Positions 1-64,000 of a stretch of 64,000 bases of DNA are shown piece after piece (positions within the stretch are counted from its first letter, which is position 1; each line of letters opens with the position of its first letter). Under the pieces are notes generated by a model, which did no database searches, had not been told where the DNA came from, and worked only from the letters and a program-made list of their open reading frames with translations. The stretch comes from Myxococcota bacterium (GTDB taxonomy: Bacteria; Myxococcota_A; UBA9160; UBA6930). The DNA is taken from assembly GCA_965223415.1 (NCBI GenBank), contig OZ245002.1, positions 416,001 to 480,000 of the forward strand, given 5' to 3'. Made by a program: the position numbers and the translations under genes.

Positions 1-520
1 GCACGAGCGGCGCGCGGTAGCGGTCCGGCAAGGCGTCGATGGCGGCCGAGAGCAGCCGGCGCTCCTCCTCCCCCAGGGCCAGGGCGAGGGGTGAAGGCCC
101 GCGCGCCGCCCGCCCGTCCGGGTCGAGATCCTCGGCGCTGAAGAGCCGGCCCTCCACCTGCCGGCGGCGCAGGCGATCGATGCAGTGATGGGAGGCGATG
201 CCCAGGAGCCAGCGCCGGAAGGGCCGCTCGGCGTCGTAGCTCCCGAGGGCGGTCTGGACCCGGAGGAAGACCTCGGCGCGAGCATCCTCCGCCTCGACCG
301 GCGAGCGGAGCAGGCGCCCGCACAGGCGGGCGACGTCGTCCTGGAACTCCTGGTACAGGTCGGCCAGGGCCGAGCGGTCGCCGAGCTGGGCGCGCCGGAG
401 CCGCTGCTCCAGGCTCTCCGGCCCTCCGGTGGCCCCGGAGGCGTCCGGCTCGCGATTCCGGGACGGGCCGGTCTCGCTGGCTGCGCCACGCTCAGTCACG
501 GCGACTGGAGCTTGGGGCAT
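1..520 (-). CDS. ECF RNA polymerase sigma factor (3' end runs off window; absent from ORF track)
   Basis: Manual translation: ...AQLGDRSALADLYQEFQDDVARLCGRLLRSPVEAEDARAEVFLRV...FRRWLLGIASHHCIDRLRRR...AIDALPDRYRAPLV, matching sigma70 region 2 and the start of region 4. Start ambiguous (ATG 520 or GTG 499). Confidence 0.85.
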   Translation of the reverse strand, partial: MPQAPVAVTERGAASETGPSRNREPDASGATGGPESLEQRLRRAQLGDRSALADLYQEFQDDVARLCGRLLRSPVEAEDARAEVFLRVQTALGSYDAERPFRRWLLGIASHHCIDRLRRRQVEGRLFSAEDLDPDGRAARGPSPLALALGEEERRLLSAAIDALPDRYRAPLV

Positions 521-619
521 GGGAAGCGCGAAGGCCATCACCCCTTCTACGAGCCGGGCGCGGAGGATCTTTCGACGAATCGTCCAGGGGCAGCGAGGAG
601 CAAGCTGTGGCGGGAAGCC

Positions 620-1093
620 TCAGCCCTCGGCCAGGACCGCCACCAGGTCCAGGGAGCTGACCACCCCGGCCAGGGCGCCTTTCTCGACCACCAGCACCCG
701 GTGGATGCGCTGGTCCGTCATCAGCCGGGCGATCTCCCGGATGGGGGCGTCGGCCTCCACCGCCAGCACGTCGCGGGTCATGATCTCCCGCACCCGGGTC
801 TTCTCGAGGAGCTCGAAGGCATCATGGGTGGGATCGCCCCGCGGGAGCTCGTCGTCCGCCATCTGCGGATCCGTTGCGTAGAAGGCCGAGGCCGCGGCCT
901 CGCGACTTCGCTCCCGCGACACGAAGCGGTCGATGTCCCGGCGGGACACCACGCCCACGATGGTGCCGCCGTCCACGACCGGGGCCCCGGAGATGCGCGC
1001 GTCGTAGAGCACGCGCTCCAGCTCCACGAGCGTGACGCTCGACGGGACGGAGACGACCTGGGAGGACATGATGTCGCGGGCGGTGCGGTTCAT
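620..1093 (-). CDS. CBS domain pair protein
   Basis: TARDIMS...ISGAPVVDGGTIVGVVSRRD and VREIMT...IHRVLVVEKGALAGVVSSLDL. Confidence 0.9.
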   Translation of the reverse strand: MNRTARDIMSSQVVSVPSSVTLVELERVLYDARISGAPVVDGGTIVGVVSRRDIDRFVSRERSREAAASAFYATDPQMADDELPRGDPTHDAFELLEKTRVREIMTRDVLAVEADAPIREIARLMTDQRIHRVLVVEKGALAGVVSSLDLVAVLAEG

Positions 1094-1119
1094 GGGCGCC
1101 TCTGGTGCAACATCCATTC

Positions 1120-2358
1120 CTAGCTGTATCGCGCCTGCTTGCCCCGGGACGCTCCGTGGCTCTTCACCGCATCGCGGAGATCGGCGAGGAATTCGTCCAC
1201 CACGCTCCGGTGCTTCGGGCTGATCATCAGGTGGAGGGCGTCCGGGCCGTGCTGGCGGTCGATGCACCAGCCCCGGTCGTCCATCACGTCGCCGATCGCG
1301 AAGAGATCCGCATCGGCGCCCGGAGCCGTCGTAAAGGCGAACACGCTCATGATCGGCTGGCCCACCACGGTGAGCTCCGGGATCGCCTCGATGCCCTCGC
1401 GGAAGGCCCGGACCGCCTCGCGGATCTCGCCGGCCAGCCGCACGTAGCCTTCCTCGCCGAGGTAGTGGAGGATCGCCCAGGCCGCGGCGATCGGGGCCGC
1501 CGGCCGTGCCCCGGCCATGGCGAAGGAGAGATACAGGCCGCCGGGCCAACGGTCGTACAGGAAGCGCTGGTACTTCTTCAGGTGCTCGCCATCCCGGTGC
1601 GTCACGACGGAGGCGCCCTTCGTGGCATAGCCGTACTTGTGCACGTCGGCGGAGATGGTCGTCACCCCGGGCACGCGGAAGTCGAAGGGCGGCACGGGCT
1701 CGCCGAGCCTCTCGTAGAAGGGAAGCAGGAAGCCGCCAAGACAGGCGTCGGTGTGGAAGGAGATGCCGCGCTCGGCAGCCATGCCGGCCATCTCGGGAAT
1801 CGGGTCCGCGGTGCCGAACGGGTAGTTCGGGCAGGAGCCGACGATCAGCGCCGTGCGCTCGCCGATGAGCTTTTCGGTCTCCCGCAGGTCCGCCCGATAG
1901 TCGGCGTCGATCGGGATCTGGACGTGCTCCAGGCCCAGGTAGTGAGCGGCCTTGCCGAAGGCCGGGTGCGCGGAGACCGGCGCCAGGAGTTGGGGCTCGG
2001 TGACGCCGCGCTCGGCCTTGGCGCGGTCCCGGGCCGCCTTCACCGCCATGATGATGCTCTCGGTCCCGCCGGAGGTCATGCAGCCCGCCGCCTCCTCCGG
2101 CGCGTGCAGCAGCCCCTTCGTGATGTCGACGACCTCGACCTCCATCTGACTAAGGCTCGGGAAGCGAAGCGGATTGAGCGCGTTCTCGTAGAGGTAGAGG
2201 TTGTTGGCATCCGAGAGCACCTCGTCGACCTCGTCTCCGGCGGGGTAGACGAGGCTGAAGGTGCGTGCGCCGTGCCAGTCGGCATCCTGGGCCTTGCGCT
2301 TCCGCATCGTCGCCAGCAGCGCTTCGCGATCGGTTCCCTGCTTCGGGAGGGTGGTCAT
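1120..2358 (-). CDS. PLP-dependent sphingosine-1-phosphate lyase-like / group II decarboxylase family protein
   Basis: MTSGGTESI, HTDACLGGFLLPF, FDFRVPGVTTISADVHKYGY (PLP lysine); ATGA overlap with upstream gene. Confidence 0.85.
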   Translation of the reverse strand: MTTLPKQGTDREALLATMRKRKAQDADWHGARTFSLVYPAGDEVDEVLSDANNLYLYENALNPLRFPSLSQMEVEVVDITKGLLHAPEEAAGCMTSGGTESIIMAVKAARDRAKAERGVTEPQLLAPVSAHPAFGKAAHYLGLEHVQIPIDADYRADLRETEKLIGERTALIVGSCPNYPFGTADPIPEMAGMAAERGISFHTDACLGGFLLPFYERLGEPVPPFDFRVPGVTTISADVHKYGYATKGASVVTHRDGEHLKKYQRFLYDRWPGGLYLSFAMAGARPAAPIAAAWAILHYLGEEGYVRLAGEIREAVRAFREGIEAIPELTVVGQPIMSVFAFTTAPGADADLFAIGDVMDDRGWCIDRQHGPDALHLMISPKHRSVVDEFLADLRDAVKSHGASRGKQARYS

Positions 2359-3134
2359 GATGAGGTGGCCTCCGGTGTCGGGCGCCGCACGGGCACCCAG
2401 CGGTTCGGGGTGAAGCCGGTCGAGCCATCGACGGTTCCGGCCGGGCTGTAGTGGTAGACCATGGCGGCGCGGATGCCCTCCGAGCCGTTGTCCGTCGAGC
2501 GGTGCATCAGGTGGCTGTCGAACAGCAGGAGGTCGCCGGGATCCATCAGCACCGGCACCGCCGCGCTCATGTCGTGGTCCACGATTTCCACGTAGCCGAA
2601 CTGGGCGTGCTCGCGGCGATCGGGCACGTGAGCGTGGACCGGCTCGCGGTGGGAGCCTGGCAGCACCCAGAGCGGACCGTTGTCGCGGGTCGCTTCCGTG
2701 ACGGCGACCCACACCCCGACCTGACGCTGCGGCTCGAACGGAAAGTAGTAGGCATCCTGGTGCCAGGGCTGCCCGAGGGCGCCCGGGTTCTTGAAGATGA
2801 ACTGGGAGAGGAAGCAGTCGAGGGCGGGGCCCAGCAGGCTCTCCACCCGATCGAGGAGCGCCGAGCCGCGCGAGAAGGGCGCGAACACCGGATCGTCGGC
2901 GTGCAGGCGGAAGATCTTCCCGACCGCATCCTCGGGCCGCTCCGCCCCGGCCCGGAGGGCGGGCTCGGGCATGACGAAGGCCTCGCCTTCCGCCCCGCCG
3001 GCCGCGCGATCCCGGGCGATCGCCACGGCGCGGGCGAGCATCGCCTCGGGCTCCGCGGTGGCGGCGAAGCCGGGGAGGACCACGAAGCCGTCCCGCTCCC
3101 AGTCCTCGAGCTGCTCGGGGGTGAGGCCCGCCAC
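2355..3134 (-). CDS. Phytanoyl-CoA dioxygenase (PhyH) family Fe(II)/2OG oxygenase
   Basis: WERDGFVVL, PWHQD, NGPLWVLPGSH, HRS...R motifs; GTG start inferred from TACGCT 6 nt upstream. Confidence 0.9.
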   Translation of the reverse strand: MAGLTPEQLEDWERDGFVVLPGFAATAEPEAMLARAVAIARDRAAGGAEGEAFVMPEPALRAGAERPEDAVGKIFRLHADDPVFAPFSRGSALLDRVESLLGPALDCFLSQFIFKNPGALGQPWHQDAYYFPFEPQRQVGVWVAVTEATRDNGPLWVLPGSHREPVHAHVPDRREHAQFGYVEIVDHDMSAAVPVLMDPGDLLLFDSHLMHRSTDNGSEGIRAAMVYHYSPAGTVDGSTGFTPNRWVPVRRPTPEATSS

Positions 3135-3190
3135 GCCGGCAGCGTACCACCGGTGGGAACGGACCATGGGGACCGCGTACCCTCGGCGCC

Positions 3191-3853
3191 ATGACCGACC
3201 TCGACGACGCCTGGCTCTCCCGGGACCCGCTGCCCGACGATCCGCTGCCCCTGCTGGCCACCTGGCTCGAGCAGGCCTTCGCCGACGGCCGCCAGCCGAA
3301 CCCCCACGCCATCGCCCTCGCCACGGTCCGGGAGGACGGGCGACCCGCCGTGCGCATGGTGCTCTGTCAGGCGGTCGAGGCCGAGGACGGTGCCCTCGTC
3401 TTCTATACCCACCGGCAGAGCTGCAAGGGCCGGGAGCTCGCCGGCCTCCCCTACGCGGCGGCCTGCTTCTCCTTCGGGCCGATGGGGAGGCAGGCCCGGG
3501 TGTCCGGGCCGGTCGCCTGGACCCTCGACGCCGAGTCCGACGCCTACTTCGCCACCCGGCCGGTGGAGAGCCAGGTCGGAGCCTGGGCCAGCCAGCAGAG
3601 CGCACCGATCGACTCCCGGGGCGCCCTCGAGGCGCGGGTCGAAGCGGAGGCGGCGCGCCTCGGCGTCCCCTCCCGGGGCGATGCCCCTTCCGATCGGGTG
3701 CCCCGGCCGGCCGCGTGGGGTGGCTACCGGCTTCGGGCCGAACGGGTGGAGCTGTGGCACTCGCGACCCGGCCGCATCCACGATCGGGCGGAGTGGCGGC
3801 GCAGCCTCGAGCCCGGCCCGCGGCCTTGGTGCGTCGAGCGGCTGCAGCCGTAG
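3191..3853 (+). CDS. pdxH: Pyridoxine/pyridoxamine 5'-phosphate oxidase
   Basis: LATV..DGRPAVRMVL, SDAYFATRP, AWASQQS, WGGYRL, ELW...RIHDR. Confidence 0.95.
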   Translation: MTDLDDAWLSRDPLPDDPLPLLATWLEQAFADGRQPNPHAIALATVREDGRPAVRMVLCQAVEAEDGALVFYTHRQSCKGRELAGLPYAAACFSFGPMGRQARVSGPVAWTLDAESDAYFATRPVESQVGAWASQQSAPIDSRGALEARVEAEAARLGVPSRGDAPSDRVPRPAAWGGYRLRAERVELWHSRPGRIHDRAEWRRSLEPGPRPWCVERLQP

Positions 3854-3873
3854 GGCGGGCCCCCAGAACGGAA

Positions 3874-3905
3874 AGGCCCGAAGACGCTTGCGCGGCTCCG
3901 GGCCT
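3874..3905 (-). terminator. Putative intrinsic terminator
   Basis: Stem AGGCCCG (3874-3880) / CGGGCCT (3899-3905), followed on the minus strand by TTCCGTTCT. Confidence 0.5.
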
Positions 3906-3990
3906 CCCTGGGAAGGGGATATTTGGCTTTCACGGGTTATGTGGCGCGATCGGCCTGCTCGTGTCAGCCAAAGTCGAGAAAGTTGAAAAG

Positions 3991-4017
3991 TTCCCGAGGA
4001 CCAATCCCCTCGGGGAA
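3991..4017 (-). terminator. Putative terminator of the ECF sigma operon
   Basis: CCCGAGG/CCTCGGG stem just after the stop at 4023, followed by CTTTTC on the minus strand. Confidence 0.55.
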
Positions 4018-4022
4018 GCGAA

Positions 4023-4460
4023 TCATCGAGTGAGCTCGAAGGCCACGACGAGCTTGCCGTCCTTCCAGCCCCAGCCCCCGAAGATCAGGGGCTTCCTCCC
4101 CCGGACCCGGAAGTCGCCCTGGGTGGTCCCGGCGTCGATCGCGACGAGCACGCCGGGGCCCACCGGATCGATCGGCCGGAAGCGGAAGGCGCCGCCGTTG
4201 GGAAGCGTCACGCTGCCCATCTCGTTCGCCGCGACCCGCAGCCGGCGGCTCTTCACCACCCTCAGGCCCTCGTAGCGAACCTGCGGGCGGAGCAGCCGGT
4301 CGTAGCGCTGGGCGCCCTTGCCGACCTTCCCTTCCGGCGTGGCGTGGAGCACCGTCACCTGGAAGGCAAAGACCTCGCCCTCGGCCGATGCGTTGCCGGC
4401 CGTCAGCACGGTGGCTGCCAGGAGGGCGAGGGCGAGGCCCCAGCGGCTAGGAGACGGCAC
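4023..4460 (-). CDS. Hypothetical exported protein (third gene of ECF/anti-sigma module)
   Basis: GTG start, signal-peptide-like RWGLALALLAATVLTAGNASA, beta-rich mature part. Confidence 0.7.
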   Translation of the reverse strand: MPSPSRWGLALALLAATVLTAGNASAEGEVFAFQVTVLHATPEGKVGKGAQRYDRLLRPQVRYEGLRVVKSRRLRVAANEMGSVTLPNGGAFRFRPIDPVGPGVLVAIDAGTTQGDFRVRGRKPLIFGGWGWKDGKLVVAFELTR

Positions 4461-4947
4461 GGTCGTTCCTCCTCGAGACCTGGTCGGCGTTGTCCAGGAT
4501 CCAGATGATCGTGGCCTCGCCGTCATCCTGGAGCACGGCCGCCGACCGCTCTCCGGTGTCGAGCCAGCGCACGGAGCGCGGGTCGGGAGCATCGCCCCAA
4601 TCCAGACCCACGGCCAACACCAGGGCCGTCGCCGCCGCGAGGGCGCCCGCCGGCAGCCAGCGGCTCGGGGCGAGCCAGGGCGAAGCGGTCTCTTCCGCCG
4701 GCGCCGGGGCGCGCTGCGGCATCCGCGCGTGGATGCCGGGCCACAGGTCCGGCGTCGGGGCGAGGGCTTCCTCCTCGCGCAGCAGCTCGGCCAGGCTGGC
4801 GAGCCCCGCCAGCTCCGCCCGGGCCCGGGCGTCCCGCGCCAGCCAACGGCGCACGCGCCAGCGGGCCAGGGGGCCGAGCTCACCGTCGTGATAGGCGGCC
4901 AGCTGCTGCTGATGATGTTCGTCCAGGGTGGTGGTTTCGGGCGTCAT
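4447..4947 (-). CDS. Membrane-anchored anti-sigma factor
   Basis: LAAYHDGEL...VRRWLARD (zf-HC2-like without Cys), one TM segment, coupled to the ECF sigma stop. Confidence 0.8.
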   Translation of the reverse strand: MTPETTTLDEHHQQQLAAYHDGELGPLARWRVRRWLARDARARAELAGLASLAELLREEEALAPTPDLWPGIHARMPQRAPAPAEETASPWLAPSRWLPAGALAAATALVLAVGLDWGDAPDPRSVRWLDTGERSAAVLQDDGEATIIWILDNADQVSRRNDRAVS

Positions 4948-5573
4948 CACGGATCTCCCGGCGATGGGGCGTTCGGCGCGGCGCCGACCTCGAGGAGGAA
5001 GCTCTGGAGCTGTTTGCGGGCGTAGTGGAGGCGACTCATGACCGTGCCCTTCGGGATCTCGAGGGCCTTGGCGATCTCGGCGTAGGAGAGGCCTTCGACC
5101 TCCCGCAGCACCAGGGTCTCCCGGGCCGCCTCCGGGAGGCGCTCGATCGCCCGGGCCAGCTGACCCCGCAGCTGCTTGCGGGCGACCTCCGCGGCCGGCG
5201 CGAAGGCGACACCGTCGACCTCCACCGGCGGCTCCTCGGCCAGCGCCGACTCGACGGCGCCGCCTTCCTCCCACTCCACGTGGCGGTCGGATTTGTCGCG
5301 GCGTTTGGCGTCGAGGCACTGGTTCATCACGAGTCGGTACAGCCAGGTGTAGAACCTGGAGCGGCCCTCGAACTTCGGGAGCGCGTTCCAGGCCTTGAGG
5401 AAGGCGTCCTGCACCGCGTCCCGGGCCGCGTCCTCGTCCCGCAGCACCCGCAGGGCCAGCCGGTAGGCTCGGCCCTGGTAGCGCTCGACGAGCACCCGGT
5501 AGGCGTCGGCGTCCCCCGCCTTGGCCCGGCGGATCGCCTCGTCATCGGGCGGCCCGACGGAGTCGGCGGTCAC
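4947..5573 (-). CDS. ECF RNA polymerase sigma factor (RpoE-like)
   Basis: AKAGDADAYRVLVERYQ, DAVQDAFLKAW, FYTWLYR, EGLSYAEIAKALEIPKGTVMSRLHYAR. Confidence 0.95.
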   Translation of the reverse strand: MTADSVGPPDDEAIRRAKAGDADAYRVLVERYQGRAYRLALRVLRDEDAARDAVQDAFLKAWNALPKFEGRSRFYTWLYRLVMNQCLDAKRRDKSDRHVEWEEGGAVESALAEEPPVEVDGVAFAPAAEVARKQLRGQLARAIERLPEAARETLVLREVEGLSYAEIAKALEIPKGTVMSRLHYARKQLQSFLLEVGAAPNAPSPGDP

Positions 5574-5643
5574 AGGATCTTCCTCATCGGTCCGGGTGTG
5601 GGACGCAGCGCGGGAGCCGGGTATTCGGTGCGCCGAGGCGGGC

Positions 5644-8310
5644 TCAATGGGCGTCCCGCCAGTGCGCTCCGGACCCGACGTCCACGACCAACGGAACGTC
5701 CAGGGCGTAGACCCCCTCCATCACCCCGCGAACGGCCTCGGCGAGCCCATCGGCCTCCCCGGCCGGGGCGTCGAAGACGAGCTCGTCGTGCACCTGCAGG
5801 ATCATGCGCGCGCCGAAGCCCTCGGCGCGCAGCGTGTCGGCCACCTCGATCATGGCCTTCTTGATCAGGTCGGCCGCCGTGCCCTGGATGACCGTGTTCA
5901 CGGCCATGCGTTCCGCGGCCATGCGCAGCCCCCGGTTGCGGGAGGCCAGGTCGGGCAGGTACCGCCGCCGGCCGAGCAGGGTGCGCACGAAGCCGTCCTG
6001 CTTGGCGGCGGCCTTGGTGTCGTCGAGGAAGCGGCGCACGCCCTGGTACTGAGCGAAGTAGCGGTCGATCGTCTCCTGGGCCTCACCCTGGGCGATGCCC
6101 AGCTGGCCCGCGATGCCGAAGGCGCTCGACCCGTAGATGATCCCGAAGTTGATCGCCTTCGCGGCGTCGCGCTGCTCGTCGGTCACGTCCTCGGGATCGA
6201 TCCCGCCGACCTCTGCCGCCGTGCGCCGGTGGATGTCGTCCCCGGAACGGAACGCCTCGATCAGGCTGGCGTCGCCGGAGAAGTGCGCCATCACCCGCAG
6301 CTCCACCTGGCTGTAGTCGGCGGAGACCAGCACGTTGCCCTCGGCGGGCACGAAGGCCTCGCGGATGCGGATGCCCTGGGCGGTGCGGATCGGGATGTTC
6401 TGGACGTTCGGGTTCGTGGACGAGAGCCGTCCGGTCGCGGCGCCCGTCTGGTTGAAGGTGGGATGGATGCGCCCGGTGGCCTCGTGCACCAGCGGCGGCA
6501 GGGCGTCCACGTAGGTGCTCTTCAGCTTGGCCAGGCGGCGGTAGGCGAGGATCTCGCCGGGCAGGTCGTGCTGGGCCGCGAGCTGCTCGAGCACGCCCTC
6601 GTCGGTCGAGAAGCCGGTCTTCGTCTTCTTGATCGGCGGCAGCCTGAGCTTGTCGAAGAGGATCACCTGGAGCTGCTTCGGCGAGCCGATCGTGAACTCC
6701 TCACCGGCCAGCTCGTAGATCCTTCCCTCGATGCGGGAGAGCTCGCTCTCGTACTCGAGGGAGAGCTCGGCGAGCTTCGCCTCGTCGACGCGCACGCCGG
6801 CCCGCTCCATGTCGGACAGCACCGCGGTGAGGGGCAGCTCGACGTCGTCGAAGAGGCCGCCCAGCGCGTCCTTCTCGAGCCGCACCCGGAGCGGCCCTTC
6901 GAGATCGCGCAGGGCCGAGGCCTCTTCCCCGGCCCAGGGCCCGGCCACGTCGATCGCGAGCTCGTGGGGCGGCGTGGCCTTGGCGCCGCGGCCCGCGATG
7001 TCCTCGAAGCTGCGCACCTTGCGACCGAGCGCGCCCTGCGCGAGGGCGGAAGTCGTGCGGTGGGCGGCCGGATCGAGCAGGAAGCCCGCCAGCTCGGCGT
7101 CGAAGTGCGGCGGCGGCAGGGCGTGGCCGGCCTCGGCGAAGACGGTCTGCAGGCGTTTCGTGTCGCGGCCGCCCCACGGCTTCGCCTTCTTTCCGGTGAC
7201 GTGGGCGGCAATTGCCTCCAGGGCCTCGGGCCAGGTGAGCTCGCAGGGGAACAGGCTGGCATGGCCCGGCGGCAGGTAGGCGGCGGCGGCGGCGGCGCAC
7301 GCCAGGGCCAGGCCCGCGGGCTCGCCGACCAGGCCGGTGGTCGGGTCGCCGCCGACCAGCGCCAGGGTGAGGCCGCCCGGGCCCGCCTTCGCGAGCCATG
7401 CCTCGAGCGCCTTCGCCGTGGTCAGGACGTCGGTCGCGGTCTCGGCCTGGGGCTCGGCGGGCGCGCCGCCCTCCAGATCCTCGAGCAGCCGCGTGAACTC
7501 CATGCGCTGGTAGAGGGCGCGGAGAGCCTCCGTGTCCGGCTCCGGGAGGCCGAGCTCGGCGGGCCCCAGGGGCAGGGGCACGTCGCTGCGCAGGGTGGCC
7601 AGCTGCTTCGACAGCCGCGCCTCTTCCGCCTGGCTCTCCAGGCCTTCGCGCGCCTTCTTCCCCTTCACCTCGACGGCGTGCTCGAGCAGGGTCTCGAGGT
7701 CGCCCCACTCGCCGATCAGCTTGGCGGCGCCCTTCTCGCCGATGCCCTTCACGCCGGGGATGTTGTCGGAGGGGTCGCCGACGAGCGCCCGCAGGTCGAG
7801 GAGCTGCTCCGGCGGCACCCCGAAGCGCGCCTCCACCTCCGCGGGACCGATGCGCTTGTCCTTCATCGTGTCGAGGAGCACCACCCGATCACTGACCAGC
7901 TGCATCAGGTCCTTGTCCGTGGAGACGATCACCACTTCGGTCTCGCCCGGTGTGTTCGCGACCAGGGTGGCGATGACGTCGTCCGCCTCGAAGCCCTCCA
8001 CCTCGAGGACCGGAATCGCCAGGGCGTCGATCAGCTCCCGGGCGACGGGGATCTGGGCCGACAGGTCCTCGGGCTGGGCGTCCCGGTTCGCCTTGTAGGC
8101 GGGGTAGATCTCCTTGCGAAAGCTGCCGCCGCGGGGATCCATCGCGATGACGATGCCGTCGGGGGCCTCCTCCCGGAGCACCTTCAGGACCATGTTCGCG
8201 AAGCCGTAGACCGCGTTGGTCGGGAAGCCGTCGGCGTTGCGAAGCGGCGGCACTCCGAAGAACGCGCGGTAGAGCGTGTTCGCCGCGTCGATCACGACCA
8301 GTCGGGGCAC
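5644..8310 (-). CDS. polA: DNA polymerase I
   Basis: 5'-3' exonuclease (PTNAVYGF, GFEADDVIATL, GDPSDNIPGVKGIG) and polymerase motifs (TGRLSS, ADYSQVELR, AKAINFGIIYG, LQVHDELVF). Confidence 0.98.
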   Translation of the reverse strand: MPRLVVIDAANTLYRAFFGVPPLRNADGFPTNAVYGFANMVLKVLREEAPDGIVIAMDPRGGSFRKEIYPAYKANRDAQPEDLSAQIPVARELIDALAIPVLEVEGFEADDVIATLVANTPGETEVVIVSTDKDLMQLVSDRVVLLDTMKDKRIGPAEVEARFGVPPEQLLDLRALVGDPSDNIPGVKGIGEKGAAKLIGEWGDLETLLEHAVEVKGKKAREGLESQAEEARLSKQLATLRSDVPLPLGPAELGLPEPDTEALRALYQRMEFTRLLEDLEGGAPAEPQAETATDVLTTAKALEAWLAKAGPGGLTLALVGGDPTTGLVGEPAGLALACAAAAAAYLPPGHASLFPCELTWPEALEAIAAHVTGKKAKPWGGRDTKRLQTVFAEAGHALPPPHFDAELAGFLLDPAAHRTTSALAQGALGRKVRSFEDIAGRGAKATPPHELAIDVAGPWAGEEASALRDLEGPLRVRLEKDALGGLFDDVELPLTAVLSDMERAGVRVDEAKLAELSLEYESELSRIEGRIYELAGEEFTIGSPKQLQVILFDKLRLPPIKKTKTGFSTDEGVLEQLAAQHDLPGEILAYRRLAKLKSTYVDALPPLVHEATGRIHPTFNQTGAATGRLSSTNPNVQNIPIRTAQGIRIREAFVPAEGNVLVSADYSQVELRVMAHFSGDASLIEAFRSGDDIHRRTAAEVGGIDPEDVTDEQRDAAKAINFGIIYGSSAFGIAGQLGIAQGEAQETIDRYFAQYQGVRRFLDDTKAAAKQDGFVRTLLGRRRYLPDLASRNRGLRMAAERMAVNTVIQGTAADLIKKAMIEVADTLRAEGFGARMILQVHDELVFDAPAGEADGLAEAVRGVMEGVYALDVPLVVDVGSGAHWRDAH

Positions 8311-8338
8311 GTCGGCACGGTAGCAGAGGCGGGGCTAG

Positions 8339-10005
8339 CCTACTTCCCGTCCGAGAAGAGCCGTTCGTCGGCCTCTTAGTGGATCGTTGGCGGTCTTCGC
8401 GGGCGTTGAGAGTAGCGATGTCACAGCAGTCCCGGAGCCGTCGGGGTGAGTGAGCGACCGTGTTCCGATGCGCGGGCGCACGTGTCCACCGACCGAACCA
8501 CTCTCAGGGGTTCAGGCGAACTCGCGAGTCAGCAGGTGGCGGGCCAAGGCGACGAGGTTGAAGCTCGTCACACTGGCCCAGACATAGGCCTTGAAGGACG
8601 CCAGGCCCCGCCAGGTGCATCGGTCCATCTGGAACGCTCGCTTGAGCGTCGAGATCACGCCCTCGATCCCCGAGCGGAAGTCACGAAGGCGCCGGAAGAC
8701 CCAGGCGCTGCGCACCATCTCGTGGACCTCGAGTCCGCTCTTCTTGTTGAAGGCCATGTCTTCCACGCCGAGCGCCTTGGCCTTGGCAACGTTGTCCATG
8801 GACGCGAAGCCTCCGTCCATCGCCACTTGGCGGGGTGCCTTGCCGAAGAGATCTGCATGGCGCTCGAGCGTACGTTCGACCAGCGTCGAGTCCGTAGGGT
8901 TTCCTTCCTCGATGACACAGTCGAGGACGAGTGACGACCTGCCGCCAGTCAGACAGACCTTGTGACCGTAGTAGGTGCCTCGATTGTCCTTCACGAGGAT
9001 GTCCGAGTGCGGCTCGAAGATCGACACGATCTTCTCGGCTGCAGGGACGCGCTCGCCTTCGAGGACACGGCGACGGCTCTGATCGATGACGCGCTCGACG
9101 AGGGGAAGCACCGCGAGGAGCTCTTCGCGAAGCGGCGTCGTGTCTTCGACTCGGGCGACCCTCTCCGCGACGCTACGGGCCGCTTGGCAGACCTCTTCCG
9201 TGGCCCGGATCATGCACCGATAGCTCGCGACCAGGTTGATCGACCGCCGGTGGAACTTGATCGCGTAGGCGCGTCGCTTCACGCAACGACGACGATCCGG
9301 GAACATCTTGCGCAGCGAAGGGCGTTGCTTCGCCATCCTTCGCAAAATCCGCGTCATCACCCGAACGCTGTCCCAGAGCAGGGCCGAGTCGGCGGGCTCG
9401 TGGATGTTCGCCTCGACGACCGTCGTATCCGCCCGAATCGTCTCGCCTCGTTCGATTCCTTCCCGGCGAGCCAGGCCGATCAACGCACGGTGGATGGCTT
9501 CCCACGTCTCGGGCCGGATCCGTTTGACGTTGTCCTGAAGGGTCTGGAAGCGGGGCCAGTCACCGAGCCCGAGTCCTACGAAGCTGCGGAAGGCGGCCGA
9601 GTCCTGGAGGTGAAACTCCAACTCCCGGTAGCTCAGCCCGTGGATCTGCTTGAGTAGGGCGATTCGAAGGACCTGATCGCCGCTGAGGCCCCGACGGCCG
9701 GTATCGGCGCGACGTTCCCCGATCAGATCTCCGTGCACAACAGCACCCAAGCGCGGATCCGCCCCGAGGATCCTGGCGATCATCTGCAGCTCTCGGGTAT
9801 GTTGATGCGGACCCCATGTGGGCGTGAGTGAGAGCTGAGTTTCTCGGAATCGGCGCATCGCTTCACCCCCCGGTTGGCGAATTGCTGTGTATGTTCGGTA
9901 GGTTGGCACCACCTAACATACACCAATCGCAACTCGATCGGGAGGCGCGTTTGCGCCAATTCCTTTTCTTCTCAGTGACTTACGAGTTCTTGGACGGGAA
10001 GTAGC
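8339..10005 (-). mobile_element. Insertion sequence (ISNCY/IS5-like DDE type), about 1.67 kb
   Basis: 18-bp terminal inverted repeats CTACTTCCCGTCC(G/A)AGAA at 8340-8357 and 9987-10004; CTAG on both flanks (8335-8338, 10006-10009); visibly lower GC than flanks. Confidence 0.9.
8512..9858 (-). CDS. DDE transposase (ISNCY-like)
   Basis: LSYRELEFHLQDS, IRADTTVVEANIHEPADS, KIVSIFEPH, DGGFAS, FRSGIEGVISTLKR. Confidence 0.92.
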   Translation of the reverse strand: MRRFRETQLSLTPTWGPHQHTRELQMIARILGADPRLGAVVHGDLIGERRADTGRRGLSGDQVLRIALLKQIHGLSYRELEFHLQDSAAFRSFVGLGLGDWPRFQTLQDNVKRIRPETWEAIHRALIGLARREGIERGETIRADTTVVEANIHEPADSALLWDSVRVMTRILRRMAKQRPSLRKMFPDRRRCVKRRAYAIKFHRRSINLVASYRCMIRATEEVCQAARSVAERVARVEDTTPLREELLAVLPLVERVIDQSRRRVLEGERVPAAEKIVSIFEPHSDILVKDNRGTYYGHKVCLTGGRSSLVLDCVIEEGNPTDSTLVERTLERHADLFGKAPRQVAMDGGFASMDNVAKAKALGVEDMAFNKKSGLEVHEMVRSAWVFRRLRDFRSGIEGVISTLKRAFQMDRCTWRGLASFKAYVWASVTSFNLVALARHLLTREFA

Positions 10006-10012
10006 CTAGGCG

Positions 10013-10327
10013 GTGATGGCGACTCCCGAGCACCCTCCGCGGCGCCCGCGCGCGACCTATCGGCCGACATTCACGCTCTCGATCCTCTACCTGTTCGGCT
10101 TCTTCGTCCTCTACGGCCTGATGCTCGCGGGGTGGGACCTCTTCCAGGCGTTCCAACAGCTCCCGCCGGGCCCCGAGCAGCTCACGCCCGAAGAGCAGGA
10201 GCTCGCCAGGGAGACCGCCCGCCGCGCCCTGGGCGGCGGCAAGCTCTACGTCTGCCTCGCCGCCGCCGCCGCCACCGTCTTCCTCGCCAGCTACCTCGAC
10301 GTCCTCCCCGGCCTGCGCCGCCGCTGA
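10013..10327 (+). CDS. Small hypothetical membrane protein (2 TM)
   Basis: Two hydrophobic segments; codon usage like host genes. Confidence 0.75.
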   Translation: MMATPEHPPRRPRATYRPTFTLSILYLFGFFVLYGLMLAGWDLFQAFQQLPPGPEQLTPEEQELARETARRALGGGKLYVCLAAAAATVFLASYLDVLPGLRRR

Positions 10328-10407
10328 CCTCGCAGCGCAACAGACGGAACGGCCCCCAACGCAACATCCCGCGACGCAACGAGCGGAACCGGCCCCCAGA
10401 AGCAACG

Positions 10408-10647
10408 TCAGGCGGTCTTCCCTGCGATGTAGCGCTCGACGTCGGCGACGGTCTGGAGGGCTTCGGCGTCCGCGTCGGGGACGACGATGTCGAAGGTCTC
10501 CTCGAGGGCCATGACGAGCTCGACCACGTCGAGGGAATCGGCGCCCAGGTCGTCGAGGATGCGAGCCTCGGGGACGACCTCGCCGTGGTCGACGCCGAGC
10601 TGGTTGGCGACGATCTCGCGCAGGCGGGCCAGCAGGTCTTGGTTCAT
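10408..10647 (-). CDS. acpP: Acyl carrier protein
   Basis: [22 protein letters not shown] phosphopantetheine motif. Confidence 0.93.
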
Positions 10648-10658
10648 CGGTCGGTTCC

Positions 10659-11303
10659 TCAGGGAGCGCTACGCATGCCGCGCAGGAAGATCTCGACCAT
10701 GTCGCGGAAGACCTGGTCGAGGGGTCGATCGCGGAGCTTCCGCCGCGGCGCGGCGAGCTCGGTCTGGATCACGCCGTTCGCCATGGTCCACAGGATGTTC
10801 GCCACCTCCCAGCTGTCGCAGGGGGCGAACTCGCCCTGGGCCACGCCGCGCTCGATGGCGTCGGCCAGGATCTGGAGGCAGCTCTGCCAGAGCCGGGTGA
10901 TCTCCTGGACCAGGGCTTCGGGCAGGTCGCCGATCACGTCCTGGTTGTCGAGGGCCCAGAAGATCTGGAAGTTCTCCCGGTTGCGGGTCCAGTGGTCGAC
11001 GTAGAAGCGGCCGAGCTCGCGAATCTGGTCCGCCGCCGTGCCCGGCGCGTGGGCGGCCTCGTTCATCCGCGCCTGGAAGATGGCGCCGCCGTCGGCGAGG
11101 AGCGCCACGTACAGGTCGCCCTTGTTCTCGAAGTAGCGGTAGAGGGTGCCCTTCGCGACGCCGGCGATCTGCGCGACCTCGTCGAGGTTCGCGTTCATGA
11201 AGCCGTCCCGGAAGAAGACGCCCCGCGCGGCCTCAAGGATCTTGCCCCGCTGGAGGGTCCGCCGGTCGCCTCCCCGCGGCGGCTCAGGCCCCGACGTCGT
11301 CAC
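10659..11303 (-). CDS. TetR/AcrR family transcriptional regulator
   Basis: ILEAARGVF...[25 protein letters not shown]. Confidence 0.93.
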
Positions 11304-12243
11304 TGCCCTCGTACCGGTAGGGCTCGAAGAGCTTCGTGTTCAGGTAGCGCTCGCCGAAGCTCGGGATGATGGTCACGACGAGCTTGCCCTCGTTCTCGGG
11401 CTTCTTCCCGTACTCGATCGCGGCGCACACGGCGGCGCCGGACGAGATCCCACAGAGAATGCCCTCCTCGGCGGCGAGGCGACGGGCCATGTCGAAGGCC
11501 GCGTCAGCACTCACGGTGATCACCCCGTCCACCAGTTCCCGGTCGAGGACGTCGGGAACGAAGCCGGCGCCGATGCCCTGGATGGGATGCGGGCCGGGCG
11601 AGCCGCCGGAGAGCACCGGGCTCGCCTCAGGCTCCACGGCGATGGCCTGGAACGAGGGCTTCTTCTCCTTCAGCACCTGGGCCACGCCGGTGATCGTGCC
11701 GCCGGTGCCGACGCCGGAGATCAGGGCGTCGACCTGCCCGTCCGTGTCCTCCCAGATCTCCAACGCCGTGGTGTTGCGGTGGACCTCCGGGTTGGCCGGG
11801 TTCATGAACTGCTGGGGCATGAAGGCGTCCGGGATGTCCGAGGTGAGTTGGTTCGCCTTCTCGACGGCACCGCGCATGCCCTTGGCGCCCTCGGTCAGCA
11901 CGAGCTTGGCGCCGAACACGCGCAGGGTGATGCGCCGCTCCTGGCTCATCGTCTCGGGCATCACCAGGATGCAGTCGTAGCCCTTCACCGCCGCGACGAA
12001 CGCCAGCGCGATGCCCGTGTTCCCGCTGGTGGGCTCGACGATCACGGTCTTCCCGGGTGTGATGACGCCCTCGCGCTCCGCGGCCTCGATCATCGCCAGG
12101 CCGATCCGATCCTTCACGCTCGCCGCCGGATTCTGCCCCTCGAGCTTGCCGACGATCTGGGCGTTCGCGCCCTCGGTGACCTTGTTGATGCGTACCAGCG
12201 GAGTGCGCCCGATCAGCTCGGTGACATCATTGGCGATCTTCAT
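11284..12243 (-). CDS. cysK: Cysteine synthase A
   Basis: [45 protein letters not shown]. Confidence 0.96.
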
Positions 12244-12281
12244 GCTGCTCCTCCTGCGTGGAGAGCGTCCGAGCTTACCCC

Positions 12282-12365
12282 GGCTCCCGGAGCGAGTCAT
12301 CCGGAAGCCGAACCGCCGGGCTCCCGGAGCGAGTCATCCGGAAGCCGATCCACCGGGCTGCCGGA
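12282..12365. repeat. 37-bp-period tandem duplication covering the truD 3' end
   Basis: GGCTCCCGGAGCGAGTCATCCGGAAGCCGA at 12282-12311 and 12319-12348; partial third copy from 12356. Confidence 0.85.
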
Positions 12366-13341
12366 CCGCGTCGTCGGAGACGCCGAACACCGATGCCACG
12401 AGCACAGTGGCGTAGCTCCCGGGCGGCAGCTCGAAGGCGAGGCGCAGCGCATCGTCCCCGGTTCGCTCCCAGCCGAGCTCTCGCGGACGTACCCGCAGCG
12501 GCCGCCGCCCTCCCCGGATGCGCAGGCCCCGCGGCGGGACGAACGGGTCGGGCAGGCCCCACTCGGCGAGCCAGCGCGCCTCCCGCTCACCGGGGGCGCC
12601 CATCGGGCGCGTCATGCGCGTTCCGACGATCGGCCCGCTGGGGCTGATCTCGAAGGTGACCGCCCGGCGGTTCTCGGCTGCCTCGTCCTCGACCCGGAAG
12701 CTGGCGCCGGAGTCGTGCTTCCAGGCGATCTCCCCGGCCTCGACGCGATCGAGGGGAAGGCTGCGCCGCTCGAGGAAGGCGTTGAAGAGATGGGCCTGGT
12801 AGGCGGAGACGAGGAAGCGCGCGCCTCGGCGATCGCCCCCGAGCCGCCCGGTCGCGAGGATGGCGCGGCCGCGCTCGGCGTTCTCACGGTCGCGCCCGAA
12901 GCGTTGGGCACCGAAGCGGTTGGGGACACCCCGCTCGGCGAGCTCCGGCAGCCGTCGCTCGGCCTGGGCGAGCTCCGCCGATGCGAGTTCGCGGATCGTG
13001 AGCTCGAAGCGGTTGCCGGCGAGCTGACCGGTCCGCAGCTTGTGCCGGTGCGGATGCGCCTCGAGCACCCGCCAGCCCTCCCCGGAGAGCCCGAGGGCGC
13101 GGGCGGGCTCGAGGCCCGGCACCGAGAGCCACTGGCGCGCCACGGCGACCCGGTCCTTTCGCCCGGCGTATCCCACCTCCCGAGCCGGGACGCCGGCGGC
13201 CCGCGCCAGGGAACGCGCCACCTGCTCCGTGTTGGCAAGCCGCTTCTCGATCCGCACGAAGGTGTGCTCGCCCTCGCCGCAGGGCGGGTAGAGCGGCAGC
13301 TCCTCGACGACGAAGTCCTCGGGCGTCGCCGCGAGCTTCAC
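12334..13341 (-). CDS. truD: tRNA pseudouridine(13) synthase
   Basis: PEDFVVEE, GYAGRKDRVAVARQW, GNRFELTIR, PNRFGAQRFG, FELPPGSYAT; GTGA overlap with rnhB. Confidence 0.95.
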   Translation of the reverse strand: MKLAATPEDFVVEELPLYPPCGEGEHTFVRIEKRLANTEQVARSLARAAGVPAREVGYAGRKDRVAVARQWLSVPGLEPARALGLSGEGWRVLEAHPHRHKLRTGQLAGNRFELTIRELASAELAQAERRLPELAERGVPNRFGAQRFGRDRENAERGRAILATGRLGGDRRGARFLVSAYQAHLFNAFLERRSLPLDRVEAGEIAWKHDSGASFRVEDEAAENRRAVTFEISPSGPIVGTRMTRPMGAPGEREARWLAEWGLPDPFVPPRGLRIRGGRRPLRVRPRELGWERTGDDALRLAFELPPGSYATVLVASVFGVSDDAVRQPGGSASG

Positions 13342-14135
13342 GAGGCGGGGAAGAGCGGCAGCTGACTCACCGGCGCGTAGGAGCGGCGGTGGATCGGGCA
13401 CGGGCCGGCGCGACGCAGCGCGGCTAGGTGCTCGCCGGTGGCGTAGCCCTTGTGTCGGGCGAAGCCGTAGCCCGGGTACCTCGCGTCGAGCCGGAGCATG
13501 ATCGCATCGCGATGCACCTTCGCCACGATGGAGGCCGCTGCGATCGACGCGTCTTTGCCGTCTCCTCCGACCAGCGGGGTCTGGGGCACCTCCAGGCCCG
13601 GGATCGTGCGGGCGTCGACGAGCACGTGATCCGGCGCGACCGGAAGGTCGGCAACCGCGCCGCCCATCGCCCGCAGGCTGGCCTGGTAGATGTTGATGCG
13701 GTCGATCTCCTCGGTCCACACCTCGCACACGCCGACGCCCACGGCCTGCTCACGGATCGCCGCGTCGAGCCGCTCCCGCTCCTCGCGGGTGAGCCGCTTC
13801 GAATCGTCGAGCCCGGGCAGCTCCGGCGTGTCGACGAGCACCACCGCCGCTGCCACCACCGGCCCGGCGAGCGGCCCCACGCCGACCTCGTCCACGCCGG
13901 CGACGACCCGCGCCCCCGTGGCCCGAAGCTCGTCGCGCAAGCGGAAGAGCCGCTCCATGCGTCGCCGCTCGCGCCCGAGCCGCGCCGCCCGGCGCCGGCA
14001 GCGGCCCGCCAGGGCCTGGGCGCCGGCGCGCCCGTCCGCCTGGAGCTCGGCGGCCAGCCGCCGCAGACCGGACTCGCTGGTCGCCGCCCGCGCGCGCTCC
14101 TGGAGGGACGCGAGGGACGGCTGCCGCCGGCTCAC
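13338..14135 (-). CDS. rnhB: Ribonuclease HII with N-terminal helical extension
   Basis: AGVDEVGVGPLAGPVVAAAV, DDSKRL, IAAASIVAKVHRD, HKGYAT, IHRRSY. Confidence 0.95.
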   Translation of the reverse strand: MSRRQPSLASLQERARAATSESGLRRLAAELQADGRAGAQALAGRCRRRAARLGRERRRMERLFRLRDELRATGARVVAGVDEVGVGPLAGPVVAAAVVLVDTPELPGLDDSKRLTREERERLDAAIREQAVGVGVCEVWTEEIDRINIYQASLRAMGGAVADLPVAPDHVLVDARTIPGLEVPQTPLVGGDGKDASIAAASIVAKVHRDAIMLRLDARYPGYGFARHKGYATGEHLAALRRAGPCPIHRRSYAPVSQLPLFPAS

Positions 14136-15154
14136 TCGTCCTCCTTGGTCTTCTTCTCGAGGGCGCGAAGCCGCCGCAGCAGGTCCGGCAGCCGCGCGAA
14201 GACCGACATCGAGCGGTGCCAGGCGCGCTCCGGAATCGACGGGAACCCCCACACCCGGCTGCCGGGCTCCAGGTTCTCGATCACGCCGCCCCGCGCGCCG
14301 ACGAAGCTGCCGTCGCCAACGGTGATGTGCCCGCCCGCGCCCGACTGGGCCATCATGATCACCCGGTCGCCGAGCTTCGCCGTGCCTGCGATCCCGGTCT
14401 GGGCCACCAGGATGCCGTGCTCCCCGATCTCGACGTTGTGGCCCACCATCACCAGGTTGTCGATCTTCGTGCCGCGCCCGATCCGGGTCGTCCCGAGCCG
14501 CGCCCGGTCCACCGTGCTGTTGGCGCCGATCTCCACATCGTCCTCGAGCACCACGTTCCCCACCTGGGGCACCTTCTCGTGCTCGCCGCGCTCGTTGAAC
14601 TCGTAGCCGAAGCCGTCCCCGCCGATCGCCGCGCCGGGCTGCAGGATCACCCGATCGCCGAGCCTACATCCTTCGCGCACCACCGACCCCGCGTGCAGCC
14701 AGCAGTCCCGTCCCACCGTGGTCCCGGCCCCAACGACCACCCGCGCGCCGACCACCGTCTCCGCCCCGATCGCGGCTCCGCTCTCGACGACGGCCAGGGC
14801 GCCCACCGAAGCCGAGGGGTCGACCTTGGCATCCTCCGCCACGACGGCGCTCGGGTGGATCCCGACGGGGGGGCGCGGAGGCGGGCGAAGCCAGCCCGTC
14901 ACCCGGGCGAAGTCGAGGTTGGGGAGAGGGGAGCGGATCACGGGGCGATCGCCGACGTCGACGTCGGGCGGAGCGATCACCGCGCCGAGGGACGACTCGG
15001 CCAGGGCCGCGGCGTAGGAGGCCGAGCGGAGGAAGCCCAGGTCGCGCGGGCCGCCGTCTTCGATGCCGGCGACGTCCTCCACCATGAACGCCGCGTCGCC
15101 TTCGACGACGCGGCCGCCCAGCCGCTCCGCGAGCTCCCCGAGCGCGATCCCCAT
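14132..15154 (-). CDS. lpxD: UDP-3-O-(3-hydroxyacyl)glucosamine N-acyltransferase
   Basis: Hexapeptide repeats, IGGDGFGY, DVEIGANSTVDR, TKIDNLVMVGHNVEIG. Confidence 0.96.
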   Translation of the reverse strand: MGIALGELAERLGGRVVEGDAAFMVEDVAGIEDGGPRDLGFLRSASYAAALAESSLGAVIAPPDVDVGDRPVIRSPLPNLDFARVTGWLRPPPRPPVGIHPSAVVAEDAKVDPSASVGALAVVESGAAIGAETVVGARVVVGAGTTVGRDCWLHAGSVVREGCRLGDRVILQPGAAIGGDGFGYEFNERGEHEKVPQVGNVVLEDDVEIGANSTVDRARLGTTRIGRGTKIDNLVMVGHNVEIGEHGILVAQTGIAGTAKLGDRVIMMAQSGAGGHITVGDGSFVGARGGVIENLEPGSRVWGFPSIPERAWHRSMSVFARLPDLLRRLRALEKKTKEDE

Positions 15155-15175
15155 CGCGTTGAAGCTAGCGCGGGT

Positions 15176-15255
15176 GTGAGACAAGGGGACGTTCCTTTCT
15201 GTCTCACCGATCCCGACTCCGCCGTGAGACAGAAAGGAACGTCCCCTTGTCTCAC
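15176..15255. repeat. REP-like palindromic doublet, copy 1
   Basis: GTGAGACAAGGGGACGTTCCTTTCTGTCTCAC (15176-15207), 16-nt spacer, exact reverse complement (15224-15255). Confidence 0.9.
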
Positions 15256-16076
15256 TAGCGCGCGAGCAGCACCGGGACGGGTGAGGTCCTCACAACCGCG
15301 CTCGCGTTCGACCCCAGGAAGTACTCGTTGATCCGGTTCCGCCCGTAGGCCCCCATCACGATCAGCCCGGCTCGCGCCCCCTTCGCCGTGTCGACGATCT
15401 TGACGTCGGGCCGGCCGAGGGTCGAGGAGGCTTCGCGCACCGGGACGGTCAGGGTGCCCAGCAACCGGCGAACCTCGTCGAAGCGGGCGGCGGCGCGGCC
15501 CTTGTCCTTCGAGTCGACGAAGACGTGGACGGTCTGCTCGAGGCGGGCGGCGAGCTCGACGGCGAGCTTGGCGGCGATGCGGGATCCGGGAGAGCCGTCG
15601 AAGGCGAGCACGATGGGGCCGCCGAACTCGGCGCCGGCGGGGACGACGGCGGTGGCCTTGTTGGTCTTGCGCAGGGTGCCGTCGGCAGTGGAGCCGATCA
15701 GGGCCGTGCGACAGCCGGCATGCTCGCCGTCGCGGCCGATCACCAGCAGGTCGACGGCCTGGCCGCGCTCGACGATGCGGTCGTCGGCAATGCCGCGCAC
15801 GGTCTCGGCACCGCACTCGCTGCCGGCGCCGCGGGCAGAATCCGAGAGGCGGCGGCAGGCCGCCTCGGCGCGCGTCTTGAGGAACGCCTCGATGCCGTCC
15901 AGGTTGGGCGGGGTCACGCCGAGGGCGTCGCCGCGCAGGCCCTGGGCCACCTTGTCCTCGATCACCGAGAGGCCGGAGAGGCGGGCGCGAAGGCGCGCGC
16001 CCAGGGCGACGCCGTAGCGCTCGGCGTGGTGGGCGGCGTCGGAGCCGTCGGTGGCGATCAGGATGGTCTCGATCAT
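15255..16076 (-). CDS. Universal stress protein (two Usp domains)
   Basis: ILIATDGS...DLLVIG...LIGSTAD; second domain IVLAFDGS...LIVMGAYG...LGSNASAVVR. Confidence 0.93.
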   Translation of the reverse strand: MIETILIATDGSDAAHHAERYGVALGARLRARLSGLSVIEDKVAQGLRGDALGVTPPNLDGIEAFLKTRAEAACRRLSDSARGAGSECGAETVRGIADDRIVERGQAVDLLVIGRDGEHAGCRTALIGSTADGTLRKTNKATAVVPAGAEFGGPIVLAFDGSPGSRIAAKLAVELAARLEQTVHVFVDSKDKGRAAARFDEVRRLLGTLTVPVREASSTLGRPDVKIVDTAKGARAGLIVMGAYGRNRINEYFLGSNASAVVRTSPVPVLLAR

Positions 16077-16114
16077 GGGGTTCTCCGCGCTGGAGCTAGC
16101 GCCTCTGCGTGTCT

Positions 16115-17647
16115 CTAGGTGAGCAGCCGTCCCACCGGCGTGCCCCACACCCACCGCACCAGCCGGCGCAGCAAACGCCCCTTGCGGGCGGTGTAGGGGA
16201 ACCAGAGGAACTCGGACTTCCGACCGAAGCGGTCGACGAGGATCGTCTGGGCGTGGCAGTAGCCGCGCAGGCCGGCGACGCCGTTCACCTGCCCGATGCC
16301 GCTCTCGCGCCGTCCGCCGAAGGGCGCCTCGGTGACGGCGTAGCTCAGCAGGCAGTCGTTCACGACCACACCCCCGGTACGCAGCGCCTTCGCCAGCTCG
16401 ACGCCGCGGCGCTTGTCGCGGGTCCAGACGCTGCCGTTCAGGCCGTAGGGCGTGTCGTTGGCGAGCCGAACCGCCTCGTCCTCGTCCCGTACGCGCATGA
16501 TCGGCAGGACCGGGCCGAAGGTCTCCTCCCGCATCACCTGCATGCCGTGGTCGACGTCGGCCAGCACCGTGGGCTCGTAGAAGAGGCCCGGGAACTCCGG
16601 GTTGCGCCGCCCGCCGGCAAGGACACGGGCGCCCCGCTCCACGGCGTCCGCCACGTGGCGCTCGACCACGTCGAGCTGGGGCCCGTGGATCACGGCGCCG
16701 ACGTCGCTCTCGCCGTCCGGCCCCTGTCGCAGGGCCTGGGTGTGCGCGAGCACTTTGCGGGTGAACTCGTCGGCGACCTCGTCCATCACGTAGACCCGCT
16801 CGGCGGAGACGGACAGCTGGCCGCCGTTGGCGAAGGCGCCGAACACCGCGCCACCGGCCGCCCGGTCGAGATCCGCGTCGGCGCAGACGATCATCGCGTC
16901 CTTGCCGCCCAGCTCGAGGGTGCAGGGCAGGAGGCGCCGGGCGCAGGCCTCGGCCACATGTCGCCCCGTCGTCACGCTGCCGGTGAAGCAGATCTTGTCG
17001 ACGCCGGCCCCCACCAACGCGGCGCCCGTCTCGCCGTCTCCCTGGACCAGCTGGAAGACGCCGGGGGGCAGCCCCGCCTCGGCGAGAAGGCGCTCGATCA
17101 GCTGACCCGAGTACGGGGTGGTCTCCGAGGGCTTGAGCACGACGGCATTGCCCGCCGCGAGGGCCTGCACGGTCGGGTTCAAGGAGAGCAGGAAGGGAAC
17201 GTTCCACGGCGTGATGACACCCACGACGCCGAGGGGCTGGTAGTGGATGCACAACCGCTTCGTCTTCGTCAGGTGAAGGGGGACGGATCGGTCGGCCAGG
17301 ATGCGCTTCGCGCGCTTCGCGTAGAACTGCAGCGCGTCGCAGGCCGGCAGGATCTCCGTGGCCAACGCCTCCTCCCGGGGCTTGCCGGTCTCCTCGACGA
17401 TCACGTCGACGAAGTCGTCCTGGTGGACGACCAGGGCGCGCAGGGCGCGCTCGAGGACCTTGCGCCGTTCGGCGTGGGACGTGGCCGCCCACTCGGGGGC
17501 CGCCTTGCGGGCGCACTCCACCGCGAGCACCACGTCGTCGGCCCGCTGGACCTCGACGCTGCCCAGCTCCTCGAGGTTCGCCGGGCTCGAGAGACGCAGC
17601 CTTCGGCGTCCGCCGACGGTGGGCTCGAGGGGCTCGACGAGGGCCAT
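16115..17647 (-). CDS. Aldehyde dehydrogenase family protein
   Basis: GVITPWN, LKPSE, FTGSVTTG, LELGGKD, EETFGP; the usual catalytic Cys position reads Ser (NGGQLSVSAER). Confidence 0.92.
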   Translation of the reverse strand: MALVEPLEPTVGGRRRLRLSSPANLEELGSVEVQRADDVVLAVECARKAAPEWAATSHAERRKVLERALRALVVHQDDFVDVIVEETGKPREEALATEILPACDALQFYAKRAKRILADRSVPLHLTKTKRLCIHYQPLGVVGVITPWNVPFLLSLNPTVQALAAGNAVVLKPSETTPYSGQLIERLLAEAGLPPGVFQLVQGDGETGAALVGAGVDKICFTGSVTTGRHVAEACARRLLPCTLELGGKDAMIVCADADLDRAAGGAVFGAFANGGQLSVSAERVYVMDEVADEFTRKVLAHTQALRQGPDGESDVGAVIHGPQLDVVERHVADAVERGARVLAGGRRNPEFPGLFYEPTVLADVDHGMQVMREETFGPVLPIMRVRDEDEAVRLANDTPYGLNGSVWTRDKRRGVELAKALRTGGVVVNDCLLSYAVTEAPFGGRRESGIGQVNGVAGLRGYCHAQTILVDRFGRKSEFLWFPYTARKGRLLRRLVRWVWGTPVGRLLT

Positions 17648-17824
17648 AGGGGGGGTGGTTCTCCGGATCGGGCGGCGGACCGACCAAGCGGTCTGCGGCG
17701 GGGGACGAGGGTACGAGAGCCCCGCGGGAAATGTCAATCGGGTTGGAAGGCCCCGGCGGGGGTCACCGCTGGGCCCTTCGAGGGGGCCCATCCGGCCTTG
17801 TCCGGGAGAGGCTCTGGCGGGGCT

Positions 17825-18247
17825 TCACTCCTCGCTCCCCGCCACCCCGGCCACCCAGCGCAGGATGTCGGTCTCGGTGATGAGCCCGAGCAGCTGATCA
17901 CCGTCCACCACCGGCAGGCAGCCGATCTTCTTCTCGGCCATGATGAGCGCCGCCTCCTCGATGGTGGCGTCGGGCTCCACCACGATGGGCGGCGTCGACA
18001 TCACCCGCTCGATCTCCACCATGTGCATGAAGGCGCGGCGCTCCTCGTCGCGGTGCTCGGACAGCACCGAGAGGGAGGCGCGCAGCAGGTCACGCTCGGA
18101 GACGACGCCGACGAGCTGCCCGGCCTGCACCACGGGCATGTGCCGCACGTGCCCGAGGGTCATGATATCCTCGACCGTCGAGAGGCGATCGCTCGCCGAG
18201 ATGGTGACCAGCTGGGTCCCCATGATGTCGCGCACGCGATCTTCCAC
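17825..18247 (-). CDS. CBS domain pair protein
   Basis: VRDIM...VRHMPVV...GVVSERDL; KIGCLPVVDGDQLLGLITETD. Confidence 0.9.
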   Translation of the reverse strand: MEDRVRDIMGTQLVTISASDRLSTVEDIMTLGHVRHMPVVQAGQLVGVVSERDLLRASLSVLSEHRDEERRAFMHMVEIERVMSTPPIVVEPDATIEEAALIMAEKKIGCLPVVDGDQLLGLITETDILRWVAGVAGSEE

Positions 18248-18317
18248 TCTTCCTCCCGAGTCCCGAGCCGGATACCCAGCCCCGAGTGGGGCGCATTCTA
18301 GACCGCGGGCCCCAACG

Positions 18318-18716
18318 ATGGCATCGGAATCCGCATCCAGGCACCGGAAGGGCCTGGACCCCGAAGACGAGAGCGCGGACGAGCTCGGCGATCGCGGCGA
18401 CGAGGCGGCGGGCTTCTTCCCGGATCTGCTGCGCCGGGGCCTTTCCATGGGCTTCACCGGCTTCTTCATGACCGAGGAGGCCATCCGCCGCGCCCTCGGC
18501 GATTCCGTGCCTCGGGACGTGGTCGAGTTCTTCCTGGAGCAGAGCGAGAAGACGCGCACCGAGTTCCTCGACCGGCTCTCGAAGGAGTTCGGTCGGACGC
18601 TCCAGGCGGTGGATCCAGTCGAGATCGCGCGGCGCCTGCTGGATGGCCGCACCATCGAGGTGAGCGCCAAGGTCCGCTTCGTGCCGGAAGAGAAGGACGG
18701 CTCCGAGGAGCAATGA
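18318..18716 (+). CDS. Hypothetical helical protein (weak phasin-like resemblance)
   Basis: DLLRRGLSMGFTGFFMTEEAIRRAL; strong host codon bias; ATGA overlap with the next gene. Confidence 0.75.
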   Translation: MASESASRHRKGLDPEDESADELGDRGDEAAGFFPDLLRRGLSMGFTGFFMTEEAIRRALGDSVPRDVVEFFLEQSEKTRTEFLDRLSKEFGRTLQAVDPVEIARRLLDGRTIEVSAKVRFVPEEKDGSEEQ

Positions 18717-19987
18717 CGGTCTCGGCTGCCGGGTCCTTCTGGACGCGCCACACGGGCGTCCTCCTCGTCCTGGTGGCGGTCGTGTACCTGATCGGCGTCC
18801 ACCACGGGCTGGGTCCCGACCTCTCTCGGAACGGGGAGCGCTGGTGGATGCCGAACGGCTTCCTGACGGGCGTTGCGCCCGACACCCTGGGCGTCGCCCT
18901 GGGCCTCTTCGGCGGCATCGCCCTGGCCCTGGCCTGGGCGGTCTTCCGCACCACGGGCTCGGCGGTGCTGCGCTGGCTCGCCATCGCCCACGTCGTGGGT
19001 GTCGGGCTCGTCGTGACCTTCGGTACGGGCTCGACCCTCGCCTGGACCTTCTTCCACTGGCGCTGGACCGTGTGTCTCCTGCTGCTGGCCCTCGGCGTAG
19101 GGGCGGCCCTGACCGCGCCGCTCCTGGCCGGCGCCTGGAGCCGGCTACCCGGCTGGGCGAAGGCCCTCACCTACGGACCGCTCTTCCTCGGCGTCGTCGC
19201 CTTCGAGCGCAACGTGACCGGAACGAACCCGACCCTCCCCTTCGCCATCTCGCCCTGGCCGACGGTCCAGATCTTCGGCCTCGAGGTCGCGTGCAGCTGG
19301 CTGGCGGCGACCTGGCTCGGAGGCGGCGCGGGGCTGGCGCTCCTGGCCGGCGGCACCCGCAGCCCCGGACGCTGGGCGGCGGCGGGGATCCTCGCGATCG
19401 GCCTGCCGATGTCGTGGCTCCTGCTCGGAAGCCGCTTCGCCCTGCTCCCCTTCCGGGCCGGCGGCTTGACGGCGGCGACGGCGATGGTTGCCAGCCTCCT
19501 CCTGCTCGGAGCGCTGGCCCTCTCCCTGCGACGGGGCGCCGATGTCGCTGCCGCCCGCGCGCGGCCGGTCGTGCTCGGCGGGCTGCTGGCAGCGCTGCCG
19601 TTGGTCCTCGGCCAGGCGCTCACGTTGGTCGACTACCAGAGCACCCGGGAAGAGGCGGCCCCCGCCGTGCTCGACGCCCTGCAGCGCTACCTCGATCGCG
19701 AGGGAACCTATCCGGACGAGCTCGAGGAGCTGGTCACCGCCGGAGAGCTGGAAGAGGTTCCCAGGCCGCAGGTCGGCTTCCTGGCGAGCCAGCGCTTCAC
19801 CTACCAGAACTTCGGCACGAGCTACATCCTCGAGTTCTCGGCGCCGCGTTGGATCCAGTGCGCCTACAACCCTCCTTGGGCGGACGCGGACGAGCTCAGC
19901 GAGGAGGAGCGGGCGGAGCTCCTCGCCGAGGACGTGGAGCTGGAGGGCGCCTGGTCCTGCCCGAGCAAGCCCCCGGAGCTCTGGTAG
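18713..19987 (+). CDS. Polytopic membrane protein with C-terminal extracytoplasmic domain
   Basis: About 10 hydrophobic segments, then LDALQRYLDREGTYPDELEELV (pseudopilin-like) and a Cys pair. Confidence 0.75.
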   Translation: MTVSAAGSFWTRHTGVLLVLVAVVYLIGVHHGLGPDLSRNGERWWMPNGFLTGVAPDTLGVALGLFGGIALALAWAVFRTTGSAVLRWLAIAHVVGVGLVVTFGTGSTLAWTFFHWRWTVCLLLLALGVGAALTAPLLAGAWSRLPGWAKALTYGPLFLGVVAFERNVTGTNPTLPFAISPWPTVQIFGLEVACSWLAATWLGGGAGLALLAGGTRSPGRWAAAGILAIGLPMSWLLLGSRFALLPFRAGGLTAATAMVASLLLLGALALSLRRGADVAAARARPVVLGGLLAALPLVLGQALTLVDYQSTREEAAPAVLDALQRYLDREGTYPDELEELVTAGELEEVPRPQVGFLASQRFTYQNFGTSYILEFSAPRWIQCAYNPPWADADELSEEERAELLAEDVELEGAWSCPSKPPELW

Positions 19988-20021
19988 GCTCGACGGAGCC
20001 CGCCCGCCGAGGAAAGCCACC

Positions 20022-21350
20022 TTGAGCCCCCGTTCCCTGACCCTCGGCGAGCGCATCGACCGGGCGCGACGCATCAGCCTCACCTTCGGCCGCGTCTACT
20101 TCCGCCTGCGCAGCCACCGCTTCCTCGCCCGGCGGGTGGCGCCCCGGGACATGGAGGAGCGCTGGGAGGCCCTGCACCGGCAGAACGCCCAGGAGATCCG
20201 CGACCTGGCGGTCGAGCTCCAGGGGCTGATCCTCAAGGGCTGTCAGTTCGCGAGCGCGCGGGCAGACGTGCTGCCGAAGGCCTACCAGGAGATCCTGGGC
20301 CGGCTACAGGATCGGGTGCCGCCCTACCCCTTCGAGGTGGCCCGGGAGCTCGTCGAGGAAGAGCACGGGCGCCCCCTCGAGGAGATGTTCCTCGAGTTCT
20401 CGGAGGAGCCGATCGCCGCCGCCTCCCTCGCCCAGGTGCACGATGCGAAGCTGCTGGACGGCACGCCAGTGGCGGTGAAGGTCCAGTATCCCGAGATCGC
20501 AGCGGTGGTGCGATCCGATCTGGCGAACCTGCGGGCGCTCTTCCGCGCCGTGGGCTGGCTCGAGCCGGACTTCGACCTGATGCCGCTGGTCGACGAGCTG
20601 GGTGCGAACGTGCCCCAGGAGCTCGACTTCAAGAACGAGGGGCGCAACGCGGAGCGGGTGGCGGGCTTCTTCGCCGGCCGCGACGACCTGGCGATCCCGC
20701 GCATCCACTGGGAGCTGACGACCCGCCGCGTGCTCGTGATGGAGCGCATGCACGGACGGAAGATCACCGACGTCGAGGGACTGCGGGCGGCCGGCGTCGA
20801 CCTCGAGGCGGTGATGCGCACCCTCGTGGAGGTGTTCGCGGAGATGATCCTGGTGCGCGGCTTCTTCCACGGCGACCCCCACCCGGGCAACCTGCTGGTC
20901 GAGCCGGACACCGGCCGGCTGGTGATCCTCGATTTCGGGCTGGCGAAGGAGCTGCCGCTCCGCTTCCGGGAGACGGTCGTGGGCTTCGCGGCGGCGCTGC
21001 TGCAGGGAGACTCCGCCGCGATGGGGCACGCCCTCATCGAGCTGGGCTTCGAGACCCGGGACGGGCGGGAGGAGAGCCTCCACGAGATCGCCGAGCTGAT
21101 GCTGCTCGTCGCAAAGGAGATCCGCGCGGACGGACGCGTCGACCCGGAGACCGTCGCCCGCCTGCGCGAGGAGATCCCCGAACGAGTGCGGCGAAACCCG
21201 ATCGTTCGCATCCCCCACCACCTCGTGCTGGTCGGCCGGGTGCTGGCGCTGCTCACGGGCCTGAACGCGGCCCTCGGCGCGAAGCTCGACTTCCTGAAGG
21301 TCCTGATGCCGATCGCCATGGGCGTGGCGCCCCGGGGCGACGAGGAGTGA
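20022..21350 (+). CDS. AarF/ABC1/UbiB family atypical kinase
   Basis: LILKGCQFASARAD, PIAAASLAQVH, VAVKVQYP, FFHGDPHPGN, ILDFGL; TTG start inferred. Confidence 0.93.
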   Translation: MSPRSLTLGERIDRARRISLTFGRVYFRLRSHRFLARRVAPRDMEERWEALHRQNAQEIRDLAVELQGLILKGCQFASARADVLPKAYQEILGRLQDRVPPYPFEVARELVEEEHGRPLEEMFLEFSEEPIAAASLAQVHDAKLLDGTPVAVKVQYPEIAAVVRSDLANLRALFRAVGWLEPDFDLMPLVDELGANVPQELDFKNEGRNAERVAGFFAGRDDLAIPRIHWELTTRRVLVMERMHGRKITDVEGLRAAGVDLEAVMRTLVEVFAEMILVRGFFHGDPHPGNLLVEPDTGRLVILDFGLAKELPLRFRETVVGFAAALLQGDSAAMGHALIELGFETRDGREESLHEIAELMLLVAKEIRADGRVDPETVARLREEIPERVRRNPIVRIPHHLVLVGRVLALLTGLNAALGAKLDFLKVLMPIAMGVAPRGDEE

Positions 21351-22321
21351 GCGGGCTCGCCCTCGGTCTGGCCCTCGGCGCCGGTGCGACGCCGGCCGCC
21401 TGGGAGCGCGTGCTGCACCTGGTGGAGCGCGCGGACGCCCTCGGCCTGCACTCGGTGTGGCTGCCCGAACACCACTTCCACCCGAATGCCACGCCGTCGC
21501 CGCTCGTCGCACTGACGGCCTTCGCGGCGCGCACCCGGCGGGTGCGGCTGGCGACGACCTCGCTGTTGCTGCCGGTCCAGCATCCCCTGCACGTGGCGGC
21601 CCAGGTGGCGCTTCTGGACCAGCTCTCCGGTGGCCGGGTCCTGCTCGGCCTGGGCCGGGGGTTCCGGCCGCCGCTCTTCCGCGCGTTCGGGGTCGAGGTG
21701 CAGACGAAGCGCGATCGCTTCGACGAGGCCCTCGACACGATGCTCGCCGCCTGGACCGGTGCCGCCTTCGAGCAGGACGGCGCCTTCTTCGGCAGCGGCA
21801 CGGTGCGCCTCGGCCTGCGGCCGGCCCAGGAGCCCCATCCGCCGCTGGTGGTGGCCGCCTTCGGCCCGAAGGGGCTCGCCCAGGCGGCGCGTCGCGGCCT
21901 GCCCTACCTGGCTTCTCCCCTCGAAGGCCTGCCGATCCTGGCCGAGAACTACGCCCTCTGGCGCGAGCACCGCGGCGCCGAGCCCGACCCCCGCGCCCCG
22001 GCCGTGCCGGTGATGCGCACGGCCTTCCTGGCCGCCGACGACCGCGCCGCCGCCCGCGTCTGGGCCGCCCTGGAACGCGAGCAGACCGTCCCGGCCGGCA
22101 CCCGCACCCCGAAGGCCCTGGCCCGCGCTGCCCAGGGCGAGCTCGGCGACCGCGTCCTCGTCGGCACCCGCAGCGAGATCGAGGACCGCATCGCCGCCTA
22201 CCGGGAGGCCCTCGGCATGGACCTCCTGGTCGTCCGCACCGAGGTCCCCGGCGCCAGCGAGACGGAACGCGAAGCCTCCCTCGAAGCCCTCGCCAGCTTG
22301 ACGGCCGGCCCCGTTTGCTAG
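21347..22321 (+). CDS. LLM-class flavin-dependent oxidoreductase
   Basis: SVWLPEHHF, LDQLSGGRVLLGLGRG, PHPPL. Confidence 0.92.
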   Translation: MSGLALGLALGAGATPAAWERVLHLVERADALGLHSVWLPEHHFHPNATPSPLVALTAFAARTRRVRLATTSLLLPVQHPLHVAAQVALLDQLSGGRVLLGLGRGFRPPLFRAFGVEVQTKRDRFDEALDTMLAAWTGAAFEQDGAFFGSGTVRLGLRPAQEPHPPLVVAAFGPKGLAQAARRGLPYLASPLEGLPILAENYALWREHRGAEPDPRAPAVPVMRTAFLAADDRAAARVWAALEREQTVPAGTRTPKALARAAQGELGDRVLVGTRSEIEDRIAAYREALGMDLLVVRTEVPGASETEREASLEALASLTAGPVC

Positions 22322-22494
22322 GTGGAGCGGGTGAAGGTGACGAAGGCCATGGCGGGGCGCTTCGAGGAGTCGCGCATGGCGAACTGCATCGTGTCGAGGG
22401 TCCAGCCCTGGCGGGTCCACTCGTTGAGGATGTCCTCGAGGGCCTCGGCGGTGACGTCGCTGGTCTCGACAACCTTGTACTCGAGGGTCGCCAT
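22318..22494 (-). CDS. Small DUF4177-like protein, 58 aa (absent from ORF track)
   Basis: [63 protein letters not shown]...LN...QGW.L pattern; TGATG overlap with the hemB stop. Confidence 0.8.
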   Translation of the reverse strand: MATLEYKVVETSDVTAEALEDILNEWTRQGWTLDTMQFAMRDSSKRPAMAFVTFTRST

Positions 22495-23468
22495 CAGGCG
22501 CCCAGGCTCCGGGCCAGGTCCTTGGCGGCGTAGGTGAGGATCAGGTCGGCGCCGGCGCGCTTGATCGCGAGGGTGGCCTCGTGCAGGGCGCGGGGTCCGT
22601 CGATCCAGCCGCGCTCGGCGGCGGCCTGGATCATCGCGTACTCGCCGGACACGTGATAGGCGGCCAGCGGCACGTCGAACTCCTGGGCGGCGGCCGCGAG
22701 GATGTCGAGGTAGGGCAGCGCCGGCTTTACCATCAGGGCGTCGGCGCCCTCCTCCAGGTCGAGACGCATCTCGCGCAGGGCTTCGCGGCCGTTGGGCGGG
22801 TCCATCTGGTAGGCGCGGCGGTCGCCGAAGGACGGCGTGCTCTCGGCGGCCTCGCGGAAGGGCCCGTAGTAGGCGCTTGCGAACTTGGCCGCGTAGCTCA
22901 GGATGGCGACGTTCTCGAAGCCACTCTCGTCGAGCCGGGTGCGGATCGCCGCCACCCGGCCGTCCATCATGTCGCTCGGCGCCACGATGTCGGCGCCGGC
23001 CCGGGCATGGGAGAGCGCGGTCTCCGCCAGCCGCGCGACGGAGGGATCGTTCAGCACCTCTTCGTCATCGACGAGGCCGCAGTGGCCGTGGTCGGTGTAC
23101 TCGCAGAGGCAGACGTCGGTCACGACGCAAAGGTCCGGGACCTCGCGCTTCACCGCCTCGACCGCACGCTGGGTGATGCCGTCGGCGGCGTCGGCGCCGG
23201 AGCCGCGGGCGTCCTTGGCGGCGGGAATGCCGAACAAGATGACCGACGGGATCCCCAGGTCCCACGCCTCCTTGCACTCGAGCACGAGCTGGTCGACCGA
23301 GTGACGGAAGACACCGGGCATGGAGACGACCGGCTCGCGCACGCCGCTCCCCTCGACGACGAAGAGCGGCAGGATCAGATCGTTCCGGGAGAGCCGGATC
23401 TCCCGCACCATCGAGCGCAGGGTCTCGCTGCGACGGAAGCGGCGCTGGCGGGTTCGCGGGAACGTCAT
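22494..23468 (-). CDS. hemB: Porphobilinogen synthase
   Basis: [53 protein letters not shown]. Confidence 0.97.
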
Positions 23469-24994
23469 GCCTTCTCTCCTGCGAGGGCGGAGGCCAGGGT
23501 CTCGATGCACTGATCGACCGTCGCGCTCGCCGGCTCAAGGGTCGCAGGAAGTCCGACCTCTCGCAGCGCCTCCGCGGTGGCGGCGCCCAGGGCCACCACC
23601 CGCGCCCCCCGTGCGGCCTCGAGGCGCGGGCCCAGCCCGGCGGCGAAGCTCCGCACCGCGGAGGGGCTGGCGAACAGCAGTACGTCCAGGGCCCCGCCCT
23701 CGAGGGCCTCCGCGAGGGCCTCGGCGTCGAAGGGCGCGGGCACGGTGCGGTAGACCGGCAGCTCGCAGACCTCGGCACCGGCCTCGCGCAGGGTCTCCGC
23801 CAACACCCGCCGCGCACGCTCGGGCTGGGGCAGCAGGAAGCGGCGCCCGGCGACGGCCTCCTTCGCGACCAGGTGCTCGGCCAGGGCGCGGGCGTCGAAG
23901 CGGGCCGGGGGCTGCTCGCCCGGCGCGAAGCCCTCGTCGCGCGCCGCCTCGGCCGTCGCGGGCCCGACGCAGTGGGCCGGGAGCCCGAGTCGCCCCGGCT
24001 CGACGCTGCGCTCGCGCAAGCGTGCCGCGAGCTGGCGGGCGCCGTTCGCACTCGTGAAGAGCAGCGCGTCGAAGCGCTCGGGCGCGGCCAGCGCCGCGTC
24101 GATCGCGGGCGTTGCCGGGATCGGGTCGACGCGGATCATCGGCACCACCACCGGCAGCGCCCCGGCCTCCCGCAGCGCCAGCGCCCACGGCCCCGCCGAG
24201 GCCGCGGGCCGGGTGACGAGCACGCGATGACCGGAGAGGGGCAGCGCCTCGGCGCCTCCGAGCTCCGTGCGCAACCGGACCACGTCGCCGATCACCACGA
24301 CCGCCGGAGCCGCCAGCCCCGCCTCCGCCGCGCGCTGGGCGAGCTCGCCGAGAGGCGCCTCCACCACACGCTGCTCGGGCAGCGTGCCGTTCATGACCGC
24401 GGCCGCCGGCGTCTCCGGATCGCGGCCGCCGGCGACGAGCCGGGCGGTGATCTCGCCCAGGTTGCGCACCGCCATCAGCAGCACCAGCGTGTCGGCGCCG
24501 CGACCGAGCTCCTCCCAGCGCAGCTGCTCGCGCACCTGGGTGGGATCCTTGTGCCCCGTGACCACCGCGAAGGAAGCCGCGTGCCGGCGATCGGTGAGCG
24601 GGATACCCGCCGCTGCCGGCACCGCCGAGACCGAGCTCACACCGGGCACGACGTCGACGACGATGCCCGCCGCCTGACAGGCCGACGCCTCCTCCCCCCC
24701 GCGACCGAAGACGAAGGGATCGCCGCCCTTCAGGCGCACGACGCGCCGGCCGGTACGGGCGCGCTCGATCAGGAGCTGCTGGATGTCGGCCTGGCTCCGG
24801 GTGGGCTCGTCGTGGCCGCGCTTGCCGACGTTGATGCGCTCCGCAGCGGGCGGCGCCAGCGCCAGCAGCTCCGGCGCGACCAGGGCGTCGTACACGACCA
24901 CGTCCGCGGCGCGCAACAGCTCGGCGCCGCGCAAGGTGAGAAGATCCGGCGCTCCCGGCCCCGCGCCCACGAGCGAGACCCGCCCGCCGCTCAC
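23465..24994 (-). CDS. cobA: Uroporphyrinogen-III C-methyltransferase / uroporphyrinogen-III synthase fusion (CobA-HemD)
   Basis: [34 protein letters not shown]; HemD part RVLVTRP, FTSANG, FASPSAV. Confidence 0.94.
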
Positions 24995-25028
24995 GGCGCT
25001 CCCACCGGGCCGGTGCTGCGCCCGCCGC

Positions 25029-25958
25029 TCACGAGGCTCCGGCCCGGGCCGCCTCGAGCAGCCGGGCCGCGCCGCGGCCGAGGGCTTCCCGGGCCGCCGC
25101 CCGGCCGAGGGCGTCCGCGTCGGCGGCGGAACCGCTGGCCTCCGCCGCCACCACCTGACGGCCGTCGGCGGCCAGCACCCGGGCGCGAAGCTGCACCCGG
25201 CCGTCGGCCAGGAGCTCGGCGCGCGCGGCGATGGGCGCGTGACAATCGCCGCCGAGCGCACCGAGGAAGGCGCGCTCGGCGGTGATGGAGACGCGGGTCG
25301 GCGGATGGTCGAGGGCCAGGAGGTCGTCGGCCAGGGCCTCGCCGTCTCGGCACTCGAGGGCGAGGGTGCCCTGGCCGACCGCCGGCAGGAGCAGCCCCTC
25401 GTCGATGCGCTCGTGGATGCGCGCGTCGAGACCGAGCCGGTCGAGGCCGGCGCAGGCGAGGACGACCGCCGCGAGGTCCTCGTCCTCGAGCTTGCGCAAG
25501 CGGGTATCGACGTTGCCGCGGATGGGGACGATCACGAGATCCGGTCGATAGGCGAGGAGCTGGCTCGCCCGGCGCACGCTGCCCGTGCCCACACGACTGG
25601 CCCGGGGCAGGGCCTCGACGCTGGCGTCGGCGCCGCGGCCGACGAGCGCGTCGCGCGGATCGCCCCGCTCCGGGAACGCGGCCAGGGACAGGCCGGGCGC
25701 CTGCTCGCCGGGCAGGTCCTTGGCGCTGTGCACCGCCACGTCGGCGCGTCCGTCGAGGAGCGCCTCCTCGATCTCCTTCACGAAGAGCCCCTTGCCGCCG
25801 ATGGCCGCCAGGGAGCGATCCTGGATGCGATCGCCGGTCGTCTGCACCTTGACCAGCTCGGTGCGGCAGCGCAGGGCCGTCTCGATCTCCCGGGCCACGA
25901 GCCCGGACTGGGCAACCGCGAGGGCGCTCCCCCGCGTGGCAATGCGGACCAGCTTCAT
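25029..25958 (-). CDS. hemC: Hydroxymethylbilane synthase
   Basis: IATRGSALA, GGKGLFVKEIE, AVHSAKD, GTGSVRR, IRGNVDTRL, LGGDCHAP. Confidence 0.97.
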   Translation of the reverse strand: MKLVRIATRGSALAVAQSGLVAREIETALRCRTELVKVQTTGDRIQDRSLAAIGGKGLFVKEIEEALLDGRADVAVHSAKDLPGEQAPGLSLAAFPERGDPRDALVGRGADASVEALPRASRVGTGSVRRASQLLAYRPDLVIVPIRGNVDTRLRKLEDEDLAAVVLACAGLDRLGLDARIHERIDEGLLLPAVGQGTLALECRDGEALADDLLALDHPPTRVSITAERAFLGALGGDCHAPIAARAELLADGRVQLRARVLAADGRQVVAAEASGSAADADALGRAAAREALGRGAARLLEAARAGAS

Positions 25959-27292
25959 GCGTCCTCGTCTCCGTCGTCGTGTCCATCGCCGGGCCCGTCG
26001 GCCTCGGCGCCCGGCGCCGCCCCGTCGTCCAGGGCAAAGAGCACTCGCGCCGCCTCGAGGTGCGCGAGCCCCTCTTCCCGATCCACTTCCTGGCGCAGCC
26101 GCGCGAGGGGCGCGTGCAGCAGCTTGTTGACGATGCCGCGTGTGATGCCTTCGAGGGCGTCCCGGTGCGCGTCGCTCCACTCGAGGCCCGGGAGCCCGCG
26201 GTCGAGCTCGGCGGTGCGGATCGCCTCGGCCCGCGCCCGCAGCGTGCGGATCGTCGGCACCGCGGCCAGGGCCGTCAGCCAGCCCTCGAAGCGCTGCTGC
26301 TCCTCGAGCACGATGTCCTCGACCCGCTCCACCTCCCGACGGCGCTCGGCGGCGTTGGCTTCCGCCATGCCCGAGAGATCATCCAGGTCGTAGAGGTAGA
26401 CCGAGTCGATCTCGTTCACCTCCGACGCCACGTTGCGCGGCACGCCGATGTCGATGACGAAGAGCGGGCGGTGGGGGCGGTGACGCAGTGCCGCGCCGAC
26501 CCCGTCCCGGGTGAGCAGCGGCGCGTCGCCGCCGATGGACGTCAGCACCACGTCGCTCTGCTCGAGCAGCCCCGGGAGCTCCGCCAGCCCGTGGGCACTG
26601 GCGTCGAAGCGGGTCGCCAGGCCGGCGGCCCGGGCCGGCGTGCGATTGGCGATGCGAACGCTGCCCAGGCCGGACGCGCGCAGCCGGTCGAGGGCGAGCT
26701 CGATCATCTCGCCGGCACCGATCAGGAGCGCCGACTTGTCCTCGAGGCTCTCGAAGATCTCCCGGGCCAGGTCCACGGCCACCCGCGCCACGGAGATCGG
26801 CCGCTCGGCGATCCGCGTCTCGTTGCGCACGCGCTTCGCGGTGGAGAACGCCCGCTGGTAGAGGCGCGAGAGGATCGGGCCGCAGCTCCCGCAGGCGACC
26901 GCCGTCCGATAGGCGTCCTTCACCTGGCCGAGGATCTGGGGCTCGCCGACGACCATCGAGTCGACGGAGCAGGCCACCCGGAAGAGGTGGCGCACGGCCT
27001 GAGAATCGCTGAGCTCGTAGAGCGCGGGCTCGAGATCGGCCGGGCTCGGGCGCTCGCCTTCGCCGGGGAGCTCGCGCTCGACGAACGAGCGCAGCCGCAC
27101 GCGTGCGGCGGCCGGGCTGCGGGTCAGCACCAGCACCTCCACCCGGTTGCAGGTGGAGAGGATCACGCACTCCTCCACGTCCGGGGCGGCGGCCAGCTTC
27201 TCGTTGGCGGGGCCGAGATCGCCCACCGCGTAGCGCTCACGGAGCTCCAGGGGCGCCGTCCGGTGGCTCATTCCGAGCAGCAGCAGGTTCAC
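25955..27292 (-). CDS. hemA: Glutamyl-tRNA reductase
   Basis: GMSHRTAPLELRE, LSTCNRVE, SMVVGEPQILGQVK, IGAGEM, DIGVPRNV. Confidence 0.97.
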   Translation of the reverse strand: MNLLLLGMSHRTAPLELRERYAVGDLGPANEKLAAAPDVEECVILSTCNRVEVLVLTRSPAAARVRLRSFVERELPGEGERPSPADLEPALYELSDSQAVRHLFRVACSVDSMVVGEPQILGQVKDAYRTAVACGSCGPILSRLYQRAFSTAKRVRNETRIAERPISVARVAVDLAREIFESLEDKSALLIGAGEMIELALDRLRASGLGSVRIANRTPARAAGLATRFDASAHGLAELPGLLEQSDVVLTSIGGDAPLLTRDGVGAALRHRPHRPLFVIDIGVPRNVASEVNEIDSVYLYDLDDLSGMAEANAAERRREVERVEDIVLEEQQRFEGWLTALAAVPTIRTLRARAEAIRTAELDRGLPGLEWSDAHRDALEGITRGIVNKLLHAPLARLRQEVDREEGLAHLEAARVLFALDDGAAPGAEADGPGDGHDDGDEDA

Positions 27293-28074
27293 CACACCGC
27301 TCCCGCACCGACGACCGCGCCGGTGAGGATCGCGAAGCCGGCGGCGGAGAGCATCGCGACCTGACGCGCGCCCAGGTCGAGACCGAAGCGCGCCACGGCC
27401 GCCGCACCACACAGCACCCAGGCGGCCAGCGTGCCGTTGGCGTGGATGCTCGCCTCCCAGAGCGCGCCCCGGGTCTCGTACACCCAGAGGACGCCGGTGA
27501 AGAGGCCGAAGGTGAGCAGCAGGAAGCCGACGCCGAGGCCGAGGGTATTCACCCGGTCGAGGGTCTCGAGGGAAGGCAGGGTTCCGCCGACCCGCCGCTT
27601 TCGCTTGATCGCCCGGTGATGGATCACGTAGAGCAGCCCGGCGCCGGCCGCGACGCCCAGGGTGGCGAGACCGGCGCTCGAGAGCAGCACGTGCAGGTGC
27701 GACCAGAGCGGATGCAGGGCCTCGGCGGGCGGCGGCGCGTAGAGAGAAAGCAGCCCGGTGGCGCAGCCGAGGAAGGCGGCCGGCGCCACGACCAGCGCGA
27801 GTCCGAGCCCGCGCACCCAGAAGAGCAGCGCCAGGTAGACGAGGGAGCCGACCCAGGCCATGAACGAGACGGCCATGGGCAACGAGTTCAGGGCCGGCGT
27901 GGGATCCAGCGTGTGGAGCTGCCAGAAGCCGCCGGTGTGCATCAGGGCGCCGGCGCCCAGGGCGAACACGGCGCCGCGTGTCAGGTCCACGCGGCGAACC
28001 ACCACGGCCGCCACCGCCACGACGGCCGCCAGCAGGTAGGCGGCGGTGGCCAGCTGATGGAAGAGGAGACCCAT
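27289..28074 (-). CDS. Cytochrome c assembly family membrane protein (CcsA/HemX-like)
   Basis: Multi-TM, HLHV, LPSLETLDRVN, GFLLLTFGLFTGVLW; GTGA overlap with hemA. Confidence 0.85.
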   Translation of the reverse strand: MGLLFHQLATAAYLLAAVVAVAAVVVRRVDLTRGAVFALGAGALMHTGGFWQLHTLDPTPALNSLPMAVSFMAWVGSLVYLALLFWVRGLGLALVVAPAAFLGCATGLLSLYAPPPAEALHPLWSHLHVLLSSAGLATLGVAAGAGLLYVIHHRAIKRKRRVGGTLPSLETLDRVNTLGLGVGFLLLTFGLFTGVLWVYETRGALWEASIHANGTLAAWVLCGAAAVARFGLDLGARQVAMLSAAGFAILTGAVVGAGAVW

Positions 28075-28077
28075 CCG

Positions 28078-28623
28078 TCACGCCCGGGAGCGCAAGCGCT
28101 CCATCTGGGCCGCCACCTTGGCGGCGTCGCTCACCATCTCGAAAATGCGGTAGGCCGGTTCGCCGAACAGGACGAAACGGATCTCTTCGAGGGAGCCCTC
28201 TCCGTCCAGGTGGGCCCGGGCCTCTTCGATCAGGATCTCGGCGGAGCGCTGCATCGAGACCCCGCCGACGCCCGCGCCGATGGCGGGCACCGCGATGCTT
28301 CGGAACCCCTGCTCCCGGGCGATCGCCAGGCTCGCCCGCATGGAGGCGCGCACGCTCTCCTCGCTGGCCCGGCCGCCGGGCGGCATGCCGGCCGCGTGGA
28401 TGACGAAGTGCGCCGGCAGATCTCCCGCGCCGGTAAGGGCGGCGCCGCCCACCTCGACGGGCCCGTGGGCGTCGCACTCCTGCTGGATGCTGGGGCCGCC
28501 CTTCTGCCGGATCGCGCCGGCCACGCCGGAGCCCAGCTGCAGGGCGGAGTTCGCCGCGTTCACGATCGCGTCCACCTCGGCCGCAGTGATGTCGCCTTCC
28601 TCCAACACGATGCGTCCGCTCAT
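28078..28623 (-). CDS. Macro domain protein (ADP-ribose binding/hydrolase)
   Basis: GDIT..VDAIVNAAN, GSGVAGAI, VIHAAG, SIAVPAIGAGVGG. Confidence 0.93.
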   Translation of the reverse strand: MSGRIVLEEGDITAAEVDAIVNAANSALQLGSGVAGAIRQKGGPSIQQECDAHGPVEVGGAALTGAGDLPAHFVIHAAGMPPGGRASEESVRASMRASLAIAREQGFRSIAVPAIGAGVGGVSMQRSAEILIEEARAHLDGEGSLEEIRFVLFGEPAYRIFEMVSDAAKVAAQMERLRSRA

Positions 28624-29585
28624 CGCTTCTTCCCCTTCGCTGCGGCCTCCACGAGGCCCGCTGCGATCAGCGGCACCAGGATCTCGTGGTGGCCGACGAG
28701 CGAGATGCCGCGCCCGCCGAGCCGGGTCGGCCGCTCCACCACGTTCACGCTGGGTCGGTAGTGGCGGATGAAATCGCAGTTCACCGTGGTGAACTTCTCG
28801 ATCTTGTTCCCCAGGTTGCGCGCCAGGGCCAGCGCCTTGAGGAACACCTCCGGCAAGATCACCGCGGAGCCGATGTTGAACAGCACGCCGCCTTCGAGGG
28901 CTGCGACCAGCCGGGCCAGGGTCTCGAAATCGCGGTAGCTCGTGGCGCCGAGGGCGGCACCATCGGCGCTCGGGTGCATGTGGTGGATATCGGTACCGAC
29001 GGCCACGTGGATCGTGACTGGAATCCCGAGCCGCGCTGCGTTGGCGAGGACCGAGCGGTCCTTGTGGCGGTAGCCCTTGCCCTCGAGGATCTCGCGGCCC
29101 ACCGCCAGGCCCATCCCCAGCCCGGCGGCATGGCCCGCCGCGATCGCGCCGTTCAGGCGCTCGGAGGTCTCCCGGGCCATGCCGAACGAGCCCTCGTCGA
29201 GGGCCGGCGCCACGTCCTCGCTCGTCTGGCCCATCATCGCCAGCTCGAGATCGTGGACGCACCCGGCGCCGTTCATCAGCAGCCCCGAGACGAAGCCGCG
29301 CTCCATCAGGTCGACGACCAGCGGCGCCAGGCCGACCTTGATCAGGTGGGCGCCGAAGCCCCAGAGGAGGACCTTCTTCCGGGCATGGGCACGGGAAGCC
29401 GCGTCGATGGCGCCGCGAAGCTCCTGGGCACCGAGGATGCCGGGGAGCCGGTCGAGGAACGTCGCGAAGCTCGCGCCGGCCTCGTGGGGCACGCCTTCCA
29501 GGGAGCGCTTCACCTTGCTGAAGCGGCTCCGAGCCGGATAGGTGCGCACCTGTTGGCGGTCGATCCGCGGAAGGCGACGCGTCAC
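28620..29585 (-). CDS. Conserved hypothetical protein, possibly deoxyhypusine-synthase-like fold
   Basis: WGFGAHLIKVGL, MNGAGCVHDLE, GTDIHHMHP, NIGSAVILPEVFLK, GHHEIL; fold is an inference. Confidence 0.7.
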   Translation of the reverse strand: MTRRLPRIDRQQVRTYPARSRFSKVKRSLEGVPHEAGASFATFLDRLPGILGAQELRGAIDAASRAHARKKVLLWGFGAHLIKVGLAPLVVDLMERGFVSGLLMNGAGCVHDLELAMMGQTSEDVAPALDEGSFGMARETSERLNGAIAAGHAAGLGMGLAVGREILEGKGYRHKDRSVLANAARLGIPVTIHVAVGTDIHHMHPSADGAALGATSYRDFETLARLVAALEGGVLFNIGSAVILPEVFLKALALARNLGNKIEKFTTVNCDFIRHYRPSVNVVERPTRLGGRGISLVGHHEILVPLIAAGLVEAAAKGKKR

Positions 29586-30178
29586 GGCTCCACCGGGAAT
29601 AGGATGTCGTCCACCACCTCCGCGATCGCGTGGGCGATGGCGATGTGGGCCTCCTGCACGCGCTGGGTCTCGTCGGAGGGCACGACCAGGGCGAGCTCGA
29701 CCCGCTCCGCCAGTTTGCCGCCGCCCTTGCCGAGGAGACCGATCGTGCGCATGCCGCGGCGCGCCGCCTCGTCCACCGCCGCCAGCACGTTCGGCGAGCT
29801 GCCGGAGGTCGAGATGGCGATCGCCACGTCGCCGGAGACGCCGTGGGCCTCGACCAATCGGGCGAACTGCCGGTCGAAGCCGTAGTCATTGCCGATGGCG
29901 GTCAGGTCCGAGGTATTGGCGGTGAGGGCGAGCGCCGGAAGCGCCGGCCGTTCGCGGGTGAGGCGCCCGGTCCACTCGGCGGCGATGTGCTGGGCGTCGG
30001 CCGCGGAGCCGCCGTTGCCGAAGAGCAGGACCTTGCTGCCCGCCCGGAAGGCCTCCGCTACCAGGCGGGCCGCCCGGGCGATGTCCTCGGCCAGGCCGGC
30101 GGCGACCGCCCGCTTCACCCGGGCGCTCTCCTCGAGGGTGGCGCGAACCGAGGCGACGGGATCGAAGGAAGAACCCAC
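29582..30178 (-). CDS. gmhA: D-sedoheptulose-7-phosphate isomerase
   Basis: FGNGGSAADAQHIAAE, TAIGNDYGF, ISTSGSSPNV, RVQEAH. Confidence 0.95.
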   Translation of the reverse strand: MGSSFDPVASVRATLEESARVKRAVAAGLAEDIARAARLVAEAFRAGSKVLLFGNGGSAADAQHIAAEWTGRLTRERPALPALALTANTSDLTAIGNDYGFDRQFARLVEAHGVSGDVAIAISTSGSSPNVLAAVDEAARRGMRTIGLLGKGGGKLAERVELALVVPSDETQRVQEAHIAIAHAIAEVVDDILFPVEP

Positions 30179-30338
30179 GCGCGATCGTCCTTTCGCTACG
30201 GTGTTGGCCCGGATGGCGTCGAAAGCGGAAAACCCTGCAAAATCAGCTAGATCGGGGATTTCCAACATACCCGCCGGCCTCCGGGGCGTCAATCGGCCCG
30301 GCCCCGAGGGGTGGTGACCCCACTGCTATCCTGGCTCC

Positions 30339-30743
30339 ATGGCCGGCGCCCTCCGCCTGCTCCTCGTGCTGACGCTGCTCGGCGCCGCCGGCTGCCGGGA
30401 AGGCATCGGACGGCTGCTCGACGAGACGGGCCACCCGCCGATCCGCGAGATCTCCGCGAGCGAGGCCGCCGACCTGCTCGCCCGGGATGCCGCGGTCACG
30501 ATCGTGCATCCCCTGCCCCGCCACCCGGCGACTCCGCGGCTGAAGAACGCGGTTTGGCTGGCCCCGGAGGATCCGGTGCCCGAGGGCTGGGGCGCCCGGC
30601 ACCATCCGGTCCTCGTCGTCGGCGAGCCCGACGCCGCCGCGGCCCTGGCCGCGCGCCTCGCCCGGGCCGGTACACGGCCGCTCTCGGTCGTCACCGGAGA
30701 GCTCGACACCCTCGCCGATCTCCGGACGGCCCGTCATCCGTAG
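30339..30743 (+). CDS. Putative lipoprotein with degenerate rhodanese-like domain
   Basis: Lipobox-like LGAAGC; REISASEAADLL...NAVWL pattern; no active-site Cys seen. Confidence 0.65.
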   Translation: MAGALRLLLVLTLLGAAGCREGIGRLLDETGHPPIREISASEAADLLARDAAVTIVHPLPRHPATPRLKNAVWLAPEDPVPEGWGARHHPVLVVGEPDAAAALAARLARAGTRPLSVVTGELDTLADLRTARHP

Positions 30744-30828
30744 CTCGTCCGGTGCGCCGATTTGACGCGCAGCCCCGGGTGGTAAGCTTCCCCGGAAGCG
30801 CGCACGCCAACAGGAGAACCCGCGACCC

Positions 30829-31152
30829 ATGGCCGAGATCATCGACGTCACCGACGCCAACTTCGACGAAGAGGTGCTCCAGTCGGACACCCCGATCATC
30901 ATCGACTTCTGGGCCGAGTGGTGCGCGCCGTGCCGGGCCATCGCCCCCATCGTCAAGGAGATCGCGGGCAGCTACGACGGCAAGGTGAAGGTCGTCAAGA
31001 TGAACATCGACGAGAACCCGGCCACGCCCGGCAAGTACGGCGTCCGCGCCATTCCCACCGTCCTCGCCTTCAAGGGCGGCACCGTGGTGGAGCAGATCAC
31101 CGGGGCGCGGCCGAAGAGCGCGTTCGAGGAGATGGCGCAGAAGCTCGTGTAG
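30829..31152 (+). CDS. trxA: Thioredoxin
   Basis: DFWAEWCAPCR, YGVRAIPT. Confidence 0.97.
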   Translation: MAEIIDVTDANFDEEVLQSDTPIIIDFWAEWCAPCRAIAPIVKEIAGSYDGKVKVVKMNIDENPATPGKYGVRAIPTVLAFKGGTVVEQITGARPKSAFEEMAQKLV

Positions 31153-31365
31153 TCGTCGAACGGCCGGTGGTGATCGGGCTCGAGCCTCCACCTCGCGGAA
31201 GTCGCCTCGCTCGCCGATCGGGACGGCGAGCTGACCTTGAAGCTCCGCCATCCGGGCCACCACGAGGGCTACGTCTGGATCGCCCTTCCCGACCGCACCG
31301 ATCCTCTGTGCGTGCACGCGCCTTCACCGACCGGACCGAACGCTGCCAGGACGCCCTACCCTGAC
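31153..31365 (+). pseudogene. Possible gene relic
   Basis: Coding-like segments ERPVVIG / SSLHLAEVASLADRDGELTLKLRHPGHHEGYVWIALPDRTDPLCVHA / FTDRTE broken by frame changes, with no start. Confidence 0.3.
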
Positions 31366-31514
31366 CACCGGCGATGCGCGCCTACCTCGCGTGGCCGATT
31401 CGGGCTCTGGGTCGCTACTCCGCATGGCCGAGGGCTTCGAAGCAGGCGCCGATGGCGCTCGTCGATCACCGCGTTCTGCGGCGGGGTCGAGCGCCGGGAT
31501 CTGGGCCCTCGCGC

Positions 31515-32627
31515 TCAGAACATGTACCGCCGCATCGAGACGTTCATCAGCAGCCCGAGCGCGACCAGGTTCGCCAGCAGCTGGGAGCCGCCGTAGGAGA
31601 CCAGCGGCAGCGGCACGCCGATGACCGGCGCCAGGCCGAGCACCATCGACACGTTGATCACCGCCGGCCAGAAGAGCATGCCGACCACGCCCACGGCGAG
31701 CATCGCGCCGAAGCCGTCCTTGGAGTTGTTGGCGACGACCAGGCCCCAGATCAGCAGGGTGAAGTAGACGGCCAGGAGCAGCACCGAGCCGAGGAAGCCC
31801 CACTCCTCCGCCAGCACCGAGAAGGCGAAGTCCGAGTGCTGGGTGGGGAGGAACTGGAGCTGGGTCTGGGTGCCCTGGAGGTAGCCCTGTCCGAACAGGC
31901 CGCCGGAGCCCACGGCGATGCGGGACTGGATGGCCTGGTAGCCGGAGGAGAGCGGATCGCGGGAAGGGTCGAGGAAGTCGAGGATCCGCTCGCGCTGGTA
32001 GTCCTTGAAGACGTAGGTCCACAGGCCGGCCAGGGCCAGGACGCCGGCCGCGCCCAGGCCGCCCCAGGCCCGGGCCGGGATGCGCACGAACGGCAGGTAG
32101 GTCGCGGCGATCAGCAGGGTGAGGACGGCGACGCCCATGTCGCGCTGCAGGACGATCAGGCCGATGGGGCCGGCGGCGATCAGGGCGGGCGCCCACAGGT
32201 CGCGGACGCGACGGATCTCGCCGGGCGGATTGCGGTGGAAGTAGCGGGCCATCGCGAGCACGAGGCCGACCTTCGCCAGCTCGGCGGGCTGGAGGGAGAG
32301 CGGGCCGTAGATGAGCCAGGAGCGGTTGCCCCGGGTGACCGGAGCCAGCACGAGGGTCGAGGCGACCAGCAACAGGGTGGCCACGTAGACCGGCACGGCG
32401 AGGCGCTCGAGCCGCCGGTAGTCGAGCACCAGGGCGAGGAGCAGCCCTCCCGTACCGACGCCCAGAGCCAGGAGCTGGCGCCGGAACTCCGACGGCATCC
32501 CCGAGACCGCCCCTGGCGAGGCGGCCGAGTAGAGGTTGGCGAAGCCGATCGCCACGACCGCCAGCACGAGCCCGAGCAGCACCCAGTCGAAGTGCTGCAG
32601 GGATCGTCGGTCAATCGCCGGCCGCAT
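31515..32627 (-). CDS. rodA: Rod shape-determining protein RodA
   Basis: LQPAELAK, QRDMG, YQRERI, GYQAIQSRIAVGSGG, HSDFAFSVLAEEWG, GVPLPLVSYGGS. Confidence 0.97.
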   Translation of the reverse strand: MRPAIDRRSLQHFDWVLLGLVLAVVAIGFANLYSAASPGAVSGMPSEFRRQLLALGVGTGGLLLALVLDYRRLERLAVPVYVATLLLVASTLVLAPVTRGNRSWLIYGPLSLQPAELAKVGLVLAMARYFHRNPPGEIRRVRDLWAPALIAAGPIGLIVLQRDMGVAVLTLLIAATYLPFVRIPARAWGGLGAAGVLALAGLWTYVFKDYQRERILDFLDPSRDPLSSGYQAIQSRIAVGSGGLFGQGYLQGTQTQLQFLPTQHSDFAFSVLAEEWGFLGSVLLLAVYFTLLIWGLVVANNSKDGFGAMLAVGVVGMLFWPAVINVSMVLGLAPVIGVPLPLVSYGGSQLLANLVALGLLMNVSMRRYMF

Positions 32628-34518
32628 CGGGCTCTCCGTTCTCGGCGCTGGCGGCGGCCACCAGCGGCGCGCCGTGCTTCTTCTCGAAGTAGCGGGCGAG
32701 GATCCGCTGCGCGATGGGCGCCGCCGCGGTGCTGCCGTGCAGCCCGTGCTCGACGAACACGGCCACGGCGATCTCGGGATCGTCGACGGGGGCGAAGGCG
32801 GCGAACCAGCCGTGGTCCCGCTGGCGGATCGGGATCTCGTGCTCGTCGAGGCCCTCGACCCGCTCGAGCCGCACGACCTGGGCCGTACCGGTCTTGCCGG
32901 CCACCTCGACGCCGGGTACGCGGGCGCGGGGGCCGGTGCCGCCGGGCTCCTCGACCACGGCGCGCAGCCCGGCTCGCACCAGGGCGAGACGGGCGGGAGT
33001 GACCGGGACCTCGCCGACCACCTCCGTGGGGAAGTGCTTCACGGTGATGCCGTCCTGGGTCTCCAGCCGCAGCACGAGCCGCGGCTTCATCACCTTCCCG
33101 CCGGAGGCGATGGCGGCGTAGGCCACGGCGAGCTGCATGGGCGTGTACAGGTTGAAGCCCTGGCCGATGCTCGCGGACACGGTCTCGCCCGGGAACCAGG
33201 GTTGCCCGAAGCGCCGGCGCTTCCACGAGCTCGACGGCACGAGGCCCGGCGCCTCACTCCCCAGCCCGAGGCCTTGCTTGCGACCGATGCCGAAGGCCTT
33301 GGCGTAGACCGCGAGCTTGTCGATGCCGAGCTTCTGACCGTAGGTGTAGAAGAAGACGTCGCAGGACTCGCGGAGCGCGTCGATCACGTCGACGGTGCCG
33401 TGCCCCGCCCGCTTCCAGCAGCGGTAGATGCGGCCGCCGAAGCGGAAGAAGCCGGGACAGAAGGCCGTGGTGTGGCGACCGATCACGCCCTCCTGGAGCA
33501 GCGCCGCCGCCACGATCGCCTTGTGGGTAGAGCCCGGGGGGTAGTGGTTCTGGATCGCGCGGTTCTGGAGGGGGTCCCAATCGTCGGAAGTGAGCCCTTT
33601 CCACGTGGCTGTGTCGATGCCGCCGGCGAAATCGTTCGGGTCGAAGGTGGGCCGGGACGCGAGGGCCAGCACGTCGCCGGTCGCGACGTCGAGGGCGACG
33701 GCCGCGCCCATGTGGAGCGGCTCGCCCTCGGGCACGTGGGCGAAGCCCTCCTCGGCGGCCCGCTGGAGATCGCGGTCGAGGCTCAGCACCACGCGTCCGC
33801 CGGGCACCGGAGGCACCTCGAGGAGCGGGTCGCCCACCTCGCGCCCGGCCGCGTCCACCATGACGTTGCGTCCGCCCTCGCGGCCGCGCAGGTGGCTCTC
33901 GAAGCGCGCCTCGAGGCCGGTCTGGCCGATCACGTCGCCTGCCCGGTAGTCCCGGAAGCGCTCGCGCTCGAGCTGATCGGCGCGGATCTCACCGATCGTG
34001 CCGAGCAGGTGAGCGGCCAGCGGGCCGTCGAGGTAGTGGCGACGGGGCTCGACATGGGTAGCGACGCCCGGCATGGCGAAGCGATGGGACTCGACCTGCG
34101 CGAGGGTCTCGAAATCGAGATCGTCCGCGAGCACCCGGCGTCGGAAGCGGCCCCGGCCGGTGCTGGAGCCCGCCATCTCGTCGAGCACCGCCGGCTCCGC
34201 CTGGAGCAGCTGGCCCAGGGCGGCGAAGGTGTTCGCGCGGGCGGCGAGATCGTTCGGCGTCACCTCGACCCGGTAGGCGGGACGGGTCGACGCGAGCACC
34301 CGGCCCTCCCGGTCGAGCACCTCGCCGCGGGGCGCCTCGAGACGCACCTGGCGCACCGAGTTCTGCTCGGAACGCCTCCGCAGCTCGTCTCCCTCCAGCA
34401 CCTGGAGCTGGAAGAGGCGGACGACGAACACCAGGAGGACGAGCAGGATCAGCGCACCGGCCAGGCGCAGCCGGCCCTCGATGGGCGGCTGGCTACTGGC
34501 CAGGTGGCCGCCGCTCAC
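32611..34518 (-). CDS. mrdA: Penicillin-binding protein 2
   Basis: APRGEVLDR, YPPGSTHK (SxxK), ESCDVFFY, AGKTGTAQ. Confidence 0.96.
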   Translation of the reverse strand: MSGGHLASSQPPIEGRLRLAGALILLVLLVFVVRLFQLQVLEGDELRRRSEQNSVRQVRLEAPRGEVLDREGRVLASTRPAYRVEVTPNDLAARANTFAALGQLLQAEPAVLDEMAGSSTGRGRFRRRVLADDLDFETLAQVESHRFAMPGVATHVEPRRHYLDGPLAAHLLGTIGEIRADQLERERFRDYRAGDVIGQTGLEARFESHLRGREGGRNVMVDAAGREVGDPLLEVPPVPGGRVVLSLDRDLQRAAEEGFAHVPEGEPLHMGAAVALDVATGDVLALASRPTFDPNDFAGGIDTATWKGLTSDDWDPLQNRAIQNHYPPGSTHKAIVAAALLQEGVIGRHTTAFCPGFFRFGGRIYRCWKRAGHGTVDVIDALRESCDVFFYTYGQKLGIDKLAVYAKAFGIGRKQGLGLGSEAPGLVPSSSWKRRRFGQPWFPGETVSASIGQGFNLYTPMQLAVAYAAIASGGKVMKPRLVLRLETQDGITVKHFPTEVVGEVPVTPARLALVRAGLRAVVEEPGGTGPRARVPGVEVAGKTGTAQVVRLERVEGLDEHEIPIRQRDHGWFAAFAPVDDPEIAVAVFVEHGLHGSTAAAPIAQRILARYFEKKHGAPLVAAASAENGEPDAAGD

Positions 34519-34576
34519 CGCGGCCCCGGGAGCGACGGGTGCCGCGGCCCCGAGAGCGGAGCCTGCCGCGGCCGCA

Positions 34577-35110
34577 TCATCGGACCGCGGGCCTCCGCGT
34601 GTCGAGGCGCATCTCGCGCCGGGCCTGGCTCTCGTCCAGCCGGTCCACGAGGCCCTGGGCGAAGCTGCCGGCGAAGGGCGCGCACACGCCCGTCGCCACC
34701 GTGCGAACCAGGACGCCGCCGACCTCGGACCAGTGGAAGGCGAGCCCCAGGAAGAACCGGCTCTGGGCGACCAGCAGCAGGGCGTCGACGGCGGCCAGGG
34801 TCGTCACGAAGACGACCAGCGGCAGGCCGTGGCGCAGGTCGAGCTGGGACGCGACGACCCGCGTCGCCAGGAACTCGAGCAATCGCAGCATCGCCTGCTG
34901 TCCGAGCAGCGTGCCGGAGAGCGCGTCGGCACCGAGGCCCACGAGGAATGCCACCACCAGCCCCTCACCGGGCCCCAGCACGAGCCCGGCCGCCACCGCC
35001 GCGAGGAGGGAGGCCTGGGGCACGAAGCGCACCGGGACGCCGCTCGTGAGCGCGCTCTCGAGCACCAGCGCCAGGAGGCCGAGGACCAGGACGGCGGCGG
35101 TCTTCCTCAC
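34577..35110 (-). CDS. mreD: Rod shape-determining protein MreD
   Basis: Hydrophobic 177-aa ORF between mreC and mrdA; GLGADALSG. Confidence 0.8.
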   Translation of the reverse strand: MRKTAAVLVLGLLALVLESALTSGVPVRFVPQASLLAAVAAGLVLGPGEGLVVAFLVGLGADALSGTLLGQQAMLRLLEFLATRVVASQLDLRHGLPLVVFVTTLAAVDALLLVAQSRFFLGLAFHWSEVGGVLVRTVATGVCAPFAGSFAQGLVDRLDESQARREMRLDTRRPAVR

Positions 35111-36048
35111 CGGACCGGCGCTCCCGCGGCCACGTCGTCTCCCTTCCCGGGCGCGGAGGCATCGTCCGCCTCCGGGTCCGGCAGGTCCCCGTCTCCGGCG
35201 TACAGGAGATCCATGGTGGGCGCGCGGCGCAGCATCACGAAGACCTGCTCGAGGTGTCCGAAGTCCACCGACGGCACCACCTTCGCCTTGTGCAGGAGCT
35301 CGGCGCGGTCGGTGCTCACCTCGGTCACCTCGCCGATGCGCACGCCCTTCGGGTACACGCCGCCCACGCCGGAGGTGATCACCACATCGCCCGGAACCAC
35401 GTCGTCGCCGCGCACCATGAAGACGAACTCGATCTCGCCGGTGCCCGTGCCGCGGACGATCCCGCGCGCCCGGCTGCGCTGTACGATCGCATCGGCGGCG
35501 CTGCGCCGGTCGAGGAGCAGCATGGCCCGCGCCGCGGTGAACGAAGTGGCCGTGACGACGCCGACCAGCCCGCGGTCCGAGACCACCGGCATGCCCGAGA
35601 GCACGTCGGCGCCCCGTCCGCGGTCGAGGAGGATGGCGTGGAACCAGGACGACACGTCCTGTCCCACGACCTGGGCCGGCAGGAGCGGCACCTCGAAGCC
35701 CTCCCGCATGCGCGCGATCGCGTCCAGGTGGCCGCCGGCGACCAGGGCCTCGCGGAACTGGAGGTTCTCCTCCTCGAGCTCGGCCACGCGGCTCTCCAGC
35801 AGCTCGTTCCGCTCCCGCAGGTCGACGAGGGCGAAGTAGTTCGCCCAGGTCTCGCCCAGCCACTCGACCGGGCTGGCCAGGGCCTTCTGCAGCGGGGCCG
35901 CCACCTCGAAGATCGAGTTCGGCACGGCGGAGGCGGCGGTGTCGTCGCCGGTCGGCCCCTCCCGATCGGCCAGCATCAGGACGAGGGTCAGCAGCAGCAG
36001 CCCCGCGAAGAGAAGGGGCAGGCGGATGCGGCGCAGGAAATCGCCCAT
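35107..36048 (-). CDS. mreC: Rod shape-determining protein MreC
   Basis: TM plus coiled coil, [31 protein letters not shown]. Confidence 0.95.
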   Translation of the reverse strand: MGDFLRRIRLPLLFAGLLLLTLVLMLADREGPTGDDTAASAVPNSIFEVAAPLQKALASPVEWLGETWANYFALVDLRERNELLESRVAELEEENLQFREALVAGGHLDAIARMREGFEVPLLPAQVVGQDVSSWFHAILLDRGRGADVLSGMPVVSDRGLVGVVTATSFTAARAMLLLDRRSAADAIVQRSRARGIVRGTGTGEIEFVFMVRGDDVVPGDVVITSGVGGVYPKGVRIGEVTEVSTDRAELLHKAKVVPSVDFGHLEQVFVMLRRAPTMDLLYAGDGDLPDPEADDASAPGKGDDVAAGAPVR

Positions 36049-36070
36049 GGCCTCCCCATGGGCGGGGGCA

Positions 36071-38959
<2,889 letters not shown>

Positions 38960-39178
38960 CCTCTCATGGGGCCTAGCCCGGCGGCCCCCTGGTGACGCAC
39001 GGATCCAGCAGATGGAAGCGGGGTCGGAGACCCTGGCGAGCTTCGGCGCGGTCAACGTGCGCCGGGCCTCACTGGGTTCCAGCGCCTGGGGGATCCCGAA
39101 GGACCTCGGGATCGAGGCGATCACGGAGCACTGCACCTCCTCTCGAGATCCCCCCGCACCGAGCGGCCCGAAACGAAA

Positions 39179-39209
39179 CGGGCCCCCGGCGCCTAGCGCC
39201 GGGGGCCCG
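39179..39209 (-). terminator. Intrinsic terminator after the RpoD-like sigma gene
   Basis: 14-bp stem CGGGCCCCCGGCGC / GCGCCGGGGGCCCG, 3-nt loop, then TTTCGTTT on the minus strand. Confidence 0.8.
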
Positions 39210-39230
39210 CGGGATCGAGAGGCGGCGGGG

Positions 39231-40778
39231 CTAGAGCGTCGCCTCGAACACGAACGCCTCCAGCCGGTCCCGGCTGTCGGAGTTCCGCAGCTTCGCCAGC
39301 GCCCGCGCCTCGAGCTGGCGCACGCGCTCCCGGGAGAGACCGAGCTTGCCGCCGATCTCCTCCAGGGTGTGCTCGCGCTCGCCCTTCAGGCCGAAGCGCC
39401 AGCGCAGGATGTTGCGCTCGCGCTCGCAGAGCTGGGCGATGGACGTGTCGCTGGCCCGCTCCAGCCGGGCGTGGTCGAGGCCCGCCACCGGCGAGATCGG
39501 GTTCTGGTCGGCAACGATGTCCTTGACCTTCTTCGAGTCCGTGCCGGGCACGTCCTTCTCGAGGCTCACCGGCTCCCGGACCATGCGCTGGAGCTGCTCG
39601 GCCCGCTCCTCGTCGATGTCCATGGCCTTGGCGATCTCGAGGGTGGTCGGATCCCGGCCCAGCTTCTTCTCGAGCGCGTTGTACGCCCGGTAGTACTTGA
39701 GCAGCGTGTCGTGCACGTGGCTCGGGATACGGATCGTCCGCGAGTGGTTCTGGATCGCGCGGATCAGCGCCTGGCGGATCCACCACACGGCGTAGGTCGA
39801 GAACTTGTGGCCGCGCTGGTACTCGAACTTCTCCACTGCCCGGATGAGCCCGATGTTCCCCTCCTGGATCAGGTCCTGGAAGGTGATGCCCATGTTCCGG
39901 AAGTCCTTGGCGATGGCCACGACGAGCTTCAGGTTGTGCTGGACGAAGACGTTCTTCACCTCGGACAGCCGCTCCCACTCGTCCTCCACCCGGCCCATGT
40001 GGGCGACGAAGTCCTCGGGCTCCATGCCGACCTCGTAGGCGAGCTCGGCGCCCTTCTCCCGCCAGCGAGCCAGCTCCTGCTTGCGCTTGGCCTTGCCCGC
40101 CTCGCTCTGGGGAGCGCGCTTGCTCGAGGTGAGCGCCGCCACGCGCCGGTTGGCGCGGGCCGCGCTCTTGTACAGCTCGAGCAGGCCCTTGCGGATGCGG
40201 CCCAGGAGCTGCATCGAGAGGTCGGCCTCCTTCAGCAGCCGGGCGGCCCGCCGGTCGTACTTCGGCACCTCGGCGGTCTTGCCGGCCTCGATGGCGGCCT
40301 CGCGCTTGCGCAGGGCCAGCTCGATCTTTCCGAGGATCTGGTCGATGCGACCGCCGAGATCGACGCCCTCCGGCGAGCCGGAGCCGAAGCTCTCGCACAT
40401 CTTGCCGGTGGCTCGATTCTCCGCCTTGAGACCCTGCCAGATGCGCACGGCCTCCTTCGCGGTCCAGGGGATCGTGACCATGCCTTCGCGGAAGGCGAGG
40501 GTCGCGGCCTCGATCTCCTTGGCGAGGATGACCTCCTCCTCCTTCTTCAGGGTCGCGATCTCCGCGATGTCCTTGAAGTAGGAGACGAGGGCACCGCGCT
40601 CGCTCGAGCGCTGGCTCTCGGTCTGGGTGTTCAGCCGCTTCGGATCGACGCGGGTCATCGACTTCGCGTTCTTCACGGCCTGGGCGTCGGTCTCCTGACC
40701 GAGCTCGTTGTCGGGCGCGATGCGCCGCCAGGTGGCGCGTCGCCGCTCCACGATGGAGAGATGGTTCTGGTTGCTCAC
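39231..40778 (-). CDS. RpoD/SigA-family sigma-70 factor (probable alternative paralogue)
   Basis: Region 1.2 SYFKDI..LKKEEE; region 2 [42 protein letters not shown]; region 4 [15 protein letters not shown]. Confidence 0.93.
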
Positions 40779-41255
40779 CCCTCACCCTCCTCATGCCCTG
40801 CAAGCGACGGATAGGGGCCGCCGCTCTTCGAAGTCCCGCCGCGCGCTCGCCCCCCGGGCTCTCCGGACGGCCCCTGCTCGCGTGCAGGCCCCGATTCGTT
40901 TTGTTGTGGTCCGGACACGCCTCGCGGCGCTCGTTCGGGCGCTTCGCTGGCGCGGGGGGCGTCGACTTCGTCCGATCCGCCCCGCTCTCCCTGCGCCTGC
41001 CTTCCGCCTTCGCCGGGCTTCGGGACGATCCAGGCGCCGCGTTGGGGTTTCGCGCCGTCCCCGTCGTCCCGCGAGCCGCTCGACGCATCGCAGCAGAGCG
41101 CTTTCGCTTGGAGAATCGGACAGTTCGGCAGGCCGGTTCCGGCTGGAGGTGCCGGGCTCACGCCCTTCCGTTCCAATCGGACTGCAGGGTATGCCGCTTT
41201 ACGGGGTTTGCCAAGCCCAAAATGACGCTGTGAGGTGAAATAAATTCATAAACAA

Positions 41256-41268
41256 ATTCAATGAGTTA
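41256..41268 (+). promoter_or_regulatory. IHF-like site in AT-rich patch
   Basis: ATTCAA-TGAG-TTA (one mismatch to WATCAA-N4-TTR), preceded by an A/T tract. Confidence 0.35.
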
Positions 41269-41364
41269 TCGGTCGTTATGGGACTTGAGAGCGCTCGATG
41301 CTGACGCGGCGCGCCATGACGCTCGATCGAGTGGTCAGAAACGCCGCGTCATGGCGCCCCTCCG

Positions 41365-41946
41365 CTACGCGAAGGACGCCTTGCGATGCCGGATCAGCTC
41401 CATGAACTCCGAGCGGGTCTTGGAGTCGCTCTGGAAGACGCCCTTCAGCGAGCTGGTGATGGCGAAGGCGTTCTGCTGCTCCACGCCGCGCATCATCATG
41501 CACAGGTGGATCGACTCGGCGACCACCGCCACGCCGCGCGGGTGGAGCACCTTCTCGATGGTCTCGGCGACCTCCATCGTCAGGCGCTCCTGCACCTGGA
41601 GACGGCGGGCGAACATGTGGACCAGGCGGGGGATCTTCGAGAGGCCCACGACCTTGCCGTTCGGGATGTAGGCCACGTGGAGCCGGCCGAAGAAGGGAAG
41701 CATGTGGTGCTCGCAGAGGCTGTAGAAGTCGACGTCCTTCACCAGGACCATCTCGTCGTAGGTCACGTCGAACATGGCGTCGTTCAGGATCGTGACCGGA
41801 TCCTCCTCGTAGCCCTTGGTCAGGAAGCGCATGGCCTTGGCCACCCGGGCCGGCGTGCGCTGGAGGCCGTCGCGCTGGGGGTCCTCGCCCAGCTCCTTCA
41901 GCAGGCGCTCGATCAGGGGCTCGATCGCGTCGCGGGAGTCGCTCAT
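41365..41946 (-). CDS. folE: GTP cyclohydrolase I
   Basis: [48 protein letters not shown]. Confidence 0.97.
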
Positions 41947-41968
41947 GGGCCGATGCTAGCCCGCGGGC

Positions 41969-42571
41969 TCAGTAGCTGCGCAGCAGCCCCCGGACGACGC
42001 CTCGGATCTGGACGTCCTGGGCCGGCACCTCGATGGGCCGCAGCGCCTGGTTCGCGGGCTCCAGCACCACCTTCGCGCCCCGCTTGTAGAACCTCTTGAG
42101 CGTCGCCTCGCTGCCGCGCACGAGGGCCACGACCGTCTCGCCGTTGCGGGCCTCGGGCCGGCTCTCGACCACCACGTAGTCCCCGTCCTGGATGTGGTCG
42201 TCGATCATCGAGTCGCCGCGCACCTGGAGAACGAAGCTCTCGCCCTGGCGCCGGACCATGTCCCGGGGCACGGCCACCCGCTCGTCCTGCTCGTAGACCT
42301 CGATCGGCGCGCCCGCGGCCACGGTGCCGAGCAGGGGCAGCTCGACCAGCCCGCTGCGCTCCTCGTCCATGGGCTCGACCGAGCGGGAGCGGTTCCAGGC
42401 CTTCTTCAGGAAGCCCTTCTCCACCAAGTGCTGGACGTGCTTGTGGACGGTGGCGACCGAGGAGAGGCCGAAGGCCTGGCCGATTTCCTCGAGGCTCGGC
42501 GAGTAGCCGTGCTCATCCACGAACTGGCGGATGAAGTCGTAGATCTCGCGCTGGCGGCGGGTGAGCGCCAC
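41969..42571 (-). CDS. lexA: SOS repressor LexA
   Basis: LTRRQ, GYSPSLEEIG, VAAGAP cleavage site, VRGDSM, ATLKRF. Confidence 0.97.
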   Translation of the reverse strand: MALTRRQREIYDFIRQFVDEHGYSPSLEEIGQAFGLSSVATVHKHVQHLVEKGFLKKAWNRSRSVEPMDEERSGLVELPLLGTVAAGAPIEVYEQDERVAVPRDMVRRQGESFVLQVRGDSMIDDHIQDGDYVVVESRPEARNGETVVALVRGSEATLKRFYKRGAKVVLEPANQALRPIEVPAQDVQIRGVVRGLLRSY

Positions 42572-42589
42572 GGGATGCCTCCTCGTGGT

Positions 42590-42626
42590 TTCGCCAAAGC
42601 TTCGCCGAAGAGAAGGCGAAGGTCAA
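42590..42626 (-). promoter_or_regulatory. Candidate lexA promoter and operator
   Basis: TTGACC -35-like hexamer at 42626-42621; TTCGCC at 42590 and 42601, GGCGAA at 42615. Confidence 0.45.
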
Positions 42627-42683
42627 GGAAATCTGACCGATCGCTTGACGGCGAGCCCCGGGTGCACAGCGTCCCGGCCAGGT

Positions 42684-42710
42684 TTGGCAAACGGGGGCGC
42701 CGAGTGCTAA
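42684..42710 (+). promoter_or_regulatory. CIRCE (HrcA operator), degenerate left arm
   Basis: TTGGCAAAC-N9-GAGTGCTAA upstream of groES; hrcA is present in the window. Confidence 0.8.
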
Positions 42711-42819
42711 CTCGGTGCGCTCGGGTTCGCTCATCTGGCGAGGAGCCCGGGGCATCCCATCCCCATCATCCCCGCCCCACCCCCTATCCCGGGTGAGGGC
42801 CTCGGAGGAACGGACAGGC

Positions 42820-43107
42820 ATGAAGATCCGACCGCTCCAGGACAGGATCCTGGTCAAGCGCGTGGACGAGGAAGAGACGACGGCCGGGGGCATCATCATC
42901 CCCGATACCGCCAAGGAGAAGCCCCAGGAGGGCGTGGTGATCGCCGCCGGCGGCGGCAAGGTCCGCGAGGACGGCACCGTCCAGCCCCTGGACGTCAAGA
43001 AGGGCGACAAGGTGCTGTTCAGCAAGTACGCGGGCACCGAATGCACCCTCGATGGCGAAGAGCACCTCATCATCCGCGAGGACGACATCCTCGGGGTCCT
43101 GGAGTAG
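42820..43107 (+). CDS. groES: Co-chaperonin GroES
   Basis: [30 protein letters not shown]. Confidence 0.98.
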
Positions 43108-44760
<1,653 letters not shown>

Positions 44761-44817
44761 GCGTCTTCGGACGGCTGCCAGACTCCTGTAGGGGTCTAGC
44801 GACACCTGCGGAACGTC

Positions 44818-44847
44818 ACCGCCCCGGAGCCCTCGCTCCGGGGCGGT
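44818..44847 (+). terminator. Terminator after groEL
   Basis: 13-bp stem ACCGCCCCGGAGC / GCTCCGGGGCGGT, 4-nt loop, then CTTCGTT. Confidence 0.75.
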
Positions 44848-44907
44848 CTTCGTTGGGATGCAGGTCACACATTCAAGCCCCCGCGCGATCGGGCCGAAAC
44901 GCCTTTC

Positions 44908-46266
44908 GTGGACGAGCGTCAGGCCCAGGAGCGACTCGCGAGGCGGCTGCGGGGGATGGGACTCGAGGTCGAGATCCTTCCCGGCGGGCGCTGTGTGCGC
45001 GGGGTGCTCCCGCTGGGCCCGGAGCCGTTGCTGACGCCGTCTGGGCCCTTCGCCGCCGCGGCGGTGGAGTTCGCCAGCGTCGGCCCCCAGCGCATCAAAT
45101 GCCTGCGGCCGGCCGCCCTCTTCCAGCTACCGATCGTCTCGATCGCGGGCTGCGGCGACGCGATCGAGCTCGAGGGACGGGTGCGGGCGGCCTGGATCGA
45201 TCACATGGCCCACCTGCGGACCGCCCGCGACGTGCTCGACGCCGGCGGGGTCGAGCACGAAGGCGAGTGGCACGATGCGGGGCTGGCCGTCGCCATCCAC
45301 CAGGATCCCCCCGATGCCCGGGCCCGTTGGGTGGCGAAGCGCACCCTCTCCCTGCCCTCTCCCGGACCGCTCGCGGGCCGCGCCCTGGCGGCGCCCGCCG
45401 AGCGGGTGGTCGAGCTACCTGCAGAGGCGCGCTCCGCATCCGAGATCGAGCTCGCGGTGGGCGCCCGCCTCGAAGCCCTGGGGCGTCAGCTCGACGAGCG
45501 CGACGAACGCCGGCGGCGGCGACACGCCCACGAGGGCGAGCCGGGTGTGCCCCAGCCCCTCCACCCGGTCTTTCGCGGCCGGGACCGCGACGTGCTGCTG
45601 GTCGGCCCCCAGCTCTCCCAGGAGTTCGAGCTCCAGGGCGCCCTGCGCCAGCGCGGCTTCCGTTCCACCCTGGCCCGGGGCGCCGACGCGGCGCGGGCTG
45701 CCTTCGACGAGAGCTCCTTCGAGGTGGTCGTGGTGGATGCAGTGCTCGATCGCGCCGAGGGCCTCGAGCTCATCCCGACCCTCGCCGACGTGCCGGGCAT
45801 CGGCGAGCTGCCGGTCGTGCTGATCGACGACCGGGCCCGCGAGAGCCGCCGGGAGGCCGCCCGCGCGTTGGGCGCCGCCGGCTACCTGGTCCGGCCCCTC
45901 GACGCCCAACGGCTGGCGGCGGGCCTGGAGAGGCTCGTCACCGAGCGCCCCCAGCGGCGCTTCGACCGCTTCTCCCACAAGCTGGCGGTGGCCTGGGAGG
46001 ACGGCTGCGACGGCTTCACCACGGTGGTCGGTCGCCGCGGCCTGTTCGTCTCCACGCCGCGCCCGAGCCCACCGGGCGCTCTCGAGAAGGTCGAGCTGGC
46101 GCTTCCGGAGACGGGCGAGCGGGTCTCGATGGACGTCGAGACGCTCTACCGGGTCGAGGCCCGAGGTGGACGCGACGCAGGCATCGGGGTGCGCATCCGC
46201 GCCTTCCCCGACGACCACGAGACACGCTGGATCGACTACCTGACGGCGCTGGAACGGCCCGGCTGA
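44908..46266 (+). CDS. Unknown N-terminal domain + atypical receiver + PilZ-like domain
   Basis: EVVVVDAVL..GLELI..LPVVLI..GAAGYLVRP (receiver); RRFDR..GLFV..GIGVRI (PilZ-like). Confidence 0.75.
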   Translation: MDERQAQERLARRLRGMGLEVEILPGGRCVRGVLPLGPEPLLTPSGPFAAAAVEFASVGPQRIKCLRPAALFQLPIVSIAGCGDAIELEGRVRAAWIDHMAHLRTARDVLDAGGVEHEGEWHDAGLAVAIHQDPPDARARWVAKRTLSLPSPGPLAGRALAAPAERVVELPAEARSASEIELAVGARLEALGRQLDERDERRRRRHAHEGEPGVPQPLHPVFRGRDRDVLLVGPQLSQEFELQGALRQRGFRSTLARGADAARAAFDESSFEVVVVDAVLDRAEGLELIPTLADVPGIGELPVVLIDDRARESRREAARALGAAGYLVRPLDAQRLAAGLERLVTERPQRRFDRFSHKLAVAWEDGCDGFTTVVGRRGLFVSTPRPSPPGALEKVELALPETGERVSMDVETLYRVEARGGRDAGIGVRIRAFPDDHETRWIDYLTALERPG

Positions 46267-46294
46267 GCCGAAGCCCAGCCGGTCGGCCTCAGCC
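46261..46294. terminator. Hairpin between convergent genes
   Basis: GGCTGAGCCGA ... TCGGCCTCAGCC, spanning both stop codons. Confidence 0.45.
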
Positions 46295-46501
46295 CAGCTT
46301 GGCGCGGGCCTTGTCGATGTCGCCGTCCATGATCGTCTTGCGCTTGTCGGCGATGGCCGAGGCGTGGGCTTCGCGCGCGAGCCGCGCGAGGTAGTCCTCG
46401 GTCGCATCGACGGCACGCTCGATCGCCGAGCCGGAAACCCGGAGCCCCTCTCCGTGCTTGGCGATGAGTCGCTTCACGACCGCGTTGGGCAGGTCAGCCA
46501 T
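46289..46501 (-). CDS. Histone-fold protein (HMf-like prokaryotic histone)
   Basis: LPNAVVKRLI...LRVSGSA...EA...A...RKTIMDGDIDKA; GGAGGG RBS upstream. Confidence 0.88.
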   Translation of the reverse strand: MADLPNAVVKRLIAKHGEGLRVSGSAIERAVDATEDYLARLAREAHASAIADKRKTIMDGDIDKARAKLG

Positions 46502-46533
46502 GCGTCCCTCCTGGCCTGGTGTGCGTTGCCAAG

Positions 46534-46563
46534 AAACTACGAGCGGCCGGGGAGGAATGCCAA
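46534..46563 (-). promoter_or_regulatory. Putative sigma70 promoter of the histone gene
   Basis: TTGGCA-N18-TAGTTT. Confidence 0.4.
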
Positions 46564-46588
46564 CCCCGCCAAGCGTGGCGTTTCACCC

Positions 46589-47809
46589 TCATGCGTTCCG
46601 AGCGGCATCCTCGGCGGCGCGCACGATCTCGGCGAGGGGCCGATCGGCCCGGCGCGCCGCGCGCTTGCAGTCGTCGTACTCGGCAGAGACCTGGGTGCTC
46701 CCGTCCGGCGCCGTCACGTACTTCACCCGGATGGAGCCGAAGGGCGTGTCCACGGAGCGCACCTCCCGGGGCAGGACCAGGCGATCGGCCTCCACGCTGC
46801 GCACCCCCAGGCTCCCGGTCACCGCGAGCAGGCGGCTCGCCAGCGGGACGCGGCGGGCGGGCGTGGTGAGCACCCGCAGCAGGAAGCCGGGCCGGTTCTT
46901 CTTCGTCTGCACGTACTGCAGGGAGACGTCCAGGGCGCCGGCGGCGAGGAGCTCGTCCATCACGTGATCGAAGTGCTCGGGCACGAGGTCGTCGAGGTTG
47001 GCTTCGAGGCACACCACCCGGTCCGCTCCGCCGCCGCTCTCGCGTCCGACGACGACGCGCAGCACGTTGGGCAGTGGCCCTTTGCGGTCGTTGCCCGCAC
47101 CGTGACCGATCGACTCGACGGTCATGGCGGGCAGGCCCGTGAACTCGTCCGCCAGCGTGCGCAGGATCGCGGCGCCGGTGGGCGTCACCGTCTCCCACCG
47201 AACGTGGGCCGGCACCGTCGGCACGCCCCGCAGCAGCTCGAAGGTCGCGGGGGCCGGGAGCGGCAGGCGGCCGTGCTCGGTCTCGACGGTGCCCTCGCCC
47301 AGGGCGACGGGCCCGACCGTAACCCGCTCGATCGCCATGGCGTGGACGGCGATCGCCGCGCCGGCGATGTCCACGATGGCGTCCACCGCGCCGACCTCGT
47401 GGAAGTGGACCTTCTCGACGGGAATGCCGTGCACCCGTGCCTCGGCCTCCGCCAAGGCCGCGAAGATCGCCTGGGCGCGGTCGCGCACGGCGGCCTCGAG
47501 CTTGGCCGCATCGAGGAGCCGGCGGATCGCGGCGTAGTGCCGGTGGTGGTGGTGACCGTGGCCGCCCTTCGCCCGGGGCTTCGGCACCTTCACGTCGACG
47601 TAGGGCGCCGCCAGGGCGCCGCGCTTCACCTTCTTCACGACCAGTCGGTGCGCGACGCCGAGCCCGGCGAGCCCTTCGCCGAGCTTCCGGCGCGGCAGCC
47701 CGGCATCGAGCATCGCGCCGAGGAACATGTTGCCGGCGGTCCCCGAGAAGGGGTCGAGATGGAGGACGCGCCGGCCCGCCACCGGTGCACCGGTCTTGCG
47801 CCGCGCCAC
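46589..47809 (-). CDS. larC: Nickel pincer cofactor biosynthesis protein LarC
   Basis: DPFSGTAGNMFLGAM, His-rich tract, VHFHEVGAVDAIVDI, TPTGAAIL, KKNRPG, EYDDC. Confidence 0.95.
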   Translation of the reverse strand: MARRKTGAPVAGRRVLHLDPFSGTAGNMFLGAMLDAGLPRRKLGEGLAGLGVAHRLVVKKVKRGALAAPYVDVKVPKPRAKGGHGHHHHRHYAAIRRLLDAAKLEAAVRDRAQAIFAALAEAEARVHGIPVEKVHFHEVGAVDAIVDIAGAAIAVHAMAIERVTVGPVALGEGTVETEHGRLPLPAPATFELLRGVPTVPAHVRWETVTPTGAAILRTLADEFTGLPAMTVESIGHGAGNDRKGPLPNVLRVVVGRESGGGADRVVCLEANLDDLVPEHFDHVMDELLAAGALDVSLQYVQTKKNRPGFLLRVLTTPARRVPLASRLLAVTGSLGVRSVEADRLVLPREVRSVDTPFGSIRVKYVTAPDGSTQVSAEYDDCKRAARRADRPLAEIVRAAEDAARNA

Positions 47810-47811
47810 GC

Positions 47812-48567
47812 TCAGAGCCGATTGATCAGGGTCGCCACCGTGGCGGCGCCGAAGCCGTTGTCGATGTTCACCACGGTCACGTTCGATGCGCAGCTGTTGA
47901 GCATCGCGAGCAGCGCGGCGATCCCACCGAAGGAGGCGCCATAGCCGACGCTCGTCGGCACGGCGATCACCGGCTTGTCGACCAGGCCACCGACCACCGA
48001 GGCGAGAGCGCCCTCCATGCCGGCGACGGCGACGACCACCCGTGCGCTGCGCAGAAGCCGGCTCTCGGCCAGGAGGCGGTGCAGCCCGGCCACGCCGACG
48101 TCGGCGAGGAGCTCCACCTTGTTGCCGAAGCGCCGGGCCACGCTGGCCGCCTCCCGCGCCACGGGCAGGTCAGAGGTGCCCGCACAGACCACGGCGATCG
48201 TGCCCTTGCCCTGGATCTCCACCTCGGCCGGGCCGTACCAGAGGAGCCGGGCGTCCGGGTCGTACTCGCCGCCGGGCAGGAGGGCGAGCACCTCCTCCGC
48301 CGCGTCGGGCTCGATGCGGGTGGCGAGCGCCGATTGGCCGGCCTGGGTGAGAGTGCGGGCGATCTCGGCGACCTCCGCGGCCCGCTTGCCCTGGCCGAAG
48401 ATCACCTCGGGCAGCCCCTGCCGCAGGGCCCGGTGCACGTCGACCCGCCCGGCCCCGGACGGCGTCTCGATGATCGGCGGGTGGGCGAGCGCCTCGAGGG
48501 CCTCGTCCGTGTCCAGCTCTCCGCGCCGAACCGCCTCGAGCAGGGCGCGCGCGCGTTCTCGCTCCAT
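47812..48567 (-). CDS. larB: Nickel pincer cofactor biosynthesis protein LarB
   Basis: GLPEVIFGQGK, AGTSDLPVA, DVGVAGLHRL, AGMEGAL, AVPTSVGYG, VNIDNGFGA. Confidence 0.96.
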   Translation of the reverse strand: MERERARALLEAVRRGELDTDEALEALAHPPIIETPSGAGRVDVHRALRQGLPEVIFGQGKRAAEVAEIARTLTQAGQSALATRIEPDAAEEVLALLPGGEYDPDARLLWYGPAEVEIQGKGTIAVVCAGTSDLPVAREAASVARRFGNKVELLADVGVAGLHRLLAESRLLRSARVVVAVAGMEGALASVVGGLVDKPVIAVPTSVGYGASFGGIAALLAMLNSCASNVTVVNIDNGFGAATVATLINRL

Positions 48568-48588
48568 CCAAGCAACGTTAGCCGAGAT

Positions 48589-48661
48589 GTGAGACAAGGG
48601 GACGTTCCTTTCTGTCTCACGGCTTTGCCGTGAGACAGAAAGGAACGTCCCCTTGTCTCAC
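48589..48661. repeat. REP-like palindromic doublet, copy 2
   Basis: Same 32-mer at 48589-48620, 9-nt spacer, reverse complement at 48630-48661. Confidence 0.9.
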
Positions 48662-49240
48662 TCAGTCGACGAGGCGGTCTGGCACGTAGACGAGCAGGCC
48701 GTGGATCTCGCCGTCTCGGTCGGCGATCTCGGTCTCGATGCGCAGGGCGGCCGGGGCGGCGTGGGGTGTGAGGCGCTCGGCCAGGACGGCGCCGGCGTCG
48801 CGGAGGACCAGGTCGGGCACCGAAGGCAGCACCACCGCGCCGGTGGTCTCGCCGATGGACGAGGCGACGTGGGAGACGAGGATGTTGCCCAGCTCGCGGA
48901 GCGCGGATTCGGCCATCTCCCGGTCGACGGGGCGCCCGCCGGTCAGCATGTCGACCAGCCGGTCGCGGACGTCGCCGGGGAAGATCAGGGCGAGGTAGCC
49001 ACCGGGCCCGCCGTGGAGCTCGAAGAAGACGCCCATGCGATCGGGGCCCTCGGCGTCCGCCACGATGAAGGGCTCGGCGAGACGCTGGGCAGTGAGGACC
49101 CGCACCGTCGGGACCCGCATGGAGCAGGGGCGTCCGGTCATCGCAGCGAGCGCGTTGGCGGCGTGGCCGGCGCCGATGCTGGTGAGCTCGCGGATGCGAT
49201 CCACCTGGGTCTCGTCGAGCTGCTGGGAGAGGTCGGTCAT
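48662..49240 (-). CDS. cheC: CheC-family phosphatase (DifG-like)
   Basis: RELTSIGAGHAANALAAMTG, SALRELGNIL, PSVP. Confidence 0.9.
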   Translation of the reverse strand: MTDLSQQLDETQVDRIRELTSIGAGHAANALAAMTGRPCSMRVPTVRVLTAQRLAEPFIVADAEGPDRMGVFFELHGGPGGYLALIFPGDVRDRLVDMLTGGRPVDREMAESALRELGNILVSHVASSIGETTGAVVLPSVPDLVLRDAGAVLAERLTPHAAPAALRIETEIADRDGEIHGLLVYVPDRLVD

Positions 49241-50909
49241 GCCAGCTGGTTCACGTCGAGGAGGAACACGGGACAGCCGTCGCCGAGGACCGTCAGGCCG
49301 GCGAGCAGACGCGCGCTGGCCAGGAGCCGCGGCACGGGCTTGACGTAGATCTCCTGCTGGCCGGCCAGGTGCCCGACGCGCAGGCCGACGCGTTCGCCCC
49401 GGACCTCGGCCAGCACGAGGGGGCTCGTGCCGCCGTCCTCCTCATGGGTCGGGAAGCCGATGCGGCGGGCGAGGTCGAGCACCAGCACCGGCTCGTCCTC
49501 CACCAGGCAGAACTGCTCGCTGCCGGCCACCTCGATGGCGTCGGCGGCGACCTCGACCACGCGCTCGACCTTCGCGATCGGCACCGCCACGGTCTGGCCG
49601 CCAGCGCCGACCAGCAGCACGCGCTGGACGGCGGCGGTAATCGGCACGACGAGGGCGGTCGTCGTGCCCAAGCCGGGGCGGGAGCGCAGCTCGACCCGTC
49701 CGCCGAGGGCCTCGATGGTCGCCTTCACCGCGTCCATGCCGACGCCGCGCCCGGACACCGTCGACACCTCGGCCGCGGTGCTGACCCCGGGCCGGAACAC
49801 GAGCGAGGCGATCTCGTCCGGCGGGAGATCGTCGGCCAGGTCCTCGTGGAGCACGCCGGCGTCGATCGCGCGGCGCTTCACCGAAGCGAGATCGATGCCG
49901 CGGCCGTCGTCCTCCACCGAGATCAGCACCTGGTCCTTCTCCCGCCGGGCCTCGACCACGACCCGGCCCGAGGGCGGCTTGCCCACCTCCCGGCGCGCCT
50001 CCGGCTCCTCGAGCCCGTGGTCGACGGCGTTGCGGACCAGGTGGACCAGGGGATCGCCGAGCCGATCGAGAATCGCCCGGTCCAGCTCGAGCTCGGCACC
50101 CCGGAGCTCGACGTCGACTTCCTTGCCGGTGGACCGCGCGATCTCCCGGGCCATGCGCGGCAGCGCATCCATCACGCGCAGGAGCGGAGCCGTGCGAAGC
50201 GAGAGGGCGCGGCGCTGGAGATCGCCGACCACCCGCTCCATGCGATCGAAGCCGGCGCCGAGGGTGGGGGCCATCGCCGAGTCGCCCGTACCCTCCGCCG
50301 TCGAACGCAGATGACTCGAGCTCAGGATCACCTCGCCCACAGAGGCGAGGAAGCGGTCCAGGGTCTCCGTGCGTACCCGGACCGAAGGCGGCGGCGCGCT
50401 CGAGATGACCGGGGTGGGTGCACCCGCCGCAGCTCCCGCCCCGGCCTCGGGCGCTACGACGTCGCCGCTTTTTTTGGGTCCGGCTCCGGCGGCAGCTCCG
50501 ATGCGGGAGCGATCTCCGATTCCTGCGCCGGGTCGACCGCCGCGCCGAGCCTGTCCAGGAGCTCCGGGTCGGGCGGAGAGGGCTCGCCCTGGGCGCGGAT
50601 CGCCCCGACCATCGCCTCGAGGCCCTCGAGACCCGCGAAGAGCAGCGCCGTGCCGGCCTCGCCCGCCGGCACGACACCGGCGGCGCGGAAGCGATCCATC
50701 ACGTCCTCGAGCTTGTGGGCGAGCTCGGTGATGGCGTCGTAGCCGAGGGATCCCGCCATGCCCTTGATGGAGTGGGCCATGCGGAACACCTCGTCGATCG
50801 CTTCGCCGTCGCCGGGCGCCTTCTCGAGGACGAGGAGCGCCCTGCTCATCTCGGCGAGATGATCCGTCGCCTCTTCGAGGAAGAGCGCCCGGTACTTGGC
50901 CAGGTCCAA
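49237..50909 (-). CDS. cheA: CheA histidine kinase (DifE-like), split across two frames joined by a -1 shift at 50469-50478
   Basis: Frame 0: Hpt domain (FLEEA..VFRMAHSIKGMAG..LAHKLED). -1 frame: dimerisation SVRV..LDR, HATPase HLVRNAVDHG / DDGRG / SGRGVGMD, then a CheW-like domain. Confidence 0.88.
50454..50909 (-). CDS. Stand-alone Hpt (CheA P1) product of the unshifted frame, 151 aa
   Basis: TTG start, HSIKG phosphoacceptor motif, TAG four codons after the AAA AAA run. Confidence 0.6.
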   Translation of the reverse strand: MDLAKYRALFLEEATDHLAEMSRALLVLEKAPGDGEAIDEVFRMAHSIKGMAGSLGYDAITELAHKLEDVMDRFRAAGVVPAGEAGTALLFAGLEGLEAMVGAIRAQGEPSPPDPELLDRLGAAVDPAQESEIAPASELPPEPDPKKAATS

Positions 50910-50948
50910 GGCTCAGCTCCCTTTGCCGTCCGTCTTGGGGCCCAAGGC

Positions 50949-51317
50949 CTAGCCTTCCTTCTCGAGCACCTTGGCGAGCGTCGTGAGCACGGCGTCGGGC
51001 TTGAAGGGCTTCACGATGAAGTCCTTGGCGCCGGCCTGGATCGCCTCCATGACCAAAGTCTCCTGCCCCAGCGCACTGCACATCACCACCGTGGCGCCGG
51101 GATCCTCTGCCTTGATGGCCTTCACCGCGTCGATGCCCGAGCGCTTGGGCATGACGATGTCCATCATGACCAGGTCGGGACGCAGCTCCAGGAACTTCTC
51201 CACGACTTCGACGCCGTCGGACGCTTCGCCCACCACCTCATAGCCTTCGGGCTCGATGATGTCGCGAATCATCTGCCGCATGAAGGACGCGTCGTCGGCA
51301 ACCAGAACCCTCTTCAT
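50949..51317 (-). CDS. cheY: CheY-like response regulator (DifD-like)
   Basis: VLVADDASFMR, PDLVMMDIVMP, MCSALGQ, GAKDFIVKPF. Confidence 0.95.
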   Translation of the reverse strand: MKRVLVADDASFMRQMIRDIIEPEGYEVVGEASDGVEVVEKFLELRPDLVMMDIVMPKRSGIDAVKAIKAEDPGATVVMCSALGQETLVMEAIQAGAKDFIVKPFKPDAVLTTLAKVLEKEG

Positions 51318-51814
51318 GTCGTTCCCCCGTGGGTTGGCTCGCTGGCGCCATTCGCCACCGAGTTCGAGATCACTTCCGCCGCCCGCTCGAGCAGGCGTTT
51401 CGGATCCAGCACGCTGACCATCCGCCCGTCGAGAGGGCGGCGCTCCGCCACCGGGTCCGCCTCCAGGGCGTGAGCCGGCGGCCCGTCGATCAGCCCCAGG
51501 ATGCGGTCCACCGGCACGCCGTAGCGGTCCGGGTCGTCCGGATCCTTGGCCAGGATCAGGAGCGGCCGTTCGATCGGGTAGCGCGAGCGATGCGCACCGA
51601 AGAGCGCGTCGCCGAAGACGATGGGCACGGCGTCGCCGTGGTGGTTCACGACGCCGCCCACCCGATGGTGCACCATCGGCACCGAGGCGAGCTGGTCGAG
51701 CTCGGCCACCTCGGCGACGTCGGCGATGGGCAGGGCGTAGAGGGCATCGCACAGCTCGAAGGCGAGCAGGCGCTCGCTGAGCTCCATGGGAGGGATCTGG
51801 GGGGGCGCGCTCAC
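51314..51814 (-). CDS. cheW: CheW-like adaptor (DifC-like)
   Basis: [42 protein letters not shown]. Confidence 0.88.
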
Positions 51815-53112
51815 GAGGCGTCCGGGTCCGAGCCAGTGCGGAAGCGCCCGACCATTCCGGTGAGATCGCCGGACAGCTCCGCGAGGGAAGCCGAGGCTTC
51901 GGTCATCTCGCCGACGGCCTCCTGCTGGCGATGGGCCAGCTCGGCCACCTCCTCCACCGCGGACGCGTTCGCCAGGGAGACCTTCGCCACCTCGTCCATC
52001 GACTCGACCATGGTCTCGGCGTCGCGGGCCTGGTCGTCGGCCTGCTGGAAGATCTCCTCGGCGCGGCCGGCGGCCTCCCCCACGGCGGAGCGGATCTGCT
52101 CCAGGGAGGCGGCGATCGTGTTCACGTCCTCGCGGCCCTCGGAGATCATCTGGCCGGATTCGCGCATCTCGTCGGCCACGCTCTGGGTATCGGTCTCGAT
52201 CTCGCCGACGAGCTTCGAGATCTCCTCCGCGCTGCGGGCGGCGCTCTCGGCGAGCTTGCGGATCTCGTCGGCGACCACCGCGAAGCCGCGCCCGGCCTCA
52301 CCGGCCCGCGCCGCCTCGATCGAGGCGTTCAGGGAGAGGAGGTTGGTGCGCGACGCCACGCTCGTGATGATCTCGGTGATCTGGTGCACGTGCCGGGTCT
52401 TGGCTTCGAGCTGGAAGACGTTGCCCCCCGAGTGCTCCACGCGCTCGAACACGCTGCGCATCTTCTCGATCGCGAGCCGGGACACGTCGACGCCGGCGTT
52501 GGCCTTCTGGTTCGCCTCGGCAGCGAAGCCGAAGGCCTCGCGCGCGCGTGAGGCGTTCACCTCGATGGCCGACGCGATGTGATGGATCAGGCGCGTCACG
52601 TCGCCGAGCAGCTTCTGCTGCTGGCTGGCGCCCTTGGAGATCTCGGACAGCGTGGAGGTCATGTCTTCGGCCGAGGTGTGAACGCCGTTCACGGCGCCGC
52701 GCAGGGTGTCGACGCCGCGATGCACCTGCTCGGCGTTGTGCTGGATGCCAGCCATCACCTCGCCGAGAGCGCGCACGGATTGCGCCATGTTGCGGGCGAG
52801 CTCGCTGCTCTCGTCCGGGAAACGGCCGGCGGGAACCTGGGGGAACTCGCGCAGATCCCCGGCGACGATGCGCTCGGACAGCTCCAGCACCGGACGGTAG
52901 CCGCCGGCGATGCGCGCCGAGAGGCGCCACGCCAGCACCCCGCCCGCTCCCAACGCGAGGAACGGACGCGCCCACGGCGCCATGGGAATGCCGCCCTGCT
53001 GGACCAGCCAGGGGATGAGCAGCACGACCCCCGCGACCAGCATCGAGCCGATCGCGACCTTGTGCGAGAGGGAGAGCCTCACACCCCCGGGTATCGGCCT
53101 CCCCGCGCGCAT
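51811..53112 (-). CDS. Methyl-accepting chemotaxis protein without a periplasmic sensor (DifA-like)
   Basis: Two closely spaced TMs, [38 protein letters not shown]. Confidence 0.93.
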
Positions 53113-53211
53113 TCTTGACGTGCCCCTGGCCCGAAAACCCCAGACGGATCGCGGCCCTTTCGCTTCTCGGGCCCCGTCGGACGGGCCCCCTTCGCACGGC
53201 GTCCGCTGGGA

Positions 53212-54153
53212 TCAGAAGTGCTGCCAGCCGGCGCGTTCCGGGTCGGGCCCGCGGGCGCCGACGAGCTCGAGGCCCCCTCGGGCGAGGACGCCGACCGGCG
53301 TCAGCGGCTCGCTCGCCCGCATCTCCGGCGGCAGCACGACGGGAGCGGAACCCCGCACGCTGAACAGGAGTTCGTAGTCCTCCCCGCCCCCGAGCAGGAG
53401 CGATTCCGCATCCACGCCAGCGCCCTTGCAGGCCCGGTCGAATCCGGCCGGGCGCGGCAGCGCCCCGACGTCGAGACGGGCGCCGGCGTCGGAGGCCCGG
53501 CACAGATGGGCGAGGTCAGCGAGCACGCCGTCCGAGACGTCGATGCAGGCGCTGACGCGCCCGGTCCAGGCCAGCGCGCGGCCCAGGGCGATGCGCGGCA
53601 CCGGCACGTGCTGCACCCGGCCCTGCACGCGCTCGAGGGCCGACCGGCCGAGGGTGCCGGAGACGTAGAGGCGATCGCCGGGACGACCGCCGGCCCGCCG
53701 CAGGGCCCGGCCGCGGGTCACGGCGCCGAGGGCGGTGAGGTGGAGCTCGAGGCCAGGGCCCGCCGCGACGTTGCCGCCGACGAGCGGACAGGCGTGCTCG
53801 GCCGCCACCTCCAGGGCGCCGCCCACCAGGGCGAGCAGCACCTCGACCTCCCGCTCTGGGGCGGCCGATAGCGAGAGGGTGAAGCCGAGCGGCCTGGCCC
53901 CCATCGCCGCCAGGTCCGAGAGGGTCGCGGCCAGGGCCCGCCCCCCGGCCGTGGCCGGCGTCTCGTGGTCGAAGCGGAAGTGCACGCCTTCGACGAAGGC
54001 ATCGGCCGTGACCGCCACGTCCTCGCCGGTCCTGGCTCGAAGCAGCGCCGCATCGTCGCCGATGCCCAGGGCCACCCCGCCCCCGCGGACGCGCCGGGCC
54101 TCGCGCTCGATGCGCTCGATCAGCCCGAACTCTCCCAGCTCCCGCAGCTCCAC
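53212..54153 (-). CDS. thiL: Thiamine-monophosphate kinase
   Basis: GEFGLI, GIGDDAA, LSDLAAMGA, IDVSDG, GGEDYELLF, GWQHF. Confidence 0.95.
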   Translation of the reverse strand: MELRELGEFGLIERIEREARRVRGGGVALGIGDDAALLRARTGEDVAVTADAFVEGVHFRFDHETPATAGGRALAATLSDLAAMGARPLGFTLSLSAAPEREVEVLLALVGGALEVAAEHACPLVGGNVAAGPGLELHLTALGAVTRGRALRRAGGRPGDRLYVSGTLGRSALERVQGRVQHVPVPRIALGRALAWTGRVSACIDVSDGVLADLAHLCRASDAGARLDVGALPRPAGFDRACKGAGVDAESLLLGGGEDYELLFSVRGSAPVVLPPEMRASEPLTPVGVLARGGLELVGARGPDPERAGWQHF

Positions 54154-54167
54154 CCCACGAGTGTAGG

Positions 54168-54240
54168 GCGAGACAAAGGGACGTTCCTTTCTGTCTCACG
54201 GCGGAGCCGTGAGACAGAAAGGAACGTCCCCTTGTCTCAC
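54168..54240. repeat. REP-like palindromic doublet, copy 3
   Basis: 32-mer with two substitutions at 54168-54199, 9-nt spacer, exact reverse-complement unit at 54209-54240; contains the lon stop codon. Confidence 0.9.
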
Positions 54241-56660
54241 TGTCGGCGCGGCTTGGCGGTGGCGACGCTGCTTCGGCTGGTGCGGGTGCTGCCCCGGGGC
54301 ACGCTGCGCTTGGGGCGGGAGAGCGTTCCGTCGAGGGCCGCCTCGAGCACGTCGTCCATGTGGCTGGCGCCGATGAAGCGGATCCGCTTCGCCAGCTCGC
54401 CGGGAACCTCCCTCACGTCCGCCAGGTTGCGCTCCGGGAGGATCACGGTGGTGATGCCCGCTCGAAGCGCCGCCAGCGCCTTCTCCCGGATGCCGCCGAC
54501 GGGCAGGACCTTGCCGAGGAGGGTCACCTCCCCGGTCATGGCCACGTCCGGACGCACCGGCACGCCGCTCGCGAGGGACACGATCGCGGTCGCCATGGTC
54601 ACGCCCGCCGAGGGTCCGTCCTTGGGGATCGCGCCGGCGGGGACGTGGACGTGCACCTCCCTGCGCTCCAGACAGGAGGCCTCGAGGCCCAGCTCGGTCA
54701 CCTTCGAGCGCGCCCAGGTGAGGGCCGCGTGTCCCGACTCCTTCATCACCTCTCCGAGCTGGCCGGTCAGCACGAGCCCGCGGCCGCGAGTCACCGCGGC
54801 TTCGACCCGCAGCACGTCGCCGCCGGCCTCGGTCCAGGCGAGGCCGTTCGTCACGCCGATCTCGCCTTCGTTGTGCGGCTCGTCCGGAGCGTGGCGCGGC
54901 GGCCCGAGGAGCTTCGGCAGCGAACGCTTGTCGATGCGCATCGGCCGCTCGTCGCCTTCCGCCGCCCGACGCGCCGCCTTGCGGCACACCCCGGCGATCT
55001 GGCGCTCGAGAGCGCGCACACCGGCCTCGTAGGTGTAGTCGGTGACGATCCGCGAGAGGGCCGAGTCGGACCAGTGGATGCGATCCGCGGGCAGGCCCGC
55101 GTCTTCCACCTGCCGCGGCACCAGATAGGAGCGCGCGATCTCGAGCTTCTCTTCGGGCGTGTAGCCGGACACCCGGATCACCTCCATGCGATCGCGCAGG
55201 GGACCGGGAATCGACTCGAGCAGGTTCGCCGTCGCCACGAAGAAGACGCCGGAGAGATCGAAGGGCACGTTCAGGTAGTGGTCGCTGAACTTGCTGTTCT
55301 GCTCCGGATCGAGCACCTCGAGCAGGGAGGAAGAGGGATCCCCGCGGTAGTCGTTACCGAGCTTGTCGATCTCGTCGAGCATGAAGACCGGGTTGTTGGT
55401 CCCGGCCTGCTTCAGCCCCTGGATGATGCGCCCGGGCAGCGCGCCCACGTAGGTGCGGCGGTGGCCACGGATCTCCGCCTCGTCGCGCACGCCGCCCAGG
55501 GAGATGCGCACGAACTCGCGCCCCATGGCTCGCGCGATCGATCGGCCGAGGGAGGTCTTGCCGACACCCGGCGGCCCCACGAAGCAGAGGATCGAGCCCC
55601 GCGAATCGGCCCGCAGCTTACGCACACCGAGGAACTCGAGGATCCGGTCCTTGATTCCCTTCAGGTGCGCGTGGTCGCAATCCAGGATCTCGCGGGCGTG
55701 GGAGAGATCGAGGCGATCCGGCGAGGTGCGGGACCAGGGCAGGTCCGTCATCCACTCCAGGTAGCTGCGCACGACCTGGGCCTCGGGCCCGTCCGGATGC
55801 ATGCGTTCGAAGCGGCGAAGCTGCTTCATCGCCTCGTCGAGAGGCTCCGGCGGGAGGGCCGCTTCCTCGATCTTGAGCCGGTACTCGGCCGCCTCCTCCA
55901 TGCGCGGGTCCACCTCGCCGAGCTCGGCCTGGATCGCCCGCAGCTGCTCGCGCAGGTAGTGCTCGCGCTGGCCGCGGCTGATCTCCTCCTTGGCCTGGCT
56001 CTGGATCTCGGCCTGCATGGTCGTGACGTCGAGCTCCCGGCGGAGCAGGCGGTCGACCTTGCGCAGCCGCGAGATCGGATCGACGACCTCCAGCACCTCC
56101 TGGGCCTCGCCCAAGCGGAGCTTGAGGTTCGAGGCGACGAGGTCCGCCAGGCGGCCGGGCTCGTAGACGTTCGAGGTGATCGAGAGCACCTCCGGCGGGA
56201 GGTTCTTCAGGGGCAGCAGCTCCTCGACCCGGGTGCGCACGGTGCGCATCAGCGCCTCGGCCTCCACGCACCAGTCGCCCTCGCCTTCTTCCGGCAGCGC
56301 GGACACGGCGGCCCAGGTCGCGGGCTCGCTGTCCACGAAGGAATCGATGCGCGCCTTGGTGAGCCCCTGGACCAGCGCCTTCACGCGGCCGTCGGGCAGG
56401 CGCAGGATGCGCATGACCATCGCGACGGTGCCCACGCGATAGAGATCGTCCGCGTCCGGGTCCTCCACCTCCGCGTTGCGCTGGGCGGCGAGGAGTACGA
56501 GACGGTCGCCCGCGAGCGCGTCCTCCACCGCGGCGATGCTGCGCTCGCGCGAGACGAAGAGCGGCAGCACCATGTACGGGAAAACCACGAACTCGCGGAG
56601 CGGCAGCACCGGGAGCTCGTCGGGAATCCCGAAGTCGAAGGAGGAGGTGTCGTTCGCCAT
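54237..56660 (-). CDS. lon: ATP-dependent protease La
   Basis: [41 protein letters not shown]. Confidence 0.98.
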
Positions 56661-56692
56661 CCCGAAGCGTTTCGACCCTTCGGGGAACGCGC

Positions 56693-58870
56693 TTAAGCCG
56701 CCGGCTCCCTCGAAGACGCAGCGGGCGGCTCGCCTTTCGCCGGCTCCACCTCACGCATGCGCAAGTAGGGCGCAACACCGTTCTCGTCGACGGAGATGAT
56801 CTCCCCGCGGTCGACCCCGAGGAGCTGCGGACGCCGCACCGCCTGCCCCTCGGGCCCCATCGACAGCACGCCGGAAGCGCCCACCACCCGCTTGGCGCGA
56901 AGGACGCCGTGGAGGACCGCGTCCCGCCCGAGAGATCCACGGGCGACCTGCAGCGAGACGAGATGAGCGGCATCGAAGCCCTGGGCGGCGAGGAAGGTGG
57001 GCTGCGCGTCGAAGGTGCCCTGGTAGCGGCGCGTGAACTCGGCCACGAAAGGATGGCGACTCCCGGCGAAGAACGGCGCAGTGAAGACCGCACCGTTCAC
57101 GTGGGTGCCGCCGATCGTCACCAGGTCGGGGTGGTTCCAGCCCGCGGTCCCGAGGAGCCGGACCCCACGCACCTCGTGGAACGCCAGGTGGGGCGCCAGG
57201 AGCGCCACGTTCTCATGGGCGTCGGGAATGAAGAGCGCGTCGAAGTCGACGAAGGGCGGCAGCGGAGCCCCGCCGGAGGAGGTGAGGGTACGCGCCTTCT
57301 TGCGCAGCTCCGCGGCCCGTTCCGGGGGCAGCCGCTTGGCCCGCTTCTCGAGCCGGGCCCGCTCGACCAGGGCTCGCTCCTGGCTCCGGGTCAAGAACTC
57401 GAAGCCGATCAGGCGACGGATGGGATCGCGGAAGTCGGTGGCGTCCGAGGCGTAGCGGGCGACGCCCACCACCTGACCGCCCCGCTCCTCGATCGCGTCC
57501 CAGAAGCTGGCCCGCAGGGCCCGGCCGTAGGCATCGTCGGGATAGAGGATGGCGAAGCGTCGCAGACCCAGGTCGCCGGCGGCGAACTCCGCCAGCACCT
57601 CCGCCTCCAGGCGCGGCGTGGACCCCATCCGCAGCACGTAGCGGCCGAGCTCGGCCACCGACTCCCGGCGGGTCAGGGTGAGCAACGGCAGGCCGTGATC
57701 CTCGGCGACCGGTGCGGCGGCCTCGGCGGCGGAGGCCAGGAGCGGCCCGATGCAGGCGATCACCTGGGGATCGGCAGCCAGCTCCGCCACCGCGGCGGCG
57801 GCACGCACGGGATCGCCCCCGCTGTCCCGCACCTCCAGCCGTAGCGCCGAGGGCGCGCTGCGGCTCGCGTCGAAGAGGCCGGCGGCGAGGAGCACGCCCT
57901 GGAGCGTCTCCTGACCGAAGGCCGCGTAGGGCCCGGAGAGCGGCAGGACGACGCCGAGGGTCGCGGCCTCGGCGGGAAGCGCCCAGCTGCCGGCCCCGTC
58001 GGCATCCCTCCAGCCGGGGAGATCGAGGCGACCCCCACCCGGCCGGGAGAGGCGTTCCTTCAGGTGGGCCAGGCGACCCGCTTCGGAGGGGCTCAGCGGC
58101 AGCCGCTCGGCCCGTGCGAGGGCCGCGAGGGCGGCGGGCCCATCGCCCTCGCCGAGGGCGCGCTCGGCCCGGTGGAGCCAGAGCCGCCCGGCGGGCAGCC
58201 GCCGCCCGAGGCCCGCCGCGATGCGCTCGAGGGCCGGACCGTCGAGCCCGGCCATCACCTCGTCCATGCGCGACTCGACCGGGGCCATGTCCCCGGGATC
58301 ATCCTGGTCGGCGCGCACCCGGCCGAGCCAGCGGAGCTCCTCGCCGGCATCGCCCTGGGCATGCGCCACGGCAGCCCGCAGGCGGTGGGCGCTGCGCCGC
58401 CGCTCGGCGTCCAGCAAGGCGATGCGGATGAGCTCGGCGTTGCCGGCGGCGGCCTCCACTTCACCGGCGTCGAGCTGGAGCCCCGCCAGCTCGAGCCGCA
58501 CCGCATCGCTCTTGTCGCCGCGAGGGTGGCGCGCCAGGGCCCACTCCAGGTGCCGCCGGGCCTCGGGCGCCTGACCCGCGGCGAGGGCGAGCTCGGCCAG
58601 GCGCAGGGCGGCGTCGTCGGCGTACAGGCTCGTCGGATGCGCCTGGAGGAAGGAGGCGAGGGCCGCGCGACCGGCCGGCGGGTCGACGGCGAGCAGACTC
58701 AGCGCGTCCGTGTAGGCGGCCCGCGCGAGTCCGCCGCCCGGCAGCCCCGACTGGCAGCCGGCGAAGAGCAGCGCAGCGAACAGGACGGCACGACCGAGGC
58801 CGGTTCCGGAAGGGGCACGACCGAGGCCGGTTCCGGAAGGGGCACGACCGAGGCCGGCGGCGCGCCTCAA
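56693..58870 (-). CDS. LpoA/LppC-like lipoprotein (TPR-like region + periplasmic binding protein fold)
   Basis: Lipobox LFAGC, helical repeats, [34 protein letters not shown] overlap with the dnaJ stop. Confidence 0.82.
58787..58857. repeat. In-frame 27-bp tandem repeat (about 2.6 copies)
   Basis: GGCACGACCGAGGCCGGTTCCGGAAGG starting at 58787, 58814 and 58841 (partial); encodes GLGRAPSGT. Confidence 0.9.
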
Positions 58871-59982
58871 TCGAAGAGGTCCCGCAGCTTGTCGAGGAAG
58901 CCCTTCGTCACCGGCGAGGCCTCGGTGCCCGTCTCCTCGGCGAACTGCTCGAGCAGCTCGCGCTGGCGTCCGGTGAGCTTCGTCGGCACCTCGACGAACA
59001 CCCGCACGAGCTGGTCGCCGCGGCCGGCGCCGTTCAGGGAAGGCACGCCCTTGCCGCGCAGCCGCAGGATCTTCCCCGGCTGGGTGCCCTCGGGAATTCG
59101 CATCTTCACCTTGCCCTCGAGGGTGGGAACCTCCACCTCGGTGCCGAGGGCGGCGTGGACGAACGGAACGGGGACCTCGCAGTGGAGATCCGGACCGTCG
59201 CGCTCGAAGAAGGGATGGGACTTCAGGTGCATCACCACGTACAGGTCGCCGGGCGGGCCGCCGGAAATACCCGCCTCCCCCTCCCCGCCCACGCGCAGGC
59301 GCATGCCGTCCTCGATGCCCGCGGGCACGCGCACCTTGATCGACTTCTGGCCTTCCGTCCGCCCGCTGCCCCGGCACCCGCCGCACGGGTCCCGCACCAC
59401 GAAGCCCTCGCCCGCGCAGGCCTCGCAGGGACGGCTGATACGGAAGAGGCCCTGCTGGAAGATCGCCTGCCCCGTTCCCTGGCAGCGCCCGCAGCGCTCG
59501 GGCTGGGAGCCCTCGCGGGCGCCGGAGCCGCCGCAGGTGCCACAGGGCATCATCTTCGGCAGGTCGAGGGAGATCTCCTTGCCCTCGAGCACGTCGGCCA
59601 GGTCGATCTCCAGGTTGTAGCGGAGGTCGGCGCCGCGCTGACCGCGGGTGCGACCGCCGCGGCCGCCCATGCGGCCGCCGAAGAGATCCCCGAACAGGTC
59701 GCTGAACAGGTCGCCGAAGTCCTGGAAGCCGCCGGGAAAGCCGCCGGGACCGCCGGCGCCGACGCCCTGGTGCCCGAACTGGTCGTACTGCCCCCGCTTC
59801 TCCGCATCCGAGAGCACCGCGTAGGCCTCGGACGCCTCCTTGAAGCGCTCCTCCGCCTCGGCGTCGTCCGGATTGCGGTCCGGATGGTTCTCGAGCGCCA
59901 GCTTGCGGTACGCCGCCTTCAGATCGTCGTCCGAGGCGGTGCGGGCCACCCCCAGCACCTCGTAGTAGTCACGCTTGGCCAT
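58867..59982 (-). CDS. dnaJ: Chaperone DnaJ
   Basis: [14 protein letters not shown] region, four CxxCxGxG repeats. Confidence 0.98.
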
Positions 59983-59994
59983 GCGAGGGGGGAA

Positions 59995-60022
59995 AGATGG
60001 GGCCTGGGGCGGGAAGGTCAAG
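59995..60022 (-). promoter_or_regulatory. Sigma32-like promoter upstream of dnaJ
   Basis: CTTGAC-N14-CCCCATCT. Confidence 0.5.
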
Positions 60023-60039
60023 CGGGGCCCCTCGGGGAG

Positions 60040-60576
60040 GGGGCCGCTTCGCTTCTGCGAGCGGGATCGCGGGGCGGCCGGGGGGCCCGGCGCTCCATGG
60101 CTCGCTGCGGCCTTCGAACGCGCGCGGACGGCGGGTGCGCGACCCGGGCCGCCCTGGGCGCGTACTCGAAGGCCTTGCTGCGCTTGACTTCCGCGCCGGG
60201 CCCACCGGCCGCCCCGCGATCCGTTCGGGGTGGATTCGGGTCCCGGCAACGTGCAGGGGGTGGGGAAGGAAAGGGGGGGAGGTGCGCGAACGTGGGTCCT
60301 GCCTCGATGCGCCGAGACGGCTCCACCCATTCATCAGAAAGGAATCGGCGTCCATCCGTGCGGGGGACGCGCGCCGGGTGCGGGTGCAGGCCGGGCGGAA
60401 ATCAAGCGCAGGCAGGCACAATGATCGTCGTGCGCACAGGTTGCCGCCGGCGAAGCCGGAAGCGGCGACCCCGCCATGCGACACCGTACGCGGCCGGCCC
60501 CCCGGCCGAGCCATTCCGCCCGGCCTGCACCCGCACCCGGCGACTCCGCATCCCGCGAAAGGAGCGAAGCGGCCCC
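60040..60576. repeat. Non-coding nested inverted-repeat element (MITE/REP-mosaic-like)
   Basis: Terminal IR GGGGCCGCTTCGCT; internal IR pairs 60064-60093/60193-60222 (29/30) and 60372-60400/60514-60542 (29/29). Confidence 0.75.
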
Positions 60577-60587
60577 AAGCCGTATCC

Positions 60588-62417
<1,830 letters not shown>

Positions 62418-62459
62418 CGAACGCCGGCCCTCCGTGGCAGGCCCGCGTCCGGCGCCCGC

Positions 62460-63173
62460 CTAGCCTTCGGTCTCGTCCTCGGGCTTTTCGGCCATCCCGC
62501 CCTCGGGCTTTCGCGAAACCACGACCCGGGCCGGCCGGAGCAGGCGGTCCCGGAGCTGGTAGCCGCCCTGGAGCACCTGCATCACCGTGCCCGACGACGC
62601 CTCGTCGCTCTCGACCTGGGCCATCGCCTCGTGGACGTTGGGGTCGAACGGCTGGCCAAGGGCCTCGACCGGCGTGACCGCGTGGTGAGCCAGCACCCCG
62701 AGGAGCTCCCGCCGCACCAGCTCCACGCCCTGCAACATGCTCTCGAAGTCCCCGGATTCGCTCTGCTTTGCGTGATCTATGGCCCGATCGAGGTTGTCCA
62801 CCGTCGCCAGCAGATCCCGGGCCAGGCCCTCGTGGCCGTAGCTGTGGGCGTCCTGCCGCTCCTTCAGGGCGCGCTTGCGGTGGTTGTCGAAGTCGGCCTG
62901 CAGGCGCAGGGCGCGCTCCTTGAGGGAGTCGATCTCCTGCTTCGCCTGCTCGAGCTCCTCGAGCACCCGCTCGTGGGTCTCCCGGGGCACGGCCACGACG
63001 GCGCCGCCGCCCTTGGGCTTCTTGCGGGCCTCCTCCCGGGCCTCCACCGCCTCGGCCGCCTCGCGGAGGGCCTCCTCCAGCTCGGCGCTGGGCGCGATGG
63101 TGCCCTCGCTGGGCTCCTCGGCGAGGGCCTCCCAGCCCTCGGTCCGGTCCGAATCGTTGCCGCCCTGGTTCAT
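62460..63173 (-). CDS. grpE: Nucleotide exchange factor GrpE
   Basis: [45 protein letters not shown]. Confidence 0.97.
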
Positions 63174-64000
63174 GAGGCTCCCACCCAATCGGTCGCGAGA
63201 CGCGACACACAATCCACGAGGGGCACGACCCGTGCGTAGTCGAGGCGGCTCGGGCCGATCACGCCGAGCGTGCTGCGATGGGCGCCGCAGCCGTAGGGCG
63301 CAGCGACGACGACGCAGCCCTCCAGGGCCTCTTCGCCGGTATCGTCGCCGAACACGATGGTCACCCCTTCCTCGCCGAGCATCCGGTCGATCAGCTCGAC
63401 CAGACGCTCGTTCTCCTCGAGGGCAGCGTGCAGCGCCCGCACGCGCCGGGCGTCCTGGAACTCGGGCTGCTCCAGCAGCGCGAGCCAGGTGGCGACGAGG
63501 AGCTCGTTCTCCTCCTCGGTCCCGGAGGCCGCGCGGCCCAGCCGCAAGGCGTTCTCGAGCAGCACGTCCGCCTCGCTGCGCAGGTCGTCCGCCTCCCGCA
63601 GGAGCCGGCGGCGCAGGGAGGGAAGGGTCTCGCCCACGAGCCGCTCGTTCAGGCTGGCCGCCAGCTGATCGAGGTGGGCCTGGTCGCCGCGGCCGATCCG
63701 CTCGACGACTCGTTGATAGGCCGCCCCGTCGCGCGAGACGAGCACGCACATCACGCGCTCCGTCGAGACCCGGACGAAGCTCACGTGCTGCATCACGGCG
63801 CGGTCGAGGCGGGGCGCCAGCACGAAGCCCAGCTGGCGGGTGCGCTCCGAGAGCAGGCGCGAGATGCCCGTCGCCAGCCCGGGAGCGACCTCGGTCTCGA
63901 GCTGCCCCGCCACGTCCCGGGCCTCGTAGGGTCCGAGCTCCCGGGGCGCGAGCAGCTGGTCCACGTACACGCGGAAGCCGTCGAGGGTGGGCAAGCTGCC
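63170..64000 (-). CDS. hrcA: Heat-inducible transcription repressor HrcA (5' end outside window)
   Basis: [31 protein letters not shown] overlap with grpE. Confidence 0.9.

Follow-up and report, generated by a model that had tools for sequence, protein, structure and literature searches.

The locus lies on the minus strand of the window, i.e. the whole stretch of 64,000 nucleotides that was analysed from a Myxococcota bacterium. It comprises a chemosensory operon in which cheA is divided between two overlapping reading frames (Table 1). The operon is of the Dif-like chemosensory type, MCP-CheW-CheY-CheA-CheC. Domains were assigned with Pfam. The Hpt domain was found in the 0-frame ORF with an E value of 1.3e-19, and the H-kinase_dim, HATPase_c and CheW domains were all found in the -1 frame ORF; no P2 domain was detected in cheA with Pfam. 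P1, P3, P4 and P5 are in the order expected for a CheA, across two frames and inside a che operon. The 0-frame ORF was aligned with the isolated CheA P1 domains of solved structure (2ld6 and 1tqg). The AHSIKG histidine motif is retained, and HSIKG matches the T. maritima P1 in the alignment. For the CheY-like gene, the ORF finder runs to 51752 and the receiver domain begins at the Met of MKRVLVADD. An Rfam search (E ≤ 1) over positions 49000-51500 returned no known frameshift element and only a chance miRNA match. The promoter/terminator scan was likewise negative for the minus strand around the junction of the two frames.

Table 1. Features of the chemosensory operon and of the cheA junction, in the direction of transcription (positions are those of the window)
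Feature	Position	Strand	Evidence and remarks
MCP gene	51811..53112	-	Pfam MCPsignal; first in the chemosensory operon
CheW gene	51314..51814	-	Pfam CheW; synteny
CheY-like receiver gene	50949..51317	-	Pfam Response_reg; translation
0-frame ORF, CheA P1 (Hpt) and linker of ~45 residues	50454..50909	-	151 aa, TTG start, ends DPKKAATS and stop
GGAG, possible SD-like stimulator	50484..50487	-	8 nt upstream of the run
Overlapping heptamer C_CCA_AAA	50472..50478	-	In phase in the window
A7 run, proposed shift site, in-phase A_AAA_AAA	50469..50475	-	T7 on the + strand
-1 frame ORF: remaining linker, P3 dimerisation, P4 ATPase, P5 CheW-like	49237..50475	-	412 codons counted from the run
Candidate 3' stem-loop	50426..50460	-	Outer arms 50460-50453 / 50433-50426; inner 50451-50448 / 50438-50435
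0-frame stop TAG	50454..50456	-	12 nt past the run; inside the 5' arm of the proposed hairpin
CheC/CheX-like phosphatase gene	48662..49240	-	Pfam CheC and CheX; ATG overlaps the cheA stop (ATGA)

A preliminary description of this DNA, made from its letters alone, had placed the end of the Hpt frame at DPKKAATS and the remainder of CheA in the -1 frame, and had proposed a programmed -1 ribosomal frameshift between them. Both frames were read directly from the sequence. On the minus strand, the 0 frame is CCG GAC CCA AAA AAA GCG GCG ACG TCG TAG; the -1 frame is CCC AAA AAA AGC GGC GAC and stays open as far as 49237. The third-position GC signal leaves the Hpt frame near 50470 and continues in the -1 frame. 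The locus thus has the make-up of a frameshift cassette, i.e. two coding ORFs in a 0 / -1 relation, each homologous to part of CheA. The product sizes given, 151 aa without the shift and 557 aa with it, were confirmed. Both overlapping X_XXY_YYZ heptamers that had been pointed out (C_CCA_AAA, A_AAA_AAA) have the correct phase in the window. The A7 had been called the longest A/T run noticed, and no other A/T run of at least 5 was found in the 64,000 bases. According to dinucleotide shuffles, 0.06 A7 are expected per window, and any A7 was present in 5 of 100 shuffles. Lysine is, as had been stated, nearly always encoded by AAG (49 AAG vs 6 AAA in eight neighbourhood ORFs); four of the six AAA codons are the run itself, each frame counting it once.

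The preliminary description had suggested that related genomes be compared for a conserved frame break, a conserved slippery motif and a covarying hairpin, and these comparisons were run. Relatives were collected in one scan of one-genome-per-species contigs. Eighty loci were retained, 66 of which are close relatives (58-84% identity), and a further 37 confirmed relatives lie outside the retained loci. The related loci come from genomes that each represent one species, and the titles of almost all are those of MAGs of Myxococcota or Deltaproteobacteria. The gene order MCP-CheW-CheY-Hpt-core-CheC was found in 58/66 relatives; the remaining eight are without one or more operon genes, and six of these are visibly cut by a contig end. 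Sixty-three loci were informative for the frame relation, i.e. 61 holding the Hpt part and two cut by a contig end but showing the run and a nearby stop. Hpt and core are in the -1 relation in 58 of the 61, and the same -1 break was found in the same linker in 60 of the 63. All 60 frame-broken loci carry A7-A10 at the junction.

Fifty-nine junctions (58 loci and the window) were read through. In-phase A_AAA_AAA is present in 59/59, and the A-run ends exactly at a 0-frame codon boundary in 58/59. The run is A7 in 34 junctions (the window among them), A8 in nine, A9 in eight and A10 in eight. The 0-frame stop lies 2-63 nt beyond the run, three sense codons being the commonest spacing. Elsewhere in the 540,165 bases of relative loci, only two other A/T runs of at least 7 were found. 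At two loci (L010 and L015), the frames overlap by just 19 nt, a stretch which contains the run. On the tree, run length changed 12 times at the 5' side vs once at the 3' side. The conserved phase could partly stem from common ancestry. CCCA, the four bases ending at the first A of the heptamer, is present in just 10/59 junctions, and C_CCA_AAA was dropped as a conserved shift site for this reason.

On the tree, the core proteins group in a single, much diverged clade (support 99), and the core ORF of the relatives is stop-free in the -1 frame at 58-84% identity. Relatives with an uninterrupted cheA and no A-run had been named beforehand as evidence against recoding. Such relatives exist, but there are only three (L016, L038 and L066), and they are nested inside the frameshifted clade. 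Since they occupy separate positions within it, so that three changes are needed, and are without the run, they look like secondary fusions. The frame break is ancient: 60 species-level genomes spread over a deep clade have retained it.

Wider protein collections were also searched. Stand-alone Hpt ORFs of 83-265 aa (E ≤ 1e-10) fell into 659 clusters. Among the best 120 of these 659, KK(K) is present in 118 and lies within the last 25 residues in 111. Short representatives obtained by 50% clustering likewise end in KK(K) and a short tail in 18 of 31 cases. At the protein level, fused relatives in the protein collection have KK or KKK at the junction position in 37/72, and KKK in the linker was counted in 34 fused relatives. 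The break is also kept in hundreds of environmental ORFs. Where sources give the ORFs a name, it is either CheA or 'Hpt domain-containing protein', and annotation thereby misses the full-length kinase.

The usual spacer from a slippery site to a 3' structure is 5-9 nt, and a hairpin after an 8-nt spacer had been proposed in the window. Its pairing is present and belongs to the RNAalifold consensus of the window and its three closest relatives (L001, L043 and L002). There it is 94% paired over four sequences, with little variation, and 244/500 shuffles score equally high. When the window was folded alone, z was -0.34, 67/200 shuffles were as stable and the MFE structure differed from the proposed hairpin. 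The pairing is conserved among these sequences, but it does not covary and is no better than that of shuffles when taken alone.

The 45 nt 3' of the run in the window belong to the top 5% of locus windows for folding. Over all loci, the 45 nt past the run are at a median 5.7th percentile among windows of the same locus, and 46% of them are in the top 5%. Their stability exceeds that of the upstream linker, which is just as rich in GC, in 48/59 junctions and that of the following 45 nt in 44/59. As the rows of the stability tests share ancestry, the Wilcoxon and KS values make the evidence look stronger than it is. For the downstream 75 nt of all loci, the mean z is just -0.57 vs mononucleotide shuffles, and part of the downstream stability is thus due to composition. 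Covariation was found in one clade of 15 genomes. Its 9-bp stem is 98.5% paired, with compensatory changes at two pairs (8 cells); 0/500 shuffles reach its score, and slid controls are 33-56% paired. This covarying stem begins 13 nt beyond the run, farther away than the usual 5-9 nt. The best closed structures of the loci begin 0-18 nt past the run, their start points being scattered, with no single distance. Support for a downstream structure comes from the enrichment over the loci and from covariation in this clade, but not from covariation in the hairpin of the window.

The GGAG that had been put forward as a stimulator 5' of the run is present 8 nt before it, but its anti-SD pairing is ordinary (35th percentile of control windows). 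SD-like pairing is nevertheless enriched among the A7/A8 relatives as a whole; it is in the top 10% of control windows in 36% of junctions, all of them A7 or A8 (A7 15/34, A8 6/9, A9 0/8, A10 0/8). For the hairpin, the corresponding top 10% counts are 27/34 for A7, 5/9 for A8, 3/8 for A9 and 1/8 for A10. The relation between run length and stimulators was not significant with just five independent pairs, which are too few for significance. SD-like elements lie ~6 nt before the heptamer in many loci; the SD-like spacing of dnaX is longer than this.

The frame break and motif comparisons favour the proposed programmed -1 frameshift in cheA, and the downstream structure comparison does so less clearly. 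Programmed recoding of some kind in this gene is regarded as nearly certain. That it is a programmed -1 recoding which yields a free P1 and a 557-aa CheA, with the ribosome as the main route in the window, is considered fairly probable. Non-shifting ribosomes would terminate four codons past the run, and their product would be a free P1 (Hpt) of 151 aa that includes the phospho-accepting His. A slip by -1 would take place on A_AAA_AAA, where the P-site AAA and the A-site AAA would re-pair with AAA AAA. Slipped ribosomes would continue to a 557-aa P1-P3-P4-P5 kinase. The predicted transframe peptide is ...DPKKSGDVV..., ...DPKKSGDVVAPEAG. The ribosomal slip would be aided by structure in the 45 nt past the run and, in some lineages, also by an upstream G-rich SD-like element. 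In the A9/A10 lineages these aids weaken, and slippage of RNA polymerase is probably a contributor there or replaces the ribosomal slip. Because of the overlap between the cheC start and the cheA stop, CheC translation is probably also supplied by shifted ribosomes. Both products are presumably made, in some ratio. We infer that the kinase core may use free P1 as a substrate in trans, and that free P1 may serve CheY as a carrier of phosphate or as a sink for it. P3P4P5 is known to phosphorylate isolated P1 in receptor complexes (PMC6044545), and A_AAA_AAA is a listed frameshift heptamer (PMC3711429). The preliminary description knew of no recoding in cheA, and the literature consulted gave no published recoding of the -1 type in this gene. 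The main text of PMC3711429 names neither cheA nor chemotaxis nor a histidine kinase.

The same full-length CheA could also be obtained if RNA polymerase added one A, so that a fraction of the mRNAs would be A8 and encode it in one frame, with no ribosomal shift. This was judged rather unlikely, with evidence on both sides. Sixteen of the 59 junctions carry A9 (8) or A10 (8), and slippage of RNA polymerase on runs of this length is well documented (PMC1088944). In many genomes, A/T runs are visibly selected against from 9 nt, Thermus thermophilus dnaX works with A9, and in some IS elements A8 seems to be productive (PMC1088944); realignment is argued in PMC3711429 to be a possible route for A7-A8 dnaX genes too. 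The hairpin and SD-like signals fade at A9/A10 loci, and the KKK linkers of 34 fused relatives hint at length variation at the polymerase level in long-run lineages. However, 34/59 junctions, including the window, have only A7, under the productive lengths named in PMC1088944 and PMC3711429. A length of ~8-9 or more is not reached by the A7 of the window, although thresholds vary by organism and this is weak evidence. Polymerase slippage is independent of codon phase, yet the phase is fixed in 58/59 junctions, and the run grew 12 times at the 5' side vs once at the 3' side. The excess of structure 3' of the run is also unexpected for slippage; known slippage-stimulating hairpins sit upstream of the run. 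The in-phase heptamer, the end of the run at a codon boundary, the length changes at the 5' side and the downstream structure count for a ribosomal slip, as far as sequence comparison can tell. In the A7 loci, the window included, the slip is probably ribosomal. Slippage and ribosomal shifting would give identical proteins, and the choice between them is not settled by sequence.

Three further explanations dispense with programmed recoding. If P1 and the core were separate proteins, the core would be started near the P1 stop by re-initiation or coupling. Split kinases exist and work, e.g. CheA3/CheA4 (PMC3591291), P1 is accepted in trans by P3P4P5 (PMC6044545), and some GTG, ATG or TTG lies between the run and P3 in 34/59 junctions. 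But the other 25/59 have no start codon there, 19/59 have none before P3 at all, and the starts, where present, are at no fixed position. The window itself is without ATG, GTG or TTG from the run to P3 in the -1 frame, in agreement with the earlier remark that no usable start precedes the dimerisation domain. A split gene also leaves unexplained the in-phase A7-A10 in GC-rich DNA nearly devoid of such runs. It is therefore very unlikely, and a split histidine kinase of the CheA3/CheA4 type was rejected as the core has no conserved start codon. Homopolymers are classic contingency sites (PMC3711429), and KK/KKK is found in the linker of fused relatives (37/72), as might be expected if the run changed length in DNA replication and switched cheA on and off across the population. 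Yet the ON frame was seen in 0/60 run-bearing genomes despite lengths of 7, 8, 9 and 10. Every length change arose by substitution and preserved the -1 relation, and the three in-frame genomes are without the run. With no ON run among the 60 run-bearing loci, a phase-variable contingency gene was discarded, and phase variation is deemed extremely improbable. A homopolymer miscall (true A8) or a cheA pseudogene is scarcely credible. Homopolymers are error-prone under some sequencing chemistries, and two loci (L051 and L021) carry further frame breaks in the core. The break is, however, common to 60 genome records with differently styled contig names, and the core is open at 58-84% identity over a deep clade. 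Loci with A8, A9 or A10 show the -1 relation too, and a single missing base cannot be the common cause. Assembly error, pseudogene, phase variation and independent initiation were thus each tested and rejected as a general explanation.

Several known systems resemble the programmed -1 frameshift favoured here. In E. coli dnaX (tau/gamma), -1 PRF takes place at A_AAA_AAG, which has an SD-like element on its 5' side and a hairpin on its 3' side. As predicted for cheA, dnaX is a cellular gene with two products in a set ratio, a Lys-Lys heptamer and elements on both sides, those of cheA being candidates. Unlike in dnaX, the shift in cheA would give the long product (the short one in dnaX) and the heptamer ends in A, not G. 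The stimulators of cheA also vary between lineages, and those of the window are not individually significant. In E. coli copA / CopA(Z), -1 PRF at C_CCA_AAG yields a short protein. An N-terminal domain is released there as a small protein beside the full-length one, as predicted for cheA, and the window also has an in-phase C_CCA_AAA; but in cheA the shift would give the long protein, and C_CCA_AAA is not conserved (CCCA 10/59). Two products of cheA itself are made in E. coli, CheA-L and CheA-S, via two starts, CheA-S being the core without a complete P1. In both cases one cheA gene would give two proteins differing in P1-core linkage. Whereas CheA-S results from internal initiation, the second product predicted here is a P1 that lacks the core and comes from ribosomes that do not shift and terminate.

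An A-run in a cellular gene with two products is also found in T. thermophilus dnaX, which uses transcriptional slippage at A9 (PMC1088944) and which the A9/A10 members of the clade resemble. Most cheA members are A7 with a fixed run phase, in contrast to that dnaX, where the templated length gives the full-length protein. In the Mg-chelatase clusters of PMC3711429, a poly-A of variable length (A7-A11) likewise marks the frame break of a non-mobile gene and is conserved between taxa, in a protein family and in phyla other than those of cheA. In Mg-chelatase reporter cassettes, frameshifting was 10% with A7, 40% with A9 and 63% with A11 (PMC3711429). In the IS3-family transposase OrfA / OrfAB and in retroviral gag / gag-pol, the upstream ORF alone is made by standard decoding and the fusion by -1 shifting on an A-rich heptamer, a 3' stem-loop being often present; IS clusters with A_AAA_AAA are termed proven for stem-loop-stimulated -1 frameshifting (PMC4066793). 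Unlike these, cheA is a chromosomal signalling kinase gene and belongs to neither a mobile element nor a virus, and its products would be a phosphotransfer domain and a whole kinase. As in R. sphaeroides CheA3 / CheA4 (PMC3591291), P1 and the ATP-binding core can be separate polypeptides linked by trans-phosphorylation. CheA3 and CheA4 are encoded by two genes with their own starts, whereas no conserved start was found for the cheA core, and a tethered form is proposed in addition. Models of split kinases predict ultrasensitivity (PMC3591291). The only link between cheA and frameshifting found in the literature searched is a predicted +1 hot spot in E. coli cheA, scored by FSscan and reporter-tested (PMC2790909). 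In contrast to the present case, that site is +1 and in an uninterrupted gene, with no second ORF, A-run or claim of conservation.

If true, this would be the first conserved programmed frameshift in a two-component or chemosensory kinase. Few ordinary chromosomal genes of bacteria are known to have a conserved programmed frameshift, examples being dnaX, copA and the Mg-chelatase gene. Each of these three showed how cells set the ratio of two proteins. The output would be biochemically meaningful: the CheA core is known to phosphorylate free P1 in trans, and in models of split kinases signalling becomes ultrasensitive or bistable. Since run lengths vary and stimulators fade at longer runs, the clade would provide a natural series on how ribosomal and transcriptional slippage replace one another. 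It is tentatively suggested that a diffusible P1 phosphocarrier may be kept in fixed excess over the tethered kinase, with kinase and CheC synthesis dependent on the shift. In the same tentative scheme, evolution may tune the P1/kinase ratio through the length of the run (A7 to A10) and through RNA stimulators that are gained or lost. The mechanism may have moved between ribosomal slippage (A7/A8, with hairpin and SD-like element) and polymerase slippage (A9/A10, without them). If the proposal holds, recoding would make one cheA gene a partly split kinase in a large uncultured myxobacterial clade.

The cheA gene of the window is carried in two frames: the Hpt (P1) part lies in the 0 frame and the P3-P4-P5 core in the -1 frame, and third-position GC changes frame near 50470. 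The junction (GAC CCA AAA AAA GCG GCG ACG TCG TAG) holds both A_AAA_AAA and C_CCA_AAA in X_XXY_YYZ phase, and a -1 slip at the A7 run is predicted to give a product of 557 aa. Shuffled sequences gave an expectation of 0.06 A7 per window. Lysine is encoded by 49 AAG and 6 AAA codons in the eight neighbouring ORFs, and four of these AAA codons are the A7 run itself, counted once per frame. The window P1 was aligned with the solved isolated CheA P1 domains 2ld6 and 1tqg (E about 1e-16) and retains the HSIKG histidine motif. No P2 domain was detected in the window CheA. Five G7/C7 runs are present in the window (at 14867, 17649, 24694, 51799 and 60273); the one at 51799-51805 lies just within the start of the CheW ORF and adjoins the MCP/CheW overlap.

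Features of the chemosensory operon and of the cheA junction in the window
Feature	Coordinates	Strand	Basis or remark
MCP gene	53112-51811	minus	Pfam
CheW gene	51814-51314	minus	Pfam
CheY-like receiver gene	51317-50949	minus	Pfam
cheA, in two frames	50909 to 49237	minus	between the CheY-like receiver and CheC/CheX-like genes
0-frame ORF, Hpt/P1 domain, 151 aa, TTG start, C-terminus ...PPEPDPKKAATS (stop)	50909-50454	minus	translation
A7 run	50475-50469	minus	sole A/T run of at least 5 in 64 kb
-1 frame, ...PKKSGDVVAPEAG..., H-kinase_dim + HATPase_c + CheW-like	down to 49237	minus	Pfam
CheC/CheX-like phosphatase gene	49240-48662	minus	Pfam

Relatives of the core were confirmed in species-representative genomes (117 loci) and 80 of them, all from MAGs, were examined. 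Loci L001-L066 share 58-84% identity with the window core and are nearly all titled Myxococcota or Deltaproteobacteria MAGs, a few having other labels; L067-L080 are distant CheAs (31-38% identity). Related loci were treated as independent in the tests, save where a tree was used. The Hpt part was present on the contig in 61 of the 66 closer loci, and the core was -1 relative to it in 58 of these 61, L051 being counted as -1 despite a second frame break. In L050 and L057 the contig is cut within Hpt, yet the run and a close stop are present. Three loci (L003, L029 and L065) were uninformative, their contigs beginning 3' of the junction. The break was thus found in 60 of 63 informative loci among the 66 relatives at 58-84% identity, taken from the 80 examined of 117, and every one of the 60 has the run at the junction. 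Run lengths at 59 junctions (58 relatives read through and the window) were A7 in 34, A8 in 9, A9 in 8 and A10 in 8, as confirmed by an independent pattern search. Away from the junction, only two A/T runs of at least 7 occur in 540,165 bases of related loci (L045:2519-2525 and L044:9079-9085); the L045 run lies near the end of an MCP gene, in frame (..TKKM..), and breaks no frame. Wherever an Hpt part was located in the distant CheAs, it shares the frame of the core.

Some irregularities were seen in single MAGs. The L029 contig opens directly 3' of the expected run site (positions 1-10, ATCTAGAC...), as though assembly had broken at the homopolymer. Additional frame breaks in the cores of L051 (4363-4368) and L021 (about 5056) may stem from gene decay or from faulty assembly of the MAGs concerned.

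Explanations other than recoding were weighed against the same loci. A missing base was ruled out as the common cause, since A7, A8, A9 and A10 loci share one -1 relation, and decay by a core that is open and conserved over a clade with long internal branches. Phase variation would leave the gene ON in some genomes; it was rejected, none of the 60 run-bearing loci being ON. The three in-frame loci (L016, L038 and L066) all lack the run and are placed separately inside the clade, so that three changes are needed on the tree; this pattern suggests that they arose by secondary fusion. An independent start for the core is improbable, as start codons before P3 are often absent: no ATG, GTG or TTG lies between the run and P3 in 25 of the 59 junctions, the window included, and in 19 the -1 ORF before P3 holds none at all. 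In L010 and L015 the stretch open in both frames measures 19 nt, with the run inside it.

Programmed recoding of some kind at the cheA run is almost certain. The preliminary description had proposed a ribosomal frameshift; evidence on the mechanism is only indirect, because the protein is identical by either route. In A7 loci, the window among them, the ribosome is probably the main route of recoding; a mainly transcriptional origin, through RNA polymerase slippage, is less likely. Transcriptional slippage should be indifferent to codon phase, yet A_AAA_AAA is in phase at 59 of 59 junctions, in 58 the last base of the run closes a 0-frame codon (all but L010, which reads CCA AAA AAA ATC), and run length changed on the tree 12 times at the 5' side and once at the 3' side. 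The base 3' of the run varies (G 47, T 8, C 3, A 1). In favour of polymerase slippage, A9 and A10 are lengths documented for it in passages of PMC1088944, and a passage of PMC3711429 suggests it even for A7-A8 dnaX genes. Reporter data excerpted from the latter source gave 10% frameshifting with A7, 40% with A9 and 63% with A11 in Mg-chelatase cassettes, both routes pooled.

Possible stimulators of ribosomal slippage were compared over the same junctions, the rows of the structure and SD-like tests being related by descent. Folding stability was ranked for the 45 nt that begin 3 nt beyond the run: relative to same-locus windows, the median rank was the 5.7th percentile (46% in the top 5%; window at the 5th percentile). 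This segment is more stable in 48/59 than the upstream linker, which is just as GC-rich, and in 44/59 than the following 45 nt (means of -21.7, -17.7 and -17.1 kcal/mol, respectively). Against shuffles, z is small (mean -0.57 over all loci), and the best structures begin 0-18 nt after the run, scattered. A clade of 15 A7 genomes shares a 9-bp stem (GCCCGNNGC/GCNNCGGGC) whose start lies 13 nt past the run; it is 98.5% paired and includes two covarying pairs. It was matched by 0 of 500 shuffles, and slid controls were 33-56% paired. The hairpin first noticed in the window is conserved in its 4-member group, with no usable covariation and a z of -0.34 against shuffles, and the upstream GGAG ranks at the 35th percentile. 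Hairpins in the top 10% were found in 27/34 A7, 5/9 A8, 3/8 A9 and 1/8 A10 loci, and SD-like pairing in the top 10% in 15/34, 6/9, 0/8 and 0/8; this fading with run length is based on 5 independent pairs and is not significant. It points to a possible switch of mechanism inside a single orthologous family. A10 loci seen in this trend are L019, L020, L024, L039, L042, L059 and L064.

Stand-alone Hpt ORFs formed 659 clusters in a large protein collection (83-265 aa, E <= 1e-10) and, where named by the source, are called 'Hpt domain-containing protein' or CheA. KK or KKK occurs in 118 of the best 120 of these clusters, at most 25 residues from the end in 111. When proteins were clustered at 50%, the best 150 representatives included 31 short ones, of which 18 end in KK(K) and a short tail. 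Longer proteins gave 103 matches, 72 being fused CheAs (509-574 aa, 45-77% identity in Hpt); the linker lacks KK in 35 of these, and 37 have KK or KKK at the A-run spot (34 KKK; among matches P0123-P0197). The latter may represent either miscalled homopolymers or long-run alleles that are in frame. The fused-protein linker AAKKKSPQ looks, at the protein level, like what an A9/A10 locus would give as its transframe product. A large subgroup (L005:3987-4040, L007:3987-4040, Hpt ORFs P0012-P0059) has a common 13-residue 0-frame tail after KK (FPRRSLTPRRRGV and variants). The hairpin encoding it is unusually strong in L005 and L007 (z -3.5 and -4.3), and the tail may be conserved through RNA structure or the -1 frame.

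The gene order of the window operon is presumably that of the Myxococcus dif cluster. ORF coordinates suggest 4-nt overlaps for MCP/CheW (51811-51814) and CheW/CheY (51314-51317). The cheA stop codon and the cheC start share an ATGA (49237-49240, minus), so CheC translation is probably coupled to shifted ribosomes. The full order MCP-CheW-CheY-Hpt-core-CheC was found in 58 of the 66 closer relatives; the other eight lack at least one operon gene, and a contig end visibly cuts six of them. Downstream of the window operon lie ORFs resembling LarC (Ni insertion) and LarB (AIR carboxylase) (46589-48597, minus), and upstream of it lies an AIRS-domain ORF (53212-54153, minus).

Full-text literature searches turned up no account of cheA being recoded in the -1 direction, and the gene may be listed in the cluster tables of GeneTack or of Sharma et al. 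2011. In its main text, the GeneTack survey (PMC3711429) mentions neither cheA, chemotaxis nor histidine kinases. The sole cheA-frameshift link found, in passages of PMC2790909, concerns a +1 hot spot within the uninterrupted E. coli gene, predicted and also tested in a reporter; it differs in kind from the -1 break of the window. The window cheA would bring a recoding cassette of the standard A-run type to a gene family new to it, and its output would be of a new kind.

Standard decoding would stop four codons after the run and yield free P1 with about 45 linker residues. The shift would fix how much diffusible phosphocarrier or sink is made relative to the tethered kinase and, via the ATGA overlap, would limit CheC too. 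As in IS3 OrfA/OrfAB and gag/gag-pol, the default would be the short product and the slip would give the fusion, unlike dnaX and copA, where the short product comes from the slip. Isolated P1 domains exist as solved structures, and chemotactic signalling by liberated P1 was reportedly the subject of a 1996 article by Garzon and Parkinson, going by its title. According to passages of PMC6044545, the P3P4P5 core of receptor complexes uses isolated P1 as a substrate. For the split CheA3/CheA4 kinase, which offers a comparison, modelling in PMC3591291 predicts ultrasensitivity and bistability. The existence of three independent fusions indicates that the fused form is viable, and retention of the break in 60 of 63 loci is a sign that making both products is favoured.

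Follow-up and report, generated by a model that had tools for sequence, protein, structure and literature searches.

A cheA gene broken at a conserved poly-A run in a class of Myxococcota, and its probable joining by programmed −1 slippage

Introduction

Slippage at a run of A yields two products from one gene in dnaX (tau/gamma), whose two-ORF 'reversed' type carries A7-A10 runs and needs a −1 shift for the long product, the N-terminus being shared (PMC3711429, PMC5009743). Orthologues of dnaX alternate between ribosomal shifting assisted by a Shine-Dalgarno (SD) element and a hairpin, and slippage of the polymerase; both single-ORF and two-ORF layouts occur (PMC3711429, PMC5009743). In chlD and the Mg-Co chelatases, a −1 shift at A7-A11 sites gives small and large subunits from one gene, and the chlD poly-A sites reach 10-63% efficiency in E. 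coli reporters (PMC3711429, PMC9227772). In E. coli copA, a small N-terminal domain is released as its own protein (PMC5009743). The SD spacing given for −1 shifting is 9-14 nt; A_AAA_AAA is much less shift-prone than A_AAA_AAG in E. coli, and AAG is argued to be a poor shift codon where both lysine tRNAs exist (PMC5009743). Transcriptional slippage usually occurs at runs of 8 or more, and is the mechanism assigned to A10 dnaX genes and to cases with slips in both directions (PMC3711429).

The gene considered here is cheA, which encodes a chemosensory kinase. Naturally split CheA pairs exist, and free P1, the phospho-acceptor domain, can be trans-phosphorylated by CheA; a literature search on this trans-phosphorylation gave no result. 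In the Dif pathway of Myxococcus xanthus, CheY serves as a phosphate sink, and CheC is a phosphatase (PMC4671073). For E. coli cheA, FSscan predicts a +1 hotspot with reporter activity above a random control (PMC2790909). Outside mobile elements, bacterial genes seldom show conserved recoding, and in the open-access literature none was found described as splitting a chemosensory kinase. A cheA gene of a Myxococcota bacterium was predicted, from its letters, to use a programmed −1 ribosomal frameshift for a free Hpt protein and a full-length kinase. This prediction is followed up here.

Results

cheA occupies two reading frames in a Dif-like operon

The window is a stretch of 64,000 nt (contig OZ245002.1, positions 416,001 to 480,000; assembly GCA_965223415.1). 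By ORFs and Pfam, its minus strand carries a Dif-like cluster in the order MCP (51811..53112, in a DifA-like position), cheW (51314..51814, DifC-like), cheY (50949..51317, a DifD-like receiver), cheA and cheC (48662..49240, a DifG-like phosphatase whose start overlaps the cheA stop). The 0 frame of cheA (50909-50454, minus strand) starts with TTG and ends with TAG. Its 151 aa, the predicted unshifted product, consist of the Hpt (P1) domain (Pfam Hpt, residues 6-106, E 1.3e-19) and a linker. The kinase part runs on in the −1 frame (50469 down to 49237, 410 codons) with the remaining linker and the H-kinase_dim, HATPase_c and CheW domains (P3-P4-P5), and no ATG, GTG or TTG stands in this frame ahead of P3, in line with the earlier claim of no usable start there. 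The shifted product adds these 410 codons to the 147 that lead up to and include the run, for a total of 557 aa, so that both predicted lengths (151 and about 557 aa) agree with the ORFs and the codon count. The Hpt, dimerisation, HATPase_c and CheW domains of a CheA are all present with their catalytic boxes (Pfam and strict patterns). An Rfam scan of 49000-52000 gives no meaningful match.

Directly past cheC (48589-48661) lies an inverted repeat whose arms pair perfectly over 35 bp around a loop of 3 nt; others lie at 54170-54241 and 15177-15256. The cheC-adjacent repeat has 28 genome matches of at least 50 nt and is a REP/MITE-like intergenic repeat, maybe also a terminator. Further along, larC (46589-47809, minus strand), adjoining larB, is continuous, with LarC1 and LarC2 fused in a single frame; LarC is presumably DUF111. 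DUF111 is a confirmed frameshift family (PMC3711429).

The frames meet at a rare A7 run

The two frames overlap at a slippery heptamer A_AAA_AAA (50469..50475, minus strand), an A7 run in register with the 0 frame. Read as T7 on the forward strand, it is the sole A/T run of at least 5 in the window, and the whole 5.83-Mb genome holds only 15 A7/T7 or longer runs. In a crude set of 2837 ORFs from this genome, 3.4% of Lys codons are AAA, and 4 of 806 Lys-Lys pairs are AAA-AAA; the earlier remark that this was the longest A/T run noticed, where Lys is nearly always AAG, is borne out. The genome carries both tRNA-Lys(UUU) and tRNA-Lys(CUU), which fits AAA, not AAG, at the slip site. Six of the 15 long runs belong to an identical A7-containing segment beginning CTAG (G000:C1 near 489144, 2137564, 3287668, 4049085, 4607629 and 4768306), probably the end of an insertion sequence.

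The run length was compared with public data through the Logan contigs of 4 of 8 listed runs (X1, X2, X4, X5). The region 49726-51024 is covered by contigs of X1 (depth 9.4) and of X2 (depth 78.6), in which neither a difference nor a gap occurs. X5, from a different study, gives a 151-nt contig of depth 2 that spans 50382-50532 and is identical, A7 included, and the two depth-2 contigs of X4 end at the run, neither crossing it. Three public runs (X1, X2, X5) thus carry A7 and not A8, and no tract-length variant is found among the indels listed from the run contigs. X1 and X2 could themselves stem from the source study, and the relatives are the stronger evidence against an assembly error.

The break is conserved across the class

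The class comprises 225 genomes, of which 188 give a strong match to the kinase part; the locus was fetched from 157, and 4 loci were dropped at contig ends, leaving 153 scorable orthologues. In 131 of them cheA is split, in every case at an A7-A11 run inside the P1 linker, with the kinase in the −1 frame in 128 and in the +1 frame in 3. The other 22 are continuous, 18 without the run and 4 with it. Splits are found in 53 of 69 genera, in 10 of 11 families and in both orders, between which the kinases share about 45% identity. The conserved break that had been proposed as a check is thereby found, and, as far as sequence comparison goes, the split is confirmed as real and conserved. Strict patterns detect the G2 box in all 131 split loci, the N box in 122, and the G1 box and the His motif in 116 each. 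Among 55 wide orthologue loci, cheY lies upstream in 55, cheW upstream in 52 and cheC downstream in 51.

The 128 −1 loci carry A7 (64), A8 (15), A9 (22), A10 (26) or A11 (1), and A6 in no case. All contain an in-register A_AAA_AAA, a heptamer of the X_XXY_YYZ form; in 124 the last A of the run closes a codon, and in 4 the run extends one base further. The 64 A7 loci, drawn from 24 genera, all hold A_AAA_AAA, though just one register in three allows it. Of the two overlapping heptamers first proposed, this one is universal and C_CCA_AAA is not conserved (17 of 64 A7 loci). Directly ahead of the Lys pair, 54 of 64 A7 loci have the codon CCA, which is 4% of Pro codons in this genome; its A is part of the run and its CC may be an extra signal. 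On a FastTree tree of the kinase part, run presence changes at least 12 times, a count that alone cannot separate gain from loss.

As a control, distant CheAs were taken from a scan of named genomes: 75 of 76 scorable genes are continuous and 1 is split without an A-run (4 unscored). Both CheA paralogues tested in the source genome are continuous. A search of the phylum gives no match at E≤1e-72 outside the class among 401 sampled genomes, with 4 candidates scored per genome. The cheA of an Acidobacteriota MAG (L215:2450-3400) is broken directly past P1, without an A-run, and may be a pseudogene or carry an error.

The −1 frame is open and both parts are maintained

Between the run and the dimerisation domain, the −1 frame of the 128 loci has 0 stops in 3959 codons, against 50 stops in the +1 frame, and it is open from the run itself over 17-347 nt. 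At L013 and L018, a −1-frame stop lies 6 nt ahead of the run and a 0-frame stop 3 nt past it; with stops flanking it in both frames, the switch is confined to the run. In 10 pairs, pN/pS is 0.15-0.33 for the kinase and 0.17-0.41 for Hpt, and no internal kinase stop occurs in the 131 split loci; judged by these values, both halves are under purifying selection. The locus shows the overlapping-ORF arrangement of a bacterial −1 frameshift, an open −1 frame with both parts selected. GC3 gave no sign of a frame switch within the linker. The post-run linker lacks ATG, GTG and TTG in 71 of 128 loci, the source locus included; 57 have some start, and ATG occurs in only 10.

The short product always holds the whole P1, its length is 125-192 aa, and its tail is freely variable. 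At the source locus, the 0-frame TAG (50454..50456, minus strand) lies 12 nt past the run. TAG is the 0-frame stop in 92 of 128 split loci, at varied distances from the run, and represents 39% of stops in the genome's crude gene set. Wherever TAG is used, the −1 frame has to carry a rare xTA codon; shared ancestry may account for the excess.

An SD-like element precedes the shorter runs

The predicted GGAG (50484..50487, minus strand) is present 8 nt upstream of the run. Its duplex with the genome's own anti-SD reaches −5.8 kcal/mol, against −4.1 for synonymous shuffles. The 8-nt gap is just under the 9-14 nt range; among the relatives the modal core is separated from the heptamer by 8-9 nt, and most gaps are likewise short. 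In the A7-8 loci the SD-like signal peaks about 7 nt upstream at a mean of −6.8 kcal/mol, against −3.3 further upstream and −5.8 in synonymous shuffles, so part of the signal follows amino-acid choice. It is stronger than upstream in 26 of 29 genera and stronger than the shuffles in 22 of 29. In the A9-11 loci, the mean is −3.1 kcal/mol, and the corresponding counts are 12 and 4 of 24 genera. At least 5 contiguous SD pairs are formed in 47 of 79 A7-8 loci versus 4 of 49 A9-11 loci. In independent pairs, a long run goes with a weak SD by 6.5 to 0.5 of 10; p has a median of 0.03 and ranges over 0.008-0.73, with an SD threshold chosen after the group means were known.

Folding past the run is enriched at the family level

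A putative stem-loop (50425..50461, minus strand) begins 7-8 nt past the run, and its 5' arm contains the 0-frame TAG. The outer stem (50461-50453 with 50433-50425) folds as predicted; the minimum-energy inner stem (50451-50448 with 50438-50435) is slightly different from the one proposed. Against shuffles, the hairpin scores z of −0.6, −1.05, +0.35 and −2.06 in four folding windows and −2.65 in the +5..+50 window, and taken alone it is modestly better than shuffles.

Across the 128 loci, folding just 3' of the run gives z<−2 in 37, against 6 and 5 in control windows. The mean z there is −1.84 for A7-8 and −0.55 for A9-11, and independent pairs show no link between hairpin strength and run length (3.2 vs 2.7 of 10). 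Genus g71, represented by 24 sequences, has a stem of 9 bp whose core begins 13 nt past the run; pairing in it reaches 96%, and it shows 9 double-sided changes. This stem beats 500 of 500 shuffles and all slid controls, relatedness inflating the shuffle test. In the source genus (5 sequences), 62 of 65 cells are paired, which is not significant against shuffles. The hairpin sequence is genus-specific and not conserved between genera. The covarying hairpin proposed as a check is thus found in g71, with no significant excess of pairing in the source genus, and a 3' structure is present at the family level, through enrichment and the g71 covariation, and weak in the source genus alone.

Seven loci have other frame layouts

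Seven loci depart from the −1 layout, three with the kinase in the +1 frame (+1/−2) and four in frame with a nearby −1 stop. L112 and L115 (two genomes of one genus) and L096 contain AA_AAA_AAG with the kinase in +1; as candidates they would need a −2 slip, a +1 shift or the loss of one A. SD-like elements are strong at L112 (−11.2) and L115 (−10.0). In L102, L107 and L113 (one genus) and L079, runs of A8-A10 are in frame and a −1-frame stop follows 2-6 codons on, a polarity like that of E. coli dnaX. L079, L102 and L107 resemble the usual junction plus one A, and single cases could be assembly choices; L113 cannot be. Genus g47 (L102, L107, L113, L117, L124) combines in-frame A10 loci, one −1 split A9 locus and one locus without the run.

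Discussion

Some programmed slip very probably joins the two cheA frames, and at the source locus programmed −1 ribosomal frameshifting is the probable form of it, as judged from the layout and its conservation. The original interpretation is supported, and those of its refutation tests that were run did not refute it. In the proposed sequence of events, ribosomes would translate P1 and the linker, the anti-SD would pair with the internal GGAG, and the 3' hairpin would stall the ribosome with two tRNA-Lys(UUU) on A_AAA_AAA. A fraction of ribosomes would slip back one base with perfect re-pairing and complete the 557-aa P1-P3-P4-P5 CheA. The remaining ribosomes would stop four codons on and release the 151-aa free Hpt, which would probably be phosphorylated in trans and serve the CheY/CheC branch by buffering or shuttling phosphate. 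The ribosomal mechanism, its efficiency, the fixed ratio of products and the role of free Hpt are what we infer from this arrangement.

For the function of the slip, an extra phospho-acceptor pool would fit a phosphate-draining Dif pathway. With the same mechanism, the slip could instead just throttle full CheA relative to CheW, CheY and CheC, the short form being a by-product; given recoding, this is possible but doubtful, and dosage control is a live alternative. Its case includes the freely varying tail of the short product and the 18 run-less lineages, which show no close stand-alone Hpt. The break, against this, always falls directly past a complete P1. The four in-frame loci, three of one genus with differing junctions, also retain rare AAA runs with a −1 stop close by, and a slip there can only yield the short form or trim the long one. 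A separate Hpt gene had been predicted for the continuous lineages. With the query used, no close second copy was found in the 18 genomes; apart from paralogous CheAs, the search gave a single match, 35% identical and lying in a 233-aa frame. Free Hpt is thus dispensable in some lineages.

Transcriptional slippage, in which RNA polymerase adds one A on the T-run, would give a mixed mRNA pool and the same two products. As an account of the source gene it is unlikely. In its favour, pure A runs alone make up the motif, with no other X_XXY_YYZ at any locus. This uniformity counts against the ribosomal reading, as do the lower shift-proneness of A_AAA_AAA in E. coli, the short SD gap and a hairpin sequence that is unshared between genera. 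The 49 of 128 loci at A9-11 with weak SD, together with the seven loci of other layouts (+1/−2 and in frame), suggest polymerase slippage. The source locus, on the other side, combines A7 with an SD and a hairpin. Its run is below the usual slippage length (a homopolymer of about 8-9 or more, as opposed to A9 or longer in the 49 relatives), which counts for the ribosome. The codon register is kept in all 64 A7 loci, and an SD association makes sense for the ribosome only. With 49 of 128 (about 38%) of the −1 relatives at A9-11 and mostly without SD, the mechanism may differ by lineage. Our reading is ribosomal for A7-8 sites, the source locus among them, and probably transcriptional, or one of ribosome sliding, for A9-11 sites; transcriptional slippage is the likely main route in A9-A11 lineages and a possible one at the source A7.

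A split kinase with separate initiation, P1 and P3-P4-P5 acting in trans and the A-run only opening the mRNA for restart, is improbable. A start codon is available in the post-run linker of 57 of 128 loci, but the remaining 71, with the source locus among them, have no standard start ahead of P3, and an ATG is present in just 10. The −1 frame is moreover open right from the run, and 128 of the 131 split loci share the −1 offset. Phase variation at the DNA level, the tract switching ON and OFF by replication slippage, is very improbable. A homopolymer in a surface-behaviour pathway, the four loci with the run in frame and the X4 contigs that end at the run (at depth 2, uninformative) would suit it, but of the 135 loci that bear a run, 131 have the OFF frame, and 128 of those agree in which frame it is. 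A7 is also short, the indels listed include no length variant, and the SD and hairpin enrichment would be left unexplained. Assembly error or pseudogenization, suggested by a single-contig genome with a break at a homopolymer, has a negligible probability and is refuted by the break being kept across 53 genera, alongside identical A7 in the run contigs, an open −1 frame and purifying selection.

Returning to programmed slippage, a wider scenario can be drawn, which we hold tentatively, with the balance tipping slightly against it. Recoding would have set the P1:kinase stoichiometry since the class ancestor, with free Hpt working in the pathway. Lineages would have gone back and forth between A7-8 sites, where an SD assists ribosomal shifting, and A9-11 sites, where slippage needs no stimulator; even the default product would have flipped, and in one genus a −2 slip or the deletion of an A would apparently be required. 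If true, a phospho-acceptor:kinase ratio set during decoding would be a possible further way to tune signalling. Automatic annotation is predicted to show this cheA as broken or as two genes class-wide. The approximately 135 natural cassettes (A7-A11, with and without SD, in three frame layouts) form an allelic series for ribosomal versus transcriptional poly-A recoding.

The open-access literature yields no report of the cheA A-run site; subscription papers lie mostly beyond this scope, and a listing in a GeneTack-type table is possible. Chemotaxis and cheA are absent from the main text and two of the three supplements of PMC3711429. The term 'chemotaxis' was not found in the portion of PMC5009743 covered, and the portions covered of PMC8235581, PMC2700814, PMC9303304 and PMC11756786 hold nothing relevant to the cheA site. 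The earlier statement that no recoding in cheA has been described therefore stands for the A-run site and fails for E. coli cheA, whose +1 hotspot is published (PMC2790909). That FSscan site is +1, lies in a 16-nt window that is not an A-run, and belongs to an intact ORF, with no argument from a split gene or from cheA conservation in the portion of the paper covered; on these grounds it is unrelated to the A-run site.

The closest pathway is M. xanthus Dif, with the same component set of MCP, CheW, CheY, CheA and CheC (PMC4671073), a likeness by gene set; unlike the cheA here, recoding is without mention in the covered part of that source. The predicted release of a small N-terminal domain as its own protein resembles E. 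coli copA (PMC5009743), but in copA the ORF is intact and it is the short product that arises by the shift, and the heptamer analogue C_CCA_AAA is found in just 17 of the 64 A7 cheA loci. In its probable −1 shift at A7-A11 sites, its two predicted products from one gene and the existence of fused homologues, cheA resembles chlD and the Mg-Co chelatases (PMC3711429, PMC9227772). In the chelatases, as far as the sources cover them, signal loss goes with a separate small-subunit gene, unlike the 18 continuous cheA genomes with no close Hpt copy. The predicted likeness to dnaX holds for the slippery heptamer and, at the family level, the 3' structure; the SD gap is on the short side, and one correction is needed in that cheA is of the 'reversed' type, where the shift yields the long product. 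It differs from dnaX in encoding a signalling kinase and not a clamp loader, in a predicted short product that is a single phospho-acceptor domain, and in its A_AAA_AAA site, the E. coli dnaX site being A_AAA_AAG. In conclusion, cheA parallels two-ORF dnaX in its probable −1 shift at poly-A runs, the N-terminus its predicted products share and a long product that would need the shift, and, like the dnaX orthologues, the cheA family alternates between sites with SD and hairpin signals and sites suggestive of polymerase slippage, in both single-ORF and two-ORF layouts (PMC3711429, PMC5009743).
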